Part shown: piece by piece, positions 1-64,000 of the stretch
How the letters are laid out: the number at the start of each line of letters is the position of its first letter
Position numbering within the stretch: position 1 is the first letter of the stretch
NCBI RefSeq assembly: GCF_041956535.1
Contig: NW_027192199.1
Location: forward strand, 310,001 to 374,000
DNA from: Calcarisporiella thermophila CBS 279.70
Taxonomy: Eukaryota > Fungi > Calcarisporiellomycota
Direction: 5' to 3'
Length of the DNA stretch: 64,000 bases
Made by a program: the position numbers and the translations under genes
Notes under the pieces: generated by a model
The model's database searches: none
Told to the model about the DNA's origin: nothing
What the model saw: the letters and a program-made list of their open reading frames with translations, nothing else

Positions 1-233
1 CAATAAACCGCCCTGGTTCATTTCTGTTTCCATCACGGATGTGGAGAAATGAAATCCCGTTTAACCTTATATTTTCGGCCTTGGGCTGGTTTTTCTTTCC
101 TGCCGAAATTCGCGATTCTCTTCATCCCATTCCCCCCCCCCCCCCGACTCTCCCCCTCCCGCGCGCATCCCCCCTCCCCCCCTCCCCCCTATATCCTATT
201 AATGTTACCCCGCGCATCTACCCTCCTAGCATA

Positions 234-1813
234 ATGGGAAGCCAGATTTCCCAGCTGAATAAAAAGGCAAAGTCCAAGTGCAAGTCCGCCTCATCATCGT
301 CCGGAATCCGAGCGGTCTCCTCCTCCATCATCCCGGGCTCTTCCCGGCGCTCCATCCCCGCCTACCTCCTTCCCACCAAGCACGATGAGAAGTCCATTCT
401 TGAGCTGCGCAAGCGTGCGGATCACGAGCTGATGAAGAAGAAGCTCCAGAGGCGGGGCCGCGATACCGAGCCGGAGGAGGAGCGGCACAAGGACAGCTCC
501 GGGCTCAAATTTCGCGAGGGGAGAAGCTACGTAGAGGGGCAGGCCTATCTCTTCCCCATCGACGAGGAAGACGCAATCCGTCTGGTGCACGAATACTACA
601 CATTTAGGGCAATCCTTGGATGGTGCGGCTCCTCTCTCTTCCCCTTCCCAACTCCCGTTGCCTTGCGCCGATGGCTGCTAACCGCTCTTTCTCTCTCTCC
701 TCTCCGTAGCAACTTCTTTGCCCCGATAGAAGAACGCCTGCGGAACGGCTGCAAGGTCTTGGACGTTGGGTAGGTATTTGTCATGTTTGCCGCCTCTCGG
801 CCCCTGTCTCATGCGTATCCCCCTTCTCTCCCATCCAGCTGTGGGCCGGGACTATGGTTGCTGGTGAGTTTCGACCCTCCTCTTGCCTCTGCTTGCCGGA
901 AGAAAAGATGATGAAAAGGATAACCAACTCTTCGATGTGACTTCCCTTTGCTCGGTTGAACTCTCTTTCTAGGATATGGCCAAGGAATACCCCAGCTCGG
1001 AGTTCGTTGGAATCGACGTGCACTCGCTCATGTTCCCTAAAGAGATCCCCCCAAACTGTCGGTTCGAGGTGGTCGATGTGCTCAAGCCTCTGCCCTATGC
1101 CGACGAGGAGTTCCACTTTGTCCACCAGCGTAATATGATGACGGGTAGATTCCATTGAGGTTGCTGTTGGTTTCGCCTCCGCTAAAATTCTCTCCCTCCC
1201 CCCCTCTCTCCGCTAGCGGTCCCCAAAGAAAACTGGCAAAACGTGGTCAAGGAGCTCGCCCGCGTGACCGAGGTGAGCGGCTGGCTGCAGCTGATTGAAG
1301 GGGACATGGGCATGGAGCCCATAGGCCCGGTCACCGAGCAGCTGCTTTTTAAAGGTGAGAGTGTGCTCCATCCCCCCCCCCCCCCACCTTCCCTGGGTGC
1401 ATACCAGGCCCTGGCTGACCCTCTAAGTCTGCCTTGAATCTAAAGTGTGTCACGCAATCATGGCGCGCGGCCTCGACCCCCACGTCGGCCGCTCCATCGA
1501 CCGCCTACTCTCCAACTGCTCTACCGATGCCCTCGAGTTTTTCTGTCTTTCGGTGCCGGCGTCGGACTGGGGCCGTGAAGTCGGGCAACTTTTAAAACAA
1601 GACGTCCAGATGATCTTGGCGACATGGCGCCCATGGCTTGCTCACGTCATGGGGATGGAGGAGGCGGAATACGATAACATGGCCAGCAAATTCATTCTCG
1701 AGTTGAACGAATATCGAACCACCTTGTCCATCTATGTTGCCTACGCGCGCAAAACCGCCCCAGATTCCACGGCACCTGTCCCGGCGGAAAGCCAGGAGTT
1801 GGCACGGGAATGA
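234..1813 (+). CDS. Class I SAM-dependent methyltransferase (LaeA/Methyltransf_23-25-like), multi-exon
   Basis: Spliced exons give YLFPIDEEDAIRL, KVLDVG/CGPG motif I, MAKEYPSSEFVGID, LPYADEEFHFVHQR and ELARVTEVSGWLQLIEGD. The N-terminus MGSQIS plus a basic stretch resembles a myristoylation motif. Confidence 0.85.
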
Positions 1814-2727
1814 ACATAATTTATTCTGCCTTGACAATGACTACATGTACATCGCTCTGTTTTTTTTTGGTTTATTTTTCCTACTTCCACCTGTATCATA
1901 TTTCCTTTCCTCTATCTCCCTCTGCTTCCTGCCTTTGCTTTGTCCATCCCCTCCCCCCCCCCCCCCCTTATCCCAATCTGCCCAAATGTGGGGTATAGGA
2001 TAAGCGTTGTTTCGCCGTGCTTTAGATGAGAGACTCTATCTCCGCTATTCGGATGAATGGGCCCCTTTTCTGTTTCCTTTTTCTTCCCCGCCCCCTTCCC
2101 TGTTTTGTCTCATCGATGTATATATGCCATCAGTAATCTCTAGAGAGCTAATTGCTCATATAAACTTGTTACGTGAAGGTTTATCTGGACGCAGAGCCAC
2201 GTGCCTGTATGGAAGACATAAGATCACTTCGGGCCAGGCAGAGGTTAGGCTGAAACCCAGGAGAGGGCGGCGCCCGCTATGTTTCGATGGCCTCATCTGC
2301 AATGACGCTGCCCGTGTTGTCTGATTACGTGCGTGTGTGCCCGTTGGGATTGGAAATGGCAGGGAGGGGTGAGAGATTTCAGCGGCTTAAGAAAACACCC
2401 GAGAAGCCTATCCTCGTTCCCACGGAAAAATGTTGAGGATCTCTCAGTGAGTGGCAGAAGGGGTCTTTGTTTTTCGGACTTTGGCCTCGACTCACCGGCC
2501 CCACGTCATGGGCGCGAGGTTATCTCCGCCTATTTAGCGATGTTGGTTGGCCCATGATTTCGCAAAACTTAAAATTCGAGAGTGGCAACGAGTCGACCGG
2601 CGCGTTTTGCTATGAGGTCGCATGACCGGGCCCAATACGGGCTGAATTTATTAGACACGCGAACCTCGTCCCCTCCCTTTCTCCTCGCCTACTTGTCTCC
2701 TCCCTTCCTCATCCCCCATCAGTCGCC

Positions 2728-5652
2728 ATGAAAATTGGTGCCATCCTTGGCGCGCTCAGCGCACTCTACTCTCATCTCAATGCTGCGGAGGCCGTGCCCT
2801 TCTTCCAGCATCCTTATGCCCGCTTCGGGAAGCGTGAGCCTAGCTTCAACCCCGAGGAGGTTTTGCTCAGCGTGCCAAGCAATACCACGGCCCGCGAGAA
2901 CCTTTGGTTCTATACGAGCGGCCCCGGCCTTGCAGGAGTGAACCGCACTCAGGCAGAATGGTAACCCGAGCTCGTCTCTCTCCTGTGCTTTTGGAGGCTA
3001 GGATTTGCCTTGGCTAACCGTCATTTTCTTGAGAAAGGACACGCGACAAGTTCAAAGAGTATGGGATCGATGCGGAGATCGTCAGCTATTATCCGCTGCT
3101 CAACTACCCGGTCGACCGACGCCTCGCTATCGTGGAGCCCGCTAATCTGGCGTTCGAAGCCTCCTTGAGGGAGGCCGTCGTCCCCGAGGACCCAACCTCC
3201 GTTATGCAGGATTCAGGTAGGAACATGGCGCGACCCCCTCCCTAGCACTCCATCCGCCTCCCTTTTCCCCCGCCTCTACTCCAGCGTATTTGACTCTTAA
3301 CCTCTTTTCCCCCTCCTCAAAGTTCCCACGTTCCACGGTTTGAGCGCAAATGGGGATGTGACTGCAGAATTGGGTAAGGCTCTTTTCGGGAATGCATTTC
3401 AAAGTGGCACAAAGTTTAACTCCTTGCTGCTGCGCCTTTAATTTTATTCGATCCGCTCTCATCGCGCTCGGAACGCCTATTTTGCACAATCCTTGTTCGC
3501 CTGTCGCGCAGTCTATGTGAACCAGGGCAAATGGGAAGACTTTGAGTGGCTCAAGTCACAGGGCGTCAACGTCACTGGAAAGATATGCATTGCGCGCTAC
3601 GGGGGAGTTATCCGAGGCCTTAAAGTAAGCCACTTGCTGCTCTCCTTCAGTGGCCGCCTGTCATCCTCACGTGCTTTTCAATCCCTCCTGCTCCCCTTTT
3701 CCTTCCCTCTCCTCTAAAGGTTCGCCACTGCCATCTAAATGGAGGGGTTGGCACGCTTATCTATTCCGACCCGGCCGACGATGGGCCCGTCGGCAAAAAG
3801 GAATCACCCTCGCCCTATCCCAACGGCCCATGGCGAAACAAGGACTCAGTGCAGCGTGGTTCGGTGGGCTACATTATGTTTGGGCTAGGTGACCCGCTTA
3901 CTCCTGGGGGTATGTGAACATAGCACTGTCGAAGCTCCTTGACCACACAGTTTATTTGTTAAAAACAAATACTTCTATTGTAATAGTACCGGCGACCAAG
4001 GACGCCCAGCGAATCCCAGCCGAGAACAACCCTGTATTGCCACAGATACCCAGCTTGCCAATCTCATGGGGAGACGCCGAGCCTCTGCTGAAAAGTTTAG
4101 AGGGTCATGGCGTCAACGTCGAGAACCCTGCGGCACCCGGCTGGAAAGGTGGTTTGAACATCACCTACTGGACGGGCCCTTCTCAAGCAAAGATAAACCT
4201 GCGCAACAAGGTCGAATTCAAGACAACGGAGATTTGGAATGTTATCGCAAGGTAACCTGCTGTAGACCCGTGAGAATGCTTGGCCTTCCTATCCTTAACC
4301 CCTCTCTTTTCTACTAGAATCAAGGGTGCCACTGAACCAGACCGGTAAGCTATTTTGATAGCCATTGGGCCTTATGAATGATACTCATAGTACTCTGTGT
4401 TTCGATCCCGATATCCTAAGGGCGGTCATCATCGGGAACCATCGTGATGCCTGGGGCTTCGGCGCGGTTGATCCCCATTCCGGTTCCGCGTCGCTTCTCG
4501 AGATCGGGCGCAGCTTCGGCGAGCTTCTCAAGCGAGGCTGGAAGCCCAAGCGCACCATCGTGTTTGGCTCTTGGGACGCCGAAGAGTACGGAATCATGGG
4601 GAGCACGGAGTGGGTCGAAGACAACCAAAAGTACCTGAGGGAGAGCGCCGTCGCCTATATCAACCTGGACTCCAGTGTGGCGGGGCCGAACTATGAAGTG
4701 GGGGCCGCGCCCATCTTGAGGGACCTGATTCGGTACGCGACGCAAAAGGTCAACGATCCTAAATCGGGCAAAACCGTCTACGAGGCTTGGCAGGCGTACT
4801 CCAATGCAACGGTGGGCGAGCTTGGAGCGGGCAGCGATTTCGGCGCCTTTTTAGATTTTATCGGTGAGCACTCCTTAACCCTCGAACTCAAATGGGTGAA
4901 GGCTTACCTAACTCCTTTGCTCCTTCCCTTCTCTCCTCAGGAATACCCAGCATGGACATGAGCTTCAATGGCAACTACGGGGTGTACCACTCGAATTATG
5001 ACAGCTTCTACTGGATGTCCAAATTTGGAGGTAGGTAGATGGGTTGCGTTCCCTCTGCCCACGTGGATTGGACTAACATTATTCCCCCCCTACTGTAGAC
5101 CCGACCTTCGAGTACATGCCCACTATGAGTAAAATCATCAACCTGATGGCCTATCGGCTCAGTGATTCCGACATCCTCCCCTTCAACGTATCCAATTATC
5201 CACCTGCCCTCCTCTCCTACGTCGACACCCTTGAAAAGCTGGTTAAAAAGTACTCGGATGACGGCGCCGCCAGCCCGCTGAAACTCGACCCCCTCCGGAC
5301 GGCCATCAGCCAGTTCGCCACCGCCATAGACGCGCTTGCAAGCAACGTAACTGCCTTGGAGAACGAGCGCACACAAACCCAAGGAGAGCCAAAGGCCGAT
5401 TGGAGCTCGCGGGTGCAGGCGATCAACCAGCGGCTAATGAACGTGGAGCGTGCGTTCATTGACCAAGAGGGACTGCCCAAACGACCCTGGTTCAAGCATC
5501 AGATCTTCGCCCCCGGGGTTCGCTACGGATACGACGTGCAATTCTTCCCCGCGGTGGCTGACTATGTGGAGGAGAAGAACTGGACCGCCGCGGCCGGTGC
5601 CCTCGAGCGGGTGGTTTCCCTGATTAATGGGGCAGCTGACAAGTTCAAATAA
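2728..5652 (+). CDS. Glutamate carboxypeptidase II-like M28B metallopeptidase (PA, M28 and TfR-dimer domains), predicted secreted
   Basis: Zn-ligand motifs GNHRDAW, GAVDPHSG, SWDAEEYG, YINLD and VYHSNYDS; PA-domain GKICIARYG; C-terminal RPWFKHQIFAPG. Hydrophobic N-terminus followed by KR. About 10 introns. Confidence 0.93.
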
Positions 5653-5868
5653 GGCCGTGGCCCATCTGTCTGTGATTGCGTGGGTTTTGGTCTTTTAGTC
5701 TATGGAGGGATATGGTCTATTTAAATGAAATAAATGCATTCCGAATCTCGTCTGCTTTGGCCAGCATAAAAGTTTATTCTGCCACTGATGGTCACTGTCA
5801 AATTACACAAGCTTGCGTGGAGAAGCACTGATAAGTATAAAAGGAAAAGGCTGTTATGAACAAGATTT

Positions 5869-5913
5869 TGGGGAGGGGAAGGAGGGGGGAGGGGGGAGGG
5901 GGGAGGGGGAGGG
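5869..5913 (+). repeat. G-rich (G3-6A)n tract between convergent genes
   Basis: ggggaggggaaggagggggga... read directly from the sequence. Confidence 0.8.
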
Positions 5914-5933
5914 CCTGCTAATGGAACGAACGA

Positions 5934-8096
5934 CTACAAATCGTTCAAATCGACGTTCAGCTCTGTCTCTGCGATGATGGACTCGTAGCGAGTCAGCGGC
6001 TTGGACAAACCAAGGGCTTTGACTGCGTCCGTGAGCTTCGGTACAGTGCTTTTGAACTTGTAGAATCCCGAGGGGAGGAAATTCGCCGCGGAGGGTGCAG
6101 GGGAACCGATGGCAGGTGATTTCGAAACGTGCAGGATATCTGGAGATGACCCCGCTTGCTTCGACTCCTCACTAGAGAGAGTAGAGGTGAAAAAAAAAGG
6201 AATAGCAGGGTTAGTATACGAGGGCTAGAACGGTCACTCCATTTATTCCTCCACTGACCCCACGACCGTTTTGATTCGCTCCTTCATCTCCCGCTTGAAA
6301 TTTTCCTCCGCCATCCGTATTTCGACGGCGTTTGCCTTGCGGTTACGCGCATTCAATTTTGCATACACATCCTCCGCCCCGCCGCTGCCCACCTTCTTTT
6401 CCGCCACTATGTTCTTGAGATGCTCTATTCGCTCCTGGTACTCGCGAGCTTTTTCCATGTCACCCTGAGCAAGTGCAAGGTCGCGCTGCCGAATGAGCTC
6501 TGTCTTCTCAAAGACCAAATTCTTACCCACCACCCCCAGCCTCTCCTTTTGTTTGATGATCTCGGCGATGTCCTCCTGCAAATCAAATGGATGCAATTGA
6601 AACGATCCACCAAGGAAGAAGCGCCCAAAAATGACCACTTACATCTGTGCGCACGTAGTTAAAGGCCTTTTCCAAATCCTTGCGTTTTCGTTCGACGTGT
6701 TCAACTGTGGTGGGCTTAATCCTATCCTCCTGGCACTGCCATCGAAGACGGTTATACTCACGCTACACATTTATATATGGAATTAGCACCTGGGCAGGAT
6801 AGGGAGGAGCGAGCGGGCCATTACCTCGGTGAAGTTTTGATTTGAAATGATACTCATATTGAAGAGCTTTTCGGCCTTGCCGTGCTTTAGCACGAGATGT
6901 TTATCCGTGCACGTCTTTCCAATCATATATTTGCGTCCACCCTCCTTCACATCAATAATCTGGGCAATCCGGTATACTCCTCCTTGTTTTTCTTTGCTTT
7001 CACCAAGCAAGACTCGAACAAAGCACCCTGGGCGTCGTAGGAAATGGTAAATAGGGGTGACAAAAAAAGGCGTAAAGTAATAACAAAGGGACCTACCGAT
7101 AACGGTCTTGTTAAAAAAGGGCAGATACACCCACTCCTCCAAACGATCTCGCGGAATACGAATAGAATTCAACTCTTCAAGGTTGGCATACCTTCTTTCG
7201 GCCTATTAGACAAATCAAGGGGAGAGGAGAGGATAAGCCCATAACAAGGGCTGATAACGCTATTTCCAAACTTACATCCGAACTCTCCTCTGAATCACTC
7301 TCATCCCTATAGGCAGGTGAAAGTCTACGTCGCGATTCTTGACCAAGCGATTTCCTTGCCTAAGAAAGGGTCCTATACGTTATTGAGGGAGGTTGGGATT
7401 CAAAGGAACCTCATGGATTTTACCTCCTTCTGACTCTTTTCTTCACGCCGTCTCATCAACTCGGGAAGTCCTTTTTTACTAGGTTTCTCTTTAGATCGGT
7501 TTGATTCTAGATATTTAAATATATACAGATAATGATCAGCAAAGTGGTGAAAGGAACAATTAGGGGAGGAAAGGAATTACTTCGCGTTTCATGGCCCGCC
7601 TTCAAATGCTTTTTGACTTCAATCCGATCAAGAACCATTTGACGCTAAATTGGACGGATATGCATTTATGTCAAAATATGAAAATAAAAGTTGGCATGAA
7701 CAATATATGTACCTGCTCTAGACGCTCGTTTAAAATCTGTTCTCTCTCCAACTCTGGCAATGCCTCCAGCCTCATGCGATCTTCTTCATCGCCATAACCA
7801 TCGGGTCCATATTTATCTAGAATAGCTTCATCCTCCTTTTCTGAGTCGGGATCGGCATTATCCTCCTCCTCATCTTCATTATCTATTTCAACATCTTCAT
7901 TTTCAGAGTAGTAATCGTCTGATTCGTCAGAGTAACTAAGAATTCGTTATGATTAGCATTGAAAGTATAATGGCGGTCACCAAATAAGGGTGTATCACTT
8001 TTTTCTTCGCCGCTTCGCGGATGATCTAGCATCCCTGCGCGATCGCTTTGCTTTACTATTTTCAAGTCGATAATCGTCTTCGTCGTGTGAATCCAT
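5934..8096 (-). CDS. RTF1: Paf1 complex subunit Rtf1 (Plus3 domain), multi-exon
   Basis: Plus3 motifs IRIPRDRLEEW, GCFVRVLLG, VYRIAQI and HGKAEKLFNMSIISNQNFT; HMD-like DEEDRMRLEALPELEREQILNER; C-terminal AKLNARNRKAN. Confidence 0.9.
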
Positions 8097-8412
8097 GGCC
8101 GCGATGTTCTAATGATCTATTTTATGAGAGCAGTATCAAGAGCGAAGGAGCGATAAATGTGGAAAAATTCCAAGCCACCCGTTGTCGTCGACCAGAAATA
8201 AAACTCGATCCTGTAGAACCCTTTTTCCTCCTCTTTTTTTCCTTCACATTTTTACGACCAAGGTAAGCATCACTAGCATGCAGTGGCATCCATCCATCCA
8301 TCGATCGGACTAGCCCTTTAACTCATCCATCCATTCTATTTTGTCTTGCATCCATAGTCGTCTTTAAATTCCACTGCAAGGAGCCCCTTGAACACAACAA
8401 AACAAACCAAAG

Positions 8413-9427
8413 ATGTCAAAGGGAGACGGCCCACACAAGAAACAAGAATACTTCAACAAGCTCCGCAGGCTTGTGGAGGAGTACGAATGCATCTTCGTCG
8501 TCAATGTTGACAACGTCGGCTCGAACCAGATGCACGAGATCCGTCGCAGTCTCCGTGGTGAGGCTGTCGTTCTCATGGGTAAGAACACCATGGTGCGCCG
8601 TGTGATCAAGCTCATGTTGAATGACTTCCCTCAGCTCGAGAAGCTGCTTCCTTTCGTCAAGGGCAACATCGGTTTTGTCTTCACCAACGGAGACCTTAAG
8701 AACGTCCGCGAGAAGCTCGTCAGCAACCGTGTATGTATTTTATTGAAGAATGAAGAAGGCGAATACAATGCATAAGAATACTAACCTCACTCTCTGTCTC
8801 TAGGTTGCTGCACCCGCTCGTGCTGGTGCTCTTGCCCCGGTTGATGTCGTTGTGCCCGCCGGTAACACTGGTATGGAGCCCGGTAAGACCTCCTTCTTCC
8901 AGGCCCTCGGTATCCCCACCAAGATTGCCCGTGGTACCATTGAAATCGTGAACGACGTTCACTTGATCAAGAACGGTCAGAAGGTCGGTCCCTCTGAGGC
9001 CACCCTCCTCAACATGATGAACATCTCGCCCTTCACCTACGGTATGACCGTCAACCAGGTGTACCAGGCCGGTACCGTGTTCCCCCCCTCCATCCTCGAC
9101 ATCACCGAGGACTCGCTTGTCGAGAAGTTCATGCAGGGAGTCACCAACATTGCCTGCGTTTCCCTCGCCCTCAACTTCCCCACCATCGCCTCCGTGCCCC
9201 ACTCCATCGCCAATGGATACAAGAACTTGTTGGCCGTGTCCGTTGCCACCGATTTCACCTTCGAGGGTGCTGAGCAGATCAAGGCTTTCCTTGCCGATCC
9301 CTCTGCCTTTGTTGTGGCTGCCGACACCTCGGCTGCTGCTGCCTCTGAGGCTGCCCCTGCTGCCGCTGCTAAGGAGGAAGAGGAGGAGGAGGAGGATGAC
9401 GACATGGGCTTCGGTCTGTTCGACTAA
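8413..9427 (+). CDS. RPP0: 60S acidic ribosomal protein P0 (uL10); one coding intron near 8731-8802 and a probable 5'UTR intron near 8262-8358
   Basis: [41 protein letters not shown] and the C-terminal [14 protein letters not shown]; strong codon bias. Confidence 0.98.
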
Positions 9428-9650
9428 AGTGTTGAATTCTCTTCTCGTGTGTGTATTCTCATAATGAAAATACAAAATAAATAACACATTTTCTATACAC
9501 ACATGCATCTACATGAATGGCTGGGAATTCCATCTCCCTTAGTGTCTTCAAATTTGATTTAAAACACTGGTACACAATTTGCTTGAATATTCAAAAACAA
9601 AAAGTCGTTTGTGACTATTTTTCACTTGGCTTCCCAAGGTAATCTGGCTC

Positions 9651-10393
9651 ATGTTTTCTCGCTGCGCTCTTTCCCATCGCACGCGCCTACCCCTTAAATC
9701 TGCCTTCCCGTCATGCAAGACGCTCTATGCGGTTTCCTTGCGCCGCGTGTCAACAACTAATAGTGACAAAAGGGAGCTGATCTTCGAATCGCCTAATGGA
9801 AACGGGGTACGCTTAATTAAAATGTTCTCTGTGTCGGCGACAGGTATGTCGCTCGTCGCCACCCCTTTCACTCTACAATACCCTGAGTTGAGTAAGTTTT
9901 CCGAAAACTTTTCCTCTTTTCATCCGAATTTCAGCAATCCGAACTTTTCTTAGTGCAAAGCGCCGGCATCAGCTCCACCATGCTTTTCGGGGCTCTTTTT
10001 GCCAGCATCTGCTCCACAACTCTTCTCCACACGTTCCTGAGTCCCTATGTTCTCCGCATCTACCTGCAATATAATCCTTCGGCGCGAATACCCGCGCCTC
10101 CCTCCTCTACCCCGCCCGAGTCCATCCCTCCCCTTGCACCCAACACCATCATCACCCTTCAAACCCCCGGGTTTGCAGGGGGGATCAAAGCGACCACAGT
10201 GCGATTGAGAGACCTGACGTTCGGCAGCTCGCTTTTGACGTGGAGAGTCAAAAGCGACGTCGTGGAGGATCCACAGTTCGCTAGGCAGATTGTCCAGGAG
10301 AAATTTTGGCTAGACGCGCGTGGCGCAAAGGGCGCTCAGCGGTTAAGGCAGTTGGTGGACATCATCAAGGAGGCAGGAGGAGCCGAGAGTTAG
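9651..10393 (+). CDS. TMEM70/TMEM186-like mitochondrial inner-membrane protein, 2 exons
   Basis: Arg/Ser-rich presequence, then VRLIKMFSVS, two hydrophobic segments and TTLLHTFLSPYVLRIY. Confidence 0.65.
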
Positions 10394-10726
10394 AAGGCCC
10401 TGCCTCTCGGGTGTAAACAAACGTATCATAGAAATAATATAGCAATCATGGTGATCCTTTTGAGTTTGTTTTCATTTTTGGAGCAGCAACACGGTTCTAC
10501 TCGTTATCTCTAACGATAGACATGCAAACAACTTTGTTTGATTAGTAAAAAGGCAACATGACAAGTGGTGAAGCTATTAGAGTGGCAATGCAAATAAAAA
10601 AGAAGTGACGAGATATAGAAAGGCCGTATGATTAATTTTAAAACGTGGTCTGATATTGGACAGTCGAATATATATATATATAAAGGTCTAGCATTGTGGG
10701 AGAAAAAAAAAGTAGCCTTAAACCTA

Positions 10727-11228
10727 TTAGCTGAATCCGCCGCAATTTTGTCGGTTCTCGCCGCAAAGCTGCAGGCTCATCATGTTGATGCCCCGTGAGC
10801 TCGAATATGCTCCAGCTCCAGGGAAAAACCAGTGTTCGCCCTTTTGACAGTTGGGCTTGCTATAAAGGACGAGCTTGTAATTGCCAACGATTTCTGCAGC
10901 TTTAACCGTGACAGGTTGTTGCACATTGGCGCAACCCTCTTGATCGGACGTAACTAAAAAGAAAATGAACAAATTTGAATCCATCTTCGAATACTGGAGA
11001 TATCACTAGGGAAGTAGATCCGTTCAATAACCCATCGAACATACCTGTGGCGACCGCTTTTTGCATGGTGATATCATTGAAAAGCGATATTCTAACTTTG
11101 TTTGCAGTTTGTTTAATGGGCTTCTGGGCAGGCTGCTGAGCAAGCGCTTTTTGGGCTCCTTTGCGCTGAGCGGCCACTTCGTGGATAAGTGCAATGCAAC
11201 AAATAAATAGCAAAATCGAGAAACGCAT
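10727..11228 (-). CDS. Small secreted Cys-containing protein, beta/gamma-crystallin-like (killer-toxin/I36-like) pattern; intron 10954-11044
   Basis: Signal peptide MRFSILLFICCIALIHEVAA; an in-phase GT-AG intron; mature GCANVQQPVTVKAAEIVGNYKLVLYSKPNCQKG...SLQLC...C. Confidence 0.6.
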
Positions 11229-12214
11229 TAATGATTTAAGGAACGGCAAAAGGAAAAGCACAAAAAGGAGGAGGAAAATAAAGGAATGATGCTTATTGCA
11301 ATTGAGAAAAGAAAAAAGAAAAATATTAGATATACAAAGTAAGCTTCGTGCTAATCTCATTAATCCTCCTCCAGTGATTGTGGAAATTAACCCAATCCGG
11401 TTTTATGAACTGTAGCTTGTAAATTATTGGCAGATTCTTGATAATTCAAACTATCTGTATAAGGATGATAAAGATCACATTCATTAGAAAAAAGCACATT
11501 TATATGCAATTGTGAACAGCCAAGGCGCACACATATTCAGCCATATAAGTGAATGAAGTATTGGCCCTCTCCCCATTCCCTTAATTCTCTTCTTATATTC
11601 CCCATGGCATATACAGGAGGGCTTATGGAAATTAAAAGATGGAAGCGTGGAGTAAAATTATGTGTCAAAGTCGAATAGCCTTGAAGTATAGCGTAGAGAC
11701 GTTTCGAAATAATAGGGTGTACGGAAATTTTCTAAATATAAGAATATGAGGCATTAAAAACGTACATTAGACTTGAAAAAGGTGACATAAGAGTCGCTTC
11801 CTAATGACCTATAATTAAATCAACTTTTCAATTTCCTTCTATATTTGGAATAGTCCCATGATTTCACAATTCCACTTCCTAGATTAAATGGAAATTCGAT
11901 AGACTAAGTTTAAAACTCTACACTGGTTCAAGGCAAAAATACGGCATCGCCAATGAAAGTCGCAAGAATTTCCTAGAGACTCTCCTGACAGCTTTCGCTC
12001 AAGCGAATTCTTACACGAGGTTAGTTGAAGTGTCCAATATCCAATAGCCAATAAACCTTTCGATCTACAATTGCTAGCTTATTGAGAATATTATTGTTTA
12101 TTGGTAAAGAGATAAAGAAGCTTAACACAGCTTTAAAAAAAAATACCCATAAGAAATCTATTGGATTTTCTACATAATCATTATTTATTCGTTTTATTGT
12201 ATACTAACTTTTCA

Positions 12215-13426
12215 TTACGCGGAGTCTCGTTTGTGGTGACCCTTGCTCTTGACTTTCACTGAGTTGTCGAAGTCTCCGGTGGCCTTTGTGTTGGCATTGC
12301 GGTTCTCGACAGTTGAGCCTCCAGATTCAGCATTGGAGTTCAACAGGGAAAGGTGGTCAATGAGGTCCAAGTTGTTCAGTGCGCCATCAGCAATACCACG
12401 TCTGCATGGGCCACCATGGCGCTTGTGGTGGTGGTGTCCACCTTGGAAGATGGAGTTGTCGCAGTCACCAGTGGCGACCGTGTTTGCATTGCGGTTCTCC
12501 GCAACATTACCGCCCGAGTTGGCGTTGGAGTCCAGTAGAGAAATGTGGTCGAGGATGTCGGCATTGTTGAGCGAGCCATCGAGCAAACCACGTCTGCATG
12601 GGCCCTTATTCCACTTCTTCCAGTGGTGGTGGTGATGTCCGCCGCTCTGGAAGATGGAGTTGTCGCAGTCGCCCGTGGCCTTGGTGTTGGCATTGCGGTT
12701 CTCCGCAACATTACCGCCCGAGTTGGCGTTGGAGTCTAGGAGGGAGATATGGTCAGCGACGTCGGCATTGTTGAGGGTACCATCGAGCAGGCCACGCTTG
12801 TAGTGGTGGTGGTGGCCCTTGTCCTTAACTTTGACCGAATTGTCGAAGTCACCCGAAGCCTTGGTGTTGGCATTGCGGTTCTCGACGGTCGAGCCACCAG
12901 AGTTGGCATTGGAGTTCAGGAGGGACAGGTGGTCAATGATGTCGGCATTGTTGAGGGAGCCATCCAACAAGCCACGCTTGTGGTGGCCCTTGTCCTTAAC
13001 TTTGACCGAGTTGTCGAAGTCACCCGAAGCCTTGGTGTTGGCATTACGGTTCTCGACAGTTGAGCCTCCAGAATTAGCATTGGAGTTCAACAGTGAAAGG
13101 TGGTCAATGAGGTCCAAGTTGTTCAGTGCGCCATCAGCAATACCACGCCTGCATGGGCCGCCGCCATTGCGTTTCCAGTGGTGGTGGTGATGACGTCCAT
13201 CGGACTGGAAAATGGAGTTGTCGCAGTCACCAGTGGCCTTGGTGTTGGCATTGCGATTCTCTGCAACGTTGCCGCCCGAATTCACGTTCGAGTTCAGGGC
13301 GCTGACGTGGTCGATAATGTCAGCATTATTAAGGGAACCGTCCAATAGACCACGTTTTATAGGGGTTGCCTGAACAAAGCTGACAAATGCGAGGGCAACG
13401 GCCAAGCTGATCAAAGTTGTCTTCAT
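12215..13426 (-). CDS. Secreted Kex2-processed tandem-repeat precursor (KEP) with six roughly 55-60 aa N/S/G-rich His-tailed peptides
   Basis: Intronless 403-aa ORF. Signal peptide, TPIKR, then six repeats G(LL/IA)DG(S/A/T)LNN..DH.S.LxSNxxSGG..ENRNANTxA(T/S)GD(C/F)DNS..H(2-5), each bounded by KR/RR/KK. Confidence 0.92.
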   Translation of the reverse strand: MKTTLISLAVALAFVSFVQATPIKRGLLDGSLNNADIIDHVSALNSNVNSGGNVAENRNANTKATGDCDNSIFQSDGRHHHHHWKRNGGGPCRRGIADGALNNLDLIDHLSLLNSNANSGGSTVENRNANTKASGDFDNSVKVKDKGHHKRGLLDGSLNNADIIDHLSLLNSNANSGGSTVENRNANTKASGDFDNSVKVKDKGHHHHYKRGLLDGTLNNADVADHISLLDSNANSGGNVAENRNANTKATGDCDNSIFQSGGHHHHHWKKWNKGPCRRGLLDGSLNNADILDHISLLDSNANSGGNVAENRNANTVATGDCDNSIFQGGHHHHKRHGGPCRRGIADGALNNLDLIDHLSLLNSNAESGGSTVENRNANTKATGDFDNSVKVKSKGHHKRDSA

Positions 13427-15828
13427 GGTTGAATAGGTGTTCAGTAGATAAGGTAGTATGGTATAATATATAAAAGATGTGTACAGTTATATGGCAATTA
13501 GATGGGAGAGCTCGAAAAGAGTGCAAGCGACTTTCTGTGAATACGCTTTTTTATAAAAGAGAGATTGTTGGATGATGTGAAAAATGTTGCAGGGTCTGCG
13601 TTTTTTATATTCAAGAATCGGTCCATTACGGGATATTTTAATATTCATTAATCCGGCGTATTTTTAATTACTCTCTTTGTTGTCAGGCTATTTTTCTCCT
13701 AGAAAAATAGCCACCGATTTGGTTCTCTCCCCCCTGCCCTTCTGGAAGTAGAAAAATGGCCGCGCCAAATATGACCGTTATTTTTTTCATTGAACGTTGC
13801 TCGGTTGACATCGAAACATATGTTAAATGGGATCTAGAGCAGGGGGAGCGCAAATTTTAAGTATTCCCAAATATGGATCACTATGGAGAAAGGGATCGAC
13901 GTTTACCATATTCAAGGAAATGGATAGACGCTGGAAAAAAAAAACTCGGTTATAAAAATCTTGATAGAGATATTCGTTGTTGTCATGATGAGCCCAAACT
14001 GTCTGTCTCGGAGATATTAAAAAAGGTGAAGAGGGTTATCGTGGAAGTTAGGGGAGATATACTATCATTTGAGCTGCTTGTCTTTTTTCACTTCTATCGA
14101 TCGTATTTTTTTATTTACATGGGTTTAGAGGTAAATACTTTATTGTTCCGATACACTCTGTGGCACAACTCCTGCCAGAGATCGGTGTCAAATCTTTTGC
14201 CTATCCAGAGTTATTTCAAGTGCGAAGACATTCGGTTTGAATTTCCTATGTATTTAAACCGACAATGGTATAATCGATAGCTAGGGCATAGTTAACCACA
14301 ACCGACCCACTGTATATTAGAGTTATAGATCCCAAACCTGATTAGACTAAAGAAATACGAAAACATTGAGGCCCATTGCAAACTTTAACTGAATTTTCAA
14401 ACAAACTTTAACACAATAGTCGATCTTATTTCATTGGTTACTTGATTAAAATGGTGAAGAGATAATATTGGAAAAGTACAGCCTCATGTGTGGAAGAGCT
14501 GGGCATTTGGAAACATGCGTTGTAAGAGTGTGGAGAAGATATGTCGTAATTTAGAATGTCATCGAAGCCATGCTCAGTAGCAGTAGTTGCCAAGAGCAGC
14601 TAGAAGTTAATAGTAGAAACAGTATGTCTGATGGAATTGAAACATACAAAGTTACGCGCAAGGGAGAGTTTGGAATGGCCTAGCTGCTGATGAGAGTAGA
14701 ATGGTGGAAGTCAAGATAAGCCAGCACCAGGAGGTTGAAATGCCATGAAAAAATATTCTATTCCGTGCGGAATGGTATCAATGGACTTCATATGGTTAAA
14801 AACTTGCAAAGAAATTGTTATGAAAAACTTCTTATGCTATATTGTTCTCTATTGGGTGCGCTATGTGGTTGTTATTTCTTTTTGCACTATATGTGATGTC
14901 AAAATAGAGATGCGGATCAAGGTATTTATTGCCTTGTCATTTATTTCTCACTAAACCAAAAGTTATCTTTTGGGCATGTTATCCGAGATAAGAAAAAGAT
15001 AGAAAAAACTTGGACTCCAGTGATTTATTGCGACGTGTGGAATCGAATATACATATAAGTGGTGATTCAGAGGCTGATGGCAAAACTGAGCGTTTGGGAT
15101 ATGATTTTCGGAAATTTTGGATATTAGCCTTTGTTATCGTGGCGATATTCATTCCATGACATACAAAGAGTCATCAATTATGATGCCCAGATATTTCTTG
15201 GGGATACACAATCACAGCCTACGACCAATACGGAGTTGTGCATGAAATCATAAGTTAATGGATCAATTAAATCGAGCACCATATTTCAAGCCTTGTCACT
15301 AAAATCACTAGTATTCAGAATGGTGATAAGTGCATATCTCTGCTACACTACATATTTCCGCAAAAGCACCTTAGATCATATCAAAAATGAGTAGGTCGAT
15401 TTTTACTTATTATAGTTGAAATATTGAAATATTTCAATTAGTTCGCCCACTAAGAGATGGATTAGCGCTTTATGTCGATATGAGCTAAGAATAATTTACT
15501 TAGTTAAATACAATCCAGGAGCATTAGTCAACTTTTCAATATGGTTCTTATATTGGCCAGCACAACTAACTCGAGGCCAGGGCTATCTGGTTGAGTTTTA
15601 ATGACTAATCATAGAAACCATTAGAAAATCTAGGAAAAAAAAATTGCTCAATATAGCTACTTGGAGTAAATAGGATAGCGCAAAGCAAAGTGAGAAGCAT
15701 AAATTATAACACCAGTAGAATGTTCAATTATGAATATTTGGCTCATTGAGCCAGATTTTCATGTTTCATGCCACTCATCTAAAGCTTTGTAAGGATCGTT
15801 CATCAAATTTCAACCCAATCATTTGCTC

Positions 15829-18179
<2,351 letters not shown>

Positions 18180-18628
18180 ACCCTCCTAGCCTGTGAAGCA
18201 ATTATGTTTTTATATTCACACACTCCTGTAACACTTATGGAAAATACTTTTTAAGCATATGAAATTGTATTGTCAACCTCTGAATGATAATGAAAATAAA
18301 CTCCAGACATGTAATGTTTTGCTTCACCCACGTTTCTTTCCATAAGCATATACGTTCAAACATCTGATCTTTCGGTTCCATTCTATTTTCGAGATTCTAA
18401 CATATATAATTAAAAGATGGTATTGTACCGGTTCAGCATAGAGAAAATTCAAAAGCGTGCGTTCAAAAGAGAAAAATAAAAGCTGGAGGTGATTCTGTGA
18501 GGATGGGAGGAAGGAAAAAAATAATAAATGAGCTGCATCGTGGTTGAATATTATAAGTGAATACGGAGGTTGCGAAAAAAAAAATACTCTATACATGATA
18601 TTAAATAAGCACACAAGTAGTATATGGT

Positions 18629-20277
18629 TCAAGAGACCGAGGTAGCTAATGAAGTCGGTGTGGAGGAGGATGGCTCGACAGCAGATTCGATCACTGAATG
18701 CGGATACTCATTGGTGATTGAAGGTGCATTAGGGGGCAATAAGAAGACGCCCCGGTCTTCTTCTTCGCGAGGCTGCATGTCTATTGCCTCTTTCAGACCA
18801 GGTGTCTTACATTTTTCAATAGTGGGGACCTCCGGTAATATTGATGGGCTACGGACAGGGCTGGCAATCTGCTGTGGTAAACTTGCCGGCTCTTTTCCTT
18901 TAAATAGTCTCTTTTTCCCTAGTTTTGAGCCTCTTCCCTCTCCATTTTGCGGTGCGGGGGGTTGAACCGCAGAGGCGGAGCTGATCTCCGAAGGAGTCCT
19001 TGTGGGTTCGATATTTGGCGAGCGTGACCTACGAAAGAACATAGTACGTTTAGAAAGCGACTTGGTTGGAGGTTTTTCTGGCGATGTCGCTGTGATAGGA
19101 AGAAGGTCATTAGATGGATCTTCGATGCTTTTTTCCTGCTTGTCTCCAGAGCGGAAAAGATTGCCAGCCCACTCTTTAGTCCAGCGAATGCGCTGCCTGA
19201 TTGCCCTAATAAAAAAAAACAGAGGAAGAGTCGCCAAGTAAATATGCTGGTTTGATAGTTGCACATCCTAAAGGAATGCCTACCTCTTTGCCATATTGAC
19301 ATTGACTTTGCCTGAGTTTTTCATCAACCACAGCAATCCACAATTGGATGCAAGAAGCAAGATAATATAAAGATCGAAGGAAGAATAGCGCAGCACAAGA
19401 CAGTAGATGGTAAGAAAGAGGAGCATGCGACGACTACAATCACGAGAAATAGGCAGCATACTTGTTAATGAGATGGTATTGATGGCACCTTGAGGGAGCG
19501 ATATACTCACCGATTGCGTACAAATGTGATTTGTTTTAATTCTGCGAAAGTACGTTTCTGTTGAGGAGGAAGATCGGGGTATGTTAAGAGCGCAATAAAC
19601 TGCCAGGCCATTTCCAATAGGCCTCCGGATCCTCCCCCCTGCCCATTTCCCCCCTCCTTCCCGACTCTTCGTCGTTTCTTGCCTCCCCCGTTAACTGCAC
19701 CTGCGACTTCATCGTCAGCATAGGGTATCTGCGGTCCATTCAACCAGTACAATAGAACATCCAGTCCTGGGTATTCGCTCAAGGCCGATTTTTGGCCAGA
19801 ATTTCTGGGGGCTATCGATTCGGGAAGAGGATCCCATTCATAATTCTCATTGTCAAATCCGTTGGGAGATGTCTCTACAAGAACAAGGTCATCTTCGTCA
19901 CCCGTGCTATTTCGACGATTAGGCTTTTCTTTGGCGTCCCCTTTCACTTCATCCTCCAGGCTGCTCTCCCAGTTCTCAACTGCGCCCGCATTCGCACATT
20001 CCTCTTCCTCCTCTTCCTGCTCCTCCTCTTCGGCATGCTCGCTAAAATTTTGATAAATTCCCATGATGGCATGATCTGCACTTGCCGATCTTCCGTGTTT
20101 TCTCGGATCGGTTTCCGCATTGGAAACATGCTCAATAACAGAATGATCATTCTTTTGTTGTAGTTTTCGAGTTGAGAGCCAACGTGAGATGCGAGATTTA
20201 GGGTTTTTAGGGTTGGAAGAGGGGGAGAGAGGGCGAAGTGATGGGGAAAGGGGTTTACGCGGCGTAGGGATCACCAT
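18629..20277 (-). CDS. Hypothetical membrane protein with disordered termini and a central hydrophobic block, 3 exons
   Basis: Long ORFs joined by GT-AG introns; central MLLFLTIYCLVLRYSSFDLYIILLLASNCGLLWLMKNSGKVNVNMAKR-AIRQRIRWTKEWAG. Confidence 0.65.
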
Positions 20278-20855
20278 AGATAAAAAAATATATCGGGGAG
20301 ACTATCGAGAGAAGTGTGGGGGTGGGAGGCTATGTGTGGTGAAAGGAACAGGAAGTTGTGAAATACATATATCGATTATTATTATTTAATGGTTTTGATG
20401 GATGCAATCGAAAGAAAAAGGAGGTTGAAAGAGGTTGACAGAACACATGGATGAAATTCCGAACCTTGGAATAAAATGGCTTATATGAATCATCTTAGGT
20501 AAACGATTGGTTACATGATTTCATGGAAGGATCGCTGTGTTTGAATGTGGAAAATCCTCTTTAAAAATAGATGTGTGGATTAGAACAATAGTCGTGTAAA
20601 AAATTGTATGAGGGAAAAGACACATCATAAATCATACAAAACCACTAAAACACTTTCTGGTTTTCATAGGGAAAAAACGGGCAAGAAAACGGATGAAATA
20701 GAGAAAAGTTAAAAAGAATAGAGAAAATATATATACTTGGAAAAGAGTTGTAGAAAAAAAGGCTATAAATCAGCCCGAGCAAAAGGAAAAACACGCACGA
20801 ACACACACAAAAAAACATAGCAAAATAAATGGAGTGTTATATCAGTAAATAGTAT

Positions 20856-22358
20856 CTATTGTGCTGTGGAAATAGGAGGTAAAATGGCCCCATTTACTCT
20901 TTCTCTATCATTTTCAGCTATCATTGTATTTAGTTGACTCTCTCCATTGTCTAGGGATTTCATTTTCTGCACCCCAACCCATTTCTCCAAAACTCTCGCA
21001 GCAATTTCTCCCCCATTATCCGGCACCGGATCCTTTTTTTTCAACTCTGCAGCCTGAAGAATATACTTCCCCCATTCGCCGGACTCGAACTGTTCTCGCG
21101 GCATTTCCACAGGCAAACCATGATTACGCATCAAAACCAGCAGCCCTTCTTCTTCCTTGAATTGTGGCCTTGGCACATACACTAGCGGCTTGCAATGAGC
21201 AATTGCCTCAGAGCAGCTACCGTATCCGAGTTTTCCAAGCAGAACGTCGGCGGCGTTGATCAAATCAGGGATGTAGGCGTCCTTGGGAGCTCGGAAAAAG
21301 CGGCTGGGAAGACTGGCGGACGGAGGATCGCCACAGAAAACACATATCCAACCATCCGGAAGGGGATTGTCGCCCCACGCGTCTTTCGAAAGTACCTGGC
21401 CACCAAATTGCAGTAAAAGAATCTTGTGGGTGGTGTAGATTTTAGGAGGGATGCCGATGGCAAACCAGACTTCATCACGGGGAGATTGTCCCTTGCGTAC
21501 CACAAGCGGCACATCTATGATACACTTCTTTCTCGTAATGTGTTCTGCCTCATTGTTGGAAAGATAGTCGTCAGAGGAGATGGAGGGTGCATTTTCGAAC
21601 GCAGGAATGTTGATATAGCCTGGTAGGCGGACAAGCAGTGCGGAGTGAGAATAATCAGAAATCATTTGATCGACAAGGTTATTGATGCGCATATTAAGCG
21701 AAGAATTCCCCTCACGCAACTTCCAGTAAATCTCATCAAAGGTGAAGTTTGTCACAAGAGCCGAGGGTATACCGGCTTTCGCCGCAGCAGCACTAAGTTA
21801 TAGAAGACAACAAACAATTCCAAAAGTTAGAATTGCACAAGGCCAAGACACAATTTGTTTTTGAAGTCAAAAGACCCAACACCAGAATCAACTCCAATGT
21901 CAGCATTTATCTCTTTTACTTACCAGGGCACAAAAGGCGCATCACACAGCACTATATCGCATCTCACCGACTTGAGCCACGACGCCTCCTCCCTTAAAAT
22001 TTCAGCCCGTTTTTTCATAAAGGATTCCACGCCAGCTATTGTATTCGGGCCATCAATAACATATGGAAGTGTCTGAATTACTCCGGAGTCGATAAGCGCA
22101 TGGCGATACTGTGCCCCGAGGCAGATGACTCGCTGAAATATGAAATCGCTTGCATCACTAATGATGTAGACTGTGTGGCCAGCGGGATGACGCAGGAGCT
22201 CCGTAGCGATTTGGTTCACACGGGTAGCGTGGCCCCAACCTAGTATGAATATTACTTAGCTGATGGACCATCTTCCCGCGAGGCTTGACCTCTAATGTTG
22301 GAAAATTACATACCGTGACCAGAGACATAGTAGCAAAAGATAAAGGCCTGCTGACCAT
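20856..22358 (-). CDS. Stand-alone GT-B glycosyltransferase-like protein resembling the N-terminal domain of plant L-arabinokinase
   Basis: FCYYVS/GHGWGHATRV, CDAPFVP, LVTNFTFDEIY, LLLQFGGQ, YIPDLINAADVLLGKLGYGSCSE and LVYVPRPQFKEE. Confidence 0.75.
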
Positions 22359-22634
22359 GCCGAAAACGGCTCATTAGGCTTAAATTAGTGTACGAATTGG
22401 ACTAGTGTAAGTAAAATATGTATCTCGCTAACTTTTTTGCGACGTTTATAAAAATTATAAGTAGCTGATGTTGCTTTCTCGTTTTACTTCTTGCAGATAA
22501 GCACTTGGACATTGGGAGCAAAAGGTCATATGCACTGCGCCACAATAAATGGACTTGGTCTAAACCCAAAAAAATGTCTTGCTTGAGAAAAAAAATTTGT
22601 ATAATTTATGTTTTATTTCTATAGCGAAAAATCT

Positions 22635-23539
22635 CTATGTATTCTTCTCAGCAGCTACCGTCACCTTCTCCTTTACACCCTCCACCTTCTCGCCAACTTG
22701 GACTCTTTTTTTTGTTGCCTGCTGTTCAAACCTCCGCAGCCCATCCTCGATTTCTCCGCGCACATACTCGATTTCTTTTCCGATCCACTGCCACGCCTCT
22801 TTTGCATCTAGCTTCGATTGCTCTACTGTGTTGGATACTTTCTTGTGCATATCGCTGAGCGGGGGCCAACGTTGTTCTACGCGTTCGAACTCCCTGAAAA
22901 TGTTATTCGTAGTGCGAGGAAGGAGATAAGAGGAGGCTAATGTGGCGAAGAGGATGGGAGAGGCGGCTCTGATAATGATATTGCCTTACCAGAATAAAAG
23001 ACTTGAGTACCAAAAGCAAAAATGACGGTCATATAAAATAGAAGCATTCTTACGATTTCTTGAAGCTACCACACCAGCCAATGCTGCTACTCCTACCCAA
23101 ATTCCATTCGGCAACAGATTATCCTCCTTAGAAATGATTTCTTTCATCTTGCCAATTAATTCATTCTCGGCAGCCACCACCTTCTCTTTAGTTTCAAGAG
23201 ATTTAGCATGGATTTGATTAAGCGTATTTAAGGTAGTCAGACGAGCTTTCTGCACGGCCCCCTGTAATCCAAGTGGCTCTTCCTGAATGAGTGGTGATGG
23301 CTCAGGGTTTTCGTATACAGACTGTAGCATTATACATGTGCTATTAGAAGTTGTTTAGGTAATACAATCGGCTGAAATCGAGGTTCCTACCTTTCTCTCT
23401 TTGCCCTCAGTGTGAACACTTGAGTTTACGCCCAGCAGCATGGATGCAGCCGCTGCCGAGGAGATAGCTGAAAACTAAATAATAAAATATTGATATATAA
23501 ATATATATGTATAACGACGGATGTTGTTATAAATACCAT
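22635..23539 (-). CDS. MICOS subunit Mic26/Mic27 (apolipoprotein O family), multi-exon
   Basis: SVYENPEP, LLPNGIWVGVAALAGVVASRNR, then a second hydrophobic segment and LPRT. Confidence 0.8.
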
Positions 23540-23705
23540 TCTTGCCCCGGACATGATCTCTTCTTTTTCGATCGGGTCCATCTGTTGCCTGCTCGAAATT
23601 TAGCGAATATGTGGCTTAGCTCGAGGATGAGTGGATAATGAATGGAAATTATATATATTACTTTACTTTGTCATCCATCAACCCCATTCCTCCTTACTGA
23701 CAAAG

Positions 23706-24641
23706 ATGAGAATTAGATTGTTCCTACCCCTGCTCATTCTTTCCATTGTTCCTCTTGTGATAGCATCAATTGGTGACTCTTCTCCCGACTATCAGAATTG
23801 CGTGGCCTATTGCCGTCACAATACATGTGGTTCCAATCCTCCCCTTCCACTTTCTCTGCGTTTGACCGGCTGGACATGCGCAAGTAACTGTGGATATAAC
23901 TGCATGCGTACTATCACACAGGAGGCGATGGAGCGAGGGGATCCAATTGTCCAATACCATGGTAAATGGCCCTTTGTCCGTGTTCTGGGTGTCCAAGAGC
24001 CCGCGAGCGTAATATTCAGTTTACTGAATGGCTGGGTGCACTATAAGCACTGGAAAGTCCTGAGTAGATTGCCGGATTCACTACCAATCAAGAAATTTTT
24101 ACTGGGAAATGTGATTGTGGGATTGAACACTTGGTTATGGAGTTCAGTGTTCCACACAAGAGACACGTCCCTTACAGAGAAGCTGGATTACTTCTCCGCA
24201 GGCTTTGGGATTCTGTATGGCCTCTATCTTGCCCTCTTACGCGTTTTTGGGGTGAATCGCCTGGTGTTGTTTGGTGGAGGCTTTGTACTCTTGTCTATGT
24301 TTATTGCACATGTTAGCTATCTCTCCTTTTGGCGTTTTGACTACTCCTATAACATGGCTGCTTCAGTCGCAGTGGGCGTGGTGCACAATTTCGTGTGGTC
24401 AATATGGGCTACATGGGCAATTTCCCATGGCCGGAAGTACGCCTGGCGCTCAATCCTCTGCTTCTTACTAATCACAGTGGCCATGTCTTTGGAGCTCTTG
24501 GATTTCCCTCCTATTTGGGAAGTCTTCGACGCTCATTCTTTATGGCATGCGGCAACCATTTTCATCACCCCAATCTGGTATCGCTTCTTGCTGCTCGATG
24601 CTAAATATGAAGCAAGCTTAAAGGGGAAAATGAAGCAATAG
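23706..24641 (+). CDS. PER1: GPI remodelling protein Per1/PGAP3, intronless
   Basis: SIGDSSPDYQNC, WTCASNCGYNCM, QYHGKWPFVRVLGVQEPASVIFS, VFHTRD, TEKLDYF and LELLDFPPIWEVFDAHSLWHAAT. Confidence 0.96.
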   Translation: MRIRLFLPLLILSIVPLVIASIGDSSPDYQNCVAYCRHNTCGSNPPLPLSLRLTGWTCASNCGYNCMRTITQEAMERGDPIVQYHGKWPFVRVLGVQEPASVIFSLLNGWVHYKHWKVLSRLPDSLPIKKFLLGNVIVGLNTWLWSSVFHTRDTSLTEKLDYFSAGFGILYGLYLALLRVFGVNRLVLFGGGFVLLSMFIAHVSYLSFWRFDYSYNMAASVAVGVVHNFVWSIWATWAISHGRKYAWRSILCFLLITVAMSLELLDFPPIWEVFDAHSLWHAATIFITPIWYRFLLLDAKYEASLKGKMKQ

Positions 24642-24788
24642 CTGGCATTTTTCATTATGTTGTTCATACAATAATAATGTTCACTATTACCATTGTTTTG
24701 TTTTCTACTCGTAGAGCTCTCACGGTTTTTACTTTGAGGCATTTTCATAATGTTACAATAAAAAAATAAAATAAAATATTTAAACATT

Positions 24789-25872
24789 TCAGAGTCTATT
24801 GCCCATGGCGATTCTCACCACCGCTTTCCCGTACACTTCTCTGTTCATAATTGCCAATAGTCCCTCCTTTACTCCTTCGAGACCTTTATACACTTTGTAA
24901 ATAACCGGTCTTTTCAGCCGTCCGCTCTCGAATGCACCCAATATATCCGCCAGCATCCTTTCCGCTTTATCAGGGTTTCTTGCACTGAAATTGCCAAAGA
25001 ACACACCAACCACGGATGCGCTTTTAACCAAGCACAAATTCGCCGGGATACTTTCAATCTTGCCGCCAGCAAACCCGATCACAAGGAGTCGCGAATGAGG
25101 CGCAACGCACTTGAGTGAGGGAAGCAAAAGGCCAACAGGATCATAGACTATATCCACCCCTCTACCACCTGTTAATTGTTTGACTTTATCATGCCACCCC
25201 TTTTCATATCCAATGACATGATCGGCTCCTTGTTCGAGGCAGACTTTGCGTTTAGCTTCGGTGGAAGCCATGGCTATGACTTTAGCATTGTGGGCCTTGG
25301 CGATTTGCACAGCAGTGAGACCAACACCACCAGCTGCACCGTGTACCAGCACAACTTCTCCTAAATAAATACATATGAACGCGTCTGATTAAAACGCGGA
25401 TAGAAGGAAAAGTAGAATAATAAACGGTTTTACCAGGTTGTATACTGCCTCGATTTACAAGTCCGTACCACGAAGTCATATAATTCATGAACACCCCAGC
25501 GGCTTCCTCGAAGCTTAAACCGGGCGGTATACGCAATACTTCCTTCATGTTACATACAATTTTTTCGCAATGGGTTCCAGCCGCGCTTCCAAAAACCCGA
25601 TCCCCAACCTTCACCCTCCCATACTTTCCTGGATTTTGGCCATCGTTGACCTTGAGCACTATGCCCGCAAACTCGGTTCCAAGGAGAAAAGGGAATTTCG
25701 GCTTCGTTTGGTATTTGCCCTGAATCATAAGAACTTCATAGAAATTTAATCCTACCGCAACAACCTGGACGAGAACTTGGCCAGGCTTTAAGGCATCGGG
25801 TTCTGGGGCATTTTCAGTGATAACGAGTTCTTCAGGGCTTTTAAGGTAACGATCAACTAAAATAGCACGCAT
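24789..25872 (-). CDS. NADPH:quinone oxidoreductase-like MDR family protein, 2 exons
   Basis: VGLNFYEVLMIQGKYQ, PFLLGTEFAG, VLVHGAAGGVG, GGRGVDIVYDPVG and GKAVV; ends in NRL, a possible PTS1 variant. Confidence 0.92.
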
Positions 25873-26274
25873 TTTCACGAGATTTGTCTCGATGGACCTT
25901 TGTGCCGAAAACCGTTTTTATCAAAACGGCTTTGGCTTTTTAACAATTTTTATATGGACATGTGAACAAAGAAAGCCGAATCGGATAATCCAATAGCTTG
26001 CCCTCAACAAACTTGGATCAAAAAAAAAAAAAATAAACACAATTTTGACTTGACTCATGCTTTCGCGTTTTTTTAAAACGAAAACTGTCTTTTTTGGCAT
26101 CTATATAAACACAATTTGTGTTCATAACATAGTTCACTTTTGAAAGTGCAAAGACGATGAGCAAAGACATAAAGAAGGCTAAGGGGTAAATTGAGCAATT
26201 TTAACATATAATTGAACGAATACTGAATAGCATATTTTGATACATCTCGATATTGAATAGAGGTGCAAAGCAAG

Positions 26275-28147
26275 ATGGTAACATCGCATTGCTCGGAAAA
26301 TTTTATGTCGGATGATATTGAGAAGAATTTCTATTCACAAACCAATAGGTCAGAGCGAAGGTGCCTCCCAGTTGGGCATCGAAGTTAAGAAGGATGTAGA
26401 TTTTTCAAAATGGTACCAACAGGTATGAGTACATCTAGTTTTGCTATCTTATATTCTCGCCTTAATCCTATGGATCCATCCTCTTTGCTCTCTTCTTGAG
26501 AATAGGTGGTTACCCGTGGTGATATGATTGAATACTATGATGTTAGTGGATGTTACGTCCTTAGACCCTGGGCATATTATGTTTGGAAAGTCATTCAAGG
26601 TAAGCTCTTCATTCTAAGTAATACGTGCATCTATGTACTGACCACTAGTGAATAGGATGGTTTGATGCGGAAATCGAGAAATTGGGTGTTGAGGATGCTT
26701 ATTTCCCCATGTTTGTATCTAACCGTGCCCTCGAGAGAGAGAAGGACCACATTGAAGGATTTGCTCCAGAGGTTGCTTGGGTAACAAAATCGTAAGTGCA
26801 TTCGTTATCATCCGTTCACAGGAATTCCCATGATTAACCAAGGATTTTTTTTCCTCACCCTCGTTTCACTCTTCCCTCCCGCTCAATAGTGGCAGCTCTG
26901 ATTTGGAGGAACCTATTGCTATTCGCCCAACCTCTGAGACCGTCATGTACCCCTACTATGCGAAGTGGGTACGCAGTCATCGCGACTTGCCCCTCAAGCT
27001 CAACCAGTGGTGCTCGGTGGTACGCTGGGAGTTCAAACACCCGCAGCCCTTCCTGCGTACACGCGAATTCTTATGGCAAGAGGGCCACTGTGCTTATTTG
27101 ACCAAAGAAGAAGCCGATGCCGAGACCCGCGAAATTCTTGAACTCTACTACCAAGTATATAAGGACTTGCTGGCGGTGCCAGTGGTCAAGGGAATGAAGA
27201 CAAGCAAGGAGAAGTTTGCAGGGTCGCTTTACTCAACCACCGTGGAAGGATTTGTCCCCTCCACTGGTCGTGGTATCCAGGCCGGAACAAGTCATTGTTT
27301 GGGCCAAAACTTCAGTAAGATGTTCAACATCGTGGTGGAGGACCCCACTGCTCCCGCAAATGCTGGAGACGAGGCCAAGAAGCTGAATGTTTGGCAGACC
27401 AGCTGGGGTCTCTCCACTCGCACCATTGGTGTGATGGTCATGATCCACGGAGACGACAAAGGACTGGTGATGCCTCCCCGTGTCTCGAACATCCAGGTGA
27501 TCGTAGTACCCGTGGGCTTGACCGCTAAAGCGACCGATGAGGATCGCAAGGAAATCGAGGATGCTTGCAAGGGGGTCATTGCACGCCTCACCAAAGTTGG
27601 TGTGAGAGCAAAGGGCGATTTCCGCGAAAACTACACCCCTGGATACAAGTTCAATCACTGGGAGCTCCGCGGTGTCCCCGTGCGCCTCGAAATCGGCCCG
27701 AAGGATCTTAAGAAGGAGCAGACCTTATCGGTGCGACGCGACACTGGAGTGAAGGCTCCCATCGCCCTTGCCGATTTGGAGACCGCAATTCCGCAGCTTT
27801 TGGACACAATCCACAATGACATGTATGAGCGAGCTGTGGAATCGAGAGATGCTCACCTGAAGCGCATTGAAAAGTGGGAGGACTTCGTTCCTGCTCTCGA
27901 CTCAAAGAATATGTGCCTGATTCCCTTCTGTTTGCGCGAGGAGTGCGAGGATGACATCAAGAACTCGTCTTCCAAGGTGGAAGAGGAGGGAGCAGAGGTG
28001 GATGAGAAGGCGCCCGCCATGGGGGCCAAGTCCCTTTGCATTCCGTTCGAGCAGCCCAAGGAGAACCCACTCCAGCCCGGGGTTACAAAATGTATTAAGT
28101 GTGGACAAGATGCGCAGGCCTATACTCTATTTGGTAGGAGTTACTAG
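26275..28147 (+). CDS. Cytosolic prolyl-tRNA synthetase (eukaryote/archaeal type), 5 exons
   Basis: [72 protein letters not shown] and LFGRSY-stop. Confidence 0.96.
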
Positions 28148-28687
28148 ATGCAGTGCTATGCCTGATATGTTTAAGGTGTGCGTTTATATTCTTCGTTTTT
28201 TCGCTCTCTTCTTCTTAATACTTATAAAAGAAGTGTGGAAGTAGTCAACTGGGTTTTTTTTTCCTCTGTTTCTTTTTTGGTTTCCATTTGAAAGTATATT
28301 AGATAAATAAACTTGTTCTCTTTTTCAATTTAAGTTTCACAATGGCATTAATGGTGCCGGCATCAATTGATATTGTTTTTTCGTTATTTCGAACTTATTA
28401 GTTTTCGATGCACGCATTGCAGCTGGCCTGCAGAAAAGGAGGAAGAGGGAGAAGAGAGGGTGCAGCGAGGGCGGAAGATGGCCCACTCACGATGCGATCT
28501 TCCTTGGAGAAAAATGAACCGTGGCATTCAAACTCCGCGGTGGTTTAAGAGATATTAAAAATATCCACGGCCATTCTTCTTTAATTCTTTCTTTGTTCTC
28601 AGAGCCTTGCCTTTTCCCTTTATCTTCTGTTGACCGGCAGCATTGCGGCCCATTCTTTGTCAGTGGATGAAAAGGAAAGCGGTGGAC

Positions 28688-29180
28688 ATGGAGATTAACT
28701 GGTGTCTCTTCTGTGAAATTCGTACAAAAGTAAGTCAAAGGAGAACACCCCCTTCCTCTCCTTTCTCTCTTGTTTTCCCTTCTCCATCCAATCCCTTAAT
28801 CAATATACCCATTTGTCCAATTCATTCCCCACCCTACTTATATTGTTTCACTACGTCCTATCCTACACGCGCACCCTCTCCCCATTCCCCTTTCCCTTCA
28901 CTTTATAAGCAAAAAAAGAAACAATTACAGTCTCCAAATAATAACGAAATTTTTTCGCAAATAGGGATCCGCCTATTGCAGCGCTGCTTGCCACTTTCGT
29001 GATCGCATGTCCATAAAAACTTTCCCCATGCTCGCACATCCCAATCTGGAGCCCAACAAACCCAATTCGAACATGACTTCTCTGACCATACCAAAACTCC
29101 TTCCCCGCCACATGCGGCGCGTGTCGATGCCGAAGCCGGGTATGGCACCTTGCCGAATCAATTCAGCAGTGATGAATTAG
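28688..29180 (+). CDS. Ecl1-family (extender of chronological lifespan) small Cys-motif protein, about 85 aa; intron 28730-28964
   Basis: Splicing gives MEINWCLFCEIRTK-GSAYCSAACHFRD (CxxC...YCSxxC..D), followed by a low-complexity tail and a stop at 29180. Confidence 0.8.
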
Positions 29181-29600
29181 AATAGACAAGGAGTCTGCAT
29201 GGATTCCAAATGAAAGAAGGCGATGCGAGCGGTGTCACAGGTGGCAAGTTATGGGGCGGCATAGAGAAAAACAATGGACATTAGTAAATCCTATCTCATC
29301 TATATATTCAACTTAAAAGCGATCCCTTATATATTTACACGCATTCGACAATTAGAGAAAAAAAAAGCAACGTTTACTATCCATATTTAATTCAAAATCT
29401 GTTTAGCTTTGTATATGATTATGAATAAATACGCTTTCGCATGCTTCCCATTTTTAAATTGCGGCATATATTATAAAAAAAAGTGGAGAGAAAACTTACA
29501 ATTAATAAAAATACTCAGGCAAAATAAAAAAATCCTACACCCGCTCTCCTCCAGCACTGTTAAAGCACAAGAATAAATGAAAGGGAAAGGAGTTCCAGAA

Positions 29601-31000
29601 TTATCGTACGCTTACAAACGCCAACCCTCTCCGTACCTGACTCTCCACTTCTTCTTCATTTTTTTCTTCCGACTTTTCTGATCTACTTTTTCGCGCTCTC
29701 CTTTCTCTCTCGCCGTGACTTGATTCTACCCGCCCCTTCGCCGTTTCCTCCGTCTCTTCCTCCTCCTCCCCAGACCCAGAGGCAGAATCCGATGCAGATC
29801 CTTCCAAAGAGGAGGAGAGGGTCGATCCCGGTGAGCGTCTTCTTTCTTCTTCCCTCCCTGATGGAAAATTGGCGGCGAAACTATTCAGGCGCTGGATCAT
29901 CCGCTGATCGTAATCGCAGCGTAGCCGCTTTTCCGCAGGCATTCCCGCAAATCTTGCCATATCGAAACCGTCGTGTGAACGGCGATGGGGTGGAGGCGGC
30001 GGATGGGGGGCATGGGGTGTGGGGCGGGGTATCATATCCTCGGCCAGAGCGGCGGCGGCTAGAAGAGTTGAGACTCCAGAGGTTATCTGTGGAGGGGATG
30101 GGTACGAGGTTCTGGAATGAGGAGAGGGGGGATGGAGCATATTGCCAAAGGATGCAGACGGGACATGCGGTGCAGGGGTGGACTGTGCGGTAGGAGGTGA
30201 AATGGATAAGGTGGGGGGTGCGGTGGTGGGCGTGGGGATGCTGGAGGCTGTGGCTGGGATGGCCGAGGCTTTGGATTGTGGGTTTGGATGTGGCGGGGAA
30301 TCATCTCTGGTGGCCGTGGAGGTCGCGCTCATAGAGGCAGAGGATTTGGGGAGGGGCGGAAGGGCTTGTGAGTGGACGCGCTCGTGTTTCTTCAAATCTA
30401 ATAGAGAGGCGTTAGAGAGTTGCGCTGACACCTCCTTAAAAATAAAACGGGAATACCTTGTGGTCGCTTGAAGGTCTTTCCACAGAACCTGCATCCATGT
30501 GGTTTCGATGGGATATGAACACGCAAGTGAGACGTCTAACGGCAAAACAGGTGAGGGGAGTTGTAAGAAAAACAACCTTAGAAATGAGAAGCTTGAGGAT
30601 CGAGTTGCAATTACCAAGTGATCGCGCTTGACTGTGGATACATCGCACCCGTCCCATTTACCTTGAAAAGAAAAATAGAAGAGTCATTTAAACATAAATA
30701 CCGACTATCCTAAGTCCGCCAGCCATCTTACAGGTCAAACATAGGTTATTGGTTGATTTTCTACCGATATGATCATCGCACACCTAGCACCAAAAGGTCC
30801 GTTTACTACAGACTACAAGCCAGAGGGAGATTAGGGGGGAAGCAGCTTACATGTTGGTAGAGCGTCTCGGCCTCCCCGCCGGGGAACATGCGCCCGCAAT
30901 CCTTCCAAAGACATACGAGCGGCCGCCCCGGGTCATCCGGCGATTTTGCCTTATCGTCGCCCTTGTAGACATACTCCCGAGTCCAAAAACTATGATGCAT
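29601..31000 (-). CDS. pacC: PacC/Rim101-family three-C2H2 zinc-finger transcription factor
   Basis: Spliced fingers: CLWKDC...[27 protein letters not shown]...[40 protein letters not shown]. Confidence 0.9.
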
Positions 31001-32020
31001 TCGTTCTCTCAGAATGGATCGCAAAGGATAAAATAGTTACAGGTGGAAGTACTAAAGCGTTGTCAAGTAGAAGGAGAACTTCGCAAAAACAAGGGATAAA
31101 ATAAAGCATGTAGGCGACGTGAAAGAATCCTGGCTCTCTTTTTTTTTTCTCAGCTGAATTAATCCTCTTCACACATGCGCTTTCTCGCTATACTATTATA
31201 ATCTCGTCTCAATAGGGCTGCCAAGAATCCAGTAAATACACTAATAAGATTAGTCGTATTTTTTTTTTTTCGACACCTGAAAATACGAAGCTTTGCTGGC
31301 TTGATTAGTGTTGCCTTTCTTCAACGATAAAGAAAAAATAGGACTAAGAATGAGAGGCCAATATAGAAAGGACTATATGGAGGGGGTTGCCAAAAGATTA
31401 ATAGCAGCTATGAGAAACATCATCAAAAGAAAAAAAAAGAGAACATAACTTGGCAAATATTTCCATTGAACTCTTCTCTGCAGAACCCAATTTGGCCAAT
31501 GACAAGCGAGGTTCATTAGATACACAAGGGGCTTACACACTGTCCACGCACACATCCTCGTTTCAAATAAGGGAGCTCTTGTTCCGTGACTTGCCTTAAA
31601 ATCTTGCGAGCCCATGCCAAGGATTCTGTCTATTTTGCTTAGTGCGGGCCACGAGAGATCGACCGATTCCGCTCGCCGGAGCGTGTGATCATCTGGGGCC
31701 GGCCTAGGCCATTTGGGCCTTCAGCCCGCGCAGGCAACGCTTCTTCCCGCGCTCCTCGCTAACACCAGTCTGATAGTGTTAGCTCCCCTGATAATGAGTC
31801 AGCAAGAAATAGCAAATAATATACAGCTGAATCGCGCTTGAAACCTTATTTGAGGGTGGGCAATTTTGCGAGGGATTGCATTTCTATACGGATATTTTGC
31901 GTCCCATATCCCCGAGGATCTTATCCTGGCATCGGATAAAAAACCTCGCCGCCTTACTCTCCCTGATACTAACATCAAAACCGTTATCCACCGGCCCAAC
32001 GGCTCATAGCTAGCTCCCAG

Positions 32021-32870
32021 ATGAATGTCCGCCAGGAGCAACCTCTTCCAACGCTGTCGCAGCTCCTTTTCAAACACGCCCAGCCGCCATTTTGCATTTA
32101 CACCTTTCTCAGGTTCCTTGAGCGCTGCCACCCGGAGCACGTCAATGATCTTCTTTTCTGGCTTCACGCCCGCGAGCATCACTTGCTCTGCCACACCAAG
32201 AAGAGGAAGAAAAAGCCTCTGCTAGACGCTCGCGCCTCAGCAGAGCGCATCTATTCCGTGTACTTCTCCTCCGGCGCCGTAAAAAAGCTCGCACTTCCCT
32301 CGCACATCGAGGCGGAAATCAAGGTGACATTGGAGACCAATATTCTCGGTCGCGAGGATCTCTTCCAACAGGCCCAGCAATGGATAGAGCAAACCCGACT
32401 TGCTGGCGTATATCCGGAGTTTCTTCGCTGGTGCACCCGCTGCAACCTTGCCGGTCAGGAGGGCTTGCGTATCATCATCGGGCTGCTTGCGCTCTTTTTC
32501 GGGTTTTCGATGGAGTTTAGCTGCATCCTTCTGGATGCTAAACCTTGGGAGAATCGCTTGTGGGTAAGTGGCTTCAGTTCTTCTATTTCTCTTATGGCGG
32601 TGAAGTTTGCTTAATCCCGTATTTTGCAAGGGCTTCATTCCGTTAACCGTCGGCATCTATTCCCTAGTCACCGGTATCCTTCAGCTCTGCCCTCTACTGG
32701 TCCTTGTCGCCAACTCCTACGAAACCACGTTCTTTACTCTCTCAAAAATTCAAGACTCGAACATTCGTCGAAGACTTGTTCAGAGGTCAATAGTGACATT
32801 GTCCGCTTGTTTGCTGGCCATTGCTGTTCTGTTCACTATATTTAGTCTAATACCTGGAAAGAGGATATAG
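32021..32870 (+). CDS. Rax1-like RGS-domain membrane protein
   Basis: LPTLSQLLFKHAQPPFCIYTF, LLFWL and ASAERIYSVYF (RGS-like), three hydrophobic segments and C-terminal IPGKRI. Confidence 0.85.
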
Positions 32871-33041
32871 CACTGGCTACATCCTCTTTCTAGCTATGAA
32901 TGTACATTTTATTGTATTCTGCTAGCTTGTTGTATCAATAAGAAGTGTATCAACTGCCATTATTTCACTTAACAGTCACACAGCATTTATGAAAAAAGCA
33001 AATCAACCTCACGTATTTCGCCATTCAGTGAGATCTTATCG

Positions 33042-34057
33042 ATGAATGTGATGAATCCCTCTGATTCCTCGAAATTAATCGACTATCTCCAGCAGAATCT
33101 CGAATTCATACCCTTCAAGTCCCTCCGAGAACATGAGGTTGAGCTGACTTCAAACGAAAAGCTCGAGCAAATGGGTGACATTCTCCACCGTGATCCAGGT
33201 CTGTTTCTGGAACGGTGGGGTAGATATTTACCAAGAGAAGAGCTCTCCAGATTCGAATGCATGAGAGGTGTTTGTTGCGTTTTTCTGTTTCTGGCACTGT
33301 TAGTTCTAGACTCTAATCTCTTGCAATATTAGATAACTATGAAGTCAATTTTCACCTAAACTCCCTCGCTTCTCCACCCTCCACCTCTCCAAAAAAATCT
33401 TCCTTATCTAGAAATCGCCGTCTTGCATACCTTCAACACCTCCGCCGCACTGAATATTTCTCAGACGAGGAGATGCGATATAGACAGCCAAGTCTATATA
33501 ATGATTTCATAGGCCGCCACGTCCCCCCACTAAGCGCCTTCCCGATGGAAATGGGTTTGGTAGACCGGATATACTCAAATATCGATTCAGCCGAAGCTGA
33601 GGAGAGAAGAAAGTGGCAAGAGGAGGCAGAAGAGGAGGTAGAGGAGGAGGTAGAGGAGGAGGAAGAGGAAGAAGATGCGGCGAAGGAATATGGGGTAATG
33701 TTGGATGAGGACGGTATGGATTTAAGTAAGGAAAGCGGTAGAGAATTTGCAGAAGAAGAGAAAGAGTTGACTGCTGAAGAAAGAGACGACCTGCGAAGAG
33801 AATTTGTGCGCATTATGGAGGAAAATTTCTTGGATGGGAAAGATGTAAGCCAGTAGTGAACGATTCAATTAGCTGTTATAAGCTGATGTAGATGGATTAT
33901 TTTAATGCCTTAGGAGTTCGACTACGATGCAATAGACAACGATCCGTCCCTTGACGATTACGACCAAATGGAACGGGATCTGCAAGACGTCTACTTTGAT
34001 GAAGAGGAGGCTAATGACGGCGAGGGCCAAGAGGAGACTGGCGAGCTTGACTATTAA
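33042..34057 (+). CDS. CCDC97 (DUF2052) family protein, 3 exons
   Basis: DPGLFLERWG, RNRRLAYL, YFSDEEMRYRQPSLY, FVRIMEENFLDGKD-EFDYDAIDND and ERDLQDVYFDEE. Confidence 0.88.
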
Positions 34058-34325
34058 TTCTGTATATTTTTTCAACTTTAATCATAGTTAGTTTATATCA
34101 TTTACAATAACATAAAAAGAACAACCTAAAATATCATGAAATAATGGTTCATCGTGGTAGGTAAAAGAAAAGAAAGAGGAAAAAATGGCATTATATAAAG
34201 AGAAGAGGAAAAAAAACGTGGAATATAGCAGAAACTCTAAAATTACGATTAATATTAATGAATATAATGCTATTAAAAATCAAGGCCCAATAACGCATCT
34301 GATAAGAGTGAACATGAAATAATTT

Positions 34326-35716
34326 TTAGTCCGCTTTTTTATTGCCATTGGCGTGTCCATTTTCGTATTTCTTGCCCTCACTGGATTAAAAAAAAATTGA
34401 TCACCCCAAGATCAGCAAAAGTAAGCATCACACCATAGTAAAATAGAAAACTCACTCCTCATCATCGCTTCGGTCGTCCTTCAGCTCCTTTCCACGCAGT
34501 GTCCGGTAGGCAATCCGGAACATCAGGTACGTCCAGAATATGTTTAACACGTACAGTCCTAATAACAGGGTGAAGATGATGTAGGGCACAAACCACGGGC
34601 ACCACCAGCCCGTCGAGGGCTTGAGGTGCATATTGGGTATATATTTAAACGAGTCAACCAGTGTAGAGTACATGAAGCCCGTGTAAACGTAGAGTCGGGA
34701 ATAGGTCCAACAAACAAGCAGGAACGCGAAGACGATATTAGAGGCGGTTTCAAACTTTAGATAGTAGAGACACTTGGCCAACTAAGCGATGAAGGATAGA
34801 AACGCACGTGAGCATGATTTTGCTTAAAAGATGCATGGGAGTGCATGCTTGCTAAATATTACCGCAAGAAAGATGTCCGCAAAATCCATCGAGCAGAACA
34901 CGGCGTTCCCAATCCGCGTGAAGTTACAGCAATAGCTGGCGAAGATTAGTACGCAGGTATTCACATGGTGCATCACGAGTTCGCGGTAATCTTTGCGTGG
35001 ATCCTCGATTTGTAGCACGAAGAACTGGTGGATCCAGAACGAGAACTGGAGGAGGTAATAATATTTGAAGAGCGCGGTGAAATGTAGGTGTGGATATCCT
35101 AGCCAGAAGTGCTTAAAGTCGAACCAGTACTCGCTACCAGATGCTATATACTTTTTTTAAAAAAAAGAGAAATTCATATTAGCTCCCTCCCCACCGCACG
35201 AAAAGCAAAGAAATGTGCTTACAATTCCCACTGAGAAAGCGGTTGAATAGTAGAGACATGCCCATCCTTGTTCACAAAATCTTGTTATCTCGCGTTTCTT
35301 CACGATTCCGGCCGCACTTGCAACAGGCCGAAGAATGTATCGAATTACTATGGCACGCAGGGCCGTAAAGAATAAGGCGTAAAAAGTCAAGAAGATAGTA
35401 TCGAGCCAGCCTTTGCCGTAGGTGCCGTCCGGATGTTGGTAGGCAATAAAGAGAAAACGCCATGTCCCAGGAACTCCAGCAAGATAGGCAATGATGATGG
35501 CAGTCATGATATAGATCGGGAGACCTGGGAGGGAACGAGGAGAAGCAAGCAAGCCCCTGAATTAGTATGCAATTGACAGCTGTGAAACTAAAAATGAAAC
35601 TCACTGATCTGATGACGCTCCAGGTAAGTGATGAAACCATTTTCCCGCCGGTGGAGACTGTGTTTCTTGGATCGGGGGGGTACCTTCACCGGATGTTGGT
35701 CAGTTGCGGCAGACAT
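34326..35716 (-). CDS. Ceramide synthase (Lag1/Lac1, TLC domain), multi-exon
   Basis: RFCEQGW, the Lag1p motif EDPRKDYRELVMHH, RIGNAVFCSMDFAD and DDRSDDE; ends KKAD (KKxx ER-retrieval signal). Confidence 0.95.
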
Positions 35717-36047
35717 CAGTAACGATGTAGATTCAAATGCGAAGACGAAAACAAAGAGAAAGGGAATTCTAAAAAGCTTTGCGACCGTTCTTAAATTTTA
35801 TATTTTTCCTTAATATTTTTTATTTTTCCTTTTGGCGAACCAGTTAATGAGGTTCGGAGGGTTCGGAGCAGGGAAAAATTTACCAACTGGATTGAGCAGA
35901 GTTCCGAGTGGAACCCATATGAATATTTGGTTCAAGATTTATTAATTCTTTAAAAATTCGACGAGAAGGCAAAATAACAACCACAACAAAATATGAAAAC
36001 AGGAGAAATGCGAAATAATACATATCCATAAGACAACAACGAACTTC

Positions 36048-37336
36048 TTAGTGGAATCCGCCACCCTTTCGACCGCTAACTTTCGTCTGCCTTCCATACC
36101 GTGTGATGCGTGCGTGCCTGAAGCGTTTTTGCGCCACGGCTACCGTTGGAGGAGAAGAAGGTGGAGGCGAGCTTGGCCCAATATACTCCCTATTATGGAT
36201 AGAAAATTACGTTGATATCAGAAGAAGAGTGGCGCATGTTATAGATAACAATACATACGATTGAGACTTTTGTGAGATATCGGCGGTAGAGATTTCTGGT
36301 TGCTGATCTATATTAGTAAGGCAAATTGATGGCATGGGCACAGGAGTTTTCTCTCCTTTCGCTGCGAGAAGGGCAGAAAGCAGGCTGCGGGGTTTAATGC
36401 TCTCCTGGAAAGGACTAAAATATCGAATATGATCAATTATTAGGAGAGAAAGGGATGGCTGAAGTGTAATCTATCCGCCATTTTACCTAGTGTCACTGCC
36501 GAACAACGCTTCTTCACTAACAGGATACCGTTTGCCTCGGAACACGACTCCAAAGTCTTTACCGGACTTGAGGTTTGAGACGGAACGCTCACGCTCTATT
36601 CGGCCAGATGTCGACACAAGAAATGGATTCTCAGGTGAGTCCTCAGGACATACCAGCTCCTTCTCTCTCGTTCCCATTTTTTCAGCAGAAGAGGCATGGT
36701 TCTGTCTCTGGCTCAAACTGGAACCCGAGGCGGTTACATAGGATGCAGACGTCGAATTGGAAGTCGAGGTGGAGGTGGATAGAGTAGTTGAATGAGTGAG
36801 ATACGGTTTCTTACAAGGGGGGTCATTTGTCGCTACAAAATTCATTCTGCGCTTGCGGTCATTTCTTGTATTGGTGTGGACATTATTGCTGACATTAGTA
36901 GTCGGCCAAAGTTGCCGGGGCTTGCATGTTAATTCTTCATCGCGGAAATCAATCGCCTCTATTCTCTTTCCTCGACTATATATGGTTACCAAATAAAAAA
37001 AATTAAACCGAATGCTACGATAAATAGAGATATACCAACTTACAAAACATAAATTAATCGTCCATTTTCATGTGCCTCTATTGCCCTGCACTTTTCTCTC
37101 TCCCTCTCCTCCTCTCTTGTGTTTGCTTCGCTTCCCCCTCTACCCCAACTATTGCATTCTGTTCCAAAAGGATCTGAAATTTCCGTGCTCTCTACTATAA
37201 CAGGGCTTAACTTATTTACGCATTCTTTACCACCTTCATCCACTTGCAGTGGGGAAGACGGTTCCGGGGAGGGTATTGAGGTCTCGACAAGCGATTTAAC
37301 TTTGCCTTTTTTGTTGGATTTAAAATAGGAGAGCAT
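36048..37336 (-). CDS. Putative Rum1/Sic1-like CDK inhibitor with two copies of the (D/N)PF...VFRGKR...KPRxL motif, 4 exons
   Basis: Splicing restores SDPF...LIYVF-RGKRIEAIDF...KPRQLWP and ENPFL...GVVFRGKRYPV...IKPRSLL. S/T-P-rich and disordered. The 5' end may extend further upstream. Confidence 0.65.
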
Positions 37337-37522
37337 CGTAGGATTAGAACAGTAATGAAAGGCTCTCCCGCCCTGCGATATATTCCAATGTGTGAATAAA
37401 GGATAAATATAAATTAGGGGGGAAGCCCTCTGGTGGGTCTAGATAATTTATGATTCTATTGATTTGATTGCAATCAATACAGTCAAAAAGAAAAAAGGCG
37501 AAAATTTTTTATCGGGAACTAA

Positions 37523-37538
37523 ACGCGTCGTGACGCGT
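37523..37538. promoter_or_regulatory. Twin MluI cell-cycle boxes (MCB, ACGCGT)
   Basis: ACGCGT at 37523-37528 and 37533-37538 in AT-rich DNA, about 190 bp upstream of the 37336 ATG. Confidence 0.7.
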
Positions 37539-37598
37539 TCGACTTAAACCAAAATTTAATAAATTAAAATTGTTGAGGGCTGGTTTAATTTATTTGCT

Positions 37599-40500
37599 TT
37601 AATTTTGCAATAACAATATATTGCTCTCTAGTACTTGCCGTTCTTCTTCAAGTGCTGCATGTCGCCTACGGTCCTTTGCTTTGGCTTCCTCAGGAACACG
37701 ACTTTCATACTCTTCACGCGACATCCGCAGTTTCAGTCTTTCGATATCTTGGTTCACCTTCTCGAGTTTACGGGAAAGCTGAGAGAGAGAAAGATTTGAC
37801 TGGGGGGTGGGAGTGGCAGGGAGGAAGATCTTGAGATTGGGTGCAACAGAATAGGATGCCGATGTTTTGATGATTTGAGAAAGTGCAGGATCAACGCTTA
37901 GATCCTGGATGGGTCATGTTTGCGAATGAGTAACGAGTATTGAACGAGTTTTAAATGAAGACATACCTCTTTGGATACAATTTGGAAATCTGCTCTTGTA
38001 AATGCTCGAATCTCCTCCAGATAGAGTCGCAATAAATTACGAGTCTCCTTATCTGAGGCTTCTACGATGAAGCTCGGATTTTTGGAAGGGCGGAGGCGTT
38101 GTCTTAACGATCTTGATCCGCGTATAACTCCGAGGATTGTCTATATAGCTCGTTAGCAGATTTAGATTAATTTATTAAGTATACATCAGGTTTCAATCAT
38201 GCCAGCCTACCGCCATATCGCTCTCAATTTGTGAGTCTCGACATCGCCTATAGTCATCAGGATTGGGGTATTCGGACACCATTATTGAAGGCGGAGACGC
38301 CCTTTTCTTAATCTCGGCATATTGTTGCAAATGTTGCCATAGTTCTTCGGTAACGAATGGTGCAAATGGGTGAGCTAATCTCAAACTGGTATCCAAGCAA
38401 TGGCCCAATATCTCCAGTGTCTCATTTCTTAATTCTTGCGTCCCTTCTTGGTTATCGTACAAAACGGTTTTGCTGAGCTCAACGTAAACATCACATAAAT
38501 CCCCGACCACAAATTGTCTAATCGCTTCGGTTCCTTCATGAAGTTTGTGGGTAACAAAAGCCGTATCACATTTCGTCACTGTATCTTCAAGTCTCGAGAG
38601 GATGTATCGATTTGCAAGAGTAGTTGGAAGAGGAGGGGAGCTGGGGTTATAGGTGGTAGGGGAAGTCGTTGAGGAAAGATGATGCAGCGCAAATTTAACA
38701 ACATTCCAAAGTTTGTTACAGAAGTGGCGGGTCGATATAACGTTCGAGATATCCATATTGATTTGACGATTCTTAAAAAACGATCATCGTTGAAAGGTGA
38801 ATCATCCTCTTGTTAAGTGGTAATTGCAATTTAAACTCACCTGCTGGGTATAGGATACTAATGAAAATCTGAGCGCATCGGCTCCACACGTTTTGATTCC
38901 ATCGGGAAACTCGTTCTCAAGTAAGGCAATACTTCTGTACTCATATTTGGATATAAGTATTCATCTTTTATCAAAACAGTCATTACATTGATCATTATAT
39001 ACCGGGCGACTTCTGAACTCGCTAAATTTCCACTTATCACACCCTCTTTCAACCTCTCCAGAGTTACTCCTTCAATGACATGCAGGGGATCAATCACATT
39101 TCCCAGTGATTTGGACATCTTTCTGCCTTGTGCATCTCTCACCTATTATCCGATAGTTGAAATAGTTAGAAAACTAACACACCAGGGACTCCATCAGAAA
39201 TTATGTTGTACCATCGCGTGCAATAAGATATCTTTGAAGGGCACATGTCCCCCAAAATGTGTGCACAACATCACCATCCTTGCCACCCAAAAGAATAAAA
39301 TATCCGTGCCTGTTTCTATTAATGTTGTTGGATAGTGGGTAGGAATTTTGGAGCTCTCTTTGCCGTTCCATCCAAGAGCCGAGAGGGGAAGTAGTGCTGA
39401 CGAGAACCAGGTATCGAGAACGTCTTCATCCTGAGCTAACTCTACACTAGCTGAGCTTATGTTTTTGGTAGAGCAGAAATCATGCGCGAGAGAACGAGCT
39501 TCTTCTATTGAAGCCGCAGCTATCCAGCTTTCCTTTTCTACTAAGAAAATGCTTCTGTTAAAACCTTTCCAGCCATGAATAAAACCCTTAAGCTACTCAA
39601 CTGGAGCCATCCTTCCATTTAATACGATAGGCAGGGATCCGATGACCCCACCACAACTGTCTCGAAATACACCAATCTTGGATATTGTCTACAAAGCAGC
39701 CGCCAGATCAATATTTATTTGAATTATGACGGCTAACTCAAAAAAGAAAACCGTTTACCTAACCATCGCCTCCACTCTTCTTTATGCAAAGAATGCATTC
39801 CTATTTCTCCCATCTCCACGGCCTCTAGTGCTCGCTTTGCTAACTTACTACATCGAACATACCATTGCGGTTGTACCATCGGCTCGATCACGTCTCCAGT
39901 GCGAGAACACCGTGCAATTCGCATGGTGTGGGAATCCTGTCCTCGGTATACTCCTGCGTCCCTCAAGCGTCGTATTATATCTTCACGGACATCAAATCTG
40001 TCCATTCCCTATGCAATAAAATATTTAGTTTAATTGCGCAGAAATGAGTACTACAATTTGATGGGTGATACCTCATATTCCGGAACACCGCAGTTTTTCA
40101 ATTCCCCTCTCCTGCCAAGGATCCCCTCCACAGTCAAACCGTGCCTCCTTCCACATGAATAGTCATTGGGGTCATGAGCAGGGGTGACTTTGACCGCCCC
40201 CGTTCCAAACTCCATATCAACTAGATCAGCATCGCAAATGATCGGTATAGTTTTACCCAGCACAGGATGAATCACAGATTTTCCATGTAGCTCAATGTAG
40301 CGTGGATCATCAGGATGAATCGCAACGGCACAATCGCCCAGCATAGTCTCAATACGTGTAGTAGAGACTACAAGTTCTTTGTGCGAGGGAGTGGGTGTAG
40401 ATAAAGGGTATGCGAACTTGTGCAGAACCCCGAACTCAACTCTAGAAAAATTGAAAAAATATAAATCAGCAAGACAAACTCCAAATACGAAGAGGATGGG

Positions 40501-41602
40501 TTATTTACGGTTTATTTCTTCCCACAAGCTGTAGCATAGTGCGCCCCGTAACTGTTTCGTAATCGACTTCAATATCTGATAGAGCGGTTTGTAATGCACA
40601 GCACCAATTCACAAGCCTCGTATCACGGTATATCAATCCTTCATTAAACAAGCGAATGAATGCATGCGTAACTGCTTCAGAGCGCTGTGCGTCCATGGTA
40701 AAGAAGAGTTTTTCCCAATCCAGCGACGCTCCTAACCGGTGCTAATAACGTTGAGGGATTGAAAAATATGAGAATATGTATAGAGGGTTGTAGAGTCACA
40801 AGCCCGTATCTATTACCAGCTGATATATGATTCTATCCCCATGTTTTTCTTTCCATTTCCACACCTCTTTAACAAATGCATCTCTTCCGATGTCAAGTCG
40901 AGTTACCTTTTTACAGACTAAAAGTTAATACCCATGAAAATTACCAGCGATTTTCTTCGGCCTAACCTGTCGAGATTTCATGAGTGACCGCTCCACCACA
41001 GTCTGGGTAGCAATCCCAGCATGATCTGTTCCAGGGATCCAAGAAACCGTATGTCCAGACATTCGATGCCAGCGAGCAATCGCATCCTAGATAATGCAAA
41101 AAAGTTGGAGCAGGTAAAAAAAATGAAATATAAAAAGCATTATTGAAAATTCACCTGAATGCTTGCAGTTAGAGCATGTCCAATGTGCAGATCTCCTGTG
41201 ACATTAGGGGGAGGAAGAAGCATAGTGAAAGGCTCTTTTGAGATTCTGGAACCATATTCAGCGCTACTCGAAGAAAAAAATCCTGTAGAGGAAAATTCGT
41301 AAGCAGAAGATAATTTTGCTTAATATAGGGAGGTTAATGTGCCTTTTTGCTTCCACCAATCCTGCCAATCGCTTTCAACGACCTACACAGTTAAATAAAG
41401 CGAACATTTATTGAATTATACCTTTGGAATCCCATTAGAATTTCCATACCTTTGGATCGTAAGCCGGAAGAAACTCGTGCGTTGGCTTTGAAACACTCTC
41501 CTTATTTACTGCAGTTGATAGACATATCCTGTCCGTAATTATTAAATGTCTATGTCTCCACCAACTTGTACTGGGTCTTTTGAATCCTCTCGTCCTTAAC
41601 AT
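37599..41602 (-). CDS. Valyl-tRNA synthetase, probably mitochondrial; many introns
   Basis: [70 protein letters not shown] and FCNKLWN; Arg-rich N-terminus [11 protein letters not shown]. Confidence 0.95.
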
Positions 41603-41752
41603 GACTCTGTCAAAAATAACAATATACTCGAGTATCTTTTGATAATTTATGTGACTGTTACATATTTCAGAAAACGACTTCGTCCTTCAACCCGGTTGAA
41701 CCATCGCCACCATTTTCACACCGTGTTTTCTTAGCTTAATGTTGCTATAGGA

Positions 41753-42642
41753 ATGAACCCTGAAGAAGATCGCGTCCATATATTAAGTACAGATGAGTTC
41801 AATCCAAGGTATATTATCCTTAATTTCCTTTCCATCTAAATTAACGGGTATTCCACCATTTTACAAAGCGTACAATCTGGTCTACGCGCAACCTCAATGA
41901 CACAGCATCGCCTCACTCGGGCTGAAGCACTTAAAGGTTTTGCAAACCGTATAATCTATTCACGATTTTATACGTTTTTTTATCTGGGATTGGCAATCCT
42001 CAGCTTGATAAGTTTGGTGTTGTCCTTCGTGGAGCATTGGTATCAACGAATTCATTCATGTTTAGATGAAAAAGCAATTGAACATTTTGTATTTTTTTGA
42101 ATAGTGCAACAATATGGTTCATAATTCTTGAAGTAGTCATCAATACCGCCCTTATTGCCGAAGTTGGGATCCGATGGTTGGCACTTGGCAGGGTATTGTA
42201 TTCCTTCATCTCGTTTCATATTCAAATTGTATTCATGTTTGGAAACAGGCATATTGGAAATCTATCTACAACGTATTGGACGTGCTTGTTGTCGCTGTTT
42301 GTGCCATTACGGTCATTGTCCTTATTACCTCGGATTGCTCAACAGAGAGTCGAGAAGAGGAGATGTTTGATATCGTGCTTCTCATAATTCGGAATGCAGT
42401 GCAGTTCGTCCGCCTGGCAATTATGTTAAGAAAGTAAGCTAATGGGGAATTTTTGCTATTGCTCCTAGCATTTCCCGGATGGGTAAGCTAACAACTCTAA
42501 ACTCAACGAAAGGAATAAGCGAAATATCGAAGCCAGAAATGCAACGATTGATTTTACTGATTTACGTGGTCCTAGCATCGAAGTGGAGACTCTAGGGGGA
42601 GACTATTTACTAGCGGAAGAAAGTGATGATGAAGTGATTTGA
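41753..42642 (+). CDS. Small 4-TM Ion_trans/voltage-sensor-like protein without a pore domain, 5 exons
   Basis: S1-S4-like helices; ILEVVINTALIAEVGIRWLALGR-AYWKSIYNVLDVLVV (S2-S3 signature); S4-like IRNAVQFVRLAIMLRK; acidic tail. Confidence 0.75.
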
Positions 42643-43031
42643 ACGTGATTCGAACTTTCCTATTTTCTCTCGTTTCTACTGTATAATATGCCTCGCTACT
42701 TGGTTTTTGTTTCAAAACTTTGAATAGAATTTTCCGATTCCAATCAATTTCTCATACCCATACAATACAAGTTCAAAAATTCCATATACACAATGAAATA
42801 AGTACGCACTGCCAGGAAATATATAAATAAATACAATAAATAGTATTAAAAAAAATGGCGCTTGCCCAGTCAAATAAATATAGTCAATATATATACAATA
42901 TGTACACAATGGACGAAATATAACACGTTCGCTTAAAGAGTAGAGCCTGCCTATCTCTAGGAGAAACCTTACAAATATACCCAGCGGACAGAATGAATCA
43001 GTACACTTAATAACGGCGCATTACGCGTGGA

Positions 43032-43360
43032 CTACTTCAACGGTTCATTCAGTCCGACTGACTCCAAAGTTTCGGGCGCTACAGTGACTTCGCTATTCCT
43101 GGCGAAGAATCTGCGCTTCTCTGCCCCCATGTTGAAGCAACAGACCTGCCCAACAGCTAAACCAACAGTCAAGGACTTGATAAAGGTAAAAGCATTATTT
43201 TAAGCATAGTGTACTCACGACAATTCTGTCGTCCATAGTTGCTCCCCCTGTTCGCGTCGCATTCCTCTAGAGCTACGCAATCACAATTAATAGAGAGATA
43301 ATATGCTCTCGCTAGTGGCACCGTAAGAAGCATAAGTACAAGCGAGAATCGCGTGTTCAT
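43032..43360 (-). CDS. Small secreted 6-Cys peptide precursor (defensin-like) with a C-terminal propeptide; intron about 43157-43218
   Basis: MNTRFSLVLMLLTVPLARA-YYLSINCDCVALEECDANRGSNYGRQNC-PVGQVCCFNMGAE-KRR-FFARNSEV...LK-stop; TATAAA about 85 nt upstream. Confidence 0.75.
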
Positions 43361-44615
43361 TCTTATGAGAAACAGGATGGTTGAAATAATAAATGAGAAG
43401 CGACTACAATAATAACGTGTGGAGAAATGTTTGTAGGGGGGTTTATATAATCTCGCAGAGTCATAGGCATCCTTTGAGAAGTGGCCGATCCTAGTCCCAC
43501 CATTCCTTGCCCATAGCACCTGCGGACCAATCTATGGCTTCGGAAACGGTGCTCCTGAATCCCCGGGGAAAACTTGTGATTTTGTTTTTTTCCCATCTTA
43601 AAGAAAACCCCGGCTTCCTGAACAAGTTGTATTTTTCTGAGGGTCAGATGACCTCCGTAGCGCCATCGTTCGCAGTGTTTCGCTGTTCAAATGACGCATT
43701 TTCACTATTGTTCCTTTTTCTTAGGCCAATGTTATTAACAAGGGATTAGAATGGGAAAAAGAGACGTGAATAAGAGAAATACCGCAATTGATATAACCTT
43801 TAACCCTATTTTTCGTATGTTAAAATGATTAAGTGGATTATGGTCGCAAACGTTTGATTCCAGAGGAAAGTTCGATGGGAACAACCTCATTATTCTCTCG
43901 ATTTAACATAACCCGCTTAATAAAGACGGCGTTCTCTTTTATCGGTAGTAATACAACTGTGGCATCGAAAAGAACAAATATAAACCCAAAATAGGAAATT
44001 TCGTAGAATCCCTGTAATATGCCCTGGCAATATTGGAACTGTATACTCTTGTTTCGGAGAATGCTTTCACGGGATAATAAATAAAAAAACTCTTGTATCA
44101 AAAACACCCTTGTGTTGCGAGTAGTTCTTGGGTGTGATTTTGTATGTGGTATGAGCAATGATTTATTGCACATGATATCAGAGCAAACAAAAGGCTTCTT
44201 TAACTTCCTCTGTGGCTGGGAAAAATATCACTAATGGTTAACTGAACTCCGCATTTAATTATACCCGACTTAAAGAAAGACAAGAGCTAGAAACCTTACG
44301 AAGCAGATGGTTTTAGGAAGGGTGAGGTGAGTGAATGGACTGCTAGACCCAAAATGAAGCTAGATAATACTATTACTTTTTCCTTTATCCCTTTCTTTGT
44401 TTTCTACTTATTGACTATTTAATTTCCATTATTACTTCTTCACTTTATCCAGCAAGTTTTATCTTTCCCGCATTCATAAATCAATATGTTTCTTTTCTAC
44501 CCTAAACACTTTAATAAAAAATCCATCGTATTTCATTTACTTAGAATTCTTCAGTTCACAAAATATTAAATAAAAGATATTCAAGAAAAGAAGAATAAAT
44601 AAAATTTGATCGAGG

Positions 44616-45506
44616 TTATTTCCTACCAAGGATAAAGTAGCCATATCCTTTCACTTCACCCTCTTTAAGTGCAATTTCCTCTTGCTGCAAGAATTTTTTG
44701 AGCAATTCCACAATGAATGGGCTCTCTTCATCGCCCTTTAAAGCAACTTGGAAGAGAAAATGGTTCCAAAATGGAAAGTTTTCCTTGACCTCAACTTCTC
44801 TGAAAACTTTTTGTACTGCGCGGATCATATCCTCTTTAGTATGCAGAGGCGGTTCGTGTTTGCGCAAGACGAGATTAGCCCATCGCTCTTGGGGAGTAAA
44901 TGGAGCTGCAGAAGACGATATGGGGGTGTCCCTGTCTTTAGAGATATCTATGACATTAGCGGCAGCAAGAAGATCAACGCGGTCGTAATAGAACCGCGCA
45001 GTGGGAGAGTCCAGTGGAATGCGTTCGAAATCTTCTGCCAGTAGAATGCCATTATTTCTAAGGAAGCTATGAGCATGTAGAACAGCCTAATATTAGAATG
45101 AACGAAATGGATTTCCATTAGAATTTGCCTGATCAAAATTACTCTACAAAATTTGCAGATACTCTACCTCTTCTAATGGGAATAGATGATGTAATGATAA
45201 TTGCATTACCACCACGTCGAAACTCTGTTTTTCCCCAGAATACTTTAAGAAATCATCGTTCAAAATTTCGATTCCATTGGTATCGTCAATCTTCGCTTTC
45301 AAAATCGAAATGGATTTGGGATTTGGATCAATTGCAACCAGTGTTGAGCCAGGTCGCTCGACAAAAACGTTTTGTAATAACGCACGAGCTAATTGTCCTT
45401 GACCGCATCCAACATCGAGAATGCGAATTGGAGCAGGAGCGGGGGGAAGTAGAGGGGCTAAGAAATTGATGAAGTATTTATTGCGTACGGTTGCGAGATT
45501 CTCCAT
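44616..45506 (-). CDS. Class I SAM-dependent methyltransferase, 2 exons
   Basis: RILDVGCGQG, LVAID, SFDVVVMQLSLHH and LRNNGILLAEDF. Confidence 0.85.
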
Positions 45507-46381
45507 GATTGTAGCAAGAGTGGTCTTTACAAGAGACTATAAAGTATTTCTTTACAGAACAGGTGTTATTTTATTCCTAGGAATCAAGAGAACATTGGGT
45601 CTTTATATACGGCGGGTTAGTAAGCCGATCCGCTTCCGACTTATCAGATGAGATTAAAGATAGTGGAATTGGATACAACGCGCATAACACGTCATGTCGC
45701 ACCCTGCGGAGCGCCGTCTAGCCATAATGAGTCATTTTTACCTATTAAATATGACCCTTCTCTTTATAGGTTTCTTGTTTTATATCATTTTCTCACCTAT
45801 TTGTTGTATACAAGAAGTTGAGTATATATTATATTTTTCCTTACGTTTACGCTAATTCTACTCGCTACGATTCGTTACACAGGACTGGTTTGATCCAAGG
45901 TCAATGAGGATGGTCAGGTCAAAGGAATGAAATCACTAGTTAAAGGTTAAAGGGGTTGCATAATTTGTTAATAAAATACGCAATATCTCCATTGTTAAAT
46001 GCTGCAATATAATCTTTCAAGCATTGAATTTTCTACCAACGACTACTAGCTAAAGTTAAATCGTCTCCTGTGGACCAGCTTACTCATCCCTTCTAATGAT
46101 TCAGGAGACTCTCTCCACTTATATGGGATTGGCCAGCTTTCAATCCTAAATGCATGGTGAAAGTTGCCCCATGGCTAAGAAACTCACTAATTTTCAGGTG
46201 TAATAACAGAATTCCTAGTGTTATAACAATCATATGTGCGTCTTGGAATTTTGCAATAAATGTCAGACAATCCTTATGTTCAAGAGTCTATATTTAATTA
46301 AAAAATTGCTCTTTAAGAAATAATCACAGTGTGTACCCAGTCTGGTGGAAAAAATTTTGAGCGCAAATAATGGGCGCTAGC

Positions 46382-49300
46382 CTATGAAAAGTTTACAACC
46401 GGGAACCAAGGGTGATACTTGAACTCGAAACATACTTTCTTGGATTTTTCTGTATCAGAAGAGTCTGACTTAGAGAGCTCAGATAGTATCTGCTGGAGAT
46501 TGATATTGTTGGCAATCGCAGTGCGAGTCATGGAGCGAACATCCTAAATGGTATGCGAACACCAGTATGTTATTCAGTGAATAAAACAAATGGTGCGAAA
46601 GACACTTACATTTACAAAATCTTCATTGCACAGCTCCGTGCGAGTTGCTTCAGCATTCATTGCATTAAGGTTATCAAGCACAGCGCGTGCATCCTTGAAG
46701 TCGTGATCGGCTGATTTTAGAATACCTTCCGGAAGAACCTTCGTCTAGAAAATAGTGAAGAATAATTATTTCTAATGCTTTCGATATAATAACAGCAGAA
46801 AAGAAAAAATAACATACGTCGGCACCATCCAATTCAATTAGCTTGCGATAGTCCTGATACGAAAGAGGAGGGGGACTTGAAAGCATAGAGAACATTCGGA
46901 ACCGGTGCAAAAATCGGATGGATTCGTCATCAAAGTCAGGGCTTGGACGTCTGAGTTTTCCAGCCTGGTCTAAGGAAATAATAATCTACGAGAAAAGTGA
47001 ATACGTAAATGCTTGCATTCATAACTCGTCACGGTAAAAGAGCCCCTACTTTGTATATTCCTCGGGACAAATTTTGCCGAGCAGAAGTCATAAGTGCAAT
47101 TGACCGCAAATACGCTAGTGAAGGAGAGGGGGAATTCCCGTGGGAGCTAACAGTAGGCATGGATTTTTGTTTCTTCTTCGATTTCTTTAATGCTAAAAAG
47201 GAGGGGAAATATGTTTTATGAGGCGAATGAAATAGAACATTCATGAGCAAAAACAATACTTTTAATCGTGTTTGGCCGCAAAGATAAGACATTAGCAGTG
47301 CGTTCAATATGTTGCAGATGAACTCCTAAAATATAATCCAAATACCTACGAACAAGAAAAAAGAAGTGTTAAGTACTTGTATAGATTATCTGCTATTTCC
47401 GATTACTAAAATTGGAAATAAAATAAAATACCAATAAATCATTGTATACTCGTGCAAGGCATAAAGCTCTAGCTCAAAACCCAGATAGAGAATCTCTTGC
47501 ATGATCCGCAGTTTCTCATGATAAAACCAGGATGAAATATAATATGGGTATAACTGACTGCCCTAAATTGTATGAATAGAGCAAGTAAATACTGGATTGA
47601 AAGGAGAGAGAAGATTGAGGTCAAACTGTAATACATTTAACATAACAGGACCACACTCTTGAAATGTATTTTGAAAATTGCTATCGATTTGTTCCGCCTA
47701 AGAAGGTAAAAATGTGAGCAGCAAATATATTATTGTTTCTTTTTGTGATCGTGATGATACCTCCTCTTGGCAGCACTCGAAATCTGGGAGTATTTTGCGT
47801 AAAATACGCCGTTGACGTGCTCGATTATGGCACATTATTTTGAACCTATCAGCATAAGGCTACATAGGAAATCGTTTTTAGTGTGGATGTAACGAATGGG
47901 CCTCAAGAAAAAGGCAAGACGCTACCCGAGATGCTCGTTCTAGGAAATCGGCAAGCAATTTGGTGGTTTCCAGTTGTTCTGGTTTATCTGAGGATATTTC
48001 AAACATTGCTTTTGGTGGGTCAAAAAATTCTGAAATTGAATCCCGAAGAAGATGGGAAAGGGGAAGCGTATTAAAAATGCGCTGATCCGGGCAAAAGATG
48101 GACTAAAGAAATTACAATTAATCTTCTAAAGACTTCACCTAATTCAAAGATATGAGGCAACCCACGTTTAGCTTGGAACGAGAAAATGGGCAAGGGTAAG
48201 GCTTTTGTGAGGCGAAGTAGCTGAAGAAATTCTACAGTAATATAAGAAGTCAAGGTGGTGATAATTAATACAGAGTTACAAAAAAGTTACCATGAGGGAA
48301 TTGCAGGATTTGTATTCGACTACCCCGCAGATCTTAACTAAGCGCTGAAGTGTGCACGTAAGGAACTCGTAAGCCTACCCAAGTCCGCAAGAGTTAGATA
48401 ACAGGAGGGGATGGGGAGCAATGTAAATAGCGAGAATCACCTCTTCGGTTGTATGGAGGGTTACAGGACGCGGAGGAGCCTGTGCTGCAAGTTTTCGATG
48501 GATTGTTGAGTCGAAGGCTGATAAGTAGAATTACTTGATAAGTACGTCGGAGTGTAAAAGGTACGAAGCTCACATACCGCTCTGTAATTCGGTAGTGGGG
48601 ATGATTGATATCCGAATTTTTTCCATGCACTCCAAGGTGGTGAGAAGAGACTCTTTGGTCCTTGCCGGCACCATAAACGGCTCTGCCGAGAGATAAGTTA
48701 AGGCAAGTAGGAAGGACTTAATAGAAAGAAGAAGTTAGTAATTTTAAGTGGGTAAATTTTCTTGATTTACAAATAATAAATACTTTGCGCATTTGAATAC
48801 GATTTATTAGCGCTTCAAACGCATTGATCTCTTTCTCATCTCCTTCAATATAGGAAAAGCTTCGTCAGTAATCTGCTAGTACTCATATGAGAGGTGAGAG
48901 AATGAAAACAAACCTTCGTACAGGCGCAGTATCTCCACTCTTCCTGGTCCAACTGACCAGTTGTATGCGTCATCAAGCAGATTGATTACAGTCGACCCGA
49001 GTATATGTTCAGAAAAGGACAATCCCTGTTTGTTTGTTGTGAAATCTTCTTCCTAGAAATTCGCTTTTGTATTCAATAATAGGGAAGCTGCGACATTCAT
49101 ATAAATGCATAAATACCTCATAGATGTTTCCTTTTGTCATCTCCACCCATATGGCTTGGGAGCATTTCAACACGCCTAGCACATATGCCTTCAGTGTCAG
49201 CCAAACCAGTTGTGGCGGAGGGGTGTTACTGGTGGCAACTTGTTCCTCGTCGCCCGAAAAATTGGTTAAGGGTGGTCGAACGGATTGGTCGGTTAGCTCC

Positions 49301-50006
49301 ACAACATGGTGGGTGTAGAGACAAGTGAAAATGGTCTGAGAGAGAGGCTGTCCTGCAAGCCATGTTGTCTAATATCTCGGATAGAGAGGAGAGTTTAAGC
49401 AATAAGCATAAGAAATGTTCGAGTAGCTTTAAAATATATACCTCACAGGCGGTCAACTTATCTACAACAAAGAGAACCTGGCTAGGGGTTAATAGCTCAA
49501 ATGGGTTGAAAGGTTCTTTCTCGGAATCCGTTTTCAACACCATCCCACTATCCATTTTCGGGTCCATTATCTAAGGCCAACGTAGAAAATGTTAAAAGTC
49601 CCAAAAGTATCAAGCCTAACATTCTGAAATCCGGAATGGTTATTACTTCGATAGCGCTCATTGCTTCGAATAAACTAAACGAGGGAGGATGTATCAGCTG
49701 GCCAACTCCGAATTCTACGGCCATTCATCTTAGAAATGTGCAAATAAACAAAGAACATCTAACTCTCTTAAATACCTTGCGTGACTTCATCCAGAAATGC
49801 TGTGATGTCCTTCCATACTGGCTGATAGCATGTGCTCTCTTCACGCCATGAATTTGGTGGGGATACTGGTGACGAAACTCTAAGGTTCAGCTGTGAAAGT
49901 GCACCTATTGGAAAGATAATTTACAGAAGTAATTTTAATTTATATGAATTCCCTATTCTCTTCACGTATATACTCTAGCTATGAGATAATTTACTTTGCA
50001 CTCCAT
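46382..50006 (-). CDS. MAK10: NatC N-acetyltransferase auxiliary subunit Mak10/Naa35; many introns
   Basis: FSLFEAMSAIE-IMDPKMDSGM, TWLAGQPLSQTIFTCLY, GNIYEEEDF, CHNRARQRR, GFELELYALHEY and FKYHPWFPVV. Confidence 0.92.
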
Positions 50007-50329
50007 TTGTCGATCCCCCTGTAGTGTCATATTGTTCTCTGGTGAAGATGGAGAGGGAAAAAAAAACAGACGATTAATAATAGCAAATAAAAACAAGAGA
50101 GTATAATCCGAATGTACAAATGACAATTACCCTGTATCCCTCGCGTCTGTCATGATCCTCAAGGTCAATATCTCTTTCGGCCGAAATCGATATTGGGGAA
50201 GCAAGGAAACTTAATACACGATTAATACCACCTTGCGTCATAAGCCACAGAGTAGTCACCTCATAGAGCGTGACCGGAAAATAATTGCCTAGTAAACACT
50301 TCGGTTTGACTGCTGGCCACCGCGACAGA

Positions 50330-52694
50330 ATGACGGATCAGGATTACGATACAACAGAGCAATCAGCCGAAATCTCGAGTAGTCAGGAGGTCAGGGAGGA
50401 AAGCCCACCTCAAAAAATAAGCAAAACTATCCAAGCATTTCCTGTTTTTGAACAGAAAAAGCCCACAGCAAAGGATATAGCATTTGCGAAGTCTCTCGGA
50501 GTGCCTGAGTGGCTTGCCAAACCTACACATGTCGATCCGGAAAACACGACTTCTGTAGACGATGTGGGCGTTGGTCTTTCATCCCATATCATTCAAAGAT
50601 GCAAAGAAGTTGGGATTGAGGAGCTATTTTCTGGTATGCAAACTCGTACCCACTCAAGACGTAGCTATTTACCCAGTCTAATATGCTTGCCATATTTATA
50701 AAGTACAAGCTGCCGTTATTCCGATTCTGTTTCGTTCGCGACTTCTCTATGAACGACACCAGCACCCTTCAGATATATGTGTATCCGCTCCAACCGGGAG
50801 TGGAAAAACACTGGCCTATGTTTTACCTATCGTCGAGGTAAATGTTGCATTTTTTTTTCATTAAAAAGTTTACTATACATCAACTCTACACTTTCTTGGT
50901 AGATATTGTCAAAACGAATTGTCACACGACTACGGGCCCTAATAGTCCTTCCGACAAGAGATTTAGTGTTGCAAGTCAAAGAAGTGTTCGATGCATTCTG
51001 TAAAGGAACAAGTTTGAAGGTGTGAACAGATATATTTGATCAGCTTGAATTCTTTTAGCCAGTGACTATATTTTTCCTCCACGGAACTCTTGATGATGTA
51101 GGTTACAACTGTCACCGGTCAACATTCATTTGCACATGAACAATCACAGCTTGTTGACACATCTCTTTCTTGGTACATAGAATTATTTCTCTTCTTTACA
51201 ACCACTTTCAATGCAACTCACCTCTATCACCTTTCTTCCACGTTATATTAGTCTCGATGGGGGTGCTTCGAAAGTTGATATATTGATTGCTACTCCAGGG
51301 CGTCTCATCGACCACATCAATTCCACCCCCAATTTCACACTCCAGCATCTCCGCTTCCTCATCATTGATGAGGCAGATCGCCTGCTGAATCAGAGCTACC
51401 ACGACTGGTTAACCCACATCCTACGGGCATTAGAACCTCCATCAGGAGAAGGTATTGAGAAGAAAATGCTAAAAGTACCCTTGGATAACCTAAAGTAAGT
51501 AGAATGATTTTCACTCTCTGGGAGTTCATTTAATATTCAAAATTTTGCGGTAGACTTCCAATACACGATGCCGTTGCCCCACACTTTATACCATCTCTAT
51601 TCAGTATCCCCGACACAGATCTCACCGATCACAAACCACCCATAGTAAGTATGACTATTACTTATCGCTTTTGTCAGCTATTCAATTTATTGAATGGAGT
51701 GTACTGAAAAAATGCTGGTTTCAATTCTAGGTTCAAAAGCTCCTTTTCTCCGCTACTTTAACACGCAACCCTGCAAAGATTGCTAGCCTACATCTTATTA
51801 ATCCGCACTATATTGCGGTTCAATCCTCCGCTGCTTTAGGGGTGGAAAATGTCAAGTACACGACTCCCTCGGGACTGCGGGAGCATATGATTGTATGTGA
51901 GTCGGCTGAGAAGCCGATGATTGTGATGCATTTGCTCAAAAATGTCGGAATCAACTCTGCACTATGCTTTACCAAATCCGTGGAGGCCGCACGTCGACTG
52001 TGTAAACTGGTTTCTCTTTTCGATGATATTGACAGAAAGAATGAGGGAGTTGGAAAAGTAACCGTTGCGGAGTTCTCTAGTGAGCTGGACAAAAAATCCC
52101 GCACCACACTACTCAAGCGTTTTGCCCGTGGAGAGATACAGCTTTTGGTATGCTCGGACCTTATTGCAAGAGGAGTTGACTTGGAGCGAGTGCAGGTGGT
52201 CATCAGCTATGATGTACCTGTTTTCATGAAGAAATATATTCACCGTGTGGGACGAACAGCGAGAGCGGGCCGAGAGGGTGATGCGTATACCATCGTTGAA
52301 ACTCAAGAGGTAAATCAATATTGATCTTCTCATGCAACAACACTTAGCTGATTCTGTGTAATAGGCGCGTCATTTCAAGGAAATGCTCACCAAAGCCAAC
52401 CATCTTGACAGAGTCAAGAAAATGAATATTGGGAAGCCGATCTTAGATGCAATGATGCCGACCTATCAAAAGGCACTGAAAGCGCTGCGCGACACTGTGA
52501 CGGGTTCGAAAAAGTCGGTTAGAAAATATTTATTAAAGGAAGGCGAAGATCAGAATGACGACGAAGTGACCGAAAGTGAGAGTGAGAGTACGAGTAGTAG
52601 AGAGGATGAAAGTGAGAGCGAAAATGAAAGTGAAAGCGAGAGCGAGAGCGAGGATAGCTCAGAAAATAAAAGCGACGCGATGCAGATAGATTGA
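50330..52694 (+). CDS. DBP6: DEAD-box RNA helicase Dbp6/DDX51
   Basis: VPEWLAKP, SAPTGSGKTLAY, PTRDL, TPGRLIDH, DEADRLL, SATLT, ARGVD and HRVGRTARAG; acidic tail. Confidence 0.93.
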
Positions 52695-52974
52695 AATCTT
52701 CGAAATTATATATCCATTGTAATTTATTGACCTTACAGAGAAATAAAATAATATAAAGTATAAGTATAGAGTAGATAACACGACTTTTTTTGGGAAATCA
52801 GTGCTAATCTGGAAATCAGTGTTCGTAGAACCTAGTCACATCTTATCATGAAGGCAATCAAGGTCACTATCCCTTTAAATAGATGTTCCATAATCCTCCC
52901 CCTAGCTTACATAACCACTTGATAAAACTCTAACAAAAAGGGTGAAAAATTTTGTATGGTAGACACTAGAGGCG

Positions 52975-55416
52975 TTATGAGGAATTTCCACCAGGAGGGT
53001 TTGGCTGGTGGTGCCCACTGTACTGATAGTTATAGTTGCCCTCAGTAGGGTAAGCACCTCCATTTTTTGCAGATTCATCTTGAGGTAAATAATATCCTTT
53101 GGCAGAAACGACCGAAAATAAGTCAATTAGCCTAACTGGTAGGCGAGCGATATGCATTAAAAATGCGGCTTACCCTGATATCCGCCGTTCCCCGATTCTG
53201 GATAGGCATAATTTTCTGAACTCACTCCATATCCATTATTTGCATTATCTCCTGCATTATTTCCATACGATGCTAAAGAATATCCTTGTCCATAATATGC
53301 ATTATATGACCAATAGGGATCTTGAGAGTATTCTCCTGGTTGTTGAGGATTTGATTGTGATTGTATTTGCTGCTGATTCTGATATTGCCCATAGTATTGA
53401 TTGTATACCCCATTTTGATTATTCCCGTTGAAACTATCGTGTGATTGTGACTCAGGACCACCCCCTTTGGAATTAAAATCTTGTACGAGCTGAGTATTGC
53501 TATAGGAAGGATAGTTAGCTTGTGGGAAGTTAGATGGGTGATTTCGAGCATGGGTAGAGGATTGCTTGTTGCCATAGCTAGCTCTGTAAGAATCATTGCG
53601 TTGAGGGGGGTACCTATGTGAGATGAAAGCAAACCAAGAGTTAGTCGGCCCCCTCTATGCATTTTTAGCAACCCCAATCAACCTACCCCACATTTCCGGA
53701 AACGCGATGCTCACGCATACCACGATCGCGCTAGTTGACCCAAGTATGAATCGAAGAGACATCATATTCAACCGCAAAATAGAAAATGTAACGAATCACA
53801 TAAAAAGAAGCCGAGCAAAATATCCAATATAAATATAAGGTAGAGAGAGAGTCAATATTGCGCTTCGTTAGCATATCATATTCAACCTCAATATCTCTAG
53901 CCATCCACCGATCTTTTCCCTCCACCACTTGATCCCAATCAACGCATCCAACTTTGCGAAATCTCAGCTCAGGAGCAGAGATATCAACGAAAAAAATAAA
54001 AAAAAATAACATTTACTCTAGCAGTATCGACTTTGTCCTCAATCAATTTACGAGCATAATCAATCATCTCAGCATTTGAACCTAGATCAGAGATAGGCAT
54101 CCTTTCCAAATAAATAAAGAGCGAGTCGTATGGGGAAGATATTCATCCATAAAAAAAAATCACTTTGCCCGTGATTTCAGGAAATAGATGAAGTGATAGC
54201 CACTAGAAATTTAGCAAGCAACAAGAGGGAATAATTTACCCATAAGAGTTATTTTTCGCTCTGTGCCTGGAGGTCCATGTGCCTGTTCGATCTGGACACG
54301 AACACTAGTTTTTGCCTCTATGCCTTTAATGGTTTCACCACCTTAATAATAGATTCAAGCGAAGGATAAATCGTGAAAATCTTAACAATAAATTCCATCG
54401 CAATTAAATAATACCTCGCCCAATAATGAGGCCCACGAACTCGTTTGGCACGCTTAACACAAGCTCCTCCGCTTTCCGTGCTTTATCACTGCCCAGTCCA
54501 GGACGAGAATGCGGACGAGAATAGGAGGGCGACTGGTCGTGTGAAGCGTAATTTGATCCATCGTATCCAGCATCACCAGACATATCGTGCTTTTGATAGC
54601 CGCCGTGGTTTGAGCCCCGGTCCCTTCGGAAATTTGGAGGTGCAAATTCGCGATCATGGCGACCCCGTGGTTGGCCATGATCAGCCGGGCCGTTTGAGGA
54701 AGGAGAAGCGTTACGGTTCTCGTAATCAGGCCTCCGATAATGCCCACGAGTAGCTTCGGGCTCATCAGCATATGCAGAACCATAATGGACGTCTTCGAAG
54801 GGAGCGCCATTATCTAAATGAATAGACGTATAGTTATTAATATTTGTAGTCATTAATACAAACATTTTCGTGCTTCAATTTTTTTTTAAAAAATAGGTAT
54901 TTATAACTATTGGCTCACCATCATAAGCCGATCGTTTTGCAGATCTCTCCCCTTTATAATGATCGTCGTGCGACCCGCCTCGATAGTACTTATTTGAAGT
55001 TTGATCAGAGGTAACATAATCATATGATCGTTTTTGTCCTACGCATATAAAAACGTCATTTTCAGTACAATGAAATGGTTATGCCAACGCTATTCACCAG
55101 GATAATTTATTGTCGATTCAGCATTCTGTGGCCAGGAAGAGGTTAAGTTAGATTGACCATAATATAGCGCTTCAGAAGGTACTTGGGCTTTGCTCGCTGT
55201 AAGATGATCATCGCTACTAGCTGTGGCAGGGGCAGATTCGTTAGCTTGGCCTTTCGCGCCTTGCATCTTCAGTTTGGCTGCTATTGCGCGTGCCTTTGCA
55301 AGGGCATCGTTAAATTCGACTTTAGTTTTCGAGCTGTTAGAAGAGAGAGAAGGGGGAGGAGGGACTGCATTGTAAGTTCGGGAATTAGCCGTAACGTCTG
55401 GTGGGCCACTATCCAT
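52975..55416 (-). CDS. FUBP/KSRP-like KH-domain RNA-binding protein with a Q/N/Y/G-rich tail, about 8 exons
   Basis: N-box-like FNDALAKARAIAAKLK; KH VPNEFVGLIIGRG-GETIKGIEAKTSVRVQI...ARKLIEDKV; Y/N/Q-rich C-terminus. Confidence 0.75.
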
Positions 55417-55975
55417 GGCTTGATGAGATTGAACGGAGAATAATAATGATAATAATAGTAGTTATAATTCATGGTTATGATGCACAAAATCGGTCTCGAT
55501 CTCTCATCTACCCTCAACTAATTGGATATTTGGGGCATAGATGAGATATGCGAAGGTTAATCAAAATTGACAATCCATAATGCCCTATTCAACACGCCTT
55601 CTGTCGCACGACTCTCCTAGGTGCTCCCTTATACACCCTATCAAGAAAAAAAATCTGCAAAAACAGGACGCATTGGCTTGTACAGCAAATCCCCACACAC
55701 TCTATTATGCATGATAACGGGGGAAAAAATGCCTTTTGTTTTTCTGTTCATTTCACATACAAGCTCTTCCCATAAAACCCATGTGGCCAGTTTCTGTGGC
55801 CGAAGCCGTATTAGGAGGTTTGCTTGCCCCACTAGCACATCCAAGCGCAATGATGTAATAAGCGCTTTAAGTCGGCAAGCATTGCCCGCCGAAGTTGGAG
55901 GGAAGTGCCAGATATGGCGGAGGTGGGCCTTGACGCAGCTGACATTATGGGGTAATGTGAGAAGAAGAGGCCTGA

Positions 55976-56793
55976 TGGATCTGAAATTCAATTTTGCTCG
56001 GATTTTGGTTAGGTTACATTTCTCTAGTAATCCGACTTATATTGACCTATGCTGTGAACTCTAAAGATTTGTTTGCAGCTCAACTCTCTTCCCAGCTTTC
56101 CTATCGCTTGTGCGTATGTTTTTTTTTCACACAAATATGAAAGCGTTAGCCTTCTCCAAGCTAAAAGGCCTGGAGCGCCCGAGAAAGTTGATTTAGCTGC
56201 ATTGTCGTGGGGGCAGGGTTGGTTTGGTTGCTTCTCGAATTCCCTAAACTTTAGATGAATATTTCTTCTCGTGGTAGAGTTTACCTCGAGCAAATGACAA
56301 ACTCAAGCTTATTTCTGCACTTGGTCTCCTTTTTTCACATTCTTTGCTTACTCAATCATGTAGCCCTTCATGGGGTCCAATACTGCTGCCGCAGCGTATC
56401 AGAATCAGGATCTGACGAAGCCCCAAGGTATTATGGTATCCTACTCCATACGATCTCGCCCCATCTTGTCCGACCTCGAGAAAATCCTAAGGGAACAAGT
56501 AGCAGGGGAGGGGAGAGGAAGGGAAAAACAAGGACATGCACCAACTTCTCCCCAGATGTCATGCTGAACTATATCTAAACTATACAGCAGCATATTGAGC
56601 TCGCGCTCAAGGAGTGGGCAAAGTCTTAAAAATTCTGCATAAAAATGAGCGTTTATAAACCGTCGCCCACTTGTGCTCTTTCCTTTTTTTCCCCCTTTTC
56701 CCCTGTCTCAGCTCGCGCCGTGGCACACTTTTCGAAGGTCCCCTCCCTCTTAACCAAATCGAAAGTGAAGCAGAACGAAGAGAGCAAATATGA
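55976..56793 (+). CDS. Possible small multi-exon hypothetical gene
   Basis: In-phase candidate exons PFMGSNTAAAAY...EKILREQ, QHIELALK and DSRRGTLFEGPLPLNQIESEAERREQI-stop with plausible splice sites. The 5' exons are uncertain. Confidence 0.35.
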
Positions 56794-57333
56794 CGAAAGA
56801 AGTCGTCTGGGTTCCTTTCTGCTACTGCCGAACTTGCGGAAGTAAGTGGCGAGGCATTTCCTGTTGCACGTTCCCCAGCCCTAACCAGATTCTGGTTTGT
56901 CGGAACTGCGAATGTGCGTACCCTATGCATACATCGAATTGCCAGCATCAGTGATCGAAGAATACTCTGTATTCCATCTGCGTATATTGGCGGGCATTCT
57001 CTCTCATTCAGCCTTCCTTCCCGCCGGCAAAAACTAAAAACAAAAACCCATGTTTGCTTTGATACCTTCTATAAACATCTTCTTTCCTCTCTTAGTTTCA
57101 ATCTATTTCGCCGTCGTGTTTCCATTATATAATTATTTACTCGCATCATTATTTAGTCTCTCTACTTGTGGGTAAACAATATGCATTGATTTACATTATT
57201 TATTTGTTATTTACAAAAGCTGGCGAAAAAAAGTCTCTGAAATAAAGGCGTATAATGCAAATGATATATAGTTCAGAGCCATTGTGGAGATAAATAATTG
57301 TTAAAATATGGTATCATAATCAAACAATCCCGC

Positions 57334-60169
57334 TTATTCTGAATGTCGTTCCCAATTCAACACAGTTCCAAACATTCGGTACCTTATCCGCACATCCCCC
57401 AATGCATCCAGTGCCTCGTATGATTTGATATAACACTCGAAGAATGCCGGCTTTTCTCCGTCAAAGAGCGTAGAGAGGCACTCTTGCATGTTCATAAGAG
57501 CGGCGTTATCTTGGTAAAGGCTAATAAAACAGAGATAAACAATTCGAATCAATCCAAACCTCTTTCTTTTACCCAAGAGTCATAATAAACTTACTTTGAA
57601 GGGGGTAAGTCCGCCAAAAAATCACATGCATCCTCTCCATATACAATTACCGGCATCGTCGAACTTTCTTCATCCTCAAGTAAGAGCACGAACCGATATA
57701 TATAGCATGGTTGCACCTTCTTCTCACACACTACGCAAGAGAGGGCATCGATATCCGACCTCGGTTCATAGGTGGTGTCACAATTACGACACATGGGGCG
57801 AGTAAAATCCTGAAGCTGCCGAGGAAGAATATCAACCACGCGTGCACGAATTCGGAATTTATTCACTATCTACTCAACGCAGGGTCAATCGATCTCTCCG
57901 TTAGCTACCACAATGTGGCGTCTATGAATTGAGTCACTTACTTGATCACAAGCAAATATTTCTTTGAATGTTGATAGGGGTGCATCCGAATCCACTAGTG
58001 TAGTGATGCTGGGAGAAACTTGAGACGCAGGTGGTAGTGATGGAATCTCGTCTAACATGGTTTCTTCCCATTCTCTTTTAATCTCCTCTCGATGCTTTTC
58101 CTTTCGCCTATTTTTTTTTTGTCGGTTTTAGAAGTGGCAAAATAAATCAGGTATTATCTTGCATCAAATCACATACTCAAGTATCTCTTTCAAGATGGGA
58201 TCATTCTCTGCTATCTTGCGTACCATAACTCTCTCCGGATCAGTCTTATCCCCGTGCACTGCTACAACTAAATATCCATCGTCCATTCGTGTTTTTCCAT
58301 TTCGTAAAAATACAAAATCTCCTGGGGCAAGATCAGTAGAGATCTCTGCATTCTTTTCCCAAAGTGTTATGCGAAGTACACGACGACCCATGATGCTCTG
58401 GTCGGGTGATATTAGTTGAGTATCCTTGAGGAGCTCGTTGGTTGTGTAATCAGTGACATAAATAAACGCGTAATTGGCAGAGGCGGAGGACTGCATAGGA
58501 GATATCTCCAGGATCTAAGGCAATAAAGAAGGTGGGAGGAGGGGAGGGGGCGATTTAAGTACTCAATTATGATCTCAGTATGATGGATCTCATTACTTCG
58601 GCATAAAGGTCCAGATACATTCCTGGCTGCAGATTCGAGATGAGCTCCACCCGGCGCCCGTGTGCACTTGTCTTTGTCGACAATTGCTCGCCTGCATACC
58701 ACCTAACTATACCTTCACAATTAGAACCGAGCGAAATGAATTGAATAGATGAAGCATCACCATTTATTTTAGGAGGCGGAGAAGTGTTAGACTTTTGCTT
58801 CCATAACTCTTTAATTTCTTCCTTATGAGCTCGTCGGCGCCTAAACAGTAAAATAGAAAATTCAATGACGTGGTTTTATATATATTTTAATGGCCGCTAC
58901 GGTTTTTACTTCAGCAGTTCCCATAGATTCATACTCCCTTTATCTACTATACTAACGGACACTTTTTCAGGAGCAAGTTTGTCGCCATGAAGAACTAACA
59001 CCAAGAGTCCATCGTCAAGCTTTGACTTAGCATTTCGTAAGTAGACGAAATTTCCGGGTGAGAGTTTGGCAGCGAACACTGCGTTTTGATCCCAGAGTGT
59101 CCCACGAATAACCCGCTTGCCCATCACACCCTGTTCAGGAGAGATAAGCTGGACATCTTTTAAGTGCGTGTTCGTCGTGTAATCCGTGAAGTAGACGTAA
59201 ACATAGTTAGCACTATTGAATGATTGTAAGGGAGAAACCTCCAGCACCTTAATAAGATGTGGAAAATAAAGATATGGTTAATACTACCCGCAAAAAACCA
59301 TTCAACTATTACGCGGAACTTCGCCTCCATGTAAAATTGTGACGCCAAGTAACCGAAGACAATCTTTTACCTCTGCATAGAGATCCATATACATTCCAGG
59401 TTTGATATTCGCTATTACCTCCAATTTTCTTGAATATCCACCCATGGTCTTTGCCGTCTGCCTTTTTGATATGGTTAGGTCGCGCCACCATGTACGCAAA
59501 ACTCGAATCACTTTTGATTCCTCAGGGCCTATTATGAGACGTGGTCGCTTATTTCCAATTGAGTAACGTGGGGCGCTATTCTCATTTGACGCTTCCAGTA
59601 CAACCCATGTAGCGTCCCAAGAAGATATGAGCTGGATTTTTCCTTGAAACATTTGAGCCTACAAGTAAAGGGAAATTAGAGGAAAATGTAAAGAGCGCAA
59701 ATGGAGATTATTAGTACCTTTAAGCGATGGAATAAAACAATATCGCCCACATCACGTACATCAGGAAGAGCTGAAATACTTTTTGCGAATATTAACACGC
59801 GTACTTCTTGGTCTTGCTTGGTGGGATCAACAATTGTCATTGAGCGGCTAAAATCTGCAAAGAAAGTTTACAAACCGTTAAAAGGAAATTAATAACAAGC
59901 ATTATTAAAATAAAGAGGTTCCGTACCGCTTCCTTTTGTTGGCTGAGGTGGTTTAGCAGAGGAAACAACGCCTATGATGTCAACGATCACCCCAGGTTGA
60001 AGGGTGGCAAGTGTGGTATATTTGTTATTTTGCTGATATAGTTTACCGCGAGAAAACATTGAATATCAGTTTAACAGCAACGTAATACATTTGTGGTGAG
60101 CACACTTACAGCATATTGCAAAATCACGGACACAGGATCAAAGTCATTTATACCCACCGAGGCTGTCAT
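57334..60169 (-). CDS. POT1: Telomere ssDNA-binding protein Pot1 (OB1, OB2 x2, C-terminal OB with CxxC pair)
   Basis: OB1 VDIIGVV...TKGS-DFSRSMTIVDP...LPDVRDVGDIVLFHRLK; OB2 DLYAE...TDYTTN...TLWD...VYLRN twice; C-terminal KFRIRARVVDILP..CRNC..CVVC..YRFVLLLED..FECYIKSY..YRMFGT. Confidence 0.9.
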
Positions 60170-60567
60170 TGGCAACTGGTAAGTCTTCGTGGTTTTTTTC
60201 TGTTACTATATTAAATCGGTTATCCCCCATTGGATAACTCTTATAGATCTCTCTCCCTATGAAATTGAGTTCCCTTGCTTCAAAATCTCTGCCATCTAAG
60301 CTCCCCGAAATTTCAACGCCTGTGCTCTCTTTTTAGGATCCTTGTTCTCCCTTTTTGACAGGTAACAGCCTGTTTTATTTTTAAATGCAAATACAGATAG
60401 ATGCCTTCCCCCCATTAGCACTGTGATTTTTTGTCGAGAATTTCACAATTCAGCCGTACTTGATTATTTAACTATTTATTCGAGTGGGATTCTTTCCCCT
60501 CTTTTCTCATTCACCTCGTACTCACCGCTGTTCTGTCTTCTGGGCTCATCCACCCTGCTCCCCACTA

Positions 60568-61819
60568 ATGGACCAGATGAGCGTGGATCCTACCCACGAC
60601 GCAAAGTATAACATGGAGAAGCACAATTATTCTTCTGGCTTCTCTCACCGCTCGCCTACGCAGCAACCAAATATCTCGCAGACTACGGTCATGCTGCATT
60701 ATATATTGTGGGGTAAATATAAAACAGATTACATGTGGAAATGAAGGATTACAGAATATTAACGCGGTGAAGTTGAGAAGAAAACAAAGTTCTTATTGCG
60801 GCTTCGTCGGCAGCAATATGTGGGGTGCTTGGTGGCTTTCCAGTAAGAGCATTGATAGCCGGGATTAGAAATTTTAAAAATGCCTCACTAATATGCTCTC
60901 TAGTTTGATTCTATAAAAACTCGCATGCAAACCCACAATTACAGATCCGCATTCGATTGCGTTAAGAAAACGTATGCGGAAGAAGGGCTACACGGATTCT
61001 TTCGAGGTACAGTTTATAATGTTTTTTAAAAATTAAACGAATGCTTCATTTTCCGTTAACTCGCTAGGTATGCTCCCTCCACTTGCCACTATATCCGTGA
61101 TCAAATCCATCTCTTTTTCCGTTTATGAGGGTACAAAGTCTGCATTATGTACTCGCGCTGGACTCGCTTTTCAAGACTTTTCCATTCCTTCATCAACGGC
61201 TGTGGCCTTTGTCTCTGGAGCGGCCAGTGGATCTGTAATATCTCTCTTGAGTTGCCCCCTCGAGCTTGTAAAAATTCAGAAACAACTCGAACAATTACTC
61301 TGGACACGGGAGCATGCCAAAGCGCCGGATGAAAGACAGACCAGGATACATACAACGAGTTGGCATTCAGCTAAAGAAATAGTGCGCTTGAAAGGCGTCA
61401 GAGGATTATGGTACGGCTTTCCTTCTCACTTTGCACGGGATGCCCTCGGCACTGGGATGTATTTTGGAAGCTATGAAACTTGGAAGCGCGTCATATCCGG
61501 CCCCGGCAACCCCTCTGGACCATTGACTCACTTCTTTGCGGGTGGCCTCTGCGGTATCTTTAGTTGGCTGATCATCTTTCCGATTGATCTAGTCAAGTCC
61601 ATGTATCAGAAAGAGGCGCTGAGCCCCCGAGCTGCCTACAAAAATACTTGGCAGTGCGCACAGGCGATTTTGAAGGAGAGCGGACTGGCTGGCTTCTATC
61701 GTGGCATAAATGTAACTTTAGTCAGAGCCTTCCCTATACACTCGTTAAATTTTCTGGTGTATGAGCATGTGCTGAAGATGATTCGAGTGTATACCAATAA
61801 TGGAGAGTGGACGCGGTAG
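60568..61819 (+). CDS. Mitochondrial carrier family protein (carnitine/ornithine-carrier-like)
   Basis: Three PxD/ExxK motifs (PFDSIKTRMQ, PLELVKIQKQ, PIDLVKS), GFFRG/GLWYG/GFYRG and RAFPIH. Confidence 0.92.
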
Positions 61820-63363
61820 GATTTTGCTTGTCTAGAAACAGTTTTTTTTTGTTTTTTTCCTCCACCACCATTTCCATCCCCCCTCTCTCCGGTTACTTTG
61901 TTTGCTTGGATGTGTAGAAAGGTTATCCAGTTCCCATTTTTCAATATCTTGTACCAATAATACTTCTTTTCTTTTTCTTTTTTCTTGCTTTTCCTATTGT
62001 TTTGCTCTTTCCTTCTAATTTCTGTTCTATTTTTGACCTATATTCTTTTTTTTTATACTTTTTTCAAGCCTCTATTTGAATTTAATGACTCTGATCCTCA
62101 TCCTCTCCCCTCTATACTCAAAAATATATCCAAATTTCTACAGGTTAGAATATCAGACTTCATCATCTCTTGATCTATATGACATTTGACTTGGACTATT
62201 CCGTTTTCCGAAAGTGCGCGATTGAATTAATATTGTTATGTTATTCATCTTGTTTCCATGCCACATAATCAGCAAAACAATAATCCTATTACAATTCCAT
62301 AGAGCGTGAACATTATGCTACATAAAGTCATGTTCCTTTTAAAAATGGAATAGGACTTTATGTAGAAATTTTTTTCAAAATTTTAATCTTGCCATTTATT
62401 TCCAAAAGATTAAGATATCGTAAATGAAGGAAAAATAAGCTAGTTTTCCACTCTGAATTTAAGCGCGGAGCTTTAAAATGGAATTGAAAAATTAAACCGT
62501 CTCATATTCTCAAATTTACATTTAAAGCCACACCTGTTTTTTACACTCATTATAATAGCTTTTCATAATGGCATTAAAGCCTTGCTCTACATCGCTGCAA
62601 AACTTCCTCCAAAACAAAGTCGGCCAAGGGCCAACTTTACAACATGTGAGAAAATTAATTTGATGAAATTTATCAAACTGATTTCTGATCCTTTGGTTTT
62701 AATTTTTGATAGTTTATACTTCGAGCTCAAGCATTATCAATGTACCGAACTATTTTAAGGACATTACGACGTAAAGTTACGAATAGTAGGATCCCAAAAG
62801 GATTTTCTATACTAAAACTATTCATCTAGATATCGACAAGCGTAATGCAAATGAACTCCGAGAATGGGCTAGACACGACTTTGAACGAACAAGAAATGAA
62901 ACGGACATCGTACTTTTCTCGCCGCTTCCATTTCCTCTCCAATAAGCAGATCGCTAATCTAGCTCTTTTTTTTTTTTCAATCGTGTAGGAGAAAATCAAA
63001 TACTATCTTTCGCTTGGGAACACTGAAATCACCAACTTTAAACGTAGTCTGGCACTTGCTCAACCAGAACTCGAACTGTCACAACCGAAAACCAAGCGCT
63101 GTTAGCAACTTTCCAATACCATTTTTCTTACTTTAGAATGTAAATATAATCGACTGTTAATTTACCCACTAATGGTGCGGTTGTGAAGTTATTTTTTTAG
63201 AGAAGCAAATTGAAAAAAATATTCACATATGACATTTATGTAAAAATTAAATATAACTCAAAAAACAATCCATGCTCAAGAATAAGACACCTGTCTCTTT
63301 ACGATTGCCAGCGATGCATTTCATATTCCTCTCTCCCTCTCTCCTCCCAACCGGAATCGGCCA

Positions 63364-64000
63364 TTACCGGTCTCGACTTCTGCCCCGTTTCTTTTCTCTT
63401 CTCGGCGATCGCTCCCGGCTGTGGCTGCTTCTTCTTGATTTGCTCGATCTCTCGCGACTTCGATTCCGATCTCGGTCCTTCCTTGATGAGCGGTCTCGAC
63501 TACGACTTCTTTCTTTATCTCGCCTTGATGTGCGGTCGCGGCTACCACTTCGAGCCCTGTCCTTTCGTGATGAACGATCACGACTACGACTTCGTTCTCT
63601 ATCTCGCCTTGATAAGCGGTCGCGGCTGCGGCTGCGGCTACGGCTTCGTTTCTCCCTTCGTCCCTCACGGCTTCTATCGCGATGTTGATGTTTGCTTTCA
63701 CTTGACCGCGAATCAATGGAGGTTGTCGAGGTCGATTTTACGGAAACCTTCTCATTCATCGTCAGCCTCCTGGCATATTCTGAGGCACGGACGGTTTCTA
63801 CTAGTTTGGATTCTTTAGCTCCCAGACCAAGTAGTGCGGGACGTTGTTGGAACTCTACAGGTGCTACCATGCCATATTTACGATTTTTCCCAACCGCTTG
63901 TCCTTCCTTCCACCCCATGCCCCTCAATAAAGCCAAGCCGAAATCTTCCACAGGGATGTTTTCGTAGTCTTCGATAGAAGCCTCGTCTGGTAGGGTCTCT
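63364..64000 (-). CDS. SPP2: Spp2/GPKOW-like G-patch splicing factor with an RS/RD-rich tail (5' part lies outside the window)
   Basis: RPLPDEASIEDYENIPVEDFGLALLRGMGWKEGQAVG...RPALLGLGA, followed by RS/RD repeats. Confidence 0.85.
   Translation of the reverse strand, partial: ETLPDEASIEDYENIPVEDFGLALLRGMGWKEGQAVGKNRKYGMVAPVEFQQRPALLGLGAKESKLVETVRASEYARRLTMNEKVSVKSTSTTSIDSRSSESKHQHRDRSREGRREKRSRSRSRSRDRLSRRDRERSRSRDRSSRKDRARSGSRDRTSRRDKERSRSRDRSSRKDRDRNRSRERSSKSRRSSHSRERSPRREKKRGRSRDR

Follow-up and report, generated by a model that had tools for sequence, protein, structure and literature searches.

A repeat precursor gene and its six units

The window, meaning here the whole stretch of 64,000 nucleotides of Calcarisporiella thermophila CBS 279.70 that was analysed (contig NW_027192199.1, positions 310,001 to 374,000), carries on its minus strand an intronless open reading frame of 403 amino acids, which runs from ATG to TAA at 12215-13426 without an internal stop. 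The observation of a repeat precursor at this position was confirmed as real, and the signal peptide, the pro-piece ending in KR and the six units described in the initial annotation are all present (aa 1-20, TPIKR and six units by sequence). The features are as follows; the motifs outside the coding sequence are candidates from pattern reading.

12215..13426, minus strand: whole coding sequence, 403 codons plus a TAA stop at 12215-12217, intronless
13367..13426, minus strand: putative signal peptide, aa 1-20, ending in ..VQA (hydrophobic N-terminus by inspection)
13352..13366, minus strand: putative pro-piece TPIKR, closing with the first KR site (sequence reading)
13145..13351, minus strand: unit 1, kind A, aa 26-94; core, HHHHHW tail, internal KR and spacer NGGGPC-RR
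13145-13168, minus strand: spacer NGGGPC-RR of unit 1; by number, its Cys and the core Cys make up a pair
12974..13144, minus strand: unit 2, kind B, aa 95-151; HH tail, then KR
12794..12973, minus strand: unit 3, kind B, aa 152-211; HHHHY tail, then KR
12590..12793, minus strand: unit 4, kind A, aa 212-279; tail HHHHHWKKWNKGPC-RR
12398..12589, minus strand: unit 5, kind A, aa 280-343; HHHH tail, internal KR and spacer HGGPC-RR
12398-12418, minus strand: spacer HGGPC-RR of unit 5
12218..12397, minus strand: unit 6, kind B, aa 344-400; HH-KR end, then the C-terminal DSA (to aa 403)
13547..13555, minus strand: candidate TATA-like motif tataaaaaa, about 120 nt upstream of the ATG
about 13464-13472, minus strand: second candidate TATA-like motif, tatatatta
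12184..12198, minus strand: two candidate polyadenylation-signal-like aataaa motifs, just 3' of the stop

The region of the putative signal peptide contains the sole confident helix (residues 2-18) of the full-length AlphaFold2 model. A similar signal-like N-terminus was found in every paralog of the gene, and in every paralog a pro-piece of 3-8 amino acids ending in KR or RR precedes the first unit.

The six units are 57-69 amino acids long, and all of them begin with G[LI][LA]DG[STA]LNN and close with KR or RR. They are of two kinds, arranged A-B-B-A-A-B: the sequence ..GDFDNSVKVK.KGHH closes kind B, and kind A contains two Cys residues (..GDCDNSIFQ..H4-5..GPCRR). The tail of unit 4 has KK instead of KR and no internal KR. 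The His runs of units 1 to 6 are HHHHH, HH, HHHH, HHHHH, HHHH and HH, respectively. Pro is absent from the cores, the only Pro residues of the units being located in the GPC spacers, and N (13.9%), G (10.9%), S (9.4%), D (8.9%) and H (7.2%) are abundant. The earlier description of the units was accurate in their number, their richness in N/S/G/D, the Pro-free core and the His runs of 2-5 residues, but the term "near-identical" was too strong and the length of 55-60 amino acids too narrow. The units share 70-96% identity at the protein level and only 66-93% at the DNA level. The repetition, with periods of 171 and 204 nt in TRF, exceeds chance. The dN/dS ratios between units range from 0.07 to 0.20 and the synonymous sites are largely saturated, which indicates that the units are old copies maintained by purifying selection.

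A family of probable kexin-type polyproteins in the genome

The gene belongs to a family of about 20 paralogous genes in C. thermophila, which contain from 1 to 12 units each and at least 90 units altogether. Among the 76 complete units of these genes, Gly is the first residue in 71, and 68 are directly preceded by KR or RR. These counts extend the Kex2-type polyprotein layout proposed for the single gene to the whole family. The kexin P domain (PF01483) was detected above the cut-off at six loci of the genome. The units carry 0 or 2 Cys residues, and 67 of 70 fungal units have an even Cys count (Fisher p = 1.7e-9).

Kex2-processed repeat proteins (KEPs), including the alpha-factor precursors, the Ustilago Rep1 repellents and Candida Ece1, have been surveyed as a class (PMC6339444, PMC7329392). 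The window gene resembles them in having a signal peptide, a short pro-piece and tandem units separated by KR or RR, with no other domain; it has a secretion signal and at least three similar units split by dibasic sites, and kexin is encoded in the organism. High numbers of KEPs were reported for Mucoromycota, with which the multigene expansion observed here is in line (PMC6339444, PMC7329392). Peptides of 9-24 amino acids are the commonest class among KEPs, and both surveys are silent on Calcarisporiella and on a bacterial origin (PMC6339444, PMC7329392). Unlike typical KEPs, the family described here has long units (51-69 amino acids), which have clear bacterial homologs exported as single units, and many of its units bear His-run tails and Cys-tethered mini-spacers. 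The units are also far longer than the cores of dikaritin (ustiloxin-like) KEP precursors; PF11807 (UstYa/DUF3328) had no match in the C. thermophila genome, and the control genomes likewise gave none.

The unit could not be assigned to a described family. Searches of Pfam and NCBIfam with the precursor, the paralogs and the bacterial homologs returned sub-threshold chance matches only, a profile search of the PDB gave no match at E <= 10, which agrees with the first impression that the unit has no family name. A literature search found the core motifs in no paper. In the ESM Atlas the closest clusters were unnamed actinomycete "secreted proteins" (0.88), rodlin (0.83) and chaplin (0.80), all below the lead threshold, and the mature peptide gave no usable named match.

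Bacterial homologs and probable horizontal transfer

Sequence comparison revealed that small exported proteins of bacteria have the same unit, of about 51 amino acids, as their mature part. The all-against-one homolog search covered 1.84 billion representatives; homolog loci were located in six Streptomyces genomes and one Actinokineospora genome, and a profile search retrieved 84 small proteins, mostly from Streptomyces, with E-values down to 1e-32. In these single-unit proteins, with boundaries of the form ..AHA|G, ..ARA|G or ..GG|G, the unit begins exactly at the export cleavage site. Two export routes were recognized. In Streptomyces and other mycelial actinomycetes the unit follows a Sec signal (..AHA|G), and in filamentous cyanobacteria it is preceded by a double-glycine leader. 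The actinomycete proteins, annotated as "hypothetical" or "secreted" (for example a 77-aa protein at L033 5923-6156, and P0024, P0026 and P0038), contain the same Gly-start module, but they differ from the window gene: there is one unit per gene, it is released by signal peptidase, His tails are absent, and hardly any Cys or dibasic sites occur. The cyanobacterial-type homologs P0022, P0023 and P0025 have the double-glycine leader directly before the Gly of the unit; the leader model TIGR01847 gave 13.2 bits on P0022 against a cut-off of 15.7, and the contig of P0022 encodes an ATP synthase gamma subunit that shares 84-92% identity with its counterparts in named filamentous cyanobacteria.

Since bacterial signal peptidase or double-glycine peptidase cuts exactly at this Gly, the bacterial homologs provide independent evidence for the unit as a free peptide and for the cut sites of the fungal precursor. 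This bears on the alternative that the protein is secreted or wall-bound without being cleaved, its six units stacking into one solenoid-like domain. Short strands are indeed drawn in every unit of the full-length AlphaFold2 model, but the model has a pLDDT of 37.5 and no confident residue beyond the signal peptide. The bacterial homologs are single units freed at the same Gly, and dibasic boundaries at 68 of 76 units in paralogs of 1 to 12 units are hard to explain without cleavage; an uncleaved repeat protein is therefore regarded as very improbable.

The similarity between fungal and bacterial units extends over the whole peptide. The paralog in L003 closes with a unit that is identical to the mature peptide of Streptomyces sp. 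NBC_00133 at 43 of 51 residues (84%), end to end and without gaps, and both have the end GQHQ. The third codon positions of this pair are only 33% identical, which, set against the 84% of the protein, implies that the transfer is old and the protein strongly constrained. In the window itself, unit 3 shares 31 of 47 residues (66%) with the mature peptide of Streptomyces sp. Je 1-79. As judged from these alignments, the fungal core is homologous to a bacterial exported peptide and is not a fungal invention, and horizontal transfer is the most likely way in which the peptide family moved between bacteria and fungi, the direction from bacteria to the fungus being tentatively favoured. Fungal and bacterial units are interleaved in the tree, but a single fungal clade was not rejected by the AU test (p = 0.38, or 0.26 with Orbilia and Dactylella units added), and for that reason we make no claim of multiple transfers.

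KEPs are common in fungi, and nearly all of their peptides are of unknown function and origin. For the family of the window gene the origin of the peptide can be traced: the same unit is exported singly by bacteria through two routes, with up to 84% identity and saturated synonymous sites. Taken together, the window gene is probably a KEP that was built from a cross-kingdom peptide module and amplified in the fungus, and it offers a clear example of how the gene for one short peptide may be rebuilt into a eukaryotic polyprotein.

In Streptomyces the gene is a rare, accessory one, present in 3 of 151 sampled genomes. Its contexts are variable, sometimes near chromosome ends, and one copy lies on a plasmid; no conserved neighbour, immunity-like genes included, was found in four Streptomyces contexts. 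This patchy distribution is one reason to consider the peptides as a secreted antagonistic cocktail, bacteriocin-like or antifungal, which the fungus would have acquired from bacteria and amplified as a means of competing in hot and crowded substrates. Transfers between kingdoms commonly involve secreted weapons. The three double-glycine leaders also fit such a role, the more so as P0025 has an HlyD gene on one side and the gene of a Peptidase_C39 ABC exporter on the other, and HlyD with a C39 ABC exporter forms the classic bacteriocin export cassette. However, the peptide is anionic, hydrophilic and non-amphipathic, unlike most membrane-active peptides, the lack of an immunity-like neighbour in the four Streptomyces contexts is unfavourable, and strong purifying selection with 84% cross-kingdom identity is unlike an arms race. 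The export of class II bacteriocin type, through double-glycine leader and C39 ABC transporter, was encountered in the bacterial homologs only (the leader in P0022, P0023 and P0025, the exporter next to P0025), whereas the window gene would use the eukaryotic signal peptide and kexin route, and to our knowledge no antimicrobial activity is known for the peptide. An antagonistic role is thus considered rather unlikely.

The bacterial homologs also separate the module from its fungal additions. A run of 2-8 His residues is seen in 22 of 70 fungal units, or in 11 of 18 genes when counted by gene, and long His/Asp/Trp spacers are present in some paralogs; none of the 76 bacterial units has a His run, which places the tails outside the core function of the module. 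In sequence comparison, the His tails and the Cys-tethered spacers thus appear as fungal additions to the module. If metal handling were the main role, the peptides with His tails would act as secreted chelators or buffers of Zn, Ni or Cu and the core a mere carrier. The His runs and the His/Asp/Trp spacers are what this proposal explains; against it, the core is strongly constrained in seven paralogous genes and in all 76 bacterial units that have no His runs. The core must then have a function of its own, which the tails modulate at most, and metal handling as the main role is improbable.

Proposed processing and possible functions

Based on sequence rules for signal-peptide and kexin cuts, the precursor is probably cut into six small peptides. 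It would enter the secretory pathway and be cleaved by signal peptidase after aa 20; a Golgi kexin would then cut behind the KR of the pro-piece and behind each KR or RR between units, and a Kex1-type carboxypeptidase would trim the basic residues. The expected products are six free, secreted peptides of about 55-66 amino acids, each beginning with Gly and having an acidic core rich in Asn and a His cluster at the C-terminus. The spacer of 5-6 amino acids in units 1 and 5 would probably be held to the main peptide by one disulfide, and in unit 4, which has no internal KR, the two Cys residues would close a loop within one chain. After the transfer, the module would have multiplied into the roughly 20 polyprotein genes of Calcarisporiella.

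The initial annotation had gone further and suggested that the released units form a surface coat in place of hydrophobins, as beta-arch functional amyloids on aerial hyphae or spores, with pH- or metal-triggered assembly by way of the His tails. The predicted peptides are hydrophilic and acidic (GRAVY -0.5 to -0.9, net charge -2 to -6), and their hydrophobic moments equal those of shuffled sequences, with neither helical nor beta amphipathicity above them; the idea of an amphipathic helix was dropped for this reason. In these properties they differ from hydrophobins, chaplins and the hydrophobic repellents and candidalysin, and a hydrophobin-like coat is not supported. GRAVY, charge and hydrophobic moments likewise set them apart from surface-active peptides of the Rep1 type, which were compared by property. 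In Pfam searches, the precursor had no match to the hydrophobin families PF01185 and PF06766 and lacks the eight-Cys pattern. The premise that the organism does without hydrophobins is not supported either, as the class I hydrophobin family has three above-cut-off matches in its genome.

Among bacterial surface proteins, the rodlins and chaplins of Streptomyces, which form a surface amyloid layer, are comparable with the bacterial homologs as small secreted proteins of mycelial actinomycetes. A profile of 77 bacterial units was compared by hhalign with 39 rodlins from 19 Streptomyces genomes; in one of these genomes the rodlins were taken from their position between the chaplin genes, and the other 18 genomes supplied the rest. 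The probability was 4.9% for rodlin and 0.4% for chaplin, and an origin from either was rejected at the profile level; the rodlin alignment spans 13 columns, a motif that resembles the rodlin C-terminus. The chaplin domain ChpA-C (PF03777) gave no Pfam match at E <= 10, and curlin gave no Pfam match. The hydrophilic unit is thus a member of neither the rodlin nor the chaplin family.

Some features of the module nevertheless agree with an amyloid. Two conserved NxNxN stretches (LN[ST]N[IVA]NS and ENxNANT) surround a variable turn (SGG, DPQ or NPQ) in a strand-turn-strand pattern, the extreme conservation across kingdoms fits a tight self-complementary structure, the dosage of units is very high, and the named holders of the module are nearly all filamentous organisms. 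The full-length AlphaFold2 model draws the units as strands, and the single unit (79-row alignment, pLDDT 55) is drawn as a helix, both at low confidence; a predicted complex of four copies of unit 3 scored 0.00 and 0.02, values that speak neither for nor against assembly. Besides the properties of the peptides and the hydrophobin matches, the lack of His tails in the bacterial members and the status of the Streptomyces gene as a rare accessory rather than a core developmental gene speak against the amyloid coat, which is judged unlikely.

Because the peptides are acidic, hydrophilic and without amphipathicity beyond that of shuffles, they are thought not to be membrane-lytic or surfactant. 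The leading guess, which is held tentatively, is that they act extracellularly, through self-association or by binding a conserved ligand or ion, and the His tails would then be a fungus-specific handle for pH or metal. In its full form this is an equally tentative reading: the "GLLDG...ENxNANT" peptide may be an undescribed extracellular module of filamentous actinomycetes, cyanobacteria and a few filamentous fungi, which spread horizontally and acts by precise self-assembly or by ligand or ion binding, a single bacterial gene having become about 20 kexin-processed polyproteins, whose units restore the mature ends seen in bacteria and bear added His-run switches and disulfide-tethered spacers. 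If this is true, it would be the first instance of an exported bacterial peptide taken over by a fungus as a family of KEPs. Streptomyces strains with a single-copy gene provide a tractable system for the function of a peptide that the thermophilic fungus encodes in about 90 copies, and the very strong constraint on an acidic, Asn-rich peptide of 51 amino acids without a predicted fold merits structural study.

Six-unit precursor and its paralogs

The candidate precursor consists of a signal-like start and six repeated units, laid out as follows:

Window 12215-13426, minus strand: whole ORF, 403 codons, uninterrupted
Start of the precursor: signal-like hydrophobic N-terminus of 20 aa, then the pro-piece TPIKR
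aa 26-94, 95-151, 152-211, 212-279, 280-343 and 344-403 of the precursor: units 1-6

Every unit starts with G[LI][LA]DG[STA]LNN and ends with KR or RR (6/6), and 2-5 consecutive His residues stand shortly ahead of the KR/RR site in all six. Two kinds of unit were distinguished, arranged in the order A-B-B-A-A-B: kind B ends in ..GDFDNSVKVK.KGHH, and kind A carries one Cys within the core (GDCDNS) and another in the short spacer before RR (NGGGPC, KGPC or HGGPC). Periods of 171 and 204 nt were detected in the gene by Tandem Repeats Finder. The six-unit, KR-bounded, His-tailed precursor described in the initial annotation was therefore right in substance, as judged from the ORF, the unit boundaries and these periods. 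Protein identity among the units is 70-96% with synonymous sites near saturation, and dN/dS is 0.07-0.20 in unit-to-unit comparisons, so the repeat is neither recent nor due to chance. As read from its sequence, the window gene is a real, selected six-unit precursor that is predicted to be secreted. An ORF about 850 bp downstream, at window 10902-11360 (-), has a signal-like stretch, and GC content at window 16001-18000 is 0.257, far under the window mean of 0.435.

The published C. thermophila genome is that of strain CBS 279.70 (PMC11393059). A six-frame search of the 28.2-Mb assembly revealed about 20 paralogous loci, two of which (L007 and L002) hold ORFs identical, letter for letter, to the database proteins P0001 and P0003. 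Unit-profile scoring found at least 90 units across the paralogs, of which 76 are complete, with 1 to 12 units per gene. KR or RR directly precedes 68 of the 76 complete units, Gly comes first in 71, and every paralog with a readable start has a signal peptide and a pro-piece of 3-8 aa ending in KR/RR. Dibasic unit boundaries are systematic across this set of about 20 genes. The precursor architecture is that of the Kex2-processed repeat proteins as defined in two surveys, from which Calcarisporiella is absent (PMC6339444, PMC7329392). The number of Cys is even in 67 of 70 unit-plus-spacer blocks, and core Cys co-occurs with spacer Cys (Fisher p = 1.7e-9). His runs are found in 22 of 70 units and in 11 of 18 genes of the fungal family. 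Long inter-unit spacers rich in His, Asp and Trp (e.g. HHHHH, DDWDDD) were observed at two paralogous loci, each broken by N or unread stretches, L021 (G000:C12:~179-183k) and L026 (G000:C8:~964-967k).

In the proposed processing, kexin would cut at the dibasic sites and Kex1 would trim the basic residues; in units 1 and 5 a disulfide would keep the 5-6 aa spacer attached to its peptide, and in unit 4 it would close a loop. The kexin P domain occurs at six loci of the genome, given here as four ranges:

G000:C5:1110032-1112179: kexin/furin P domain
G000:C7:757755-759762: kexin/furin P domain
G000:C17:258385-258645: kexin/furin P domain
G000:C19:558104-558436: kexin/furin P domain

Two pairs of these loci lie close together in opposite orientation, and two in-frame stops interrupt one locus. 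For a fungus, six such loci are many, and this genome also has about 20 polyprotein genes.

Relatives in bacteria and other organisms

The unit had no significant match in Pfam, NCBIfam or PDB, which bears out the earlier view that it belongs to no named family. When 1.84 billion representative proteins were searched exhaustively with HMMER, the paralogs were recovered together with about 18 small proteins of one unit each. In these small proteins the start of the unit coincides exactly with an export cleavage site, which follows either a bacterial Sec signal (..AHA|G, ..ARA|G, ..ASA|G) or, in P0022, P0023 and P0025, a double-glycine leader. The gene of P0025 is flanked by genes for HlyD and a Peptidase_C39 ABC exporter, and the contig of P0022 encodes an ATP synthase gamma subunit that shares 84-92% identity with its counterparts in filamentous cyanobacteria, e.g. 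Coleofasciculus, Allocoleopsis and Lyngbya. The named bacterial sources are Streptomyces, Actinokineospora, 'Nocardia' NRRL S-836, Phytomonospora and Streptodolium; the other fungal sources are Orbilia oligospora and Dactylella cylindrospora (single units behind KKR or RR) and Crucibulum laeve. This sequence evidence shows the unit to be a cross-kingdom peptide module, the bacterial forms of which begin at the same Gly, at export cleavage sites.

Scanning a single genome for each species gave seven loci, spread over six genomes of Streptomyces and one of Actinokineospora; each Streptomyces locus encodes a precursor of about 77 aa with a mature part of 51 aa. A precursor-profile search gave 84 proteins, mainly from dozens of Streptomyces species, all labelled hypothetical or secreted and none with a Pfam domain. 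The unit gene is a rare accessory in Streptomyces, present in only 3 of 151 sampled genomes; the neighbours are unrelated among four Streptomyces contexts, and two of those genes lie near chromosome ends. P0062 (Streptomyces sp. QTS52) is the sole member among the 84 matches annotated as plasmid-borne, a location that would offer a mobility route for the family.

Several records show other arrangements. P0109 (100 aa, Logan assembly), a protein of bacterial type, combines a Sec signal with two units that meet at ..GVSKR|VIDG..; the two-unit form with a dibasic junction is therefore not confined to fungi. In P0014, P0103 and P0107 (153-158 aa, metagenomes), the unit stands right behind a Sec signal and is fused to a C-terminal part of about 85 aa with no Pfam match. 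One unit is present in P0029 (97 aa), a record of the grass Stipagrostis hirtigluma that the tree places with metagenomic bacterial-type forms; it could be contamination or a further transfer.

Peptide identity and probable horizontal transfer

Paralog L003 has 12 units, and the last of them shares 43 of 51 residues with the Streptomyces sp. NBC_00133 mature peptide; the alignment has no gaps between the first Gly and the terminal GQHQ, directly after which each frame stops. DNA identity is 70%, falling to 33% at third codon positions, and GC3 is 0.49 in L003 vs. 0.92 in Streptomyces, which points to an old transfer with adapted codon usage and a barely altered peptide. Window unit 3 shares 31 of 47 residues with the mature peptide of Streptomyces sp. 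Je 1-79. In tail-less paralogs a 51-aa unit is followed by KR; therefore, a kexin cut and trimming of the basic residues would regenerate the bacterial mature ends. This correspondence is the strongest argument available for fungal cleavage at these sites and for the unit acting as a free peptide.

Fungal and bacterial sequences are interleaved in the maximum-likelihood tree of 87 units, in which L003 units group with Streptomyces NBC_00133, and units of the paralogs L017, L018 and L010 with the cyanobacterial-type P0025. A single Calcarisporiella clade was not rejected (AU test p = 0.38, 48 columns only). We accordingly infer that the family moved by horizontal transfer, and claim neither the number nor the direction of events. 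Transfer from bacteria to fungus is the commoner direction, and it agrees with a family that occurs in two bacterial phyla and uses two export routes there. However, Streptomyces seldom carries the family, which is most abundant in the fungus.

Surface proteins, peptide properties and function

Rodlin and chaplin origins were considered and rejected. The rodlin set comprised two encoded between chaplin genes in a single Streptomyces genome, plus others from 18 further genomes. When 77 bacterial units were aligned profile to profile with 39 rodlins (hhalign), the probability was 4.9%, over 13 columns; against a chaplin it was 0.4%. By profile, the unit is judged to belong to neither family. The rodlin C-terminal motif ..SH[IV]L..IPVLSGN (rodlin locus L051, 728-1138 (+)) resembles unit positions 10-22 in those 13 columns, at the same low probability. 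No UstYa gene was found in the Calcarisporiella genome search, control genomes likewise being without a match, and the search lends no support to a RiPP reading.

Hydrophobins are usually regarded as proteins of Dikarya. This Mucoromycota genome has three loci that match PF01185, the class I hydrophobin family, above cut-off:

G000:C25:89122-89352 (+): PF01185, 80 bits
G000:C18:374809-375051 (-): PF01185, 30 bits
G000:C18:373349-373579 (-): PF01185, 25 bits

A survey preprint also places hydrophobins outside Dikarya (10.1101/2022.08.19.504535). Together, the matches and the preprint weaken the premise of the initial annotation that the surface coat is 'hydrophobin-independent'.

After predicted processing, the six window products would be 55-66 aa long, with a net charge of -2 to -6 (His uncounted), GRAVY of -0.5 to -0.9, and 3-6 His and 8-10 Asn each. 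None of 87 non-identical units had a hydrophobic moment above shuffles at helical or beta periodicity. Three features argue against lytic or surfactant action: the strong constraint, the polar and acidic composition, and the lack of amphipathicity. AlphaFold2 gave pLDDT 55 and a weak helix at residues 4-26 for one unit (79-row alignment), and pLDDT 37.5 with short strands drawn in each unit for the full precursor; the predictions yield no fold for either. Self-assembly, conserved ligand or ion binding and receptor-mediated antagonism are the live options suggested for the unit, and the His tails, a fungal addition, can only modulate the function of the core.

The conserved unit pattern comprises G-x-L-D-G-S-L-N-N, a hydrophobic-containing stretch, LN[ST]N[IV]NS, a variable turn and ENxNANT[KR]AxG. 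Unit positions 20-31 (e.g. window 12881-12916 (-), unit 3) hold the conserved N-x-N-x-N-S-[DG]-x-x-x-x-E, which by inspection we take to be the 1-3-5-12 spacing of an EF-hand-like calcium loop with Asn replacing Asp.
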